Below, piece by piece: positions 1 to 64,000 of a DNA stretch of 64,000 nucleotides. The notes beneath the pieces are model-generated. The model saw only the letters and a program-made list of their open reading frames with translations. It had not been told where the DNA came from and did no database searches. Made by a program: the position numbers and the translations under genes. Positions within the stretch are counted from its first letter, which is position 1. Each line of letters begins with the position of its first letter. Source of the DNA: Ascidiella aspersa (lineage: Eukaryota); contig OZ004612.1 in NCBI GenBank assembly GCA_963924565.1, positions 26,288,001 to 26,352,000 of the forward strand. The letters are read 5' to 3'.

Positions 1-25
1 CTTGCATATTCCTTGTGTGTTTAAG

Positions 26-3000
26 GCGCCCAAGCTCTGATCAACCTGAGATCGATTCCTATAATGTTTAATGGGGAACGGCACTTAAACATCACTGAAG
101 GTGACACAACAAGTTGGCTTCGCGAAAACGAAACTCCGCCGCTTCAAAGTCTACACGGCGCCAACGAGGAACCGAAAATTGAAACTGAGAAACTGACTCC
201 TGGTTACAGTCACCAAAATTTATATATAGATTCAAGCCAGATCTTTCACGCCGGCAGTAATTCAGGTATGCACACATTTGTTTGCACAACACACGGTATA
301 TTGTGCAAACAGCCCTCTCCACAAGTGGTGTAATCTAGTCGGTTATTTTCCACTTTCAGCGAACTTTGGCTAATATTAAACCATGGCAAATATGCCAGAT
401 ACGCTTTGGCAAAGGTAATTACCTGAAATCAGGGGTTCTTAAACTTTTTTCACCGCGGACCCCGAAAACATTTTTTTTGCCCTGCGCGGACCACGGTAAG
501 CAAGAAATTTTCAAAAATGACGTCATAAATTGACGTCCCACTATATATATATATTCTGCAGTAAATCTGCAGTTTTTGGTCCACCAAATGTAAAAGAAAA
601 ATAGAGTCTAACTAAATTCAGTGCAAAAACGTTTTGTTTTTAATTAAACTCTTTGAAAAAAATGATTATTTCCTAATATATACGTTAATATTACATCAAT
701 TCGGGCTTCACGGGCAGCCTGAAAATAGTTCCCGGACCCCCAAGGAATCCAGCATGGACCCCAGTTTAAGAACCCCTGCCTTAAATGTTTCGAGAAAAAG
801 TAGCTACTGAGGGCAAACCAAAAGAACAACAACATATATACGTCCCTTTATGTGTATATCTAATTATTTTGACAACTGCCGTTGTGTAACGTTGTTTAGA
901 AACTAGAATAACCGCTGGTGAATGGTCTTAAATTCAGAATAACCGCTGGTGAAATGGTCTTAAATTTGAGCTACGTAAAGCCTTTAAGAAAAGTTTCGTT
1001 TTTCTTTATACGTACAACCATGTGTTTCAGTATACATGTTGTATGTACGTACTAATTTGATTTGCTGTTTCAACAGCTACCCATGAGCCGATTTATAAAA
1101 AATTGGAGCCAATTTACCACTCTATTTGAACAGGGAGTTCCTTTTGTGATGAAAACGTTTCCCTGAGAAACAAACAACCACGCGTTGATCGAGTTACAAC
1201 CACTTCGGCGTCTTCAAATCGTAAGTAACTTTGTGTCATGTTGTTTTTATAAGACATAACAAATGAATCATATTCGAATTTATTGAATATGAGCAATCTT
1301 TTAGTAATGCCTCTCCAATTTTCTTGGGTATTGTAGAAATCTTCTAAGAACTAATCTAAATGAATCCAACCATGTGAACTGCTGTAGTAAGAAACCTAAC
1401 CAAACAAATGGCCACCCAAAATTGAGTAGCGACTAAAAGGTTGAGAAACACTCTAGGCCTTTATCATACTAAAAGGTTTAGGTAACTTTAGAGCATGTAC
1501 CCTGTTGGCTATAGCGAGCCATGTACTCCTTTATATTGTTTATACATGGTTATCGATTAACTCATGTTAGTTTGTTTGTCTGTAATTGCCTTAGCTACAA
1601 TGATTTTGCATATTTTTTACAATAAACTTCACAGCAATCATAAATTGAATTTAGGTCGTTTTTGTTTGTTTTAGAACAACTCGTAACCGAGTTTGAAGAA
1701 GTATTAAATTATACAAAGGACATTATAACGTTTATTGTAAAATCGACAAATGGAATTGGTCCATTAGCTAAAACTTTGGAGGGTGTGGCCCAATGTGAGA
1801 TCTATCAAAGTAAAAAAAATGAAAATGGAATTAAATACAAACCCAACATCCAGGTTAGTTAATTGAAAACCACTAAAACTGGTGCAAGAATTTAACAAAC
1901 ACTTGTATGTTATAGACTAGTTTAAACATTGATATCACTGATTGTTCGTCGAAGGCAAAATAGAAATAGGATTATTAAGAAATAATTGTTTTTTAAATTT
2001 TACGTTACATGTTTTTAACCTAGATGATAGATGAGAGTCTAAAACATAATCAAAAAAAGTTCGAAGCAAAATGCAAAAAGGAGAGTCGTACATTTTTTGA
2101 AAAGTATGTGTCGCAATCAGCTAATTACAGCCGAGACAACCTGTCAAGTTTAAAAGAAGAAAATTCGTGGAATGAAAGCGAGCACATTGTCCAGATGGGA
2201 TGGACTGGAAACTTTGATGGGGAAGTATATGTCAGGTATGAAACTCACGATACGTAAATACTTTTAGGTGTGGTAGAATTAACAGGCTAATATGCCTGAC
2301 ACGGGGACGCAAACTGACTAAAAAAATTCTCTACTTTTGTAACTCTACTTTCGGAATCTTCATGTCTAACTCTTCTCCTAACTATTCTTCCAACACCAAA
2401 TTGTAAAACACCAACTTTAACTACAACTCAAACTTCAGACTAAACTTAAACTCGAACGCCAACTTCAATTTCAATCCGATTCTAAATAAGGCTTTACCCC
2501 AAATCCAACTCCAAATTCTAACTCCAACTCCAAATTCTAACAATTTAACCACAAGTCCAACTCCCATTTCTAACTGCAAATCCAAACTGCGACTCCGAAC
2601 ATGACTCCAACTCATGCTAAAATAAAAACAACTCATAACTCAAAATTCTAGCGTTAACTTCACACTACATTAAACCGCATTATTCCTCGTTTGACATCTC
2701 CTTAAATCATCCGTTTTCAGGTGGGACCTACAATTCTCTACTTTGGTAACTCTTATTGCGGAATCTTCTCTTCTAACTTTTCTCCTAACTATTTCCAAAT
2801 TCTGAAACACCAACTTTAACTCCAACTCCAAATCCAACCTAAACTTCAAATCCAAACTCCAACTCGAACGCCAACCCCATTTTCAATCCGATTCTGAATA
2901 CAACTTTACCCCAAATCCAACTCCAATTCCGACTCTAACTCCGAATTTCACCAGAATTCCAACTCCCATTTCTAACTGCAACTCCAAACTCCGACTTCGA

Positions 3001-6000
3001 CCATGACTTAGATTACAAACACCAACTCTAACGCCCAACCTTAACTTCGAATCCGATTCTAACTCCAACTCAAATTCCAAAGCTAAACTTTAACCTCCAA
3101 CTCATACTCAAAATAAAAACTCCAACTCATACTCAAAATAAAAACTCCAACTCATAACTCAAAATAAAACCTCCAACTCATAGTCAAAATAAAAACTCCA
3201 ACTCATAACTCAAAATAAAAACTCCAACTCATAACTCAAAATTCTAGCGCTAGCTCTAAACTACAACTACAACGCCCAACTTTCATTAAACCGCGTTATT
3301 CCGCTCTTGACATTTAACCAAATCAGCCGTTTTCAGGTGGGACCTACGATCGGGTTGCGTCACGGCTACTGGCATTGAAGCTGACGTTAAATGGTTCCTT
3401 GGATTTGTCAAAGCCAGCTGTGACATCACTGAAGAAGCGGTGCATTTTTCAAAACAAACTTACAGGTAAGGTAAATCCCTTATAATTAGCAATAGGTATA
3501 TGTCACAAGATAGCTGTCAATATTTGGTAGCTAAAATAGCAGTTGTCTGTCGTGTTCCATCGTCATGTTAAAACACCACGTTTCATAATAATTTTAATAA
3601 TATTATTCTTGTAAATTTGTGTAGTCGGTAAGGGATTCCAAAAGTGGGTAAATGGGTGATTTAAATAGGTATGGGTTTTGTTAAACATATATAATAAAGT
3701 AGTAAGTGACAGCCAGGGTATGGTTTTGTGGTACTATTGAGCACTTTGGTGATCGGTCAATTTTTAAGTAAACACTTTAAGCTATATTAACGCGTTTTGT
3801 TGCGGTCGAAAAACGCGTGGAAAGCATGAAACTGCGCAGTAGAATTGTCTTTCGGTTTTTTCTCTAGTAACTTTAATTGATGTTTGTTAAGGGCTCTGCA
3901 AGAGTGCAATGTGATTCACCGAAGCGAGATTGCGATGAACAAATTTGTGACCTTGACACCAAAATGGGAAGACAATGGCGAACAATGCGTTGTTTTGTTA
4001 AGAGGTCCCAGTAGGGCTGTTAAGAAGGAAAAAGGAAACCTTACCGCCTTTAAAAATGTGAGTGGTGTTGATATTGGCACGATGTGTATGGGCTGATGAC
4101 GTATATGTAATAAGACAGTAGTTCTCAAACTTTTTCAGCTTGCGGCACACTAAAATAATCTTAAATATAGTGATTTTACAATCGCCCTTAAAACACACCA
4201 AACTATATGTAAATGTCTCAATATTATTAATTCGTAATGAATAAGGCCTATTTACATCTAAAATGCTTGCGTATGACTAAAGGTAATACAAGTAACTTAT
4301 AAGTAAAATGTTTTAAAATGACAAAAAGTTTCGTGACACACTTGACAATCTCTCGAGGCACACAGTTGGGGAAATACTGAACAAGAGGCTCATGGTTGGT
4401 CGTATCAACCATAGAAGTCTCAAATAGGATGAGTTCATATCTGCTCTTGTGTGTAAATTTTGAAAATTTTCGCTGGCATTTGCTCCCCATGCCATTTCCG
4501 GTGCATAAAATATGAGTTTTCAGAAACACTTAAAATAGGGTTACAAGATAGTAAAATTATTTGAAGAGTAACTTTAAATAAACGGAAGTATGTTTATGTG
4601 TAGCGTTTAAAGACACACCTTCTGCCAAGAGAAGATAATTTGACTAAGTTCCTTCTATCTTCGCTGAAAAACGAAGCATGTGGCATTTCGAAGGAACAAG
4701 AAGATGTCAGGCAAAAAGTGCAGAATAAGTTTAAAGACGAAGATATTTATGGTGAGTTAATTGGGTTTATTCGGACGATTTTGCTATCAAATGCAAAACT
4801 ATAGGCTTGGTTGTGCAGTGAAACAACATGAGTAACAATAATCAAGGCCAATATTTTAATGGAAAAAGCCGTATTGGTATTCTGAAAAGTGTTTGGCGCA
4901 ACATTATTCACTTCATATTTTGAAACATGTTGCTTTGAAAATGCGACGTCTAGGTGATTAATAATTAACACGCCAGTGGTGTTAACAAGTGTATGAATGG
5001 CTGTAGCCTACTTATAGCATGGGTGTTGCTTTCATGTGGTAAATTTAACTAACTTTCGTTGAGTGTTGTTATGTTGACTTAACTGCGCTAGAGTCACGGT
5101 TTTTAAATGACTTGAGTTGACTTAAGTCGTTCTGCTACCATGATTATTTTGAACAAAAAACTTGAGTCATTGATTTAAATGACTTGGGATAAAAAGGTCC
5201 TTGCCCTTAACATTATTTCATGAAATTGAGCTGTTTATCCCAAGATTCGAATTTTTTATTTTACTGCATGCTGTTTTGGGGTGTTTTACCAATTTTAATA
5301 GTTCACTGTTTAATTTTGATATAAGTGATTTGACTTGGAATTGACTTCCTCTAATTCTGACTGGACTTGAATTTTTTTAAATTAGAGTTGGACTTAACGT
5401 ATTTCAGCAATGGTTCGGCTGGGGCTTAAGTTAATTTTAAATCACGTGTTTACAACACTGTTTTCTCTACATTCAATCATTTTTACCCAGCTTCACTCCA
5501 ACTGAGAAAAGGCGAGGTTTGTCTGTTTTTTGTTGAACACAAACATCGCGACCGCGCAACGAAAGCCTTCAAAGAAATTTTTAAAGAGGAGATCATCGAA
5601 CTACACCACCAAGGAAACGACCAACTTGTCAAATCGACCGAATGGATGATGCGTCGCAAAGACATTAATTCTGGGGGGACGACAAAGATATTCAGCAACG
5701 TGGCGGTATTAGACATACGTAAAATTAACACAACATAATTATGCCTTGATAGAAAACTCTCTCTGGGCAATCCATTTTAGTAGCCTTTTAGACTTAATGA
5801 GCAAAAGAGAAAACTCTGGTAAGAATGGAATAGGCACTTTAATAAAATCTTAGGTGTCAGGTATCCACATGTTCTTTCAACCTAGAGTTTTTTTTATGTT
5901 TTTCGCTGCACTTTGCTTGTGTAATGGACTTCGGCAAAAAATTTACCTTTCGGATTTTTACGATTTTATATTTATCATTAATAACTTAATTTGCAAAAGT

Positions 6001-9000
6001 TCTATTTTATTCGACTGAGCGCTTATGTTCTGCCTTAAGTCAAACATCTGCCTGTTCATAAAAAAAATGCCACGGAACGTAATTAGTGAGAACAACGAGC
6101 TTGCGCATTACAAAAATTTACTTATTATTATCGACTACCTAATAAAAAACTTTTTGATTTTTACAGCACACTTTCAATATTCGTAGAAATATATTAAACC
6201 CTGCATTAATACAGCGACAATAACACAAAAATAACTTGTACTATATAGGCAATATACGTGTGACCTCACATGCTGGTCATCGTACAGACGGATAGCGTGG
6301 TAACTGGCAGCTATGAAATGCACGAATGTTTAACCCAGGGAGTCTTAACTTGGGGGTGCCCGTACACAGGCACCCCCAAGGGGTGCGAGAACCATTCCTA
6401 GGCGGTGCAGGAATGCTGAATTATACACAGAAAATGTAATCCTGCAATTTATTTTATTTTTCCAGTTAAACATTAAACCAATTCACATATTGGTATTGTG
6501 CTATTGTGAAAAAATTTGGAACCACTGTTTTTTCCCATTGCGATACCGAAGGATGCTAATTTATATTTTCCTACGTATAATTATGAACGGCTAAATAATG
6601 TTACAAGGCCGCAAAACTGATCTAATTTTTTAATGAAACAGGGAGATCTAACGTCGATTGCTGTCGTGGGCCTCTGGGATGAAGTTCAACCGAACTTAAT
6701 CAAAGTTAACGAGTATTTCGACGAAAACAAAGTCACCTCAGCCGATGTAGCAGTACTTCCCGTCGTGGTCCAGTACTTTGAGAAATACTTATCCTTGTTC
6801 AAGGACTACAAGGCCAAGACCAAAGATGTCGAGTTGACATTCAGCAATGGAAAAAGACCGGCGATTGCTGTCAAGGGAAAACGCGAACATTTGCAAACAG
6901 GTAAATCGTTATGTCTTCACAATTAGTGAAAAGCGTTGTGAAATCGAGATTGTGGACTCAAAGAAATTGGAATATTGAAACGTCCCACCAGGGCCTCGCA
7001 ATGCACAGTTTGATTAGTCCAATTTTCAGTCCTGCTTAAATTTTCCCAATTAGCTAAAACCAAATGATTTCAAAGTGTAATTTTATCGTCAAGTTGTAAC
7101 TATATGCTGTAAAGTTAAATTAGTCTTATAATTGTAATCGTTTTTACAGCAATTGCCTTTATTAAACAAAAATAGCTACCCTGTTTACTTTGTCTTGTTC
7201 TCTGCGTTTTGTTCGCAACGTTTCTTCTGTATGTGCTTAATTTAAATATTTTAAATAAACACGGTATCATCATTATTTGCATTATGATTTATTTTCAAGT
7301 ATTGAATGTTTTATTGGGTCTATTAAAACAAAAATCGTAGACCAGTTCAACAAAATGTTTACTTGCCCATTTTTAACCTATTACTTTTTCATACACATTT
7401 GTTGGCATTTTAATATGCATTTTTAGCTCTTAAATGGATCGAAAACAGTAGATCACAAGTCGACGTGTCAGTAAGGCAGTTGCTGGAACCGGGAATCCCC
7501 GCCTATTTTCGCACTGAAAAAGGAAGAGAGGAAATTGAACTGATCGCAAACGGCAATATGTGCATCGGGATTGTGGATCCGGCTGCGCAAGCATATCAAC
7601 CAAGTAGTGAAGAAGAATGGAAGATAATGGTAGGACTGTATAACTACAGTTGTTATAACACTAAAATAACTTCAAAGGATGATAATATGCCCAAGTTCGA
7701 TTATAAGTTAGTTCTCTTTCAGCGTACAATAGTTTAATGCAGAAACTTAAAAAATAGGCCATGCAGTTTGTTTATACGAGCCTGTCATGCGTAATTGGAC
7801 TTAACAGTTTTGCTAAACATTGTTGGCATTATGCTGCGCACGGAAATTATGTCCGTGAATCACAAATATTTTTGTCTGGATTGTACACATCCTTATTGAC
7901 TTAAAAATCGGGCGTTTCTATTTCAGCAAACAACACTTAATCGGCACTCCGACATAAAAGTTGAGGAAGGCCCAACAGTCGACGGAGTCAAACTTCAACT
8001 GGTAATCGATGACATCACACAGCTAAACTGCGAAGCAATCGTAAACACCTCAAACAAGGAACTAGAATTAAGAAAGCGAGGAATTTCAGGGAGCATCCTT
8101 AAAAATGGTAGGCTTTTGATGAAAAGGGGAAATTTCGAGTATTTTGTATTATGTTTTAGGTTGGAAATTTAATTGTCACTCAGTTAAAGCGTCTGCATAT
8201 GATAAATCCATAATGCTACCAGGTTAATTTAAAAGAAGGATTTATATTGCCGTGTTAAATTATCTCCGCTATGAATACACCATTTATCTTTAAATGTAAC
8301 CAGCTTCTTTTAACGATATATAATACTAGAAGGGCAATTGCTAAAATTAAAACAAACGTTTTTAGGTGGTCCTAACATTCAAAAAGAGATGGACCAAGTG
8401 CGTAAAGTGATTGGAGGTCAACTTTCAACAGGGAATGCTGTGAGCACAAGTGCTGGAAAATTGCCTATGAAACAGATCATACACACTGCAGGACCGAATT
8501 TTTCCTTTGTACCCAGGTAAGACCTTTCTAAAAATTAAATTCTTGATGTACCAAACAGTATATAACTTACACTCAAGTGGGCCTAAGTTCTGGTTGATAA
8601 ATAATGTTCCTTTGGTAAACTGGAAACTATACGCATGCACAATGTTATGGGCATAACTACTTGCAATCTTAAATGTTTATTACCTGTGTTACTGAACCAC
8701 AGAAAACAATCTAACGTACACTAAAAAATAGATAGGCCTACGGAAGACAATTGTTTGTTACAGGCGGTTTCTGTATGGTGCTGATCGCAAAATTGAAAAA
8801 TTAATGAAATCAGTGTCAAGTTGCATGGAAGAAGCAACGGAACTTAACATAAGGTCACTCGCCATCCCAGCAATAAGTTGTGGAGTATTTGGAGGTGACC
8901 CCAAAGTTTGTGTTCCAATTATTGTTAAAACTGTCGTTGAATTTATCAAGTTGAACCCTAACACGTCTCTGGAAGAGGTACTTCAATTTTGTTTTCTATA

Positions 9001-12000
9001 TATAAGATTTCTAAACGATTTTTTAACATACAATAAGTAAAAAACATGACAGATATTCTTTCTAAACAGTATTGTACACAAGTTATTTTGAAATTAGAAT
9101 GGTCCTAGTCAATTTTGTTCAAATAATCAACAAATCCATTTCCAAAGTAGTTTTTAAAAAAACGATAGGTCATTAGCATCAAAAGTAAATGCTTTAAATC
9201 AGTGAATTTCGATCAATGGACGCGATCCAAATTTCGGTCGCCGTTTGAGTTGATTGGGGCGCCGACTAAAGTAGTTTTTACGGTTAGATTTATTGTGAGT
9301 AATTCTGAACAATATTTCTATAAAACAGGGGTTCTTAAACTTTTTTTGTCGCGGACCGCTAAAATTTTATTTTACCTCGCGTGGACCACGGTAGGCGAGA
9401 AATTTCCATAATGACGTCATAAATTGACGTCACAATGCAAATAGAAATCAGAAATCTGCCGATTTCGGTACAAAAAATGTGAAAGTCTAATGGAGCCAAC
9501 ATTCCGTTAATTTAAGTGAAAGTTATTTTAAAAATTTATTATTTTTCAAATGTATACTACTTTTCATTAGGCCTTCATGGACCCCCTAAAACTAGTTCAC
9601 GGACCCCCAAGGGGTCCATGGACCCCAGTTTAAGAACCCCTGCTCTAAAACCTATAACAATTTCGGAGGCGGTAGAAAGACATATGGTTCTTTCAGGCTA
9701 TTTTTATTTTCGGGATACTTATCTTAATTTTTGCACGTAAAACAATTATATTGCTACATATTGAATTGTGGTTCATAATCAGATGAGTTTACCAATTTAA
9801 ACGTTTAGTTTTCTGATTATATTAGTGTATTGATTTGGAGATAATTTGCGTTAATAATGATTTGACTGGGACTTGACTTGGGTAGCTGATGACTTGGCTG
9901 GGACAGTCTTGACTTGGACTTAAGTTATTTCACAAACGGCTTGACTGGGACTTTAGTCATTTCAAAATTACTTGTTTACATCACCGGCAGTTTTTGTTTA
10001 GGTTGTTTTTGTTGAAAAACAAAATAAGAGCATAATTTCCGAGTTTCGAAAAGCTCTACAATTGATCAACAACGAGAGAAAAGTTCAACGTACTACACAA
10101 CCTATTACAGCAGCAAACAAGGTTAATGCTTGCTTTTGTGATAGTTTTATGCTTCCCTAGTTTTACGATTAAAACATTTTTAAAACATATATTTTGAAAT
10201 GTTAACAATTATTTAATTAAACGTATTTATAATTTCAAGTAAATCTTTTCAGCATCCTGTGTTGAGCTGGTTCCATTTTCGTTAAATATAAAATAATTTT
10301 ATTTTAAAAATCATTTTTACATAAATATTAATCTAAAAATCTTACTTTTATAGGTTACAACACCAGGACGACCAATTAAAAACACTCTTGAAATAACCAT
10401 AAAGGCCGGAAACATCGTAGAGTTTAAAGTAATGTTGCTATCTGTTAAACACAACACTCCTATACAGTTGTTTAACCTTAGTTGTGATTCAAAGTGTTAA
10501 AATTACAGGTTTAACTTCAAATACAAATATAGGTTTATTTTTTGCCTTCCGTATAATATAGGGCCGGGGTTCCTAAACTTTTTTCACAGCGGACCCCTAA
10601 AAATGTGTTTTGCTTCGCGTGGCCACGGTAAGCAAAATATTTTCAAAAATGACGTCATAAATTGACGTCACAATACAAAAAGACTTTACAAATCTGTAGG
10701 TTTCGGTCCACAAAATGTGAAGGAAAACAGAGTGTAAATACATTCAGTGCAAAAACGTTTCATTTTTAATTAAACTCTTTCCTTAGAAAAATTGATTATT
10801 TCTTAAATATACATTAAAATTTCAATTCGGCCTTCACGGACCCCCTAAAACTAGTTCACGGACCCCAAAGGGGACCCCAGTTTAAGAACCCCTGCTTTAG
10901 GGTAACTTTGTTTTGGTAAAGACCTTCTAATAACTACAGCAATAGCAAACTGGTCGAGAAAATCCGTTTAGGTTGCCCTGTTTTATAAGTCGTTTTATGT
11001 TTAAAATTCGTAATGGCACAAGAATGATATCCTGATTTCCCCAACTTAATAATAAAAATCGTATTGAGTTATGTATAGCATTTGAAATAGATAACAAAAA
11101 CATCTCGCGACATTCTCTGAAAAATGACGAATAACTTGTTGCAGAGCGATGTTATTGTTACAAGCACATCTTCCAGTAATTTGGCATCTGGGGAAGGATC
11201 AGCGATATCAAAATGTCTACTTAAAGCAATAGGTCCAGAGTTTCAGGTAGGGTATGTTGTTTGGAAACACAATTTTTTTCATTAGGACTGAATTTAATGC
11301 ATTGTAATCAGTTAAATTGAATAGATATTTACTTTTTTAGTCCATGTGTGCATCAGCCGCTGCCAGTAACCGCGCCCTCCAGCCTGGCGATGTGGTCAGC
11401 ACACCAGTCATCAACCAATCATACAGCAGCATCTTGCACGTGATCTTAAGCAACTATGATGCGTTTACGGGCGAAGAAATGATCAAGAAGGCGGTGAACC
11501 AATGCTTGGCCAAAGCTGATGAGGATTGCAACTACTCCATCGCGTTTCCTTGTCTTGGTTCTGGTGGTTTTGGATTCCCCGTTGACAAAGTGGCTGAGTG
11601 GCTTGTTGATGCCGTCCGTTCGTTCCAGGCCAAATTCCTCCGTAAAGCGTTCGTTGTAGTTTTGCCAACGGAGGAATATTCACTCTTGGTAAGATGCAGG
11701 ATTACACTATACTTGACGTATTCACGAGTTCTTAACGGGTCGTATTCACCAACAGCGTATATAGTGAACTAAAATAATGCACAGTCAAGTAACCCGATTA
11801 ATGCTAACCTATTTAAATCCAGACATTCCAAATTCAACTCGACACAATCCAGCATCCCCCCCGACAACTTTATGAGCCTTTTAACTCTTTACCTATTGAT
11901 GTTGCTGTAATTCAAGGAAGCATTACGTCAGCGAAGAGTGACGTAATAGTTAACTCAACTGTTCAGTTTGACCTTACAGGTATGCGAAAAACATTGTGCT

Positions 12001-15000
12001 TTGCGGAACCTTTAGGCTTGTTAACATTAGTCCAAACAAGGCAATGCTAATATAAAATGACAATTGGTTCAAGATCAAGTAAGGTTTGACATCAGGAGAA
12101 GAGTCATTTTGGTGAAGCACTAATCCGTGGCCAGCAAAAATATTTCGCGATAGTTTTAAAGCTATGTTTTAGCTGTTCAGGGAGTCTTTTTAGCCCAACA
12201 ACGCTGTGCTTACCATTGCACTTTTCCACTGGCATTTGTTGGATGTGGTATCAAATTATATATATTAAAAAAAAAGGAATTGTGCTGAACCTATCTAAAT
12301 ATGTAATTTTTTCCCCACTGCTGTAAACTAAGCAAATCAAAAATAGGGTACGTTTTGTAGAAATAAACATTATATTATTATCTCGAACTGTGTCTTGACT
12401 GCAGGACTTTATATTGAACACCAAGTATGCCAAATTTTTATTCTAATATTGGTGTATTCACAGGCCAAATTGGCAAAGTGCTGGTCGCGAAAGGGGGGCA
12501 GACTATTGCACAGGAATGCGCCAATAGCCCCCAGCACAAATCAGCCAATCTTCGCATCACAGGAGCTGGTACCTTGCCCTACCAGCACATTTACCACCTC
12601 AACGTGCCGAAAGACTTAAGCCGACTGGAAGATGTACTCCTGGAACTCTTAAAAGAAGCAAACAAACGTGGCGTTCAATCACTCGCAATGCCAGCTGTCG
12701 GAACTGGTAAGCCAATTGAATGGTATACCGAAAGCCATTGCAGACTCACCGAATCTGTCGATCAATGATGCAAGCAATTCAGACTAGAAAACCAACTAAC
12801 CTGCAGTGAGGTTCGAACTCACGACTTCTAGTCGAGAAACAACCATATGCCAATGCTGGCTACATTACAACTCAACAGTTAAGCAGGCTACCGGTTTCCA
12901 ATACTTTTTATCAATTAAAACACAATTGAAATAACCATAACGACCGGAAACATTATATAGTTTAACGAAATTTTGCTATCGGTTAACTCAACTCTTCTAT
13001 AAAGGATGTTTAAAATCAGACCTAATTAATTAAGGTTTTAAAAATACACGTTTAACATTCATTATAGGATATCTACGTTTGGGTTAACATCTTTTAATAA
13101 CAACAGCAAAGAGAAATTGATCGAGTAAACTTGTTTCGTTATCTCTGTTTTTATAAAGGCGTTTTTCTAAAATTATTAATCGCACAAGAGCAAAATAATG
13201 ATTTCCTTAACTTGATTATCCAGATTGTTTGATAATAAGTTGATCATATTTCATGTAAATTTACATTTTTCATTCATCTGACTTGATCCAAATAGAAGGT
13301 ATTGTTTTACTGTTTGAGCTGTAACCCCTTGTGTCAGCCCCTTATTTATAAAATAAAAAGATAGATTTATTTGTAGAATTTCCAATGATTTCTAAAATTG
13401 GTTTGAATACTATGATCTCTTTGTTAGAGAAGAACAGTTACAGGATTTTTCCTCTTTAGGCAACATCGGCTTGCCAGTTCAAGCTGTGGCCAAATGCATC
13501 AGAAAATCCATTGACAAGTTTGAGCAAACTAAGCCTCTGGCTCTGCGTGAAATTAGCATTCACGTTTTTGAACTGACGATGGTGGCAACTTTCCGAGACG
13601 AAATGGCGAAATCCATACAAACAACGGAAAAAGTTTCAACAGCGCCACAGATGGGTTTGTTTTTCTATTTCATTAGTCCTGTTTTTGTTTTTTTTAAATC
13701 ATTCTGTCCGCACATAATTAATCACATGTAATATAAACATTCTGTTGCTACCAGACCTGGTATACTTAAAAGAAGATATCACTTGGTGAACATATCCTGT
13801 TTAATTAGCCGAAATGTCGGCTAAAATAAATAAGTTTCGCAAGTGCTTCTTTTTAGTATACATGCATTAGGTTGGTTTCAGAAGGTCAATACGGACAATA
13901 TACCAGTAAGCCTATGAGAAATATATCAACCCATAGGCTGATACCCAAATTTGGCTCGCAGTTAAAGAAACTTTGAAAAATTTAAGATATTTAATAAATA
14001 GTTTCAATGGGAAGTGCAGTAACCATTTTGTTTTATTCTTTTATCCAAATGATTTTTTGAAGGTCAATTGAGTCCGATGTCGACAATTAGGACTACACGA
14101 CAATCAGCGGATTCCGTGACCGTTTTGTTTTGTTCACTTCCAGATAAAGTCAACAAGGTAAAGTCTATTATTAATTCGTAAAACACGTCGCCTTTCAATC
14201 ACTTTGCATTCTCATCAAATACACGAATGGACTTTGTTCGTAGTGATTGGATTGTACACTGACCAGTGACTCTTACTGTTATAATCATTTTCAAATACAA
14301 TGTGAATAGTATATATAAATATTAATAAGAAATAAAAAAGAAATTGCTTAAATCCTGCAGAATCGGTCGAAAATTTTTATATCAATTTGTTTAATTTGCC
14401 ACATTTTATTATCATTAGTTTGTTTCATGGGTAAGAGTACAATATACTACTTACCGGCACGTTTGCAAATTTTACCGCTTCGAGACATGCACGCATATGT
14501 AAGTGAAATCTAACTTTAAATACATTTAAAATGGTTAAAACAGGGCATAGTCAGTTTTGAAAAGAAACAATCTTTTCACGGGCAGTTCCGGACCATTTCG
14601 GCCTACTTTCACTGCCTGGGTCTTAAACAAACATTTGATGAAGAATATTATTCCGAATTCAGGCTTGGGAAACGCTGCATGCAAAAGTGGCCGACCTGAG
14701 CATTTCGCAAACGATTGAGAGCAACACACTGCAACATCTTAGCACGGCTGAAAAGGAAAGCATCATGGCACCAATTAAAAAAAGAGACCTGGCGATTGAG
14801 GCAACAGCTAAGTACGGTGAAAGACGAGTATCAACCGTTTTTATGCTTTGAGTTTTTTTAGAGCACTATCCACCATTGGCTTTTAACTTTTGTGTTTGTG
14901 GTGCAACAAACTTTTAAAATAAGTGTCAATCTTTATTTGGACCAATAAGCACTTATGCCTGTTGACAAAATAGTACCCGACATTGACGGTTTTATATTTA

Positions 15001-18000
15001 TAGTAAATAACTGAATTAGTGTGAGTTCTATTTTATTCGATCCTATAGCGCTTATGTTCTACCTTAGTCAAAATATTTGCCTGATTCGCAAAGTACTAAG
15101 AAACGTAACTACAATATGCCCCTTACAATAATTTAGGCCTACTTAAAATTCTATTAAACAATAAACAATGATAAAATACTTTTGCATTATAACATTTTTG
15201 GTTATGCCATAAATGCCTTTAAACCTGTCAATACAGCAACAATAACATTGCAAAAAATAACTTGCACTATATAGACAATATTCGTGTGACCTCACAAGCT
15301 AGTTATCGTATATTGGCGAGATGGATATCGTGGTAACCGGCGCCTATGAAATGCACGAGCACTGCGATAATGAGTGATCAAAAGACTTAAGTCAAGTCAA
15401 GTCGTTTGATCAAAAGACTTAAGTCAAGTCAAGTCACTTTGCCAAGAAGACTTAACTTCACATAAGTCACAATAGTCAAATTATTTGACTTGAATTAAGT
15501 CGTTTGGGCAAAATGACTTGACTTGAATTAAGCTACATTTTGCTGTTGTGGCAAGTCAAGTCATTGTCAAGTCAGTGACTTAAATCATTACAACATTGAT
15601 TCCTATGTATAATTATGAACGGCTAAAATATGTTAAAGGCCGCAACAGCATTAAAATAATATTGGTTTTGTACACTCAGCAAAATTACGCTCCGAGGGTT
15701 GAAAGTCAACGTTTTGGAATCACAAACTGAAGTTCTCAGTGCTATCAATCGTTACAAAGATGCCATTAGCTGCGCCGAACATGTCACCTGGAAATACGAG
15801 GATTCATCCACTCGAAAATGGGGTCAATTCGAGCGGATGGCAAACTACGAACTCGAAAATTCCTACAAGGCGAGTTTTGAAACTTTGTGTAGGTTTTTTG
15901 TTACCAACAATACATTTTGACATCGATTGTAATTAAGGACGTGGTGCCTCTTTTTTGCCACGTTTAGTGTTAAACCGGCACACAGCAATTAGATTACATT
16001 TGCAACTTTCGGTGTCCTAATGTTTACCACGAGTTTTGCCGGAGTTACACTCGGGACTGGAGTAAGACAACGTAAAACTACACGAGTCCCGAGCCCGCCG
16101 TGCGCATGCGCATTAGCAGATTTCGGAATGGAAAAGGTCGCATGCTGTAAATTGTAAACGTGAAATAGCATATGGTGGAATACAGGCTGCAGAGTCGCAG
16201 CCGGACTCGGGACTCTACGAAATCGCACATTTAGACGGAGTCCGACTCGGGACTCGGGAGTTGGACTCGGGCTCATTTGTTTGACAACAGACGGTTATCT
16301 TTAATTGACTCCGCAGCCCTGGTCCTAATGTTTACCAACTATATATAATAACTAGACCTTTACAGGCAAATGAAAAAGGTTCCAAAACCATCACAGCTGT
16401 CGTGAAAGGTGAACAACGCACGTACAAAGTGAACTTCGACAAAATGAATCAAACTTGTTCAAACGGAGCGATTGCTAAAGTGAAGAGAGTTTTGTTTTCT
16501 AGTGGTAAGAGATGGAATATAACTTTTCCTCAAATCGGTAGTTTGACATCATCACTAAATGTGACGCCATTTCAAAGACTTTTGTGTCCCCTTTGAGCTG
16601 CCCCTGACTGTATGCCGCGCGACGTGAAAATATGGTTGATTACAAAGTTAAAATGTAATTCACTTAAGTACAATCGACTTAAAAAACTCGACTTAGAAAC
16701 GAGACCTGTTTGGCATCCAAATGGGTCAAAATATGAGACATTTAAAACGGAGGCTGTGTAAGTCGAACGTTTATTTTTTCGTCTGCAGTTTTGATATAGC
16801 GCAGTTAATCTGTTGTGTTTTAAGTCCTTCCAGACGACTGGGAACATATGGAAGACCAAGCTTTAAGGAAAGTTGAGCTTTCGCCAAAATCACCGGAGTA
16901 TCAAAATGTTTTGACACAGTTTCAACAAACACTTAAAATCAATGTTATCAAGGCAAGATATTAGTCATCTTGATATTGAATCTCTAACGAATTAATGTCG
17001 AGTAAATCGACAAGATCTTGGTAAAAACGTTTCGATATACTTGTATCATCGTCGGTTATTGTCATAACCTATTGAAACGTCTTTATGAAGATGATGTCCA
17101 TGTAATTGACCTTTTTGATTTTGTGATTCATTATCAAGCTGCAATATAGATCCGTCCATAGTCTACCTATATAATTTTTCATAGTTAAAGTATATTGGTG
17201 TCCATTACGGATTTCGGATACAAAAAGTTCAAGCTTTGAATACGAAAGCTGGAATATCTCCCATTTAAAGTAGTGCAACATGAGGGGCCTGTTTAGTTTC
17301 TTTTATTGAAGATGAATATAACTATCCACAATGCTTTCTTCGATACTTTCAAACTTTTAGATTCAGCGAATTCAAAACCCAACGGTTTACAAGATGTTTC
17401 ACGCACAAATGCAGGAAACTGCAGATCGCATGTCGCTCAAAAAGTCTAAAAATCCAGTAGCAAGAAAACTCTTCCATGGCACGGTCGCTGAATCGTGCGA
17501 AAAAATCTGCACAGGCAATTTCGACAGAGGATTTGCAGGCCGTAACGGTAAGTCGAGCTGTCAATCACACTAGCTGATGGGATCAGAAAATAAGGTTTTA
17601 GCCATAAATTTACAGAAGACATACGAACCTTAACCCATCATTTAGGAATAGGACTTGACTCGAGTTCGCTTATGTTATTGTTTGTAAATAATTGACTTGA
17701 CTTAAGTCGTTTGGGCAAAAAGACTTGACTTTATTCAGGTCTCATGGACAACCTACTTTAAAATAAAATGTTTTTTTATTAAGCAATTTTATAAGATTGG
17801 GTTAGTTAGTTATATTAATGTTTGCTCATAAAACAATTTACTGGTCATATGATCCGTAATGTTATTTTTTACAACTTGTTTACAACACGGCTGGCCATCG
17901 TCAATAACATCGAAACTCAAACAAGCATGTCTCGACATTTCAACTTTCGTATTGTTTGCGAATTCCAATTTGCGTTTACAAATACATACCATCTCCTGCT

Positions 18001-18937
18001 ATAGCTCACACCGAAGCACATCAAGTATTTCGTTGGGTGCATTTGCACAACACGCAAAGTTAAAATAAGAACCATAAACCTGACATAGAGATTAAATAAA
18101 TAGCAAGCATAAATGAATACCTTTACCTTAACATTCACAACTTAAGAATATGAGTGGCGTTAGTTTTCCCAGTTTTGATATTGGACATCCAAACGTTAAT
18201 ATAGGCTTACTGGAGTAAAATTTTCAGCAACTACTGATATTAACATATGTTATCCATAAAGTTGGTGTCCGAATGACAAGAATTGCGGACGCAAACGCAT
18301 TTTTGCTTAAAAGCTCAACACATTTACCAGGATTTTAACATATTATCATTATTTCCATATACTCTGTTACAAATAGAAACTGCATAACACATACAGTTTA
18401 CGGTGCATGCCTTGATCGGCACCTGACAAAGCAATGTAAACAAAACGTATACTCTTGTTTCAGTTGGAACTTATGCGTGCACAAAATTTTGTACTAAACA
18501 TTTGAGTTAAGAACACGTTAGGCAAAACGTCGCATAATCCCGTTACATTTGGCGTGAATTTAAAAAGTAAAAAACGCACGGAAAGGCAAAAAGACTGCAC
18601 TATAGGTTCAAAAATATTTGCTAACGACAATCTTTCCAGTTTAAGATATTTTATTACATTTCCAGCTACCGTGTTCGGGCACGGCGTGTACTTCGCTACG
18701 ACTGCAAGTTACTCGAACGGATACGCGACCGGAGACACCAAGCATATCTTTCTGGCTGATGTTATAACTGGAGAATACTGCCAGGGCAACAGGGAAATGC
18801 GTGTAGCCCCGGAGCAGCAGAACGGACAGCCTTTCGACAGCGTCGTTGATAACGTCACAGACCCCACCAAGTTTGTCGTCTTCAAGGACGCGAGCGTTTA
18901 CCCATCCTACCTTGTAACGTACACAACAGGGGGTTAA
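26..18937 (+). CDS. PARP14: PARP14-like macro-PARP (mono-ADP-ribosyltransferase), multi-exon, 5'-incomplete: RRM/KH-like region, 3 macrodomains, WWE, PARP catalytic domain
   Basis: Phase-consistent exons assembled by hand: 1675-1853, 2024-2235, 3337-3465, 3892-4057, 4604-4751, 5491-5705, 6642-6900, 7427-7629, 7927-8107, 8366-8516, 8764-8977, 10002-10121, 10354-10428, 11145-11246, 11341-11688, 11823-11979, 12464-12706, 13460-13654, 14063-14157, 14663-14811, 15680-15869, 16366-16504, 16825-16952, 17361-17547, 18666-18937. Upstream exons near 26-265, 360-414 and 1134-1220 are less certain. Motifs: macro (DDIT..AIVNTSN, SLAIPAISCGVFG; SIAFPCLGSGGFGFP; SLAMPAVGTG), WWE (WKYED..KWGQF..ELENSY, YKVNFDKMNQ), ART (IQRIQNP, LFHGT, FGHGVYFA, DSVVDN..YPSYLVTY). 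Orthology to PARP14 versus PARP9/15 is inferred from domain architecture only. Confidence 0.9.
430..778. mobile_element. hAT-type MITE family 1 (TIR CAGGGGTTCTTAAACT)
   Basis: Terminal inverted repeats; 8-bp TSD cctgaaat/ccttaaat; near-identical copies at 9326 and 10564. Confidence 0.85.
2325..3347 (+). repeat. Degenerate (AACTCC)n hexamer tract duplicated as two tandem units (2325-2731, 2732-3347)
   Basis: Hexamer periodicity. Both units start aattctctacttt and end ccgttttcaggtgggacctac. Confidence 0.8.
4116..4379. mobile_element. Degenerate hAT-type MITE
   Basis: CAGTAGTTCTCAAAC...GTTGGGGAAATACTG inverted termini. Confidence 0.55.
5061..5460. mobile_element. AAGTC/GACTT-rich MITE family (termini CAGTGTTGTA...TACAACACTG)
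   Basis: Repeated gacttaagtc/gacttgactt motifs. Related copies near 9850-9985, 15360-15600, 17650-17740, 19420-19650, 27758-28172, 33000-33095, 42220-42600, 44440-44810, 53895-54020 and 63832-63900. Confidence 0.7.
7927..13654 (+). CDS. Exons encoding the three tandem macrodomains of the PARP14-like gene
   Basis: Macro1: GVKLQLVIDDITQLNCEAIVNTSN...AGKLPMKQIIHTAGP...SLAIPAISCGVFG. Macro2: ITIKAGNIVEFKSDVIVTS...ILHVIL...SIAFPCLGSGGFGFP. Macro3: IQGSITSAKSDVIVNST...GAGTLPYQHIYHL...SLAMPAVGTGNIG. Confidence 0.88.
9326..9642. mobile_element. hAT-type MITE family 1
   Basis: CAGGGGTTCTTAAACT...AGTTTAAGAACCCCTG; TSD ctataaaa/ctctaaaa. Confidence 0.85.
10564..10894. mobile_element. hAT-type MITE family 1
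   Basis: CCGGGGTTCCTAAACT...AGTTTAAGAACCCCTG; TSD atataggg/ctttaggg. Confidence 0.82.
12911..13220 (+). pseudogene. Degenerate intronic copy of PARP exon 10354-10428 and its downstream intron
   Basis: caattaaaacacaattgaaataaccataacgaccggaaacattatatagtttaac aligns with 10373-10428. The donor GT has become GA. Similarity continues into sequence matching 10430-10540 and 10895-11050. Confidence 0.7.
16183..16321. mobile_element. Short MITE with GACTCGG internal repeats (TIR CAGG(G)CTGC(A/G)GAGTC)
   Basis: caggctgcagagtcg...gactccgcagccctg. Lies within a region flanked by a 16-bp direct repeat gtcctaatgtttacca (16014 and 16322). Confidence 0.55.
16825..18937 (+). CDS. PARP catalytic (ART) domain exons, stop TAA at 18935-18937
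   Basis: VLPDDWEHM..IKIQRIQNP..KLFHGT..FDRGFAGRNATVFGHGVYFA..IFLADVITGEY..FDSVVDNVTDPTKFVVFKDASVYPSYLVTY. No catalytic Glu, which is typical of mono-ARTs. Confidence 0.93.
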
Positions 18938-19838
18938 AAGTCAATTGCCCCCTGAAAGTCGTACGCCGGCAATATCTGCGTATTTCAATTTAATTGTTAG
19001 TTACCAATTTGTTTCTGGATGCCAACGCTTCAATTGAGATTGAAATTAAGTGCAATACATTAAAACCACTTACCTCTAAAATGCCTAAACGACACTAGGC
19101 TATTATATGTTTTTTTCTGGCTAACTTTGCCACATTTTATAAAATGATGTAACTTTATGGAATCCAAAACCATTGGCAGCAGGTTACTGCTTTGCGATCA
19201 CTGTTCCGCCAACGTGTATATATACCAGATTTTGTTTTGCAATGAATGATTTTGTGCAACAGTTATCCTTTATAATCTTGCAAACTTACATTGTAATGTG
19301 TGTTTTAAACAATCAGAAAAAAATTCTAATCGCCTGGCTACGGAAGATCTCGTGTACCAAAAAACTAGAAAATACGTCTGTTCGAAAGCTTGTAAATTTT
19401 ATTAAATCCATTTATTTTTTAGTTCAAATGACTTGGGTTGAAGTTAAGTGTTTTCAACATTTAATTACAAAATTTGGCAATTTATCTGGGTTTTTTCGAT
19501 AGTTTTTAGTTGAATAATTGCTTATTATAATTGAATTGGACAACTAATGACTTGGAATGGGACTTGAATACTTTTTTTATAAGTTGTTTCACAGATGACT
19601 TGACTCGGACGTAAGTCATTTCAGTATGCTCATATCTTGTTTACAAAACTGGGTGTAATAGTTTTCCAAGTTTTGAACAGTCTTAGATTTTATCTAAAAC
19701 AAACCTTCTCTAGAACTTATCAATCCAAGGTCATTTATTGGAACTCTAAATAACAAATAAGTCATATCCGAAACAACGAAGAACACGATGCTAAACTAGT
19801 TTACAGTTTCACGTTGTCGACAAACACTGGAACCAGCT

Positions 19839-22304
19839 TCAAATGTCGAAGCATATTTCCAGGTGGTGTGTAAGCAGCTTGTAATGGTGAGCGTACGAGT
19901 TGGGCAAACGGTTGAATCTGTGCCACTCATCACCAGCAAAGTAGTTGCTGAAGTCAATGTCAGCAGCTATCAGCTCCTTGGAGAGACGGGCAGAATGCTG
20001 CGAATAAAATTGACCACTGTTATTCATCAGCTTTAAATCAAGCTGTAGTTTATTTTATGAAAACAGCAGGGGATTGTGGTTGGTTACTAGTGTTTCTTCT
20101 AAGGTGCGTAACTCAGTAAACACCACGCTATTTTATTACGTTAAAGAGCCTAAATAAAAGTTTTAACAGACAAAATACGTTGAAGGGGTTATTTGTTTCG
20201 GTTGGAAGGGGTTTTATGGAGGGCTGATTTTAAACTTTATAAACGGAATATAACTCCATGTGAAAAATACGTTGCAAAGAAAATTATCATAACCAACTTG
20301 CTTGATTTAAACAAGTAGACGTAAAACTGACCCTTATACAAAACCTATTTTGGGCAAAACTTTATCTATAACTTTAGCATGTAGTAACTATCTATATTAA
20401 CTATTGGGTTTATGAAAAGATCAACAAGATAGAAATACAATAGATGTAGCAGTGTAAACCGTATATTGTACTTTAAACCTGTATGTGGACGTTTTCGTCA
20501 GATATTCCGTGAACAAGCACAAAATAATGCTTTCCGTAGTTTTCCAGTTTTTGTAAGGTTGTGGAATTGGCGTACCCCTCCTGTTTTTAAAAACGAAAAT
20601 TTTAAAAACGGAAAAACTGTTGTAAGTGCTGATATCACCTGTAGATTGAATTACGGATTGGATTATATAGTTACTTAGAGTAGTTGTTAGCACAGAGACA
20701 CTCAATATATGGATGTTTTTTAACTGGGAACCATAAGGAGGTACCGAGCTACTGCTACAATAACTGGAATGATTGTTAAAAAGGAAATGGTATTTGGTAG
20801 AGCACATTCTACTCTTATTTCTGCAATGAAACCTTAGGGTGTGTCAGGTGAAACTATAACATACGCTCAACCAGGGAAGGTTTCAAGGGGTGGCCCCATG
20901 GCCATGCCCCTCTCTCTCCCTAAAAAATGTTGGTAAATCAAAAGCATCTTTGTAATGTAGCTTTTGTATTGAAAGTAACCATTCTCCAAATTAAAAATGA
21001 ACCGACGTCACGTGGTTTTCTTAAAGTTGTTTCTTTGTTTCGACAGATTTGCGGTAGCTTTCTGACGGTACATTTTGACGTATCTTGTGACGTCACATTG
21101 TGGCGTAATTTAATAACGCCATCCATGAAAAAATGTCATATGCCCTTACAAAATGTCAAATACCATATGCCCTCTCACAAAATGTCATATGCCCTCTCAC
21201 AAATCCTAAATACGCCTATGCGCTTAAAGAATATGATTGACGTAAACTTAAACACTGCAACTTTGCGTTGCATTTACCTCGTTGTCTCCAGTAGGAAATC
21301 CCATGTACCTTTCCGTATAATGCGAAGAATAGAGAGTCCAGTCCGCTACTGGTGCAACCGCGAACCCGCATTTCAACACTTGGTCGACATCCTCACTAAT
21401 GGCGCGAGCAGTTACGTATCTGGAAATGAGTGGGATATAATGGTTAATTAAACCCAAGGTTTCAGACTTGAAATATTTTTCTATATAACAGAATCTGCCT
21501 GAAGGCTATTTGAGAAAAAGGATTTTAAAGAAAGAAAAATATTTGAGAAAGAAACACAAAAGTAATATAAGATACACAAACGTACGTGTTACAACTGTGA
21601 TCTAGCCCGTCTGGAGTCTCTTTTTGATCAACGATAATGGCTTACGTATTATAAATGGCTTGCATATTAGAAGCCATCTATGACTAACTGAATCAGGCGC
21701 TCAATTATAGAAAATAACAATAGCCTCCAGTGAGGTTCGAACTCACGACCTCCGGTCATACCAGAACCGACCCTCTACCAACTGACCTAAATAGGCTCAG
21801 AGTAACAACCATGAAGTCAATGCTTACCACATAATGTTAGTACTAGCAACAACTTCACATTGAAGGGGATAAGGGGTTGCATAACTACTGTATATTATTG
21901 CAAGTGAGCAAAACTTGTTGGTTTAAATTTTTTACTACGCACACTTTATTTCCAATTTAGTTTGTTATGCCTAACTTAAAAAACATTGTTGTTCATTTAG
22001 GGTGCAATACAAATAAATAGTAAAACAGCCATTGATATAATTATTGCATTGCAATACATCTGTACATATAATTTTAAACAGCATGGTGTGTTGCTCCTCG
22101 TGGAAGCCTTAAATATCAATCATTACTTTATACCTTCAAATATACTTTTAAGTACTGTTTTTTATCTCACCCTCCATAAGATCTTCCCCATATTGCGATC
22201 CTACTTGAATCGATGTAATCGAACTTTGTCGAGATTTGTCGTGCCGCTTCTGATTTGTCGTGCCGCTGGTCCAACGGCTCGCAATGACCAAGTTTGCGGT
22301 ACAC
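19839..22304 (-). CDS. Second DPP4-family catalytic cassette (B): four open exons carrying a complete Ser/Asp/His triad; alternative 3' end of the DPP4-like gene or a 5'-truncated tandem paralog
   Basis: Exons 22304-22171 (VYRKLGHCEPLDQ..IDSSRIAIWGRSYGG), 21419-21278 (YVTARAISEDVDQVLKCGFAVAPVADWTLYSSHYTERYMGFPTGDNE), 20580-20479 (EGYANST..VLVHGISDENVHIQ) and 19997-19839 (HSARLSKELIAADIDF..GDEWHRF..ICFDI*). All have AG/GT sites and matching phases. AATAAA on the - strand at about 19734-19739. Confidence 0.8.
21600..21796 (-). mobile_element. tRNA-derived SINE copy
   Basis: Same head (gtgaggttcgaactcacgacc...ctctaccaactga) and tail (tctagccc.tctg) as 27074-27278. Confidence 0.75.
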
Positions 22305-22559
22305 CTGTTGGAATCACACACACAATCCACTTCAAAATGATTAAAATCTTTTTTATAATCGCCTTGTCGAAAAATGACTCAAGGCCTACTTTGATAATGA
22401 ATTTGCTTCTGGGCTCACACAGATGACAAAACATGAATTGCAAAAAATCGATGTAACTGGAAGAAGTTTAACACCGGTCCGCGTTTGGGTAATCGAACAG
22501 TTTTATGCATAAATTATACAGTAGATCGCAGTGTTGTAATGACTTAAGTCAATGACTTG

Positions 22560-22705
22560 TAATGGTTGGAGGTTGTAGTTAGACGTAATAAGAATATCAA
22601 AGCCCATACAGAAGTAGGTATCATTTTTGAACGTTTCGAATAACTCTTTATTTATTTTCAACATACAAAATGATAACTACTTCTGTATGGGCTTTGATAT
22701 TCTTA
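22560..22705. repeat. Palindromic dispersed element with about 39-bp inverted arms
   Basis: Arms 22589-22627 and 22667-22705 (1 mismatch). Copies near 44075-44210, 52100-52230, 54065-54135 and 54710-54790. Confidence 0.75.
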
Positions 22706-22826
22706 AAATAAACCTTGCTTTAACTTTTTAAGTTATGCAACGAAACAACTCAAATTTCTGAATATATATGTTCACATTACTTTGTCATATGATGTAACGT
22801 AGCACTTCATTGAGTTTGAATTTTAC

Positions 22827-23509
22827 CTTTAGTTCTCCAAAGATGTCGAATCCTCGGCAGACCCTCCCCAGTGCTATTTGCCATCTCATTCCACAACTTG
22901 AGAATCCGCCAATCCGCATTTGAACACTTGGTCGACATTCTCACAAATGGATCGAGCAGTGGCATATATGAAGTGAATAATGGCTATAGTCAGTTAATTA
23001 AGTGGAAGCTTTGTCGTGGAATACTAGGGCTAATACACATTTAGAAAAACACACATCTCGCTTAGCAATGATGGGTGCACAAAGTCGATGGATGTTGAAA
23101 TGCGACATTAGACTCGATTATAGTCTCAGAAAAAACATAAGATTAGGCCTACATCAAATACTGCGCCTTTTACACGTTTGATGATAGTCGAAACAATTGT
23201 TTTCAATAATGGCTACCAAAAGTGACAATAAGTGGTGGGCCGCACGTAAACATCAGGCGGGCCGCAATGCGGCCCGCGGGACGCAGGTTGGACATCCCTG
23301 GTATGAGGTAACATAAATTAAGCACTAGTAAAAAGTCGACCACGCCATATTATATATAGCGCCTTTGTTTAGCACCGTATTTATAGGCTGAGTATAAGTA
23401 ACCCTCCATCAGGTTTCATCACTGAGTCATATCTGATCAACCCATAGCTATCTATACAAATTTCTCTTCATGTGTTATCTTACCCACCATACGATCTTCC
23501 CCAAGTATG
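22827..23509 (-). pseudogene. Relics of further DPP4-like copies: WGRSYGG fragment plus a chimeric pseudo-exon
   Basis: 23503-23484 reads TGG GGA AGA TCG TAT GGT GG|GTAAGA. 22967-~22905 reads YATARSICENVDQVFKCGLA with the acceptor mutated AG>AT. It is fused to ~22887-22827 [20 protein letters not shown]|GT, a copy of the propeller exon at 31292-31352. Confidence 0.8.
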
Positions 23510-23984
23510 CTGGACAACAATAAACCAAATTACACGTTTTTCATTTCTTTCAAAGCTTAACACTATAAGAAAAATTAAAACAAAAAAGCTTAGAATTGCA
23601 AAAATTTTTAAATTGAAAAAAGGGAATTACTTTGCAAAAAAATCCAAAACAAAAACATACGTTAAATACCAAAGCATCAAAACAATAAATATTCTATAAC
23701 AATCATATATTATAACGTCATACCGAGGCAAAATTACCTATAAATTGTTTAAGCCAGATTTTGTCCAAACAAGCGCTTTTTACAGCTTCCTTCAACTTGA
23801 AAGTACGCAAGGACTGAAATAAGTTTTGGCGAGGAGATGGTGGTACTACGTTACTATGCGCATAATTTTGTAAACGTTACGGAATCTATTAGGTACCGTA
23901 TTACACGAAACGTTCCACACATTATTTAACAAAGTGTATAGGGTGACTTTAAGTCACGAAATAATTCCATAATATACTAGCATT

Positions 23985-24405
23985 ACGATAGGTTACGAAC
24001 CGTAGTATCGTCGCGTAAAAAAGCGAAATATAACGCCACGTAAATGCAACGATACACAACAAAGTGCGACCTAACGAAGCGCAATGTAATGCAACGTATC
24101 ACAAAAAACGTTACGTAATGAAACGTAATGTAATGTAACGTAAATTGACAAAATACAACGCGACGTAGCGAAACGCAATGTAATGCAAGGTAACCCAAAA
24201 AACCTAACGGAACTTAAAATGACGTAACACAAGTTAATGTGGCCCCATAAAACGCAATGCAACGTAACGCAACGCAAATAAACGTAACATAACGTAATGT
24301 AAATAAACGTAACGTAACCTAACGTAACGCGAATAAACGTATCGTAACGTAACGGAACGCAACGTACGTAACGAAAATAAATGTAACGTAACACTTCGTA
24401 ACGTA
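23985..24405. repeat. Degenerate (AACGT)n pentamer microsatellite immediately 3' of the cassette A stop
   Basis: aacgtaacgcaacgc...aacgtaacgtaac periodicity. Confidence 0.85.
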
Positions 24406-24434
24406 TTGCCAGCGCCTCCCACCAACGAAGTTGA

Positions 24435-27400
24435 CTACTCCAAGTCGAAGCAGGTCTTCATCTTTCGCGTGATCGTCTTGTAAACGTCTCGGTAGTTGTT
24501 GGGCGTGTTGCGCATGTTGTGGTCGTTATCGGCGGCAAACGAAGCGTCGTGGTCGACGTCGCTGGCGATGAGACGCGCGCTGAGACGAGCCGCGTTCTGG
24601 AAGTGAACGTTCTCATCGCTCGTACCATGAAGAATGGTGAATTTGTGCGACTTGAAGTTCTCCATCGAGTTTAGAGCGGAGCTGGCCTTGTAGTTTGGCT
24701 GCGACAAAACGGTAAACGTATTTAGATAAATAAGGTACAAATAAAACTAATTTTGTTTAAGGCAGAGTAAAACACGGGACCGGACTTTACTTAAACTTAT
24801 ATTTTGCGGACAAAACAAAAAACAAACAAAACGATGAACTTGCGTAAAGATGTAAAACTTAAAGTTTAAAACGTAGATTAAAATATAGGATAAAACTTTG
24901 CTTAAAAACATATATTTTGATTAAGTGGCATCACTAGTTTTGGTGGAGCAGTAATCTGCAGGAAAAACTGCTGTCAATGATTGGATTTGCTGACACGCCA
25001 CTTTGCATAAAGTCAAGGCACTTTATTAAGTTTATTAATTTACGCATAATTTTCAGCCAAGACAACCAATATAGAATTCATCTTTAACTTTTACAATCTT
25101 GGTGGTTTTAAAATAAAACGATAAAGCAAATTACCGTTTTGGAGGATGTCTATAGTTTCAATTGGGATTTTTTTTAGAAAGTATAAAGTTTTGTTGATAT
25201 CTTTTTTATTGAATTTAAAAAAAACTTGTCAACCTTATATAAGATCAAAATAAAAGGAATCTTTTACGGCACTTTTGAGCATACTATGCCGGGTAGCGAC
25301 TTTCTTTTTTAAAGTATTCAACATTTGCCAATTGTCTCCTTTTCAACTTGGCAAAGACTGGCGATATAATAGCATTCGTAGGTTGACATTTACCATGTTA
25401 TCGCTTGGTTTGAGCATGAAGCGTTCCGTGTAAATGGCGTGGTAGAAATGCCAGTCGGTGACAGGGGCCACTGCATATCCGCACTTGTAAATGTTCTCGC
25501 TGTCGGCCGCTATGGTTTTGGTTGTTGCATACCTGTGCAAAAAGTTTGAGAAAGGTGGCATGACTATACATACAACTAAGAATAACCAAAATCGACAAAC
25601 GCATCCGGAAAAACTAACTAATATCGGTCGGTTCATTCAAGATTAAAGTACACTTCAGCCAGGCTAAAAAAGTCACTATACCATGTGAGCTACACAGGCT
25701 CAGAGAGGAAAACGTCAAAAATCCTACAGAATTCGGTTAGAGTAACTGCAATCTTGTAAATTGAATGTCAATCAAAATATACAGTATACAAAGGCTAGAG
25801 GGATCGCACTAGAATCAAACGCGTGTCAGAGAGATTGTTCGTAGCAAATCCTTGTGTTCTTTGCCATCCGCAATATAGCACCCTTTTTTCAGGTTGAAAT
25901 TTTATAGGAAGGGTTTAATGTGTAAAAAGAGGTGCTTAATTCCATTGAAAATACAATTAAACGTCGGTCTTTTAACATTTAATCCAATCAGGCCCTAAGT
26001 GAATAATCGGTTTGCTGGCAAACAATTTGTTACGTTAGACCAGTGGTTCCCAAACTTTTTTATTCCGTGGCCTAATTTTTTTTACAAAACAGATCGTAGC
26101 CCATTGTTTTTTCCACCACTATTGATGACTAGTTTATATTGGTTGACAAAGGGTTTTTTTCAAATTTTACAAGGATTTTATTTGTTGATACTACTTGTCT
26201 AACAACAAACGGAGCTTTGATAAGTTTCCAGTCTGTTGAAGTTGAACAACTCGCACGCGCACAGTTTTCGCAGTCACAAGACGTTTTACTTATGCAAACA
26301 ACCATTTAGGAAAACAAAATGTATAATTGTAATGTTTTTAAATAGTTCTATAGCCCACTTAAAATGGTCTTATGGCCCACTACTGGGCCATGGCCTACAG
26401 TTTGGGAATCATTGCGTTAGAGTCTAGTAGCCTAGTTTCTTTCAACTTACCCGCCATATGACCAACCCCATATCGCCTTTCTAGAAGGGTCGATGAACGA
26501 GTTTTGTTCGGCCAAGATTCGAGCAGCCGCGATTTGGTCGAGCGGTTCAAACTCACCGAGACGTTTGTAAACCTTGAATGAAAAGTTAAATCAAGTATGA
26601 TTTGAAAATTGAAATGTGTTTTTTAAGTGTTTCCCCCTAAGTTTTCCCCACTGTTGGGAATGTTTACCTACTTTATCGAAAATGAATTCCATTTTGCATT
26701 CGATAAAGTTATTTTGTATTGACATCGACAATTTCAAATATGACTGCGTCTTTTTACAACTATTATATGCTTTGCCATTTGGTTTGTTGATATACCTTTT
26801 CGAAATACGGATGTTGGTTATAGAGGGGGTTGATATGACGTTGCAAAGTTACGTCTAACGTGAATTCCGAATTAAGCTCAGACATACCATAATTATCAAT
26901 TATAAAGGGGTTATTCTGACAAATATGCATTCAGTGCTTTGTCAAAAGAATCCCTTAATAATTGACACAATGCCTGGCAGCAACAGTATATTCATACCAT
27001 AACTATAGTTTATACTCGCGTGGAACTTAGCACATTTTTGCACAACAAATAATACAGTTTATTATCAACTGTTATCTAGCCCTTCTGAAGCCGCTTTTTG
27101 ACCAACTATCAAGGTTTACGTATAATTAGTACACCGGAAGCCATCGCAGACTCAACAAATCTGTCGGTCAATGATGCAAGCAGAGCAGACTAGAAAAACA
27201 ACTAGCTTGTAGTGAGGTTCGAGCTCACGACCACCGGTCAAGCCGGGACCGTCGCTCTACCAACTGAGCTACACAGGCATGGAGAGTCGAGAAACAACCA
27301 TACGCGATCAATGTTGCAAGCAAGGAAGGCTGGAAAAACTACCAGCCTGCAGTGAGGTTTGAACTCACGACCTACGGCCACAACGGTATATTCACACGTT

Positions 27401-30400
27401 GCCAGCTGACCTTTAATTTGGAATCATAAACAATCTCATGAAACTTTTTAGTTATATTCACATAATGCCAGCTATACTATTTAGCTACAAGTATCCTACA
27501 ATCACAAGTGCGTAAGTGTTGGATCACAGCAGAACCCCAAACTCACCATGTGCATTGTTTCGTCTCCCCTGAATCCCGTTCCTCTGCCGTCAAAACTGGT
27601 GACGATCACGCCGAGTGAGCTGGACACATAATCCTTCCAAGACACTGCAAACCTGTCGGTCACCTCCTGATAGCCGGGACCTTTGAAGTAAACGACCGCG
27701 GCATGTATACGCTTGAATTAAGCTAGCTTTGGAGTCGAGTTGCGTATGGTCAAAATCAGTGGTTGTATTGAATTAAGTCAATGATTTTAGGTAAATGCCT
27801 AATTCACTGTTTTCAAAAGACTTAACTTGACTTAAGTCAATTTGGTAAAATAACTTGAATTACGTTTTTGGACAATCACTTGATTTGGACTTCAATAAAT
27901 CGGCCTAGTTACTTAGATTGAAATTAAGTGTTTTTATTTACCATTTTATTATAAAACGAAGCCAATTATATCAAGCTTTGTAAATAAAACGGTTAGATTG
28001 CTACACGTTATGTATGTGGTAGTTTTATACTGAGTTTTGCTCATAATCGGATATGTTTAGCAGTTTTAGTGGTTTATTGTTTTATGTTAGTGATTTGACT
28101 TGGATATGTATTGTTCTAATACAGACTTGACTGAAACTTTAAGTCATTCCCAATAAGTTGTTAACAACACTGACCAAACTAAATCGGTTCGTCAATACAA
28201 CTCTCTCGAACTTAAAAATGGTAAAGTGTATTTGAGGGAAAAAACATTAAATCCAGCTGAACAGATATGTCGAGCGAAGCGTATTGTAGTTTTAGCTTGC
28301 GACCAGTATACAATATTCATAAGCTATATGAAAACCAAATAAAGCAAAGGTGGATTTAATGGTTTGCCTACTGGCTATCTGACAAACGTGTTTTGAATAT
28401 CTGAATTTAATAACTTTTCTCTTTCTGCTTAGCTCAGTATAACATTTTTTTTCTGTATCATAAAGCAAGACTTCAGTTTGCGTAGCCTTCTACTGATTGC
28501 TGCGTGTGCAGCACGTCCTTCACCCTAGGATAGTCCTTGTTACTGGGTCAGTAAGCCTGAAACTGTTCCCGCTATATTGAACTAAATTTATCGTTTTTTT
28601 ATTCATTTGTGCATAAAACAGGCCAAATGAATTATTGTTAGATCTGTCTTATAAAATGTTATTACAATGGACGTTCTACCTATCGTTTAATTGAAATGCC
28701 TTAATACTGTATTTCGGGTTTGGCTGATAACTAAGGCTTATCACACTTAGCCACAACAATATAGCGTAAACTTATGTACACGACGTGTTTTTTTTTTTTT
28801 AAGCATGATTAAGTTCTTGTAATCACCTAATATAAGTGAACGGACTAAAAACACCAGGACACGGTGACAATACAAATAGAAAGCATACATACTTTAGAAA
28901 CTGCCTATAAAAAAGTCTGGTATGCAGACTTATTCTGGCATGCGGGAGTAAGGAATTTAATCACTGGATATCAGTAGGAATGTCTGTTATACCGATCCAC
29001 AACTAAATAATTACTGTGCTCAAACAAGCAAATAGATGTATTGTAATGATGAAAGGTGTTTTTCCAGGTTATTAAGCCAAAAGTCGTTTTGGCTGTAAAA
29101 GTGATCTCCAGTTGTTAACCTACTGTTTTAGATAAAATTACCTTTCAATGTATAATTGCTGCATTAAATAAAAATCTTGGCTGAAATACAAATAGTTTGT
29201 AATTGGATCGGAGCCGATACAACCCTAGTATCGGTTCCAATCCGATAGTAGATTACTAACCTAACCAGAGGTGTGTATTACCAAGACTCTTTCTTCGCAA
29301 AAGCAAAACACATTGCTCACCTGAATATACTTGCACCATCATGGGGTACTTCTTGGTTGGGTCGAAGTTGGGTGGTTTATGCATCGTGTAGTACCAGTCC
29401 CCCTGCACGCCGGGTAGCTTAATCGTGCCGTACACTCGATCGCGGAAGTAGTATTCTGTTAATCATAATGTTTAGGGGTTTTGGAATTTAAAATACAGTC
29501 AAAAGTAGAGATATGTAATACTTGGCATCTTGTTTCGACATAGATACCTAATATTTGGACTAAACCAATATTCGATATTATAGAAATTTAGACTAAGCCT
29601 ATACCTGATATTTTACCAAAATTGATTAAAAAAACAAATTAGGTGAAATTGAAAAGTTTAAAGGTATTTTTTCAGGTCATTGGGCCAAAGTTGGCTTTAT
29701 AGCATTAATAAGTTTGGCCACATTAGGTTTTTGATTTCTGTTTATTCATTAAGTCCATTTTTACAGATAAAAACGGTTGGTTGAATCGCAAAGCATGGCT
29801 TGAATCCCTTTATTAATTAGGAATCTAATCGACATCATCCCAATTTCGGTAGACGACCAACACTACTACCTGGCATCCTGTATTTGTATTTGATACGATA
29901 ATATCAGACAACCTTTGATGAAAAGGCATGTAACTTAACTTGCTAAAATGGTTTAAAGAGAAACCCTGACAAACAATTGGAGTAGGTTTAAATTAAAACG
30001 TCAGTTGCCAAATAGTATATATATTTGTATTTAGCAGAGTACCTTCCAATTTGTTCTGAAGGTCCGTGTTGTTTTCAGCAATTCTCACAAATTGGTAATC
30101 TCCGACACTATCTTTCTTGTGCACCGTTGAAATGGGAACACCTGCAATAAACAAACACAATTATACAAGCAATACAACAAACAACACAAAAAGATAAATA
30201 TTTTAAAGCACCTAATAACTGTACTTTCGTTTTTACATAATAACATTATGTTGTTATATATAAATGTTATAGTGTGTTGATAAATTAGAAGTGAGCAAAT
30301 TTATTGGCATTGGGGCGCGGGAAATTTGTTTTTATATTTCGTCATTTTTGCTTTATAATATCGTATTTGCATAGCGATTTGACCTTTTTGAAAGCAACGC

Positions 30401-33400
30401 AACGGGTTAAAGTATTCGCCACTTTACTGGTCTTGATTTTTATCAATGTCTGTGAAAATTTAACTAGTCGGCCACAAACCTGTGAGGGTAAAGTTATCGG
30501 AGTAATACGGTATTTCCGCAAAGCTGTATCCTTACCATTGCCAGATCCATACCAGTTAACGATCAAGTAGTTTCCATTTTGGCTGAACGGATTAAAGCTT
30601 GAGTCGCTTTACTGGTGACCCGGACGTGATTTAAACTATTGCGTTAAAAAGTTCTGTATGTAAAGCTGTGGCCTTACCATTGCCAGTTCCACCACAGTTA
30701 ACGACCAAGTAACTTCCGCCCTTGCTGAACGACGGGTTCACCCAGTTGCAACGATCCGCGAAAATTTGATTCAGCTCACACGTGATACAGCTTCGCGTTA
30801 TGTCATCGCCATGAGCTGCATCATATGAAAAGTTGTCACATCAGTTTTTAGGCACTTTACTAGGTTGGTCTCAGCCAATTTAAAACGCTTTCGAGAATTA
30901 AGAGGGTTTCGTGACATCACGCTGGACTGTGTCATATGAAGCGGTTTCACATAAACTGTTTATCCATGAAACTACTTACATTAGTTATTTTAAGAGCTTT
31001 CAAACACGATACACATTTTCTAGTTTATGTAAGGCAAAGATTCGTAATCTTTTCTGGCCATACACCACTTATGGCGCTTATTGTTGTTTGGTACCAACTG
31101 GTTTAATAAAGTATTTTGCTTAATTTACCTATTTTTATTAAACTATAAAATGGAATTAAAAAACCTTGCTCTAAGCGATAGCTGTAGAGATGGTAGAATA
31201 TAATTCGAATCATTGGAGCAAAAAGAGAATATAACTTGATTAATATTCCAACAGTTAATTTTCCTAAACTCCTCATAACAATAAATTTAACCTTTCGCTC
31301 TCCATAGATGTCGAATCCTTGGCAGACCCTCTCCAGTGTTATTTGCCATCTCGGTGCTGGTGTAATAGACCCAGTCGAAAGTCGGATCGTAGTTGTGAAT
31401 AGAGTTGTAGCCTAAGCTGGTGTCGGTTACCTGTAAACATTTAATGTGTGGCAATATCTGTTTGTTTGTTTAATGGGTAATAATGTAGACACTAAATACA
31501 AGTCGATTTTTCTAGCAACAATAATACTATAGCCTTTGTATTACTGGACGTTTAAAACATGTAGGTTCCTCACACTCTGAAGTGGAAATGAAAATTCATG
31601 CTTTCATGTGCTTTGTTTATATATCCTCTACGGGCGTGAGTAACTTTCATTTCTTCTATAGATTTCTAACCCCTCATTCCAGAACGTATAAATTCCTTAA
31701 AGCTTTCACATTTTTTTGAAATAAAGTCAGTGTTTCTCCAACTATGGGACGCCGTTTACTTTCGTTGGGTCATCGACTACAGTAGTTAACGGGGTTAAAT
31801 GTGTTAAGATCGATCCAGTGTAAAAGATATTCAAAATTCGACAAAACGTTTAGAGAAATGGTTGATATTGCTTAAACTGCAATTGACTACTTGTTTTACA
31901 TTTTGTTGCCGTAGGTCACATGATTAGATTTATTGAGATCCACACCAAAATGTATTTAAATTTCGGGAAAATAGTAGGATAAATATGAAGACGTGGTCTA
32001 TAATAATTCAATTGTAATATATTAATGCTACACGTTTTGTTTACTTAAAAAAGTAAAAAAAGTGAATATAATACGGTAGTCATTGTTTAATTATGCATTG
32101 AATTTAGCTAGCCGCAAAAAAAGGTTGAAAAACTTTGCTTTGAAGTGTTAACAAACACGGACCTCGAAACTTCCGTTGGTTCGCCAATCGATGGCCATGG
32201 TGCCGGCGTCCATCCTGGCCAGGTGGGGGAATCCCGCGTTGCTTCTCACGGTGAAGTATTCGCTCTCGCTGTTTGATGGAAAGATGTGCGCCACTTTATA
32301 ATGGCCCACCCAACCGGTAGAGCTCAAATCCATCATGGCGTGGACTAAAAACAAAAAAAAATCTTGTTTAAAAAGGCGGATTTAATCTTTGAATGAACTA
32401 ATCCAATGCACGTCATTCTTTACGTATTCAAAAAAAAAATTGCGGCATGGTTTGTTACAATAGGGGTTCATAAAGTCATAATGAAAACCAGTAGTTTCCT
32501 TGGCTAATGCGTAAATACTATATGATGGTGTTCCCTGAATGCTGTTATGTGGCGTCCTAGAGGCCAAGGCCTAGAGGTTTTTCTGGTGAGTTGTGGATTT
32601 AAACAAAAATTAACCGAAACTAGGGATATCATCGAACGTTGCTTATTCATTCTTCAAAGTTAACAAAGTTGTATGCGGTCGATTAGGAAATTTAATACAC
32701 ATATATCTTACAATGAGAACAGGTGAAGTTAGGTGCCACACAGGTTTCAGACAGGGACTCGTTCTGAAGTCGACTTTTCCAAGTTGGAACGAAGGTGTTG
32801 TTGCTTATCCAAACCGCCGAGTTGAGGTAGTGGTCCGGCCACATCATTTCGATATGCTGGAAGTAAAGTTCCTTTTTGAAGAACAGGAGATAAAAATCGG
32901 CGAGAATAAAAGTGTCTCCAACCGCTTTAATCTCACCAAAAGATCCTAAGGGCTTCGCGGACCCAGTTTAAGATCCGCTAACTTATAAACTTGTAGTATT
33001 GCAATTACTCAAGTCATTGCCTTGACTTAACTTGAGTGCACTTAAGTCACAGTTTTTAAGTGACTTTTAAGTTTTAAGTGTTTTTATAATACTGTGGTGC
33101 TTCGACTCTCAGGAGTTCAACTTACGCCATGTGGGTCAACTCGCGTCGTGTTGGCATGTGTGACGTCAACAATGGTCAGATGGGTCTTGGGGACGGGGGT
33201 TCCCGCTTTGGGGTAAGGGATACTAACCGTCTTGGGGTATTGCAGTTTGCCGTACAGGGTAAACTCGAAAGGTTTAACGTCGGTTTCGTCGATTCTAAAT
33301 AAAAATTAATGTAGAAATTATTGGTATTATAGATAGCAGGATTAGGTCAACCGAATGCTTTCCCGTCTTAATGCTTTAGTATTCGGAGAAAAGTATTATA

Positions 33401-36400
33401 TGTGCATGGTCTAAGATTTTTAGTATTTGCGGCAAAATATTATTTGAGTATTGTTTTCGTTCCATTCACAGCATACCGGGATTTGGGATACAGTTTATTT
33501 AACACATTAACAACAACAGTTTTAAATCATAGCCTTTCAATCAAACACCCTCGCTGTTAAAGATCCCTTATCTCTGAATAATTTTTAGCGTGAAGCGATT
33601 TATTGCAATATTTTTGAACTCTACTTATTTTAAAACTAAAACGGGCCGCAGAAAAAAACTGTGTTTCGCAACATACCGCTTTAAATTATAGCTTCATAGC
33701 AGGCCTTGATAAAGTTAATTAAATGGACTGTAAATATCTCTAATATATTTAAAGTAATGTTCAACTCACTTGGAGATTGCGTTTTCCACTCGTTTCGAGT
33801 CAAAAACGTACAGTTTATAATGGATTCTGTGTGACATTGATTTGCGCCTCTAAAACTCATTGCGCAAACTCCAGCAAAGTGGCTCCCAGTTTATAGTTTT
33901 AGTGGATTTCAGTTTCATATTTGTTTAGTCGTTAAACAGCAGGTTTCTTAGGTCTACTTGTTTTATGACGTCAGACTATGGTCCACGCCAACCAAAAATA
34001 TTTTTTGTATGGTTCCGCGTTTAGAAGTTTAAAAACCCCTGGTTTACGGCATTAAAAGGACTAGTTTCGAGTCAAAAACGTACAGTTTATAATGGATTCT
34101 GTGTGACATTGATGTGGGCCTCCAAAACTCATTGCGCAAACGCCGGCAAAGTGGCTCCCAGTTTATTAAGCCCTGGTTCTATTGGTTTTATTCATTCTGT
34201 ACAAACTTACGTGGCAAATGCGAGGTACTGTCCGTCGGGTGACCACCACAGTAGAGCGTCGTCGTCAGTAATCTCAACCCAGAAAAGCCAGTCGGCGATT
34301 CCGTTAAATGTCATTCGTTCGTCACCGTCGTTAGTTATTCGTACCGGTGACGTCATAGGATTCTGCATACGAAGTAAACAGGAAATGACTTCTTAATATC
34401 TTATGGTGTATATAAGAGGTTCAAAACTGGGATTCCGCGGCACCCTGGGCTGCCATTTCTAATGCTCAAAGGTGCCGAGAAATATTTGAGAATCTTTCAG
34501 AATCTGATTTTTGCTCAACTCCTACAACTTTTTGAATAAGATTAGAGTGAATCAAATCCAATTATAACTTCGTACGTTGTGTGGAGTTGAGGTGTGTTGT
34601 TGAAGTTATGTTTATGGTTTGTTATTTTAGTGAATTACCCACGAAAAAATCCTGTAGGGGTGCAGTAATCTAATTATTATTTCTTAGGGGTGCCGCTAGA
34701 CATAAAAGACTGAAAAACACTGGTGCATAGTATAGGCCACCATCCAAGGCTATCAGCACTTGTACAACCCTGCTTGTAAATAAAGTTTAAATGGTGATTA
34801 AGGTTTTTTTTTAATTTTGATTGAACCAAACTTACCGCCGCTATGTAAACGTCAAATCCTAAGACGTAGGTAAAAGCATGGCCGACTGGAGACCACTTGA
34901 ACTTCTGGATTTTTTCTTCGGGGAAGTCGGTGAACTTAATTTCTGCTCTGTGAGTAGATAATTTTACGTCATACCAACACATGATATGGCTGTTAAAAGT
35001 GTTTGCCTATAGCATAACCAGTATGTTAGTTATTTTGCTTCAAATTTTTGTAACAAAATTTAATTAAATGACGTTATTAAGAAGAATGTTTTTCATTATG
35101 GTTTGAAATTATAGAATTGAGTTATTTTTTCAAAATATATTATTTCTATACATAAGCCTAAAGGCCTTAAAGTGTGACCGTTTGCAATAATCAAGTCAAA
35201 TTGGACTTCCCGTGTACGCCTAAAAACTGATTCATATCGATTTTACGCCGCAACGTTTTAAAATTACTTTTTTAGGCAACTTTCGAAACTAAATATTTAG
35301 AAAACGATAACGGCAGTTTCGTTTATAAATAGGCTATATTTTACACAAGTTGGTTGTACGATTGTAACTATATACTTTTATACAGTTGTGGACATGAATT
35401 GTACGCTATGTTTATATTAACTTTCATCGTGTTTTTTACAAATAATTCATCAAATATTTTCTCATATTTTCCACCAGACATTTATAACAAATTTCACCAT
35501 ATTTTAAATTACGTGATTTTTATTAAGTTACAACATGTTTATCACAATTTGCTTCACCTACCTTTAAGAAACATTTTACACTACATATTTATTATATATC
35601 AGCATGTTTTACGCAGGGCATTTAGTGTCAATTTTTTAAATTAGTTCTACAATTTAATTATTATTACCATTTAACATAATTTTACATTTTCATGACACTT
35701 ACTTCGTAACCATGTCGATGAACGCTATGGAAAAAGTTCTCACGTAATGTGCGTAGCCCTGCAAAAGCACATTTCCAATTGTTGTTTGTTAAATCTTATT
35801 TATAATACCTTAGTTGAATGTTACTCAACATAACCTAAGAAATTATACAGTAGGAGATACTTTCATCAAAGCCTGCAATATGCATTACTTAATTGCTTTT
35901 CGTATTTCAAGGAGCGTATGTAATTTTAAAGTAAAATTGCATACTCGTCTATTTTGAAGAGTTTATCGCTAATAATTTTCAAATTAATAATAATTTGACT
36001 AAATTTATCACTTGCAAAAATATGATTTGGCCAAAAATTATTTTTGAAATACGTTCAATGTTTTTTGTTTTATTTCGAACAGGGACTTTATTTTTGTTTT
36101 ATATTTTTATTTGTCCTTTGTCGCAATAATTCACTTAAACAACGAATAGGTTATTCGAAATACCTATTGCTGAATACTTACGTCAGTTTGGTTAAACTGT
36201 ATTGCCATGAACGTTTGATCGGCTGAAAGGCTCCAAGACATCTGGTTCGGGTAAGAATTCTGCAAAAAAGGAAAAGCTGTGCGCACCTGACATTTGGAAT
36301 GAACAAACAGTGTCTTTCAGAGGTTCTTAAACTGGGGTACATGTTTAAAATATTTAAGAACTCCTACTTTACGGCATTAAAAGCTTTTTAAATAAAAAGT

Positions 36401-38420
36401 TGTAGTTAATTATTTGCACTGCATTTATAGTTGACCTCTTGCAATCAGTTTAAATTTAAACTTTTTTACAAAATACGGAGGTTTAATGGTATATTTCAAC
36501 CAAAAAAATTAAACTGATTAAAAATTTCTTTAAAAGTAACCTTTACTTACAACTTAACCAGTTCCACGTATTTATGTGCAAATTTAAACAAATACCCATA
36601 TGTTGGCTGGAAGTATCTCGTCTTCTGCCAATCCAGTTTCAATATCGACTTTGGCGAACGAACCGTCGCTTCTTCTGTACACATATTCCTCGCCTGCATT
36701 GAAGTGAAAGGCTTAAGTATTAAAGTAAACGTTGTGTTTCGATAACAGCCCACAGGTGATTACAATATATTGCCTGTCAAATATTGCGTTGTCGTAATCC
36801 AAATGTAATTCGTATGATTTGCTTTGTTCTAAGATGTTTTGTTTTCACATTTTATCGTTATAAATATGTTTAACGAAATCGAAAACGATGGTTTAGCTTA
36901 GAGAACAACTTATTTTTACATTTTCGTGCCTCTATTTATGTTTCCTAGAATTGTTTTGCTTAATGGTCCGATTTATTGGGCCAAATAGTAAAATTGTGCA
37001 TAAACGACATCATTCATAGTTTTGATGTCAAAACAAACAAAAACAACTATAACCTGCAGTGAGGTTCAAACTTCGACCTCGGCTATACCGGGACCGTCGT
37101 TCTACCAATGAAATACACAGGCTCAGCAGCAACTGTGATCTAGCCCTTCTGAAGCTGCTTTCTTGACCACCCATTAAGCCTAGAAGTCGTGAGTTCGAAC
37201 CTCACTAAAGGCTGATAGTTGTTTTTCTATCCTACCTTGCTTTTATCATTAAGCGACAGATTCGGTGAGTCTACGATGGTTTTCGGTGTACTGATACGTA
37301 AGCCGTAATCGTTGGTAAAAAACAGCTTTAGAAAGACTATAGTGTAGATCACAGTTGTACATTTGTGTGTGTAGGCTATCTCTCAGTTGAAAGTGATGGG
37401 TGTTTCGTATCTCTATTACACCTTTAAAATCTAAAAACAAAATCAATCAAGGCCCAATACTCTTTCAATGTAGCATGCAATAATTTAAACAAATATGGCG
37501 CCGTTTACCTGACACCCAGTGCGGATAAAAGCTTTTAGCGCGAAACTCCCCGTTCAAGAAGTCGTTAAATTCCATGTACTTCTTGTCATCGGCTTTAGGA
37601 GCAGCATCTGGAGAAACAGAGGCAAAATCTCGAAGTGCAAAGTTTACATTAACCAACTGTACTCAAAAATATGCTTTATAAAAAAAAATAGCAGACTTGA
37701 GAAGTATATTTGTATTGTGACATCAATTTATGACGTCATCTCTAGAATTAATTTGCTCGGAGAAGTTTAATTACAAGTTTTTAGATTTGTAATATACCTA
37801 GTAGCATCATGAACATCAAAACAGACGTGATGCTCTCAGCGTGCTACAAACACCTGTTCAAGACTTAGAGTGATTCGTTTTCGAAAATTGCTTTATCGTG
37901 TTGTTGCTTGCATTTTTTTTAAATTTTTACTTTGTTTTTGCTTTAATTTATATTATACAAGCGTTGAACGTGCTTCACCCTGGAGAAGGTAACTTGAATA
38001 GGTTTTCGAAACGTTGGAGGAGAAATATAAAACACCTGCTCAAGGATTAGATGCCACGGTAATTAGATATCGCAAATTGTTTTATCGTGTTGTTGCTCGC
38101 GTTTGTTTTCATTTTTCTGTTGTGTTTTACAGTAAGTTGTACTACGAGCGTTCGACGTCGTTCACCTTGAAGAAGGAGACCTAAATAGGTTTCCGAAACG
38201 CGGAAGAAAAAGTACAATTACAAGGTGAGCTGTTTTCAGATTAGTAAGTCAACCAACTAGCCCTACCTCGTTTTCCCCTTTCGCCGACGTTCAAGTCCTC
38301 GTTGATCGAAGAAGACACGAGAAGAAAGAAGAGCAAAGTGCCCACAATCTTCACAACGATTCCGACGGCAAATATGCGCCGTTTGTTGTTCCAGGCCGCT
38401 CGCAAAACACCGCGAAGCAT
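24435..38420 (-). CDS. DPP4: Dipeptidyl peptidase 4 / FAP-like type II membrane serine peptidase (S9B), 18 exons, about 804 aa (isoform/cassette A)
   Basis: GT-AG, phase-consistent exons: 38420-38267, 37607-37509, 36693-36596, 36259-36182, 35758-35703, 34947-34836, 34362-34211, 33294-33126, 32856-32712, 32344-32163, 31430-31292, 30815-30678, 30141-30043, 29455-29321, 27680-27547, 26572-26451, 25532-25394, 24698-24435 (sum 2415 nt). N-terminal signal anchor; motifs [85 protein letters not shown]. The symbol indicates family; DPP4 versus FAP orthology is not resolved. Confidence 0.92.
26041..26414. mobile_element. hAT-type MITE (TIR CAGTGGTTCCCAAAC)
   Basis: Inverted termini; 8-bp TSD cgttagac/cgttagag. 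Confidence 0.8.
27074..27278 (-). mobile_element. tRNA-derived SINE
   Basis: Minus-strand head GCCTGTGTAGCTCAGTTGGTAGAGCG...GTGAGCTCGAACCTCAC with A and B boxes, followed by a shared non-tRNA body. Copies at 12731-12830, 21600-21796 and 37050-37340. Confidence 0.8.
27758..28172. mobile_element. AAGTC/GACTT-rich MITE copy
   Basis: cagtggttgtattgaattaagtc...ttaacaacactg. Confidence 0.68.
30536..30590 (-). pseudogene. Partial tandem duplicate of the 3' part of DPP4-like exon 12, with its donor site
   Basis: [19 protein letters not shown]|GTAAGG versus [19 protein letters not shown]|GTAAGG at 30678-30732. No in-frame acceptor found. Confidence 0.7.
33792..34166. repeat. Direct repeat of about 100 bp (33792-33894, 34064-34166) flanking a MITE family 1 remnant
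   Basis: gtttcgagtcaaaaacgtacagtttataatggattctgtgtgacattgat is identical in both copies. Confidence 0.8.
34415..34722. mobile_element. Degenerate hAT-type MITE
   Basis: GAGGTTCAAAACTGGG...GGGTGCCG...GACTGAAAAACACTG; resembles the element at 6336-6526. Confidence 0.5.
37050..37345. mobile_element. Rearranged tRNA-derived SINE fragments in both orientations
   Basis: Head fragment at 37050-37125 (-) and gtcgtgagttcgaacctcact plus body at 37186-37345 (+). Confidence 0.65.
37848..38215. repeat. Two diverged tandem units of about 180 bp in DPP4-like intron 1
   Basis: aacacctg.tcaag..ttaga, ttatcgtgttgttgct and aataggtt..cgaaacg are shared by both units. Confidence 0.7.
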
Positions 38421-41400
38421 CGTTGGCGTCGCGATCAAAGTCTAAAGCTAGGACCGTTTTCAGTTACGTAACACTGTACAACTGCCACAACGGATATGTT
38501 AGATGTATAATGAACCCTACAGCAGGTTAATTCCGTAAATTTTACAATACAACCGAAACTATAAAGATCACTTTTGTTGGATTTTGAGTGTCTTCCTGGC
38601 CAAAGTTTTTAAGTTTTTGATAAAAGTGTATAAATCAAAATATCGTTTGTTTAACACACAACTAAAGCTGTCCAGATTTACTAAATGTGAAGTGGTACAA
38701 GTTAAGCGTTGCAAATAAAACGAAACTATGAGGATCACTTTATTTAATATTTTAAGCGTCGTGGATGTCAAAGTGTTTCATAAAACGTATAGTTTGTTTT
38801 AGACAAACCTGACTATCCTGTTGTACTAAAAGTTTTACCTCCAGCGATCTACGTTAAAGGAAAAAATCACACTGCATTGAGGTATGGCGTAACAACAAAT
38901 AACAAATGCAACTTGATTTCAATGCGAACAATTAAATCCTTACTGTGCTTTTATCATGTCACATATTGCATTCCAATGCATTAGAGCAGGTTTATAGGTT
39001 TTCTTTGTGCGACAAAACTAAGTCAGCTTAGCAAAGAGTGCATGGCCCATTAGTTAAGAATTGCTGCGCCACAGCACTTAACTAAATTGGGTAAAAATAA
39101 ATATAAAAAAACTTTTTTCACCACAGAATTACCTGTCAGAGTTTGACATTTCTAAAAAACGTAAATCATCATCACTAAGACTTAGGCCTCATAAACATGG
39201 CTGGCCTATATATGGAGACCGTACAATTGCTAATATGCGCGTATATTCTACGATGCTTTTCTATAAACGCTTTTTACTCCTTGCTAACAGTCAGCATCAT
39301 ACATTAAGCTTGAATCATTTTCGATTTAGCGTGTATTGCTAGACGCACTTTGTTCGCCAAACACTGCTTCAATCATTAATCGAATATAGAAACGCTTGCA
39401 AGTGTGTCGCCGTAAGTTATTTGCGCAGACCTTTGGCTGCCTATAACCTGTGTACACAAAACTGTACAGCATGGACAGCAAGTAAACAACCAAACAAGAA
39501 AGCTTTTTTGTGAGTTGGCACGAAAGCGACTTGCAAGACGCGGCGCCCATATTTCAAACAATGTGCTCAAGGTTCAAGATGCCCGTTATTTAACTTTTTA
39601 ATCCAACACCCGATATTATACACAAAAATATCGCGATTTGATCTGACATCTAATGACGTCATTTTGATGGCCAAACAACCAAAATAGATGAAATGGAAAC
39701 CTTGAAAGATAGTATTTACTGTATTTTAGCCCAAAGTTTTTGTTAGTGTTAAGGTGTTTGGTTACCTCCAGTTGTCATCCTATATGCTACATTTTTTATT
39801 TTCCTTTCCAGGTGGGATCCTTGTGTTAAAATCCTGATTAAAAATCTTGGGTTATTTTGATATCAGAGCATTATAGTATCGGATGAATAGAGATACTACA
39901 GTTTGGGACACGGTAACAGATCCGACCTGGTATTATTGGACATTCCTGCTCAAGGTCACGTTTTAACATGCCTTGATGTTCGAAGCTGCGAAACATGTTT
40001 ACCTTCATTACAAACACGTGTTTTCTCTATGTTGGCATCGTTGCTTGCGCGAATCGGTACAAAGTGAAAGCATTTTTCATCCATTCCAGTAAAGTTCGAT
40101 TAGAAAGTTTTTTTTTAATTTACGTTAACTTAGTCGGCCGACTTTTTTACTTAGATCTTGAGCTTTTTAATTCTTGTGAACGAGATTGTGTTAAAAATAG
40201 ACTGTTGTCTTGTAATTTTTAAAATCTCTGAAATATTTTCTTGTTGTTTTACCTGGAAAGCCGCCTAGTCAATCTTAAGGTCGTTATTTTTACATTAACT
40301 TGAAAACGAAAACTCAATTAAAGTTAAGATTTAATGGCAACGTGCGCCACCAAGCGGAAAATACAAGAGCAGAGTTCAAAAATATCGAACATCATTGGCC
40401 TGGGAAAATACTTTGACCAAATTTTGAATCCAAGGCTGTATAAAGTATGACATAATGCTTAATTGCAGCTACTTGCAACGATAAAAATGTTTTAAATAAT
40501 GTTTATATTTTTAAGCAACAAATCTGTGGGGCTGTGAAAATTGTAATTAAGGTAGAAACACACTCCTTGTTTAAATGGCATACTCAACCAAGCCAGATTG
40601 AAGTTCTCCCACTATAACTACTAACTTAGCTGTAAATATACTTAAGGTTGTTTACCCATTAAACTAATTATGTTAGTTGTTTTGCTATTAAACAATCCTT
40701 CGATTCATGTCCGTCGTATTTGTCACTCATGTTCACAACAATATATCCGTGGCGTTCTGAAAATTGGTATGTTGAAAATACGATTTTATAGACGCTTTCC
40801 GAATATGTCGCTAAATCATAAATTACCGCCATCTGGTCGATATATTCGACGTAAGAGGAGAGTTAAAAGTTAAATATCATTCGTAGTTCTATATTTATGG
40901 AGCCAGTTGCATGTTCCATTTTTTACAGCTAATATTTACCTAAAATATTTCGAACATAATGTGTAAGTACTGTATTGCTTTTTGTTCGTTGTAATTAAAA
41001 TGGTTTATTGTAGAATTCCACACATAAAATGAATATATCAAAGCCTGGAGAGAACTTACCACCCAGTGGTATTTACCACCCAGTGGTATTCTAAATCTGT
41101 CGAATAACTCTTTATTCATTGTGAATATAAACACATATTTGTTAAATTATTGGCCTGAAAACTCAAAACCAAAAACTGCAAATCCTTTAGATATTTTTTT
41201 AAATGTTATTTTAATGCAAAACAAGTATCGTAAATAAAACATTGATACATCAATAATTTTAACACAGGATAGCCTCTATATATGTGGGCCTAAAACTAAA
41301 CTCCAAAATTATAAAATTTCCTTCTGTTGATATTTGAAAGCTAAATTGTTACGTCATATTGAAATTGGTGTTCTCATCCAGAACAAGCGTTGTATACCAT

Positions 41401-43104
41401 TGTAAGTAAACAAAACACAGTTTGCTGTGCTTTGAACCAAATAATGTCCGCTACTGTTTTGAGTCACAATGCTTGATCATCCGAATGGAATCCAATCAGC
41501 CAAACACGTGACCTCGCATCGTTGCTAGGGGCAACGCAGGGTCAGGTAACAGTCTCCAAATCGTCATGGGAAAACGCCCGGGACACTCGAGGCAATGCGC
41601 ATGGCTTGGCACAGATTAAGGGCCCCCGAACGGGGGTTGATTGCCCCCTTGTTTATGGCACTCGACCGTGTTTTCCTTGCCCCAGGGAGGACTGGGCCCG
41701 CGCCATGGTTCCTCAGGAAGGAAAAGTCCCAATAGTACAGTAGATAAATGTAGATGAAAATGGTTTTTAAACTTGCTTGGTTTGCTCACTAACTCCATAT
41801 TTGAACCTAGCAAAGGTTCGAATGCACAAGACTTGCTTAAAATATTAAATAAAAATTAATTTAGATAAGTTTATGTCTAACTATTTTTTGTGAGCGATAT
41901 TTGTCCCCCTTGTTCACCTTTGGGAAAAATGCGGCATGGTACGTCACAAGAAAGTTCTTAGAAGCAAAGTGAAAGTGTACACCTTGATTTCTGGCTTAGC
42001 TCCAATATGAAGTACGGTACCCTGAGATGTTTCTATAGGTACCTTGTGGCAATTTTCCCCCGACTGAAGAACTCATTTGTGGCAATTAAAAAAACAAAAA
42101 CAAACCTATAAAAAACTAAAGATGCTTCAAGCGTGTGAATCTTTCTGTTTTTTGTTAATCAAGACGCAATTCTCGTCAACCTTTCTTCACGGTCCGATGT
42201 TGCATATTACAATTCAACGGCAAAGTCAAGCCTTTTCAACACTCCACAAGTCAAGTTCCAACTAGGTTATTATTAGAGCAAATCAACTCCAAGTCCAATA
42301 TTGTTTCTAAGCAATAAAAAAATAAACAATAAACCATTGAAATCGTTGAACTCTTCGGATTAGGGGCAATAATATGAATAAAAATAGCAAAAAACAACAT
42401 GTAGCCGTCTAATCGTTAAACGTGCAAAAATTGAGATAATAGCTCAATTTTATATTACAATGTAAAATTAAACACTCAATTTGAACCCAAGAGATTTGTC
42501 TTAATGAAACAAGTCCACGTTAAGTCAAGTCAAGTCATTTCAAAACAGTTACTTTGGTGGTCTTAGTCTTAAGTCAGGTTATCGATTGGAGTCATTACTA
42601 CACTATCAATCTCGTCTCTTTATCTTTCTACCCAGCCACAGTTGCATTGGTGGGTTAGGGGTAACAAAAGAGAGCCCCTTTTGTATTCACGAGGGGCATG
42701 CTCGAAATGGGGTAGGGGTCCCCGCGCGCGCGGGCGCGATTTTTTTCTCGTGTGAAACTGAAAACCGCGACGCCTCGAGAGGCAAAGGTGAAGCTTTGGC
42801 CGGGAGGCAGTCGGAATAGCTCGCGCGAACCTCAAAGTGCCGAGAGCGCCGCTCGAGTGAAATTAACTCCTCGGTTTTTCGAGTGCTTGAAAAATAAATC
42901 GCAGGCAAAGCGGCACGATTAATCGCCGGCTGAAAACAAATAACCCAAAGGCTATACAAGGGTCTGTAATTATTAAAGAGCCCACACTGGGCAAACACAA
43001 AAGGTCTTGTACTATAGTGGTTTCTTTCGTTTCCATTTCACAAAGATCAAAATACAATTAACAAAAAAAAATTATTTTCCTAGTTGTTTTCATTATAACA
43101 CGGA

Positions 43105-43297
43105 CTCCGGCAATAAGACCGAAATAAGAACAACCTCGACGTCGGAATAAAATACAGTTCGGAATAAGACCGATATAGGACTAATACCTATAATATAGTC
43201 ATGATAACGGAAAGATCGGAATAAGTCCTAAATCCGTCGGAATAAGACCTAAATGGCCACTTTGGTGGTTACCGAGGTCCAGTGGGAATAAGACCTG
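43105..43297. repeat. Cluster of about 7 irregularly spaced (TC)GGAATAAGACC motifs
   Basis: Copies near 43108, 43121, 43142, 43159, 43216, 43237 and 43285. Confidence 0.65.
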
Positions 43298-44074
43298 AAG
43301 GCGCTGCGAAAAAAATCGGCGTGAAAAATGCGTGCAACATTGGTTTAAACTCCAAAATGTCTTCGTTATAACGGTTGACTTTTATTTATTGTAAACAAAC
43401 AATAAAAGTCAAAGTTTACAACCCGAGTGAAACAAGGATCAGAAATTGTACACTGGTACAGTCACTTTCCTATACGCCAAAAAGTAAAATACATGTACAT
43501 TATACTTATTGTATTGATGGATAACTTTATACTCTTATTAATACAATAAAATTCAGTTGTTGATTTACAAAGAAGAACATGATCTTCTATTTGTATCCTA
43601 ACATAATTATTTTTTGGAAAAAATGATTTAACATTTTACCTAAATTACGAACAGTCTACTGATTTATTTGGTTTGAAGCAAGGATATTTTTTTACGATTT
43701 GTTTGTCTAGAGAAAATTTCTTTCATACTAAGCATACAATTTAATTTGTGCTAAAATATTTATAAGCAAAAGGCCCTCGTCGTGCCTTTTTTCTCGACAG
43801 TACGTTGTGTCGCCCTTGAAACAGCATAAGCGTAACACGCTTCGACACAAAATGGCGTCCAAAAAATGTGCACCGAAGGTTTTTCAAAGATGCAGAATTA
43901 AGCGTTTCGTTGTGAAAACAAACAGGGGCCTAAATTAATCAATCGAGGGAGTATCTGAAACAATAAAGTCGTTTACGCGAACATCGGCGTGGTAGTTTGT
44001 TGCCTGTATTTTCATTATAAAACAAATGCCTTTGCTTGTGAATGTCGTACAAGTAGCCTTTATAATTGGTGAGC

Positions 44075-44210
44075 ATAATGGTTGGAGGTTGTAGTAAGAC
44101 GTAGTAAGAATTTGCCCATACAGAAGTAGGTGGCATTTTGGACGTTTTGAACAAATCGTAGTTCATTTTCAACAACGTTCAAAATGATACCTACTTCTGT
44201 ATGGGCATTA
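44075..44210. repeat. Palindromic dispersed element copy
   Basis: gcccatacagaagtaggt...acctacttctgtatgggc, preceded by the same ataatggttggaggttgtagt flank as at 22560. Confidence 0.72.
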
Positions 44211-47200
44211 AAATTCTTAGTATACGTTTAAACAATTCTTCCTTCATTCTTTTCACCCGACCTTTACGCTTTAACCTGAAGCAGCGGAAATTTAAAATTC
44301 ATCTACATTTCTGTACATGAAATTGTTCAGTATACATTCGTTTGTTTGTCGACAAAGGAGTCAACCAGATTTTGTTGTCTCAGCAGAAACGCCTGCGAAT
44401 TTATAATCTCGAAAGAAACCATTATTGTTGTTGGCAAGTAACTTAGAAATGACTCAAGTCTCAGTCAAGTTATTCATAAAATAACTTAAGTCCTAGTCAA
44501 GTCTAAATTCGAGCAAGTCAACTCCAAGTCAAGTCCTTTTGTTATTAACATAAAACCTAAATTATGGTAATCTCGTCCGATTGTCAGCAATAACTCAAGT
44601 AAAAAAATAACAAAGCGCAACATATAGGAATAACATTGTGTTATGTGCAAAAATTAGGATAAATAACCATATTTGGTCCAAAAGACTTAAGCCAAGTCAA
44701 GTTAAGATATTTTTCTTAAAAGACTTAAGTCAAGTATTTTAAAAACGGTAATTTAAGTGCAAAAGCAGTAAATTAAGTGCAATTTAAAGTCATTGACATA
44801 AGTCATTAAACCCCTGGAAACCATGCAGTGGTCAAATTGCACGTTCACTTAAAAACAAATTGATGCTTTCCCAGCGCCCCGGTGTAGGTTTCTAATGGTG
44901 CTAGAGACTGAGAGGGAAACCAAACTTCCGGCTATCCTATTTGCCTCAGCCCCTTGACAGCAAAAACAGCCCACTCAATCCAAGTAAAGTGCTCCTCGGC
45001 TATAAGCATGTGTGGCTGTAAACGCTCTGGGCTATAGATGGCGATTTTGACGGCGCCATTTATGGGGCTTAGCGCTTTTGGCATAGCTGGGGCAAGCTGG
45101 GGGTCCCGGGGGCCGGAAACACGATACCCCTCACCCTCTCAAGCCGCTAAGCACCGGCCGCTCCGCCACTGTTTTCACAAAACAACGCCAGCTATGGGAA
45201 ACTGCCATCGGCCGTGAAGTGAAGCGGAAAAGAGTCGAACTCGGCTCGGGCTCATTTCGATTTCAATTAACCCCGGGGCGTCCTCTCATTTGCGAAATGC
45301 GCCCCTGATGCCATTTTTTTCTCATTTTGAACGCGCAGTAAATTTGTTTTTACTGTCGCTTTACGCACCTTAGATTTTTTTCGTCAACGTATTATTTTTG
45401 CGGTTGCTTGGTGGTTTTGGTAAAGGCAATTTTTACCTTTACTTGCCCGTATCACACTATCTAGTTTCAGAACTCATGTTTTTACCAATACGTGTTCATA
45501 ATTTTTATAACAAATGGTTGTTTGTTTTCTTGTAGTGCCTCAGCGCCACTCTTTCGGTCACGGCGTGACTTTTCACATTGTTGTTTAGAGTCAAAACTTG
45601 TAATGTAAATATGAAATATTTTTGTTAGTTTTTTTGCAATAGAAAGTAGAGCTATAGAAACAATATAACATTTGTAAAAATTGCAGTAATGATATTTCAG
45701 CAATGTTGTCATATAAGCGTTTACCATTTGTTCAAGGTTCACCAAAATTATTTACATTGCCTTCAACAATTTGAAACATATGAAATCAAAGTGAACTTGA
45801 ACAAGGAAAGTGTGAGTCGCTCATCTAGAGAGAAGACCTGATCCCTTTAAAAAACGTAACAAGCACTCTTGATAAATGTTGACATCTGCATCCAAAACAA
45901 ACACAGTCTCGATTTCCAACAAGCAAATACAAGAGCGCTTATACCAGTCCGGTATCTCCCAGCGGTTCCTGAGAGCATTTGGTCGCGGAAAGACAGGAAA
46001 GTATTAGCAGCAAGAACAAGCGCCTGATTGAAGATGAAGAATACACGCATTTCACCTGCCTAGGAAAGTTTAAAGTTACAAATCCCGAATGTCCGGCTAA
46101 AGCACCGTAAACAGGTTCCGGCTCAGTTGTTTGGCGAGGATAATGTTCAATCAATTAGTGATAAACCCTCCAGTCGAACTTATTGACTGACATGCCAAGC
46201 ATACACACTCGAGTAATTAGTTTCCGTGCATTTTAAAGTTCGACGTGGGAGACCTAAGTAGACAGACAATGTCTTTCATTCTGTCTATACCATGCTAGTT
46301 TACTTGGCAACTTCTACATTATATAAGTCATTGTCTTTCTAGTTCGTGCACATCACAAAATTGTTTGTCGAATGAACACCTTTGCTCTGACTCTCTTTTG
46401 CAATGAAAATAGTTCATTTTCCCAGCAAAAATATTTATCTCTCATGGGCAAATGGCCGAGATTAATTTGCCCTTCAGGCAAATTCCGAGAAATACTTTGA
46501 AGATTTGCCACAATAATTGCATACAACAAAAATGGCACCCATTGATATGATTTCATGGTTACAAAACTTGACGTTTTGTTGTCTATATGGAAAGATAGTT
46601 TATTCATCATAAGAAATATGTATAATACCTTACATGTTTTAGTCCGACAAGCAATAAAACTTACATATTTCGTCTGCAAAAAGCAATAAAATTAAACTGG
46701 TGTTTGAGTATTGTTTTAGAGTCAAGTTTCTTAAACAAAATTTTCATTTTTCAATAAACCCAGATTTATGCTTTCCTTTGCTCTCTTTGTGTGTGTACTT
46801 TTTCGTAAAAGCAACGGCAGCCAAAACAAAACAGATTTAGCACATAACACACTCTCAAGTACGCCCTCCGCTCTTTACACAAGGGAGCGACTGTAACGCA
46901 ATCCGTCGGGCAAATTCAGGTGAGAAGCTAACCTAGGGGCGTCTTTGATCCCCAAGCGAAGAGTTTTAGCGCCCATAGACGCCGGTTTCTGCTGCCTGAG
47001 AGGGGCGCAGGCGACGATAATGAATTGTTTGCACATCCCTGACTAATGTGTCCCATCAGCGGGGGTCTAGCCTGTCGAAAAAGATTCTGGCGAGTTTACA
47101 GACGGCCAAAGCCTCGAAGACTTGCCTCCAGGCATGCTGTAACAACACTAGCTATTCTTGGGGTCCACTAAGGGGCCGTCAACTCGCCAAAGCATGCAAC

Positions 47201-50200
47201 ACAGCTGCCTGCCACATGCCATGTCTTGACCCTGGGTTAAAAACTAGTGGTCTACTGTGTGTGTGAAGTAATCAGGGATGGTTCAAAAATTTTTCTCGAG
47301 GAGGGAGGCGGTATTTTTTATCAGGCCGCTTGTTATTCGTTTATATGCCCAGATTTCTTAACGATTCTGTTATTTAAAGATAAGGGTTTGCCTAGCTTAG
47401 TAAGTTAACAGTAATTTAGCAACATAAGGTATATTATGTAGCATAAATGGTTTGGAGTTTTAGTAAAACGGAGTAAAAATATCAAAACCCATACTGAAGT
47501 ATGTTTTCTTGCATACGCCGGTTTAGTGTATTTCTCCTTGTTTCCTTCTTTGTGGCAATAAATATATAACTAGAATAGGTGCTTCGCACCATCTTAAAAA
47601 TGCATGAAGAGATATTTGAAACGTTCAAAATGCTACCTTCTTCAGAAAGGTAAATTATAATTTAAAACTTTAACACAAAACTTTCTATTAGCGGGATACA
47701 GAGAACATGTTTTTTGCTAATCAACATAAAGCACCTTAAACGTTAAACCATTTGTTCTAACTCGGTTGATTTTTTGTTTTGACATTCATTTTCATTTTTC
47801 GGTTGGCTTCCATTTAATAAAAATCATTTTTAATAAAAGAAATGTAAAATAATCTTGTTGTGAAGAATTTTTGTGAACAAGCAAGTTTAGAAAACAAACT
47901 GTAAATTCGCAAAAAAAATTAAAATTAAAAAAAAAAATTGGCTACTTTTACAAAATTGACTACTTTTTACACGGTACTAGTAAGAGATAAATCGAACACT
48001 AAAAAATTGTAAAATAAAACTGGCGCAAAAAACTTAAAGGCTTTATAAATACGCGTGGTACTTCATAACTAAAGACATCTCAAATATTACAAAAATATTT
48101 AATTTTATTTTACCGAATTTTGCTTTTGAAGGACTGTTAGATCCCAGGGGTGTCGCCCATATCTGTCCTCTTACAGTGGACACGTATACACACACACCAA
48201 ACCTAATAAAAACAGCTCCATGGTCTCGCCAAATTCTGTCCGCGGGCCGACGAAGCGTCACCCATAAAGTGCCCCCGAGAAGACACTCGACTTTTCGAAG
48301 GGGGAGCAAATTACTCGCGCATTTGTGGGGGCAAATTACCGGGGACTGTGGGTGGGCAAGGGTGAGCAAGGGTGAGCACTCGAAGGTGAGAGGGGTACGC
48401 TGAAATTTCTTTGAGTACTTTGCCGTGTATCTATTGGGGTCACGACTGGCTAATGTAGCGCCTGCTACCTTTGGAAAGACTGTGATAATTGTATTTTGTC
48501 ATATGATTAAAGTTTGAGTTAAGTGACATGTATAGCGAGCTGTCGCGTTTGCTGCCAATGTTGTCTTCTGACCACGTTAAACAGTTGCACATTTTGGTAA
48601 AGTCAGCTAAATATTTACTTAGTGATACGCTTCTGTAAATCGTTCAAATAGATTCTTTAGATTAGTCAAAACTGTAAAACGTTCGAAAATCGAATTAATT
48701 ATTGACATAATTATACCCAGAATATAAAAATATATAAAGAATATTACCACTAAAACATCTTTCAAATTTTTGTTTTGCACACAAAGATTAAACCAATTTG
48801 ATATGTATTTATATATTCAAGATTTATCAAAGAATTAAATATGTTAACAACTATGATTAAACACTTCCGTTAGATGGCGATGTTGTCACAGTAAAGTTAA
48901 CGTAACCCATTATTTTCGGTCTAGCATATAAACAACCGAATATTGGACAAATATGGTAACAATTGGCAAAATTGCCATTTCGACCTTAAAGTAGCAAGTC
49001 AGGACATATAAACAAACTATTTGGCTTCCATAGCTATATGTTTTGCTCAACCATTTTATTTTACGACGAATTCTTCAGTATTAAATAAAAAATTGTAGTC
49101 ATCCCTTGTGATATAAAAATTGCCTTTATAAGGGGTAAAATACCCGTAATTTGTGAACATATACTGGGTCAATTTCCTTCGAATAAACGTGAGCGATGTT
49201 TCTTTTGATATCAACTAAACCTTAACGTCGAAATTTAATTCTATACCTGTAATAAAGGCAGTCAGAAACGCACCGTTTGAAACAGAATCTATCATCTCAC
49301 CGCAAGGGCTGATTTCAAACGGTAGGCTGGCCTGACTTTAATGCCAAGATCGCGAAGACCTTATTAGCGGGCGCCGCTCGCCTATAAAGCAAAGTATCGT
49401 TTTCCGCAATCCAGGTGCGGAGTAAGTCAAGGCGCCAACGCGATACGACGGCATTACGGTGGCAGATAACACGCATAGCAGGCAGCTATATTGCTATAGC
49501 GCTTAATATTGAACGGAGCCTTAGACGCCTTAACGACGCTCGACAGGACAAGATAATAGCGATATTGAATCAGATAAAGTCCTACATTCACCAAGCAGCA
49601 GTAGGCAGCACAACGGTGTATATTGTTGCCAGCTATGGTACCCGGGTGGCCTGCTATGGTGAGTTTAGCTTGGATCTGTAAGTAACCGATACCCCGGGTT
49701 TTGGGATCCGGTTATTGCTCACAGACTATGGCGGGTTTATGCACAGCAGTCAATATGCTGGCGCACCTGAGAGCGCTTAGCCTTTGGACTGTGTTGTCAG
49801 CAGCGCTGCATTTATCATAACAAAAAGGAAAGCGGGAAATTTAAGCACTCGTAGATAAGAGCGGTCGCAGAATGTCAGGAGAAAGTTGTAGGTAAAGCAG
49901 AACTTCATATTGCAGAATTTCCCAAGTCTTGAATACAGGATACCTGAAATCAAAAATACAATGGGATTTTTCGACTTACATCTGTACAAAGTTAAGTTGT
50001 ATAACGATATGGATTGTATTATTGCGTTCCGAACTTCGGAAAAAAATCCTAGAAGCTAAAAACTTGCAACGCTCTCGGCGGTCGTATGAAAAAAATAGTT
50101 CAACCGTCTGAAAATCCTTTTTTATAGTATAATCTCGTGTCATAGTAGGATTAAATCACTGTATAGCGTATAGCGTCTCAAAGGATTCAAAAGGGCTTCG

Positions 50201-53200
50201 GAATAATAGCTTAAGATAGTCCAAATCTCGCTAAACTGAATAAAACCTTTTGGTAGTTTCGTTCGAAATACAGCACAACTTACTAAATCATTTTATTTTA
50301 CAGCTTCAAAGTCAAAACCTTTATTCAGAAACCAAATTGCTGATTTGCCAGGGTGTCTGTCTTCAGTTGTCTTGTCTGAACCCCATCCCTTCTCGACAAT
50401 ATCCAGCTTAAACCGGCGCATTGCAAAAACGGAGCTGGTCTCGAGAAAAATGAAGTAGCCTCAAGTGAGCGTGACCGCAAGAAACATTCACCGACAGGTA
50501 TTTTTCGTCCACATTTGACCGAAAGGGTGGCTGCATTTTGCAAAACGGCGCAGACTGATGCTTCTGTATTAAGCGTTAAAAAGGCTGAAAGTCCGATAGA
50601 GGGCAAGTTTAGCTCGGATTAAGTGTGCCGCTGTGCTTTTGGGCTTTAGCTGCAAAGAACTGACGTAGACGGTGGTGTGGCTTTAATGTAGCGTGAAGTT
50701 TAACTTGCAGCAGACAATATGGCGACTTCTCGGCAAATGCTTATCTGGTGTGCAAGCGATTTTCGACTTGGTGTTTATGAGGTAACTGAAATGCTTGCTT
50801 GCAAATATGACCGATCCTAATATGCGCTATACAGAGCACAGCTGAATAGTGCAGAAGTTTTGTAAGTTTGTTTGTGGAAGATTTTGTATATCTTGAACGT
50901 AGATTCGATATTAGAAGAGGTTGTTAGCTACTTAGGTCTGTGTACAATTTTTAGATCATTGAAACAAACATTAAAGACCATTTGTATCTTGGTTTCGACC
51001 ATACTATTTTGCAGCGAAAATCATTAGAAGCAGAGATTTTCTTGGTTAATCCACAAAACGATGTGTATATACAAGCGTTGTACGGTATTGTGTTTCTACA
51101 CCGCACATATGTGTTTTTTTAATAGGCTTGCAACTTACCTAATGTGCCATGTTGCCATTACATAACCGAACCTGGGCTTTAATTGCGGCCAAACAGCAAC
51201 GAATAAAGTGTAACAAATTATACCTTCTTGAAAAACTACAAGTTTTCTTTTTTTGAGCGTATATATGCACGGCAATATATGAGCATCGTAAATATATTCT
51301 AACATTGTAAAGACACTCAATGGCTGTGAAAATTGAGAATATGGCGGACATAAATGCAATGACAAAATATTGAGTTGTTGATGTTACCAGTATAAGTGTA
51401 TAATCAGTCGTAGCGAGAGGTTTGTTTTTGTGTCCTGTAGATAATTATCCTTTACTCACGATACCTAAACTATAGACGTTTCCCGCATAAAAAGTGCCAA
51501 CGCTATAATACGCCTCATAGCCACAGCGAGCGTGTTAGCAACAAACGCGTATGACGAACACGAGTATTTCGGTGACCTAACGCGGGCGTTATTGCCCAGA
51601 TGAAAGCGACGCGTTCGAAATCGCTTTGGCAAAGACAACAAACGCTTTAGACGCTAAGCCGTGGACGACTTTGATGTCCATAAATCGATACACCGACAGG
51701 GCAAAGCAAAGGCAAGTCACAAACTTATTGCACAAAACTGCGAAATTGGTCCTCAAAGGCGTAAAAATTCATGGCCGATATTCGCTTGATTATTTATTTC
51801 AGTGACTGTGAAATGAAGCATTGTGCAGTATTGTAGGTAAAAACAGAAATATTCATTTTCTGCGATTTACGAATATTGTTTGGCTGTGTTATGGTAACAT
51901 ACCCGGAACTCCGCTATAGGAAAACATTTTTGTGATGTAATGGTTGCCAATATTCTAGTCTTTGCGTTAATGTATCTATATTGTGCAATTTTGCGAATAT
52001 TTCTTTAGATTCAAATTCACAAGATTGTTTTCTGTTTAACGTTTTGATCCAGATTCTAGCCTGCTGTGAAGTTCTGTATTATACTGTTGACCTAATAAGA
52101 ACATGAAAGTCTGTAGAAGTATTGAATTTTGAACGTTTTTTTTTTATTCATCGACTATGTTGAAAATAAGCAAGGAGTGAATCGAATGTTTAAAATGCTA
52201 CTGTACTTATATAAGGGCTTTGATATTCTAAGTACATTTTTAAACAGGGGATACGGTTCTCGTTTAACGTGTAAATAATTTCCATTGACCTACGCGATTA
52301 CGGCGTCGTTTTTGTGACGTCACAAAACAGTTAAGGTCGAGAAGCGTACCGCGGTATAAAGAAAAATAACTTTTGACGTACGTCTTGCCTTGCTTCGCTT
52401 AACAGCTTGCCAACGTTTTAAAGGCTACCTTTTTCGCAAGCCGACCAATTTGCCGGACACGCCGTAATATCTTGTAAACGGCGCCTTTGAAGCGAGCCGC
52501 TCGTCAAACAACTAAGGGGTCCGATTTGGGCCTTTGGCCAACACAGTGGCCAAACGAAAATGAGCCATATTTCAATGTTACCCTGTTCATTTGCATGTTT
52601 TTTACGGACGTTATGGTACGAGTTTAGAATAGTGTTTTTGTGTCCTTTTATCTTTGTAAGTTAACAAAGTCAAGTCGAGGCTGAAGTTTTTAAGACAAAA
52701 AGGCGATTTTTAAAATAGCCAGAAAAACTGGCCGCTGTTTGGTCCAACCTAACGAGCGCCAACGGCAAGAGGAAACTCAACACCGGTCGCAAATTGGTCG
52801 GGAATTTGATCCGCTCGGACTTTCCGAACGTCCACGGCATCGACGTGACGACTTGGGTCGTTTTAGAGACTAAAGCAAAATCGGCCAGGCCATTTTCTCT
52901 AGGCTGTTGTAATAAGCTTCAATAGCTTTGAGTTAATGGTGGTATGGATTAATGAAGTAACGGCTGCGAAAATTAATGAAGTAACGGCTGCGTTTAAAAC
53001 CCTCAAGGAATGAATCAATCGAAGCGTGTGTTTCTTTTCTTTACCCATCGGTGTACAGTTGTTTATATTATAGAAGTTGCGCTTATAATTCATTGCATAA
53101 ATTGGTAAAGCCATGCAAAATATTTCAAACATTAAAATGACCACGAATTTAATAAAGGACTTTAAACTAGAATTGGGGTAAATCTTCGAAAATCTTTCAA

Positions 53201-56200
53201 AAGGTTAAGGAATCGCTTATGCAAATAAATGATTTTGAACTAGCAACTTTTCCGCGTTGAACTTCATTTTTTTTACTCAAGCACGAAAAAAGTCATAATG
53301 GTTAGACCGGGTTATTTTGGGTCGGCCGATAAACCTGGCCACTTGTAACGAGGGCGATTATCGGACTGACCGCTCGGACGACGCAATCAATTTGTGTCCA
53401 GGTTCTTGAAGTCCCTTTACGCGCGTTTATTATTTGTGTAACGGACGTGTCGGACAAATTGCTCGGCGTCGAACCGGTCGGTCTACATGTGCATCGACAT
53501 TTTAATGCTACTCGGCTTTTTATGGCAACCACGCATTTTTTTGTTTTGATATTCTTAGGCGTCTATCATCAAAATGCCAATCCGAAGGTTCCTTTACTTC
53601 CGAGATCTGATGAGATCGAAATTGTAAATGTTTGAATACTGCGGCTGCTTGTATTGTTAAACCGCCGGGATTTTAATTTCATCAAGAGAAACATTTATGT
53701 CTGGGATTTGTGGAGCTAACTATCAACATATGTAAACTCGTGCGGTTATGAGCAATATTTTAACTAAAAAACGAAAACGAAACATATAACAAGAAAATTG
53801 TTTTATGTGCAAAAAATGATACAGCAATATATAAACATATTTTATGAAAAAATATTTTAAAAAACACTTAATGTTTAGCAAAGTTATTTGATACAATGAC
53901 TTCATTCCAAGTCAAGTTGTTTGCCCAAAAGGCAAAGTCTATTGTTTTTTTTAAGACTTATATCAAGACAAGTCATTTAAAACAGTAACTTGAGACATTG
54001 ACTTAAGCCCTAACATCACTGATTTATATTTAATTTGTGTGTGTTATAATTTTCAACGTATAATAGGAATATCAAGCCCGAATTGAAGTATAGGTAACAT
54101 TTTGAACGTTTCCAATATCTCTTTATTCATGTTCAGCAAATGAAATGATTTTGTTGCCGGTTATGTACTGCTGTTTACACAAACAGAACACCGCTACGAA
54201 TATCAAGGGGTTCGGTATAAATAAAGGGGTTGGTGTCCTGTGTTCTGGGACTGTTTTTGTGTCGTCGTAACTTCCCCGAATCGGCAACAAGCTAATTCGC
54301 TATTTGAACCTATACAAGAGCAAGCCGAAAAACGACGTTTTTGGACGGATCAGACGCCGTTTAGCGTCCCCAGTTATGCCGCAAACAAGCCACGTTCCGC
54401 CTTGCATTTCGCATCACAGGTCTCGACCTGACAGAGATGACACACACAAAGGGCATACGCCGCTCGCCGAAAGCGCATTTTCGCGTTTGGGCCTCGTTTT
54501 GCGGTCGAATTATCCGCGGACCGACGACTGCGAGGTTACGCCGCTTTGCATCTGCAAAGGTTTAGTGACAGGTCGCTCCGCCTGTATTATAAAAGCCCGC
54601 CTGGGAATGCGTGAGTCACAATTTTGACTGGTTATGGGTTATATAGTGTGCGGTGGTTTCCCTGAACCAGGAATTGGTCAGTGCTGAACTTACACTTGTA
54701 AAAAAATAATCAAAGCCCATACAGAGGTTAGTAGCATTTTTGTCTTTGATACTCTTGCTATATGTCTTACTACATCCTCCAACCATTATGCTTCAAATAC
54801 TTGACTTGTTTTCCATGTTTTGTGAAAATTTAAGTATAGCGGCCATTTCTTTTTAAAATGTTCAACCATTTTTTTTTGTAACAAGTTTTGTAAAACGTTT
54901 GACTTCGCTCTGTCTTGTCAGCCATCTTTTTCCTTGCAGCGCTAAATTTTCAACCTGTTTCTAGAACAGCCAAAACGCTCGAGATGAAAGGCAATTATTG
55001 AGGAGTAAATACATATTTACTGTACTTAAAATGCAGGTAGATGTAACGTATGTATAAGCATACAGTTAATAAAGAAGTATAAAAAATATTTCTTTTGTCG
55101 TAATCAAGCACCCTTTATTGGTTGATTTGAATATTCTTAATATACGTAAGTCATTCATGACGTTCATTGTTGGTTGACAAAATCTTATAAATGCCTGTTG
55201 GAGTATGAAAAAACTCCTAATCAAAAACAATATAAGTCTCGTAACAGAACAAGACCCGCACATAAACATTTTATCACTTTTGAGGCGCTTATTGTTTAAC
55301 TTAAAACAACAAATATGTTTTGAAGCCTTTTTAAGTTTCTGCCGAATTATGTCAGTGCTGTTTCTATGTGAATCTCCATCAGAGTATTTCTTATTCAACA
55401 AGAGTTTGCCTCTATTCACACTATCTATCAGTTAAACTTAGGCAATGTGTTTAGTCGATAGAGGTTCAGATGTCATGTTCGTTGAAAAATTCCACAAAAA
55501 AATTTATAACAATCACTATATTTACCTCTACAAATCTTGCCACAAACTTAGTGATCGCTTGCAATACGGTTTTGCCAGTTTCGTAACAATATGTCAGCTT
55601 AATCCGACAGTCATCCCTAAAACCCTATACAACAATCTTCTGAATAAGTGAATGTCAATATCGTTGCAATGACCAACATCAATGTTACAACAGCTGTAAC
55701 TTATTGAATTGCCATTATAAAAATGTTAAGAACCCAACGTTTATTGTTTAAAAGCAACTGGAGCCATTTTGCTTTTCCGACATGTTTCACAGTTTCGCGA
55801 AATTCAATGCGCTCCTATACTACTATAACTGTTACCCCAAAATATAGTTTGCATTACACTACTGGGGTGGTACCCATTTTTAAGAGGCGTTTAAAGTTTT
55901 TCTCATCTTAAGTATTTGTATGTCATACCCAGCGTTGTGAAAACTATTTAGCCTATAGATTCAATTAAGCCAAATGATGTATATTTACAGCATTTTTGTT
56001 GTTCAAAATTCGCCAAGATATTCGACAAAGAAGTATTTTTACAACTACATGACCTATCGGTGCTTGCTGCAGGTTCGACAAATTTCCTTAAAGGCTTAAA
56101 ATATACCTATAATTACTAGATGAGTCGGTTGTAAAAAATAAACGTCGCAGTAACATCGCAAACGCTTGTGTTTCTCGTTTTTTCGAATGAAGATGAAAAT

Positions 56201-59200
56201 AAATAATTCATTTTGGCGTCTCATGTAGAATTGGAAGTTGCAAAGAACGACTTTAGCATAGAGAATAAACTGTGCTGAAAGGTACTCTAGGTAAGGCAAG
56301 CCTTTTCATTTAAAGATATCAAACGTTGTGTTTAACACTTCATTCACATAATAAAAGTGCGCAAATATATATTGTTCAAGGTCTAATCATGGTCTCCTCG
56401 TAAATGTTGTGATAATAATAAAAGTCATTCGTATCTGTTGAACATAAATATTCAATTGTTAAAATTAAAAGCAAGCAGAATACTACAGAATTTATTTTTG
56501 ATTTTTTTTTTAAATATTTTACTTTTAACCATATTTAAAAAAAATCTTATGTTTAGGTCAACTGGTTTGTACAAGTCACTTTGTATTTCAAATAATTATC
56601 CAATGAACTAAGAACACATAAGTTCAGGTGCATGAATATACACCTTCCAAAACTAACTCATTTGTCACATTTACTTAAGACTCATTTGTCTAATTTACTT
56701 CGAAAAAATCAGGACATTAGCCAAAACAATATGAGTCAAGATACTTAAAGCGTTTAGAAAACGGAGACCAAGGCAAACTGTATAGGGTTTCAAGCGATCC
56801 CGAGTTAATCGACTTAAGCCATTACTTAACTGATCCGCGACATTTAGAAGCCGAACCTTTGCGGATTTCGAGGCCCAAACATGGCGGTGCTGACATATCG
56901 AAAAGCGCCGCGTTTAACCCATTGTTTTGTCACGCCCGCACGATGCCCAAAGAACATTAACCGGACGAAAGAAAATCCTCACTATGGTGGCAATGCTAAG
57001 CACGATGGGGGTACAAAGGGGTGGCCAAACAGGAAGCGCCCCCACATACTGGGTTCCGCGGGCCAGGGCGGCCAAGGGTCACCGGTGCCGCACAAACGGA
57101 GCCGGGCCCTTTCGGCCACATCTGGCGGAATTACTAGCTTTTGCCGATCGCTTATTTCAACAAGGCGCGACTCCAAACGTTGCTGAGATGTTTCGGGTGC
57201 TGGTTTTGTTTTCAAAATACGCGTAAGCTGTGTGTGGAAGTCGGCCCTGTTTTCTGTTGTTTTGGGAGTCAGGGAAAACGGGAATTGCAGCCTTCAGAAG
57301 CGGTTAGCTTTTGACACTAAAATTAGTTGCACGTATTGTAAATAAACTCAAAGTGTACAAACATAATGGTGATTGGAAATACTTTCTGTTGGCCGACTAT
57401 GTCCACATATTTAAACAGAAATCTTATATCAAAATAATTTTTATGGAAGAGAGCACATTCCTCTGATATTCAAAGTTTAAGAAAGCTTTTTCCCGGATTA
57501 GAAAATCAAACATTTTTACTTTTTACTTGTTGTATGAATTTGGGCTTACTTTGCCAAATTAAAAGACATTTTTTTTTTCGAAATAATCTAAAATGGATTA
57601 TAACAAAGAGACTTATTCATTTTTAAAGCATTTATTTATTCATTTGAAGCATTATGTATATATTGTGACAGAGATGAATATAAAAACGCATTAATGTCTT
57701 TAGTACTAGAATAATCATCAAAATAAATCTATTTTGAAAATAATGCAGCAACGTTAGCTATAAATGCATAAAATGGCGACTTTTGAAAACTGTTATGTCT
57801 TTTGCAAATATTTAAGTTTTGAGCTAAACAAATTGTCTACAAAATGGCAACCTATATGCAATGGTTTGCAAAAAAAATGCGATAGATATGTCTTATCTTA
57901 CTTATGCAACAAAAACAAATTCACATAAAAAAAGATTTTAAATTATTCGCTGCATACCTCTAGCTGTGTTGAATTACAGCTTAATATGGAAAGAGAAAAA
58001 TATGCGCCAAGGAGCATTTGATCAACCATCTCAAACACGCCAAATTAACCGCGACACTCCAAACTCCAAACAACTTCGCAAAACATTTGGACGATTTGAA
58101 AAAACGCGCAGAGCGGAAATGAGAAGTTCCGGTTACTTTGTCAAAATTGTCAATAAACAGAAAAAACAGCCAACTGTAGCAGCATCGGCAGTGGAGAAAG
58201 GCGGTAAAATGACTCTCGCGCATATGTCAGAAATGGCAAGCACAAGTATGCATAATCGGCCTAGTGATGCAGCTTCGGCGGCCTGACGGGCCATCGGCTG
58301 CGGCGTCGGTGTCCGGTTACTGAGACTGCTGGGTTTTAGGCACGGACCACTTGCGCAGTTAAACGCTTCACTTCAGCGACAGAGACAACACGATTTGCCC
58401 AAAAGCGTTCAGGGCGGCCGCTTCTCAGTGGGCCGGCACTCTTTTTTCTCCCCAGTATTTCTTATATTGTGCTTAAAATTTGCAAAATTTTAGGTAAAAA
58501 ATCCGTGTTGTTTTCTGATTCACTAAGTGGTGTCAATTTGATTTAATTACCGGGGTCGTTAGCCCTTGGTCGGTATAAAATAAAGGGCCAGGCACTCAAA
58601 TATGGCCGTTTTAAATGGCTAGCGGGCGCCCGCACATGTCGAGGTTCTCTTAGAAAAAACAGTCGCCGCTTTTCAACTTGTCATTTTTCGCCTTCCATCC
58701 CTTAGCGCGACGTGCTTGTCGAAAAACAAACAGTCAGGTAAATGCTCTGACAATATGCCCCGTCGACGTCGAAAAGAGAAGTTACCTGCTGTTATCCGTG
58801 CTGCGTTTTTGCACGTCGTCCGACCATCGATCAGCAGATTAAAGCTGAGCCTGGCCCGGATTGTCTTTCCACCGTTTGGGTATTAGCGCAGATAGGGTTT
58901 CGGCAGCGGCGGAGCGGCCACGAGCTGAGAAAATCGCGCCCCAGTGTTTTCCAGACCTTTGCCAATTTTTTTTTGTAATTTTTAGAACGAGCTCTCCAAC
59001 CTTTTGCTTGCGCGATCAAACGCCAACAAATTTGTTTTGATGTTTTTTAGGTGATTCGTATTTTTGGACGCACAAATGTATTATGAAAAAAAAAACAATA
59101 CAACTAAACCACAAAATTAATTACTTACATATTGAACTGCCCTTTATATAGAATCGAGATCGTGAGATCGAACCTCATCGAAAGCTATATTATCTTGTAC

Positions 59201-61481
59201 AAATGTCCTTGATAGACCGACTTATTTCCAAGAGCCTATATCTAAAAAACAATCCAGACACTTTTGTATATAAAACTAAGTTGTGATTGCATTTTATTTA
59301 TGATCATTTTAGTCTGACTACGAATACCTTTCTGACTTTAATATGAGGTCAGCAGAGTCGTGGAGCCACAAAGGCTATTCCAAAAATAAATCTAATCACA
59401 ATAAACTAAACTTATCTACATAGAGAACTGTTTCATTCTATGACTGAAGTTGTCAAATCGAACCTTACATCATTCTGGATTTTTTTGCTTTCATGAAAAA
59501 CGTTTATAAGTTGACTGATTTTGGTAGGACTTTTCGTCGTCAGGTGTTTCTATATATGGATTTATACTTTATAATAAAGTGAGATGGGAATCATTTTTAA
59601 CCCCCACGAAATCGTATAAATTCGAGTTTCCCTTATATGTATTGGATTAAGTCCAAATAAAACCTATCGGTGTACTGAAATAAAAAAACATATACACCAT
59701 AGCTATAGCATCCAAATTATCCCATGAGAATTTTGATGTGTACGGCAATTACATGTTTGGGTTACATGCATGGTAAGCCTTACTAAGTTGTTGTGTATCC
59801 GGCTGATATGCCGACTAATGTTGCTTACCTGACAGGTTCGCTATCGTTTGCTTTCAAATGTGTAGACAAACGCCTAGCTGGTTTGCATCGTTTGGTAATT
59901 TAAACACTTCTCGACCTAATGCCTTGAAAGTTGTATATAGAGTGTGCGAAAACAGTTATATTTCGCAAAAAAACAACAAAGCCTCATGAAAGACAACCTC
60001 GTTACACTTTTTCTTGGCCATGTTCCCGCGAATGTAGATTCCGGACGATACCCGTGCGACGTAATAATGTGGTAAAGAAAACGGCGTTTCAATTACGCAA
60101 AACGACATTCTGCGATCCAAGTGACCGAGAAATATGCTCTTCGTGATGACACATGGAGGCGTTGAATAAAATGCAAAAATGAAACTATAGGATCCGCCGG
60201 GAAATAAGCATCCGCCGGAGCAGCTATTCGATCCTGTTTGGAGGTCGTTAGACGCTACGATCCCAAACGCCGAACATCTCAAATACACTGGTGTGCCTTC
60301 ATTTTTGGGCACATTACCGTTATGAAACGCGAACCGGCCGCAACTTACACGTCTCTGGAAGGGGAAAATCGTTCTTTCTTCCAGGTAAAAGATAAGAAAA
60401 ACCTTAACCGTGCGGGGCAGAGTGTTTAAGCTGCAAAAAATGAATGGTGAGGGGGGTTGTAGTAAGGGTCCGATCTCAAGTAATCGTAGATTAGCGATAA
60501 TCATGGATCGGGTTTGGCCCGGCTGATCGACGTACAAGCGTCCGATAGGCGGTAACACGACACCGCTCTGCCGCCTGATCGAGACTTAATGGCCCTGTGC
60601 GTCGCACAGTAGAGATATCGCCAATGTTGGGATATTACTGCGCAACGGACAATTTTTTACTCTGTGTATTTGGCGACTGTGTCTTTCGAGTTGCGGTCTT
60701 GGTGTACCCGTGTTAGAAAAGGAAATTGAGCTACTCGGTCTGCTAAACTTATTAATTGAATTGTACGATTTTTAACGATTAGGCCGAAGAAAACAAACTG
60801 ATGACTTTCGAGTGGATTTTCATTTCGTATTTCATTAAGAATTTTGGTTCATTTTGAATAAGACACAATAATCGCGCACTTTCATTATCGACTTAATTAC
60901 ATTAATTTTCAAATACAGAAACACATGAATAATCGACTGATTACCGCTGAATTTTTTGTGTGGTTATTTGCAAGGCAAAACAGTTTTATACAGATTTTAA
61001 ACTGATGGCAAATACTATGTGCCTTAAATGGGATGACTGTTTCACTTTTTGTCAGAAAAATTTAAAGCATTGCGAGACTGACTTGAATTGGACAGATTTA
61101 CCTCTTTTAACATTCAAAACTTATGTCTTATCTAACATAATTTACTGTATGACTATCGGTAACAGCCTTTCACAGACTATAGCATACGCCATTTTGCAGG
61201 TGGTTGTTTCTAAAGTTGTCGTGAGCTTGTTCAAATTTTCCCCTCAATAATTGCCTGCCGTTCCCGAAACCCGACCCGTTTGCTTGTCGCCGATCTGATT
61301 GGCGTAATGCGACAGATAACCGGCTCTATCGGCTCCTTCGGTCCATGTAAAAACGGTTTAAACATGTTGTGCAAACTATAAGGCAATGAAACAGCTCGTG
61401 ATCAGCAAGATCGACAAATGCTTGCCAAACCTCACAAAAGTATTTTCACTTCAAAATTTCAACGACCTTATTGTATTAGAG

Positions 61482-61933
61482 CAGCGTTTCTCGACCGATG
61501 CGCCATGGAAGGCTGCCAGGTGCGCCGCGAGCAAAAGGAAATAACGATGTATAGGTGCTATTATATAAACATATATTTTTTACTTTCCTATTAAGCTTGG
61601 CTCTTTGATTCCACAAATCTTTCATGTAGAAAACGCAATAGAACCTACAAAGCAACAATATCTAAATCATAGGCTACCATAGTAGGCCTATTAAGACCAC
61701 CGACATAATAAAACACGAATTAAATGGACAAAATAACGTTTTTAGTCTTCAAGGCTGGAGTCCCTTTAAAGATATGCAACTATAAAACCTATATATTAAA
61801 AAAATTGCAGGCCATTTAGGAGAAATACCGGTGCACCTAAAAACTTTCGCGCTCGCTTCGCTCGTAAGGTGCGCCGCCACGTTTTCACACGTCTCTAGGT
61901 GCGCCCCCAAGTGAAAAAGGTTAAGAAACACTG
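61482..61933. mobile_element. hAT-type MITE
   Basis: CAGCGTTTCTCGACC...GGTTAAGAAACACTG; TSD tattagag/gtttagag. Confidence 0.72.
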
Positions 61934-64000
61934 GTTTAGAGTAAGACCGAAATGCACTACACAAATATTATTTAGTTGGATTTTTCTTGGTTTAATGTTT
62001 ACCACATATTAATTTGGTCCCAAATTATGGCAAATCACTTGAAGATATTTATTACTTGAATATGTGCACTATCATTTAATGTTACAAAAGTTCTGGGAAA
62101 GACAATTAGACGCTCTATGGTTCGCTTAATGACTATGGTAGAATAATCATATATTAGGTAAAGGTAAAACAAAATCTAAATTTTGCGTCCAATATAAGGC
62201 AAGTGGTACAACTGTAAAGTTGTTTTTAAAAAACTATAGCACATGATGGACATACAGGGTATTTTGTCTGAGACTTAATTTTCCTAACAAACTAATACAA
62301 ACTTGTTAAAAAGGATAATTTCAAGGCACGAAAAAAGTTTAACCTGCAAGCGACATAATCACTTGTCCCTTTCGATTAGACGGAGCAGTTTCTCTCATTT
62401 CTCTCCCACAAAAAGTTGCCGAGAATTCCCAGATGACGCTGTCGTGCGCACAACTTCCCTCCAAGGAAAAAAGTCACGCAACCGAGATAAAAAAATTACG
62501 CGGCTGAATTTGGCAGACTCGATTTCCCGTGGGGCTTTTCCCAAAACTAAAGGTCGCCCGAACCAAACGCTGGAAACATCTACGACCGGATCTAAATATA
62601 TAACACGGCGAATCAAATTGAAGCGAAGAGATAGCAAGAGGCTTGGGAATATTTTATTGGAAGCTTGTCCCAAAGGCACTGAGAGCAATCCTAGTAGGAA
62701 GTTTTGTAAAAAGAGTCACCAAGTATTTTGTGCTATATAAGTTGAAACCACGTCCGTTTTTTCTTGCGACACTAACAAGATAAATTTGTATTGTTGTTGC
62801 AACACGCAACGGATGTCTAAAGCCTGTGTTGCTTGATTCCCACTATATGAAGTTCTTAGTTGAAAAGTGCATTGGTCCTTACCTAGCTAAAAGCATTACC
62901 AATGTTTTATCACAAATGGGTGTATACGCACACAGCTTACAAAAAGTTGCAAACGATTGGGGAATTTGAATCGACTCACAACTAATAAAACTGAATTTTA
63001 TTATTCACAAAATCCAAAATCCAGAAACTAACGCTAACCGGACAATTACGGAATGTTTTAACTATAATTAAATCAACGTTTGGCTAAACATATAAACGTA
63101 ATATATATTCATGAATGGGTGTGTGTGTAATCGGAGTAAGCCGGGTAAATAGCCACTTTTTGTTCACCCTGATGGTCAGTTCAAAACCAACCACAACCTA
63201 TAGACGTTTGTGCGAGCAATTACTCGATTGTTTTCCGCCAAACACTAGGCTGTGTAACTAATACAAACGTCGATTTATTCGTATGATATGTCCCTTGTAC
63301 ATGCTGTACTCCGACAAAGTTAGTGGGTTCTTGTTATAAAAAGTCGAATCAACGAATTATACATCCTATAAGCCCTGTGAACAATGTACTCGATTTCTAA
63401 ATGCAAAAATGTTCTATACATATTATACGGAGGACTGGCTAAAGGCGAGTAACGCAGTAATTAATCGTGTAAGGGTCGTTAACGATTTTTATCGAATACT
63501 TTTGCATCTAGAAATAAAGTGCATGCCATGAACGCAGGAATGGTGCAAATAAATGAGCTAATTAATGGCATTTGACTGACCAAGTCCCATTTATGCCTGA
63601 ACCCACGTTTAAGGTAATTACAACATACGAAAAATGATTTATTTTTGCGTGTCCATGAGGTGCTGCGTTCCAAGCTGTCTTTGACATTGACGTTGTTTTA
63701 TTATGTGGTGTGTCACCAAATCGCAGCTTGCTTGAAGTTCAACTTTATTGAAAATCAGTTGGACCAGACATAAAGGTTTCAATTAAGTCGGCTCATTTAT
63801 AGTTTTTGTGCATTAAACCATCTAAAAGATCCAGTGTTGCAAACAAGTGTACTTGAGTGTACTTAAGTCAAGTTATTAGTTTAAGTCAATTCAACACTAC
63901 AAAGATCTCAGTGTATATTATTGGTAATGCCTACTGTAAAATCAAACTCAAGTGATCCTTTTAAAAAAATGTGAAATAACCGTGTTAGAACTAGTTTTTC

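Follow-up and report, generated by a model that had tools for sequence, protein, structure and literature searches.

Background

Alternative 3' exons that change the specificity of a protein are familiar from the reactive-centre-loop exons of insect serpins and from the C-terminal exon sets of lola and mod(mdg4). Among the S9B peptidases, vertebrate DPP4 and FAP are encoded by neighbouring whole-gene paralogs whose specificities have diverged, and we know of no module swapping in vertebrate DPP4/FAP. Substitution of homologous exons that arose by tandem exon duplication has been described for mutually exclusive exons (PMC9741552, PMC5740500), and splice forms have been shown to subfunctionalise following gene duplication (PMC4417111, PMC1808492). 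The arrangement closest to the one analyzed here is that of Styela clava, in which the dipeptidyl peptidase 4-like isoforms X1 (XP_039260167) and X2 (XP_039260168) derive from one gene and are identical over the first 581 residues; X1 then carries an A-type catalytic module and X2 a B-type one. Both isoforms are computed RefSeq models and the architecture is known there at the annotation level only; a literature search revealed no published description of a two-module arrangement.

In this work we have analyzed a DPP4-like S9B gene of Ascidiella aspersa, located on the minus strand of a 64-kb stretch of DNA (the window), in which one propeller is followed by two complete sets of exons for the catalytic end, modules A and B. 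The initial annotation of the window had proposed that alternative 3' splicing could join the one propeller to either module and had stated that no such arrangement was known in DPP4/FAP genes; the latter statement is superseded by the S. clava models. We consider it likely that the two-module architecture is ancestral, whereas the question whether B is still spliced in A. aspersa or has recently been orphaned stands close to even.

Results

Organization of the gene and its two modules

The exons common to both routes, which encode the propeller together with the first part of the hydrolase domain, extend over 29319..37596 (minus strand; approximate bounds from tblastn matches), and exon 14 ends with ..VQVYSG at about 29319 in phase 1. 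The A-type exon 15 (27547..27680, minus strand), the sole exon-15 homolog in the window, reads ..GDETMHM in the third frame and ends in phase 0 at a GT donor. Module A comprises A1 (26451..26572; nucleophile motif GWSYGG), A2 (25394..25532; S1 pocket residues) and A3 (24435..24698; Asp, His and stop), and module B comprises B1 (22171..22304; GRSYGG), B2 (21278..21419; S1 pocket residues retained), B3 (20479..20580; Asp motif HGISDENVH) and B4 (19839..19997; His in DEWH, and stop), all on the minus strand. A3 corresponds to B3 and B4 fused, so A has one intron fewer. Each exon of both modules is preceded by AG and, unless it is a last exon ending in a stop, followed by GT, and internal stops are absent; the coordinates, splice sites and triads of the initial annotation were thus confirmed for every exon.

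Since A1 and B1 both begin in phase 0, both joints from exon 15 are in frame, as had been claimed, and the routes add 174 (A) and 178 (B) residues after exon 15, which fits the proposed totals of 804 and 808 amino acids. The frame fit between exon 15 and B1 follows from intron positions common to S9B paralogs and is therefore not independent evidence of function. Direct splicing of exon 14 to B1 was rejected, because exon 14 ends in phase 1 and the frame would be shifted.

The PF00930 profile (DPPIV_N beta-propeller) matched the window four times, twice above the cut-off and twice under it, and these matches form a single set at 32.1-34.9 kb. When PF00326 (Peptidase_S9) was applied exon by exon, A1, A2, A3 and B2 scored above the cut-off and B1 just under it (21 bits), B3 and B4 being too short for scoring singly. 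Both modules fall within the tunicate S9B clade of the cassette tree and carry the triad in Ser-Asp-His order with the nucleophile in G-x-S-Y-G-G (GWSYGG, SDENVH and DNDH in A; GRSYGG, SDENVH and DEWH in B). The pattern V-x-x-W-x-x-Y-x-x-x-Y is present in A2 and B2, and we take the residues of the proline S1 pocket to be V656, W659, Y662 and Y666 in human numbering. The Glu-Glu pair by which the propeller of DPP4-type enzymes anchors the substrate N-terminus was not found at the positions that we assume from human DPP4: the sequence there is DWLFWVEIT and contains just one Glu, a pattern also seen in S. clava. The single Glu speaks against a classical DPP4 and has no bearing on S9B membership. 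In the B-type modules Arg has replaced Trp beside the nucleophile Ser, a change fixed across five sequences of two species; a further fixed change lies two residues after the catalytic His.

Phylogeny of the modules and the C5 paralog

Modules A and B share 49% of their residues and are saturated at synonymous sites. In the cassette tree the tunicate modules form two clades, A-type with GWSYGG and B-type with GRSYGG (support 96/96), and window B is placed beside S. clava X2 and the module of a paralog found on the C5 contig of the same genome. The AU test rejected both a single clade of A and B (p 2.6e-5) and a clade of A, B and the C5 module (p 3.6e-9). The adjacency of A and B and the exon phases common to both could suggest that B arose recently from cassette A by local tandem duplication, yet this origin is refuted by the divergence, the tree and the AU test; the different intron number also speaks against it, and its probability is next to nil. 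The caveat of the initial annotation, that B could be a recently 5'-deleted tandem paralog, survives in an altered form, in which B may be a recently orphaned module instead.

The C5 paralog combines a sister propeller with a B-type exon 15 and a B-type module and has no A module. In the N-terminal tree it is the sister of the window gene (100/99), and its grouping with the B-only genes of S. clava was rejected (p 8.5e-6); these two results also dispose of the possibility that B belongs to an ancient, separate B-only gene lineage. Because C5 pairs the sister propeller with the sister of B, B-type exons are placed behind this propeller lineage before the C5/C6 duplication, which is old (dS about 1.7). 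By its exon content the C5 paralog is evidently the B form made permanent.

The same pairing, together with the rejection of the alternative placements, argues against another possible origin of B, namely that it is what is left at the 3' end of a different tandem paralog, deprived of its 5' exons and never joined by splicing to this propeller, with S. clava X2 as a chimeric model. RefSeq XP models can be chimeric and the phase fit is automatic among paralogs, but X1 and X2 persist with their identical 581-residue prefix through both annotation releases.

The swap point in S. clava corresponds to the exon 14/15 intron of the window gene. As these gene models place it, the ancestral swap occurred one exon earlier (exon 14 to 15) than the joint between exon 15 and the modules. 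In S. clava a B-type exon 15 belongs to the B module, but in the window it is missing and B1 could follow the A-type exon 15 only; the S. clava A module differs from window A by a longer basic tail. A search with the S. clava B module detected no B-type modules outside that species, the Ciona isoforms X1 to X3 show single-residue differences only and no module swap, and a search with exon B2 gave no identical or near-identical protein in databases that do not hold the proteins of A. aspersa itself.

Integrity of module B

An intact B may still be in use, or it may be a recently orphaned relic, left unspliced after C5 took over the B form and the B-type exon 15 was lost, and hence young, intact and dead. 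The latter is a serious possibility, to which we give somewhat less than an even chance; in its favour is the C5 paralog, through which a B-type module is available behind a propeller of the same lineage. For trees, residue counts and the decay simulation the exon translations were combined, with X at split codons. All four exons of B (4/4), its seven splice dinucleotides, its stop and the AATAAA (19734..19739, minus strand), which lies 99 nt past the stop (about 100 nt in the initial annotation), are intact. In the simulation only 1.7% of neutral copies were still intact at 0.05 substitutions per site and <0.1% at 0.1, so the death of B would have to be very recent; the copies next to B, by contrast, are decayed. 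B evidently is an intact member of the conserved B-type clade shared with S. clava.

Compared with the C5 module, B shows 74.6% residue identity, with pS 0.67, dN 0.158 and dN/dS 0.09. Judged by this ratio, B has clearly evolved under strong purifying selection, and all eight residues that define the B type are retained, both of which weigh against a relic. Other features point the opposite way. The branch of B in the cassette tree is 1.7 times as long as that of the C5 module (0.24 vs 0.14). Of 44 positions invariant in the other tunicate rows B retains 41, the three changes including HGT to HGI beside the catalytic Asp, and B1 has a 4-codon insertion relative to both A1 and the C5 paralog. 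Finally, the sole polymorphism listed for B, in B1, is non-synonymous (Ile to Val), vs 6/6 synonymous among those listed for the A exons.

Surroundings of module B

In agreement with the initial annotation, which had seen no intact ones, propeller, anchor and start exons belonging to B are absent from the window: the propeller domain occurs there as a single set, and tblastn with full-length tunicate proteins produced only fragments near B. The interval between A and B contains a decayed piece from the last part of a B1-like exon (23480..23505, minus strand; ..WGRSYGG followed by gtaag), a decayed B2-like remnant (22889..22966, minus strand; 58% identity to B2 over 26 residues), a fragment of the gene's own propeller exon 31284-31352 (22819..22887, minus strand; 90% nucleotide identity) and a high-copy element with 39-nt inverted arms (22589..22705). 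The decayed S9B pieces around B weigh against its present use. Scattered S9B fragments in this interval and in the flank also speak for B as the stump of a tandem paralog; nevertheless, no ordered propeller remnants lie upstream of B1, the one propeller fragment there having been copied recently from an exon of the gene itself, and we judge such an origin of B improbable.

No B-type exon 15 was found between A3 and B1. Nearby there is a single B-type exon-15 relic, in inverted orientation and outside the window at a distance of about 25 kb; it is decayed and contains a stop. This loss favours the orphaned relic, as do the rearrangements, diverged by ~8-12%, around B. The block 19000..19964, which covers B4 in its 3' part together with the 3'UTR and a further 0.7 kb, has a colinear copy ~28 kb further on, outside the window (C6:26278437-26279688; 83-92% nucleotide identity). 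When B4 was compared with its 92%-identical truncated copy, the polarisable non-synonymous changes were located in the copy and not in B4; the retention of ancestral residues by B4 argues against the relic.

RNA coverage of the two routes

In RNA run X3, exon 15 and A1 to A3 are covered roughly 1-4x and the A 3'UTR up to 9x, on the correct strand. The A-route 3'UTR (23550..24434, minus strand) has strand-specific coverage of 1-9x that fades near 23.55 kb; it contains an AACGT-based tandem array and neither AATAAA nor ATTAAA. These reads show transcription of the A route through to a 3'UTR of its own. No reads were found on B1 or its flanks (22100-22499) in X3, a single low-depth run of which ~6% was read, and its splice-joint table was swamped by repeat-derived joints; the B region was absent from the indexed RNA runs. 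The zero reads on B1 favour an orphaned relic, but the sample behind them is that one low-depth run. One propeller with two alternative modules, as proposed in the initial annotation, is a real tunicate architecture in view of S. clava X1/X2, whereas the splicing of B in A. aspersa gained no support from the reads.

Discussion

In the explanation that we propose, the ancestral gene had a single propeller and a choice of two C-terminal modules, A-type (GWSYGG) and B-type (GRSYGG), each of which would have brought its own Ser, Asp, His, S1 pocket, stop and 3' end. In A. aspersa B may still be used, if only weakly or in certain tissues. Its use would need read-through of the A 3' end and splicing of donor 27547 to acceptor 22304, and the predicted product would consist of the A-type exon 15 and the B module, with the P1 preference for proline probably kept and the prime side altered. 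We give the present-day use of B in A. aspersa an even chance, and the full statement, two-module ancestry with B still in use, is equally balanced. That two-module S9B splicing has been kept since before the split of A. aspersa and S. clava, with both routes still used despite the C5 paralog, is put forward more tentatively. The heterodimers of the two modules suggested earlier are pure speculation.

If B is in use, the gene would yield two enzymes that share the substrate gate but are unlike in prime-side specificity, since the modules differ beside the Ser (Trp to Arg) and also close to the His. By exchanging the whole triad-bearing module while the propeller stays the same, nature would have carried out a domain-recombination experiment on DPP4/FAP enzymes, a family whose specificity matters in pharmacology, and the change of Trp to Arg beside the nucleophile points to a specific residue worth testing. 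The locus also illustrates neatly how alternative splicing and gene duplication can be traded against each other: the two-module gene occurs in one species together with a paralog that has the B form only, and the nearby decayed partial copies serve as neutral controls.

Like mutually exclusive exons, A and B are homologous alternative segments from tandem duplication, ancient and kept by selection. Here, however, the unit consists of 3-5 exons, among them the terminal one, and has a stop and a 3' end to itself, so that it would be an alternative last exon set, swapping the whole catalytic triad and the S1 pocket, rather than an internal mutually exclusive exon. As in the serpins, lola and mod(mdg4), a common 5' part is combined with one of several specificity-setting 3' parts, but those genes swap an inhibitory loop or a DNA-binding domain, whereas the window gene would swap the catalytic residues of an enzyme. 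The diversity of vertebrate DPP4 and FAP came from whole-gene duplication, unlike the module alternatives described here. The subfunctionalisation of splice forms is paralleled in that C5 resembles the B form turned into a separate gene and the A form is the one that the window gene expresses; unlike in that model, the window gene retains an intact B module.

Two catalytic modules behind one propeller

The window belongs to an assembly of 308.6 Mb in 75 contigs. Proteins of A. aspersa itself are absent from the protein databases searched, and the closest named matches (~55-65% identity) are tunicate sequences, from Ciona, Clavelina and Styela clava. The exon coordinates, splice sites, phases and in-frame joints to two alternative cassettes proposed in the initial annotation have been confirmed on the minus strand. 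The last residues of exon 15 (27547-27680) are GDETMHM, in phase 0 and with GT next; cassette A comprises three exons (A1-A3: 26451-26572, 25394-25532 and 24435-24698) and cassette B four (B1-B4: 22171-22304, 21278-21419, 20479-20580 and 19839-19997). Each cassette starts in phase 0 and has AG/GT splice borders and no internal stop; they contribute 174 (A) and 178 (B) residues, and both contain the nucleophile motif, Asp motif, His and proline-pocket pattern. Examined exon by exon, A1, A2, A3 and B2 exceeded the cut-off for Pfam PF00326 and B1 fell just under it. A3 corresponds to fused B3 and B4, hence the cassettes differ by one intron. AATAAA lies 99 nt downstream of the B stop, close to the ~100 nt given in the initial annotation, and only one propeller set (the shared N-terminal part) occurs in the window, in agreement with the claim that B has no intact propeller of its own. 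That exon 15 joins B1 in frame carries little weight alone, because intron positions common to paralogs predict such a fit.

The propeller motif at 34210-34350 (minus strand) has, as in S. clava, one Glu at the position of the DPP4 Glu-Glu pair (human numbering); judging from this sequence, the product may differ from classical dipeptidyl aminopeptidases.

Age of the two module types

One DPP4-like gene of S. clava is represented in RefSeq by isoforms X1 (XP_039260167, 826 residues) and X2 (XP_039260168, 799 residues), which in both of two annotation versions are identical over residues 1-581 and differ in the entire C-terminal part beyond. The nucleophile motif is GWSYGG in X1 (A-type) and GRSYGG in X2 (B-type). 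The divergence point coincides with the exon 14/15 intron of the window, so each S. clava module contains a separate version of exon 15. Besides this gene, S. clava carries two genes with a B-type module only (B-only) and a tandem copy with an A-type module only, which shares 92% identity with X1.

For the cassette analyses exon translations were combined with X at split codons. The maximum-likelihood tree separated, at 96/96 support, an A-type clade (cassette A, Ciona, Clavelina, S. clava X1 and its tandem copy, and four transcript-derived proteins) from a B-type clade, in which cassette B joined a paralog on another contig (C5) and X2 joined the two S. clava B-only genes. AU tests rejected single clades of A+B (p 2.6e-5) and A+B+C5 (p 3.6e-9), which rules out B as a young duplicate of A. 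The divergence of the two types is older than the split between A. aspersa and S. clava. Eight columns define the types, each with a residue that the five B-type rows share and every A-type row lacks; they include Trp-to-Arg adjoining the catalytic Ser and Met-to-Phe two residues past the catalytic His (A-type to B-type). From human DPP4 structures, B is predicted to keep the proline preference and to differ from A on the prime side through the Trp-to-Arg change.

The C5 paralog is a full-length S9B gene (about C5:19101000-19118000, minus strand) with a B-type exon 15 and a four-exon cassette like B (74.6% residue identity to B); no A module was found in it. In the N-terminal tree, whose rows were built from tblastn matches (414/581 positions for the window gene, 371/581 for the C5 gene), the two propellers are sisters (100/99), and grouping C5 with the S. 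clava B-only genes was rejected (p 8.5e-6). C5 thus pairs a sister of the window propeller with a sister of B. B and C5 are close to saturated at synonymous sites (pS 0.67, dS about 1.7), so the duplication is old and B-type exons stood behind the window's propeller lineage before it. This argues against B being the never-spliced stump of a tandem paralog, which we regard as unlikely. In the simplest history an ancestor with propeller, A module and B module would have been duplicated and A subsequently lost from the C5 copy; one propeller with two modules is, in our judgement, quite probably the ancestral architecture. Propeller plus B-type module is a working protein design, and the C5 paralog looks like the B isoform turned into a separate gene. 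B-only genes, each nearest to the B module of its own species, arose in both species.

Present use of B

The RNA data are about 6% of X3, the one RNA run for A. aspersa. Its reads, correctly stranded and at a depth of about 1-9x, cover exon 15, A1-A3 and 0.9 kb of A 3'UTR, and A is the expressed default route; zero reads fell across 21900-22499 (B1 included) in this low-depth portion. With equal use of A and B, ~3-4 reads would be expected there (a rough figure from bin depths), so B is at best a minor route in the X3 sample and may be a minor or tissue-limited isoform. Splice joints in the RNA alignment were swamped by repeat reads from very high-copy elements (22500-22705, 21700-21900 and 27100-27300). 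DNA word depths in these elements are as high as 1e5-1e6, and RNA reads match them on both strands; inverted arms of 39 nt (22589-22627 and 22667-22705) occur in the first. The transcribed A 3'UTR includes an AACGT-based tandem array (24106-24392; periods 5, 25 and 30), and 23400-24437 has no AATAAA or ATTAAA, though coverage stops near 23.55 kb.

No B-type exon 15 was found between A3 and B1 or elsewhere in the window, so B1 could follow the A-type exon 15 only, a combination absent from S. clava and C5. Together with the missing B1 reads, this counts against present use of B and for a freshly orphaned module whose role the C5 paralog would have taken over. Signs of relaxed constraint point the same way: a longer terminal branch (0.24 vs 0.14 for C5), substitutions at otherwise invariant positions (HGT to HGI adjoining the catalytic Asp is one), a 4-codon insertion in B1 and, in small counts from an incomplete list of polymorphisms, one in B, Ile to Val, against 6/6 synonymous in A exons. 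However, B and the C5 module show dN 0.158 and dN/dS 0.09, and B retains 41/44 positions invariant across 16 other tunicate rows, its three changes lying within the range of functional genes (0-4). In a neutral-decay simulation with substitutions, indels at one tenth of the substitution rate and splice sites, the share of copies still intact fell from 19% at 0.02 substitutions per site to 1.7% at 0.05 and <0.1% at 0.1; B, if dead, therefore died very recently. We give the orphaned module somewhat less than an even chance, and continued splicing of B in A. aspersa an even one.

Decayed copies around B

The A-B interval holds a decayed B1-like end (23480-23505) and a decayed B2-like piece (22889-22966), adjoined by a 69-nt fragment (22819-22887) that matches a propeller exon of the same gene (31284-31352) at 90% identity. 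Outside the window, roughly 5 kb ahead of its start, lies a B-type exon-15 pseudo-exon in inverted orientation (C6:26282720-26282872, plus strand; C6 is the window's contig). It has an in-frame stop and altered GRGTG and GD motifs, and is perhaps the B module's first exon, displaced. A colinear segmental duplication (19000-19964 and C6:26278437-26279688; 83-92% nucleotide identity) takes in B4's 3' portion with the 3'UTR and a further 0.7 kb, and includes a truncated, altered B4 copy (C6:26279575-26279700). Among the changes that C5 allows to be polarised, the two non-synonymous ones are in this copy and B4's own change is synonymous.

Comparison with Styela clava

The initial annotation knew of no such arrangement in DPP4/FAP genes; the S. 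clava models X1 and X2 already show it. Literature searches found no publication describing it, though as a database model the two-module arrangement is not new. The two species differ in exon 15: the B module of S. clava X2 stands behind a B-type exon 15, whereas B1 of A. aspersa would have to be joined to the A-type one.
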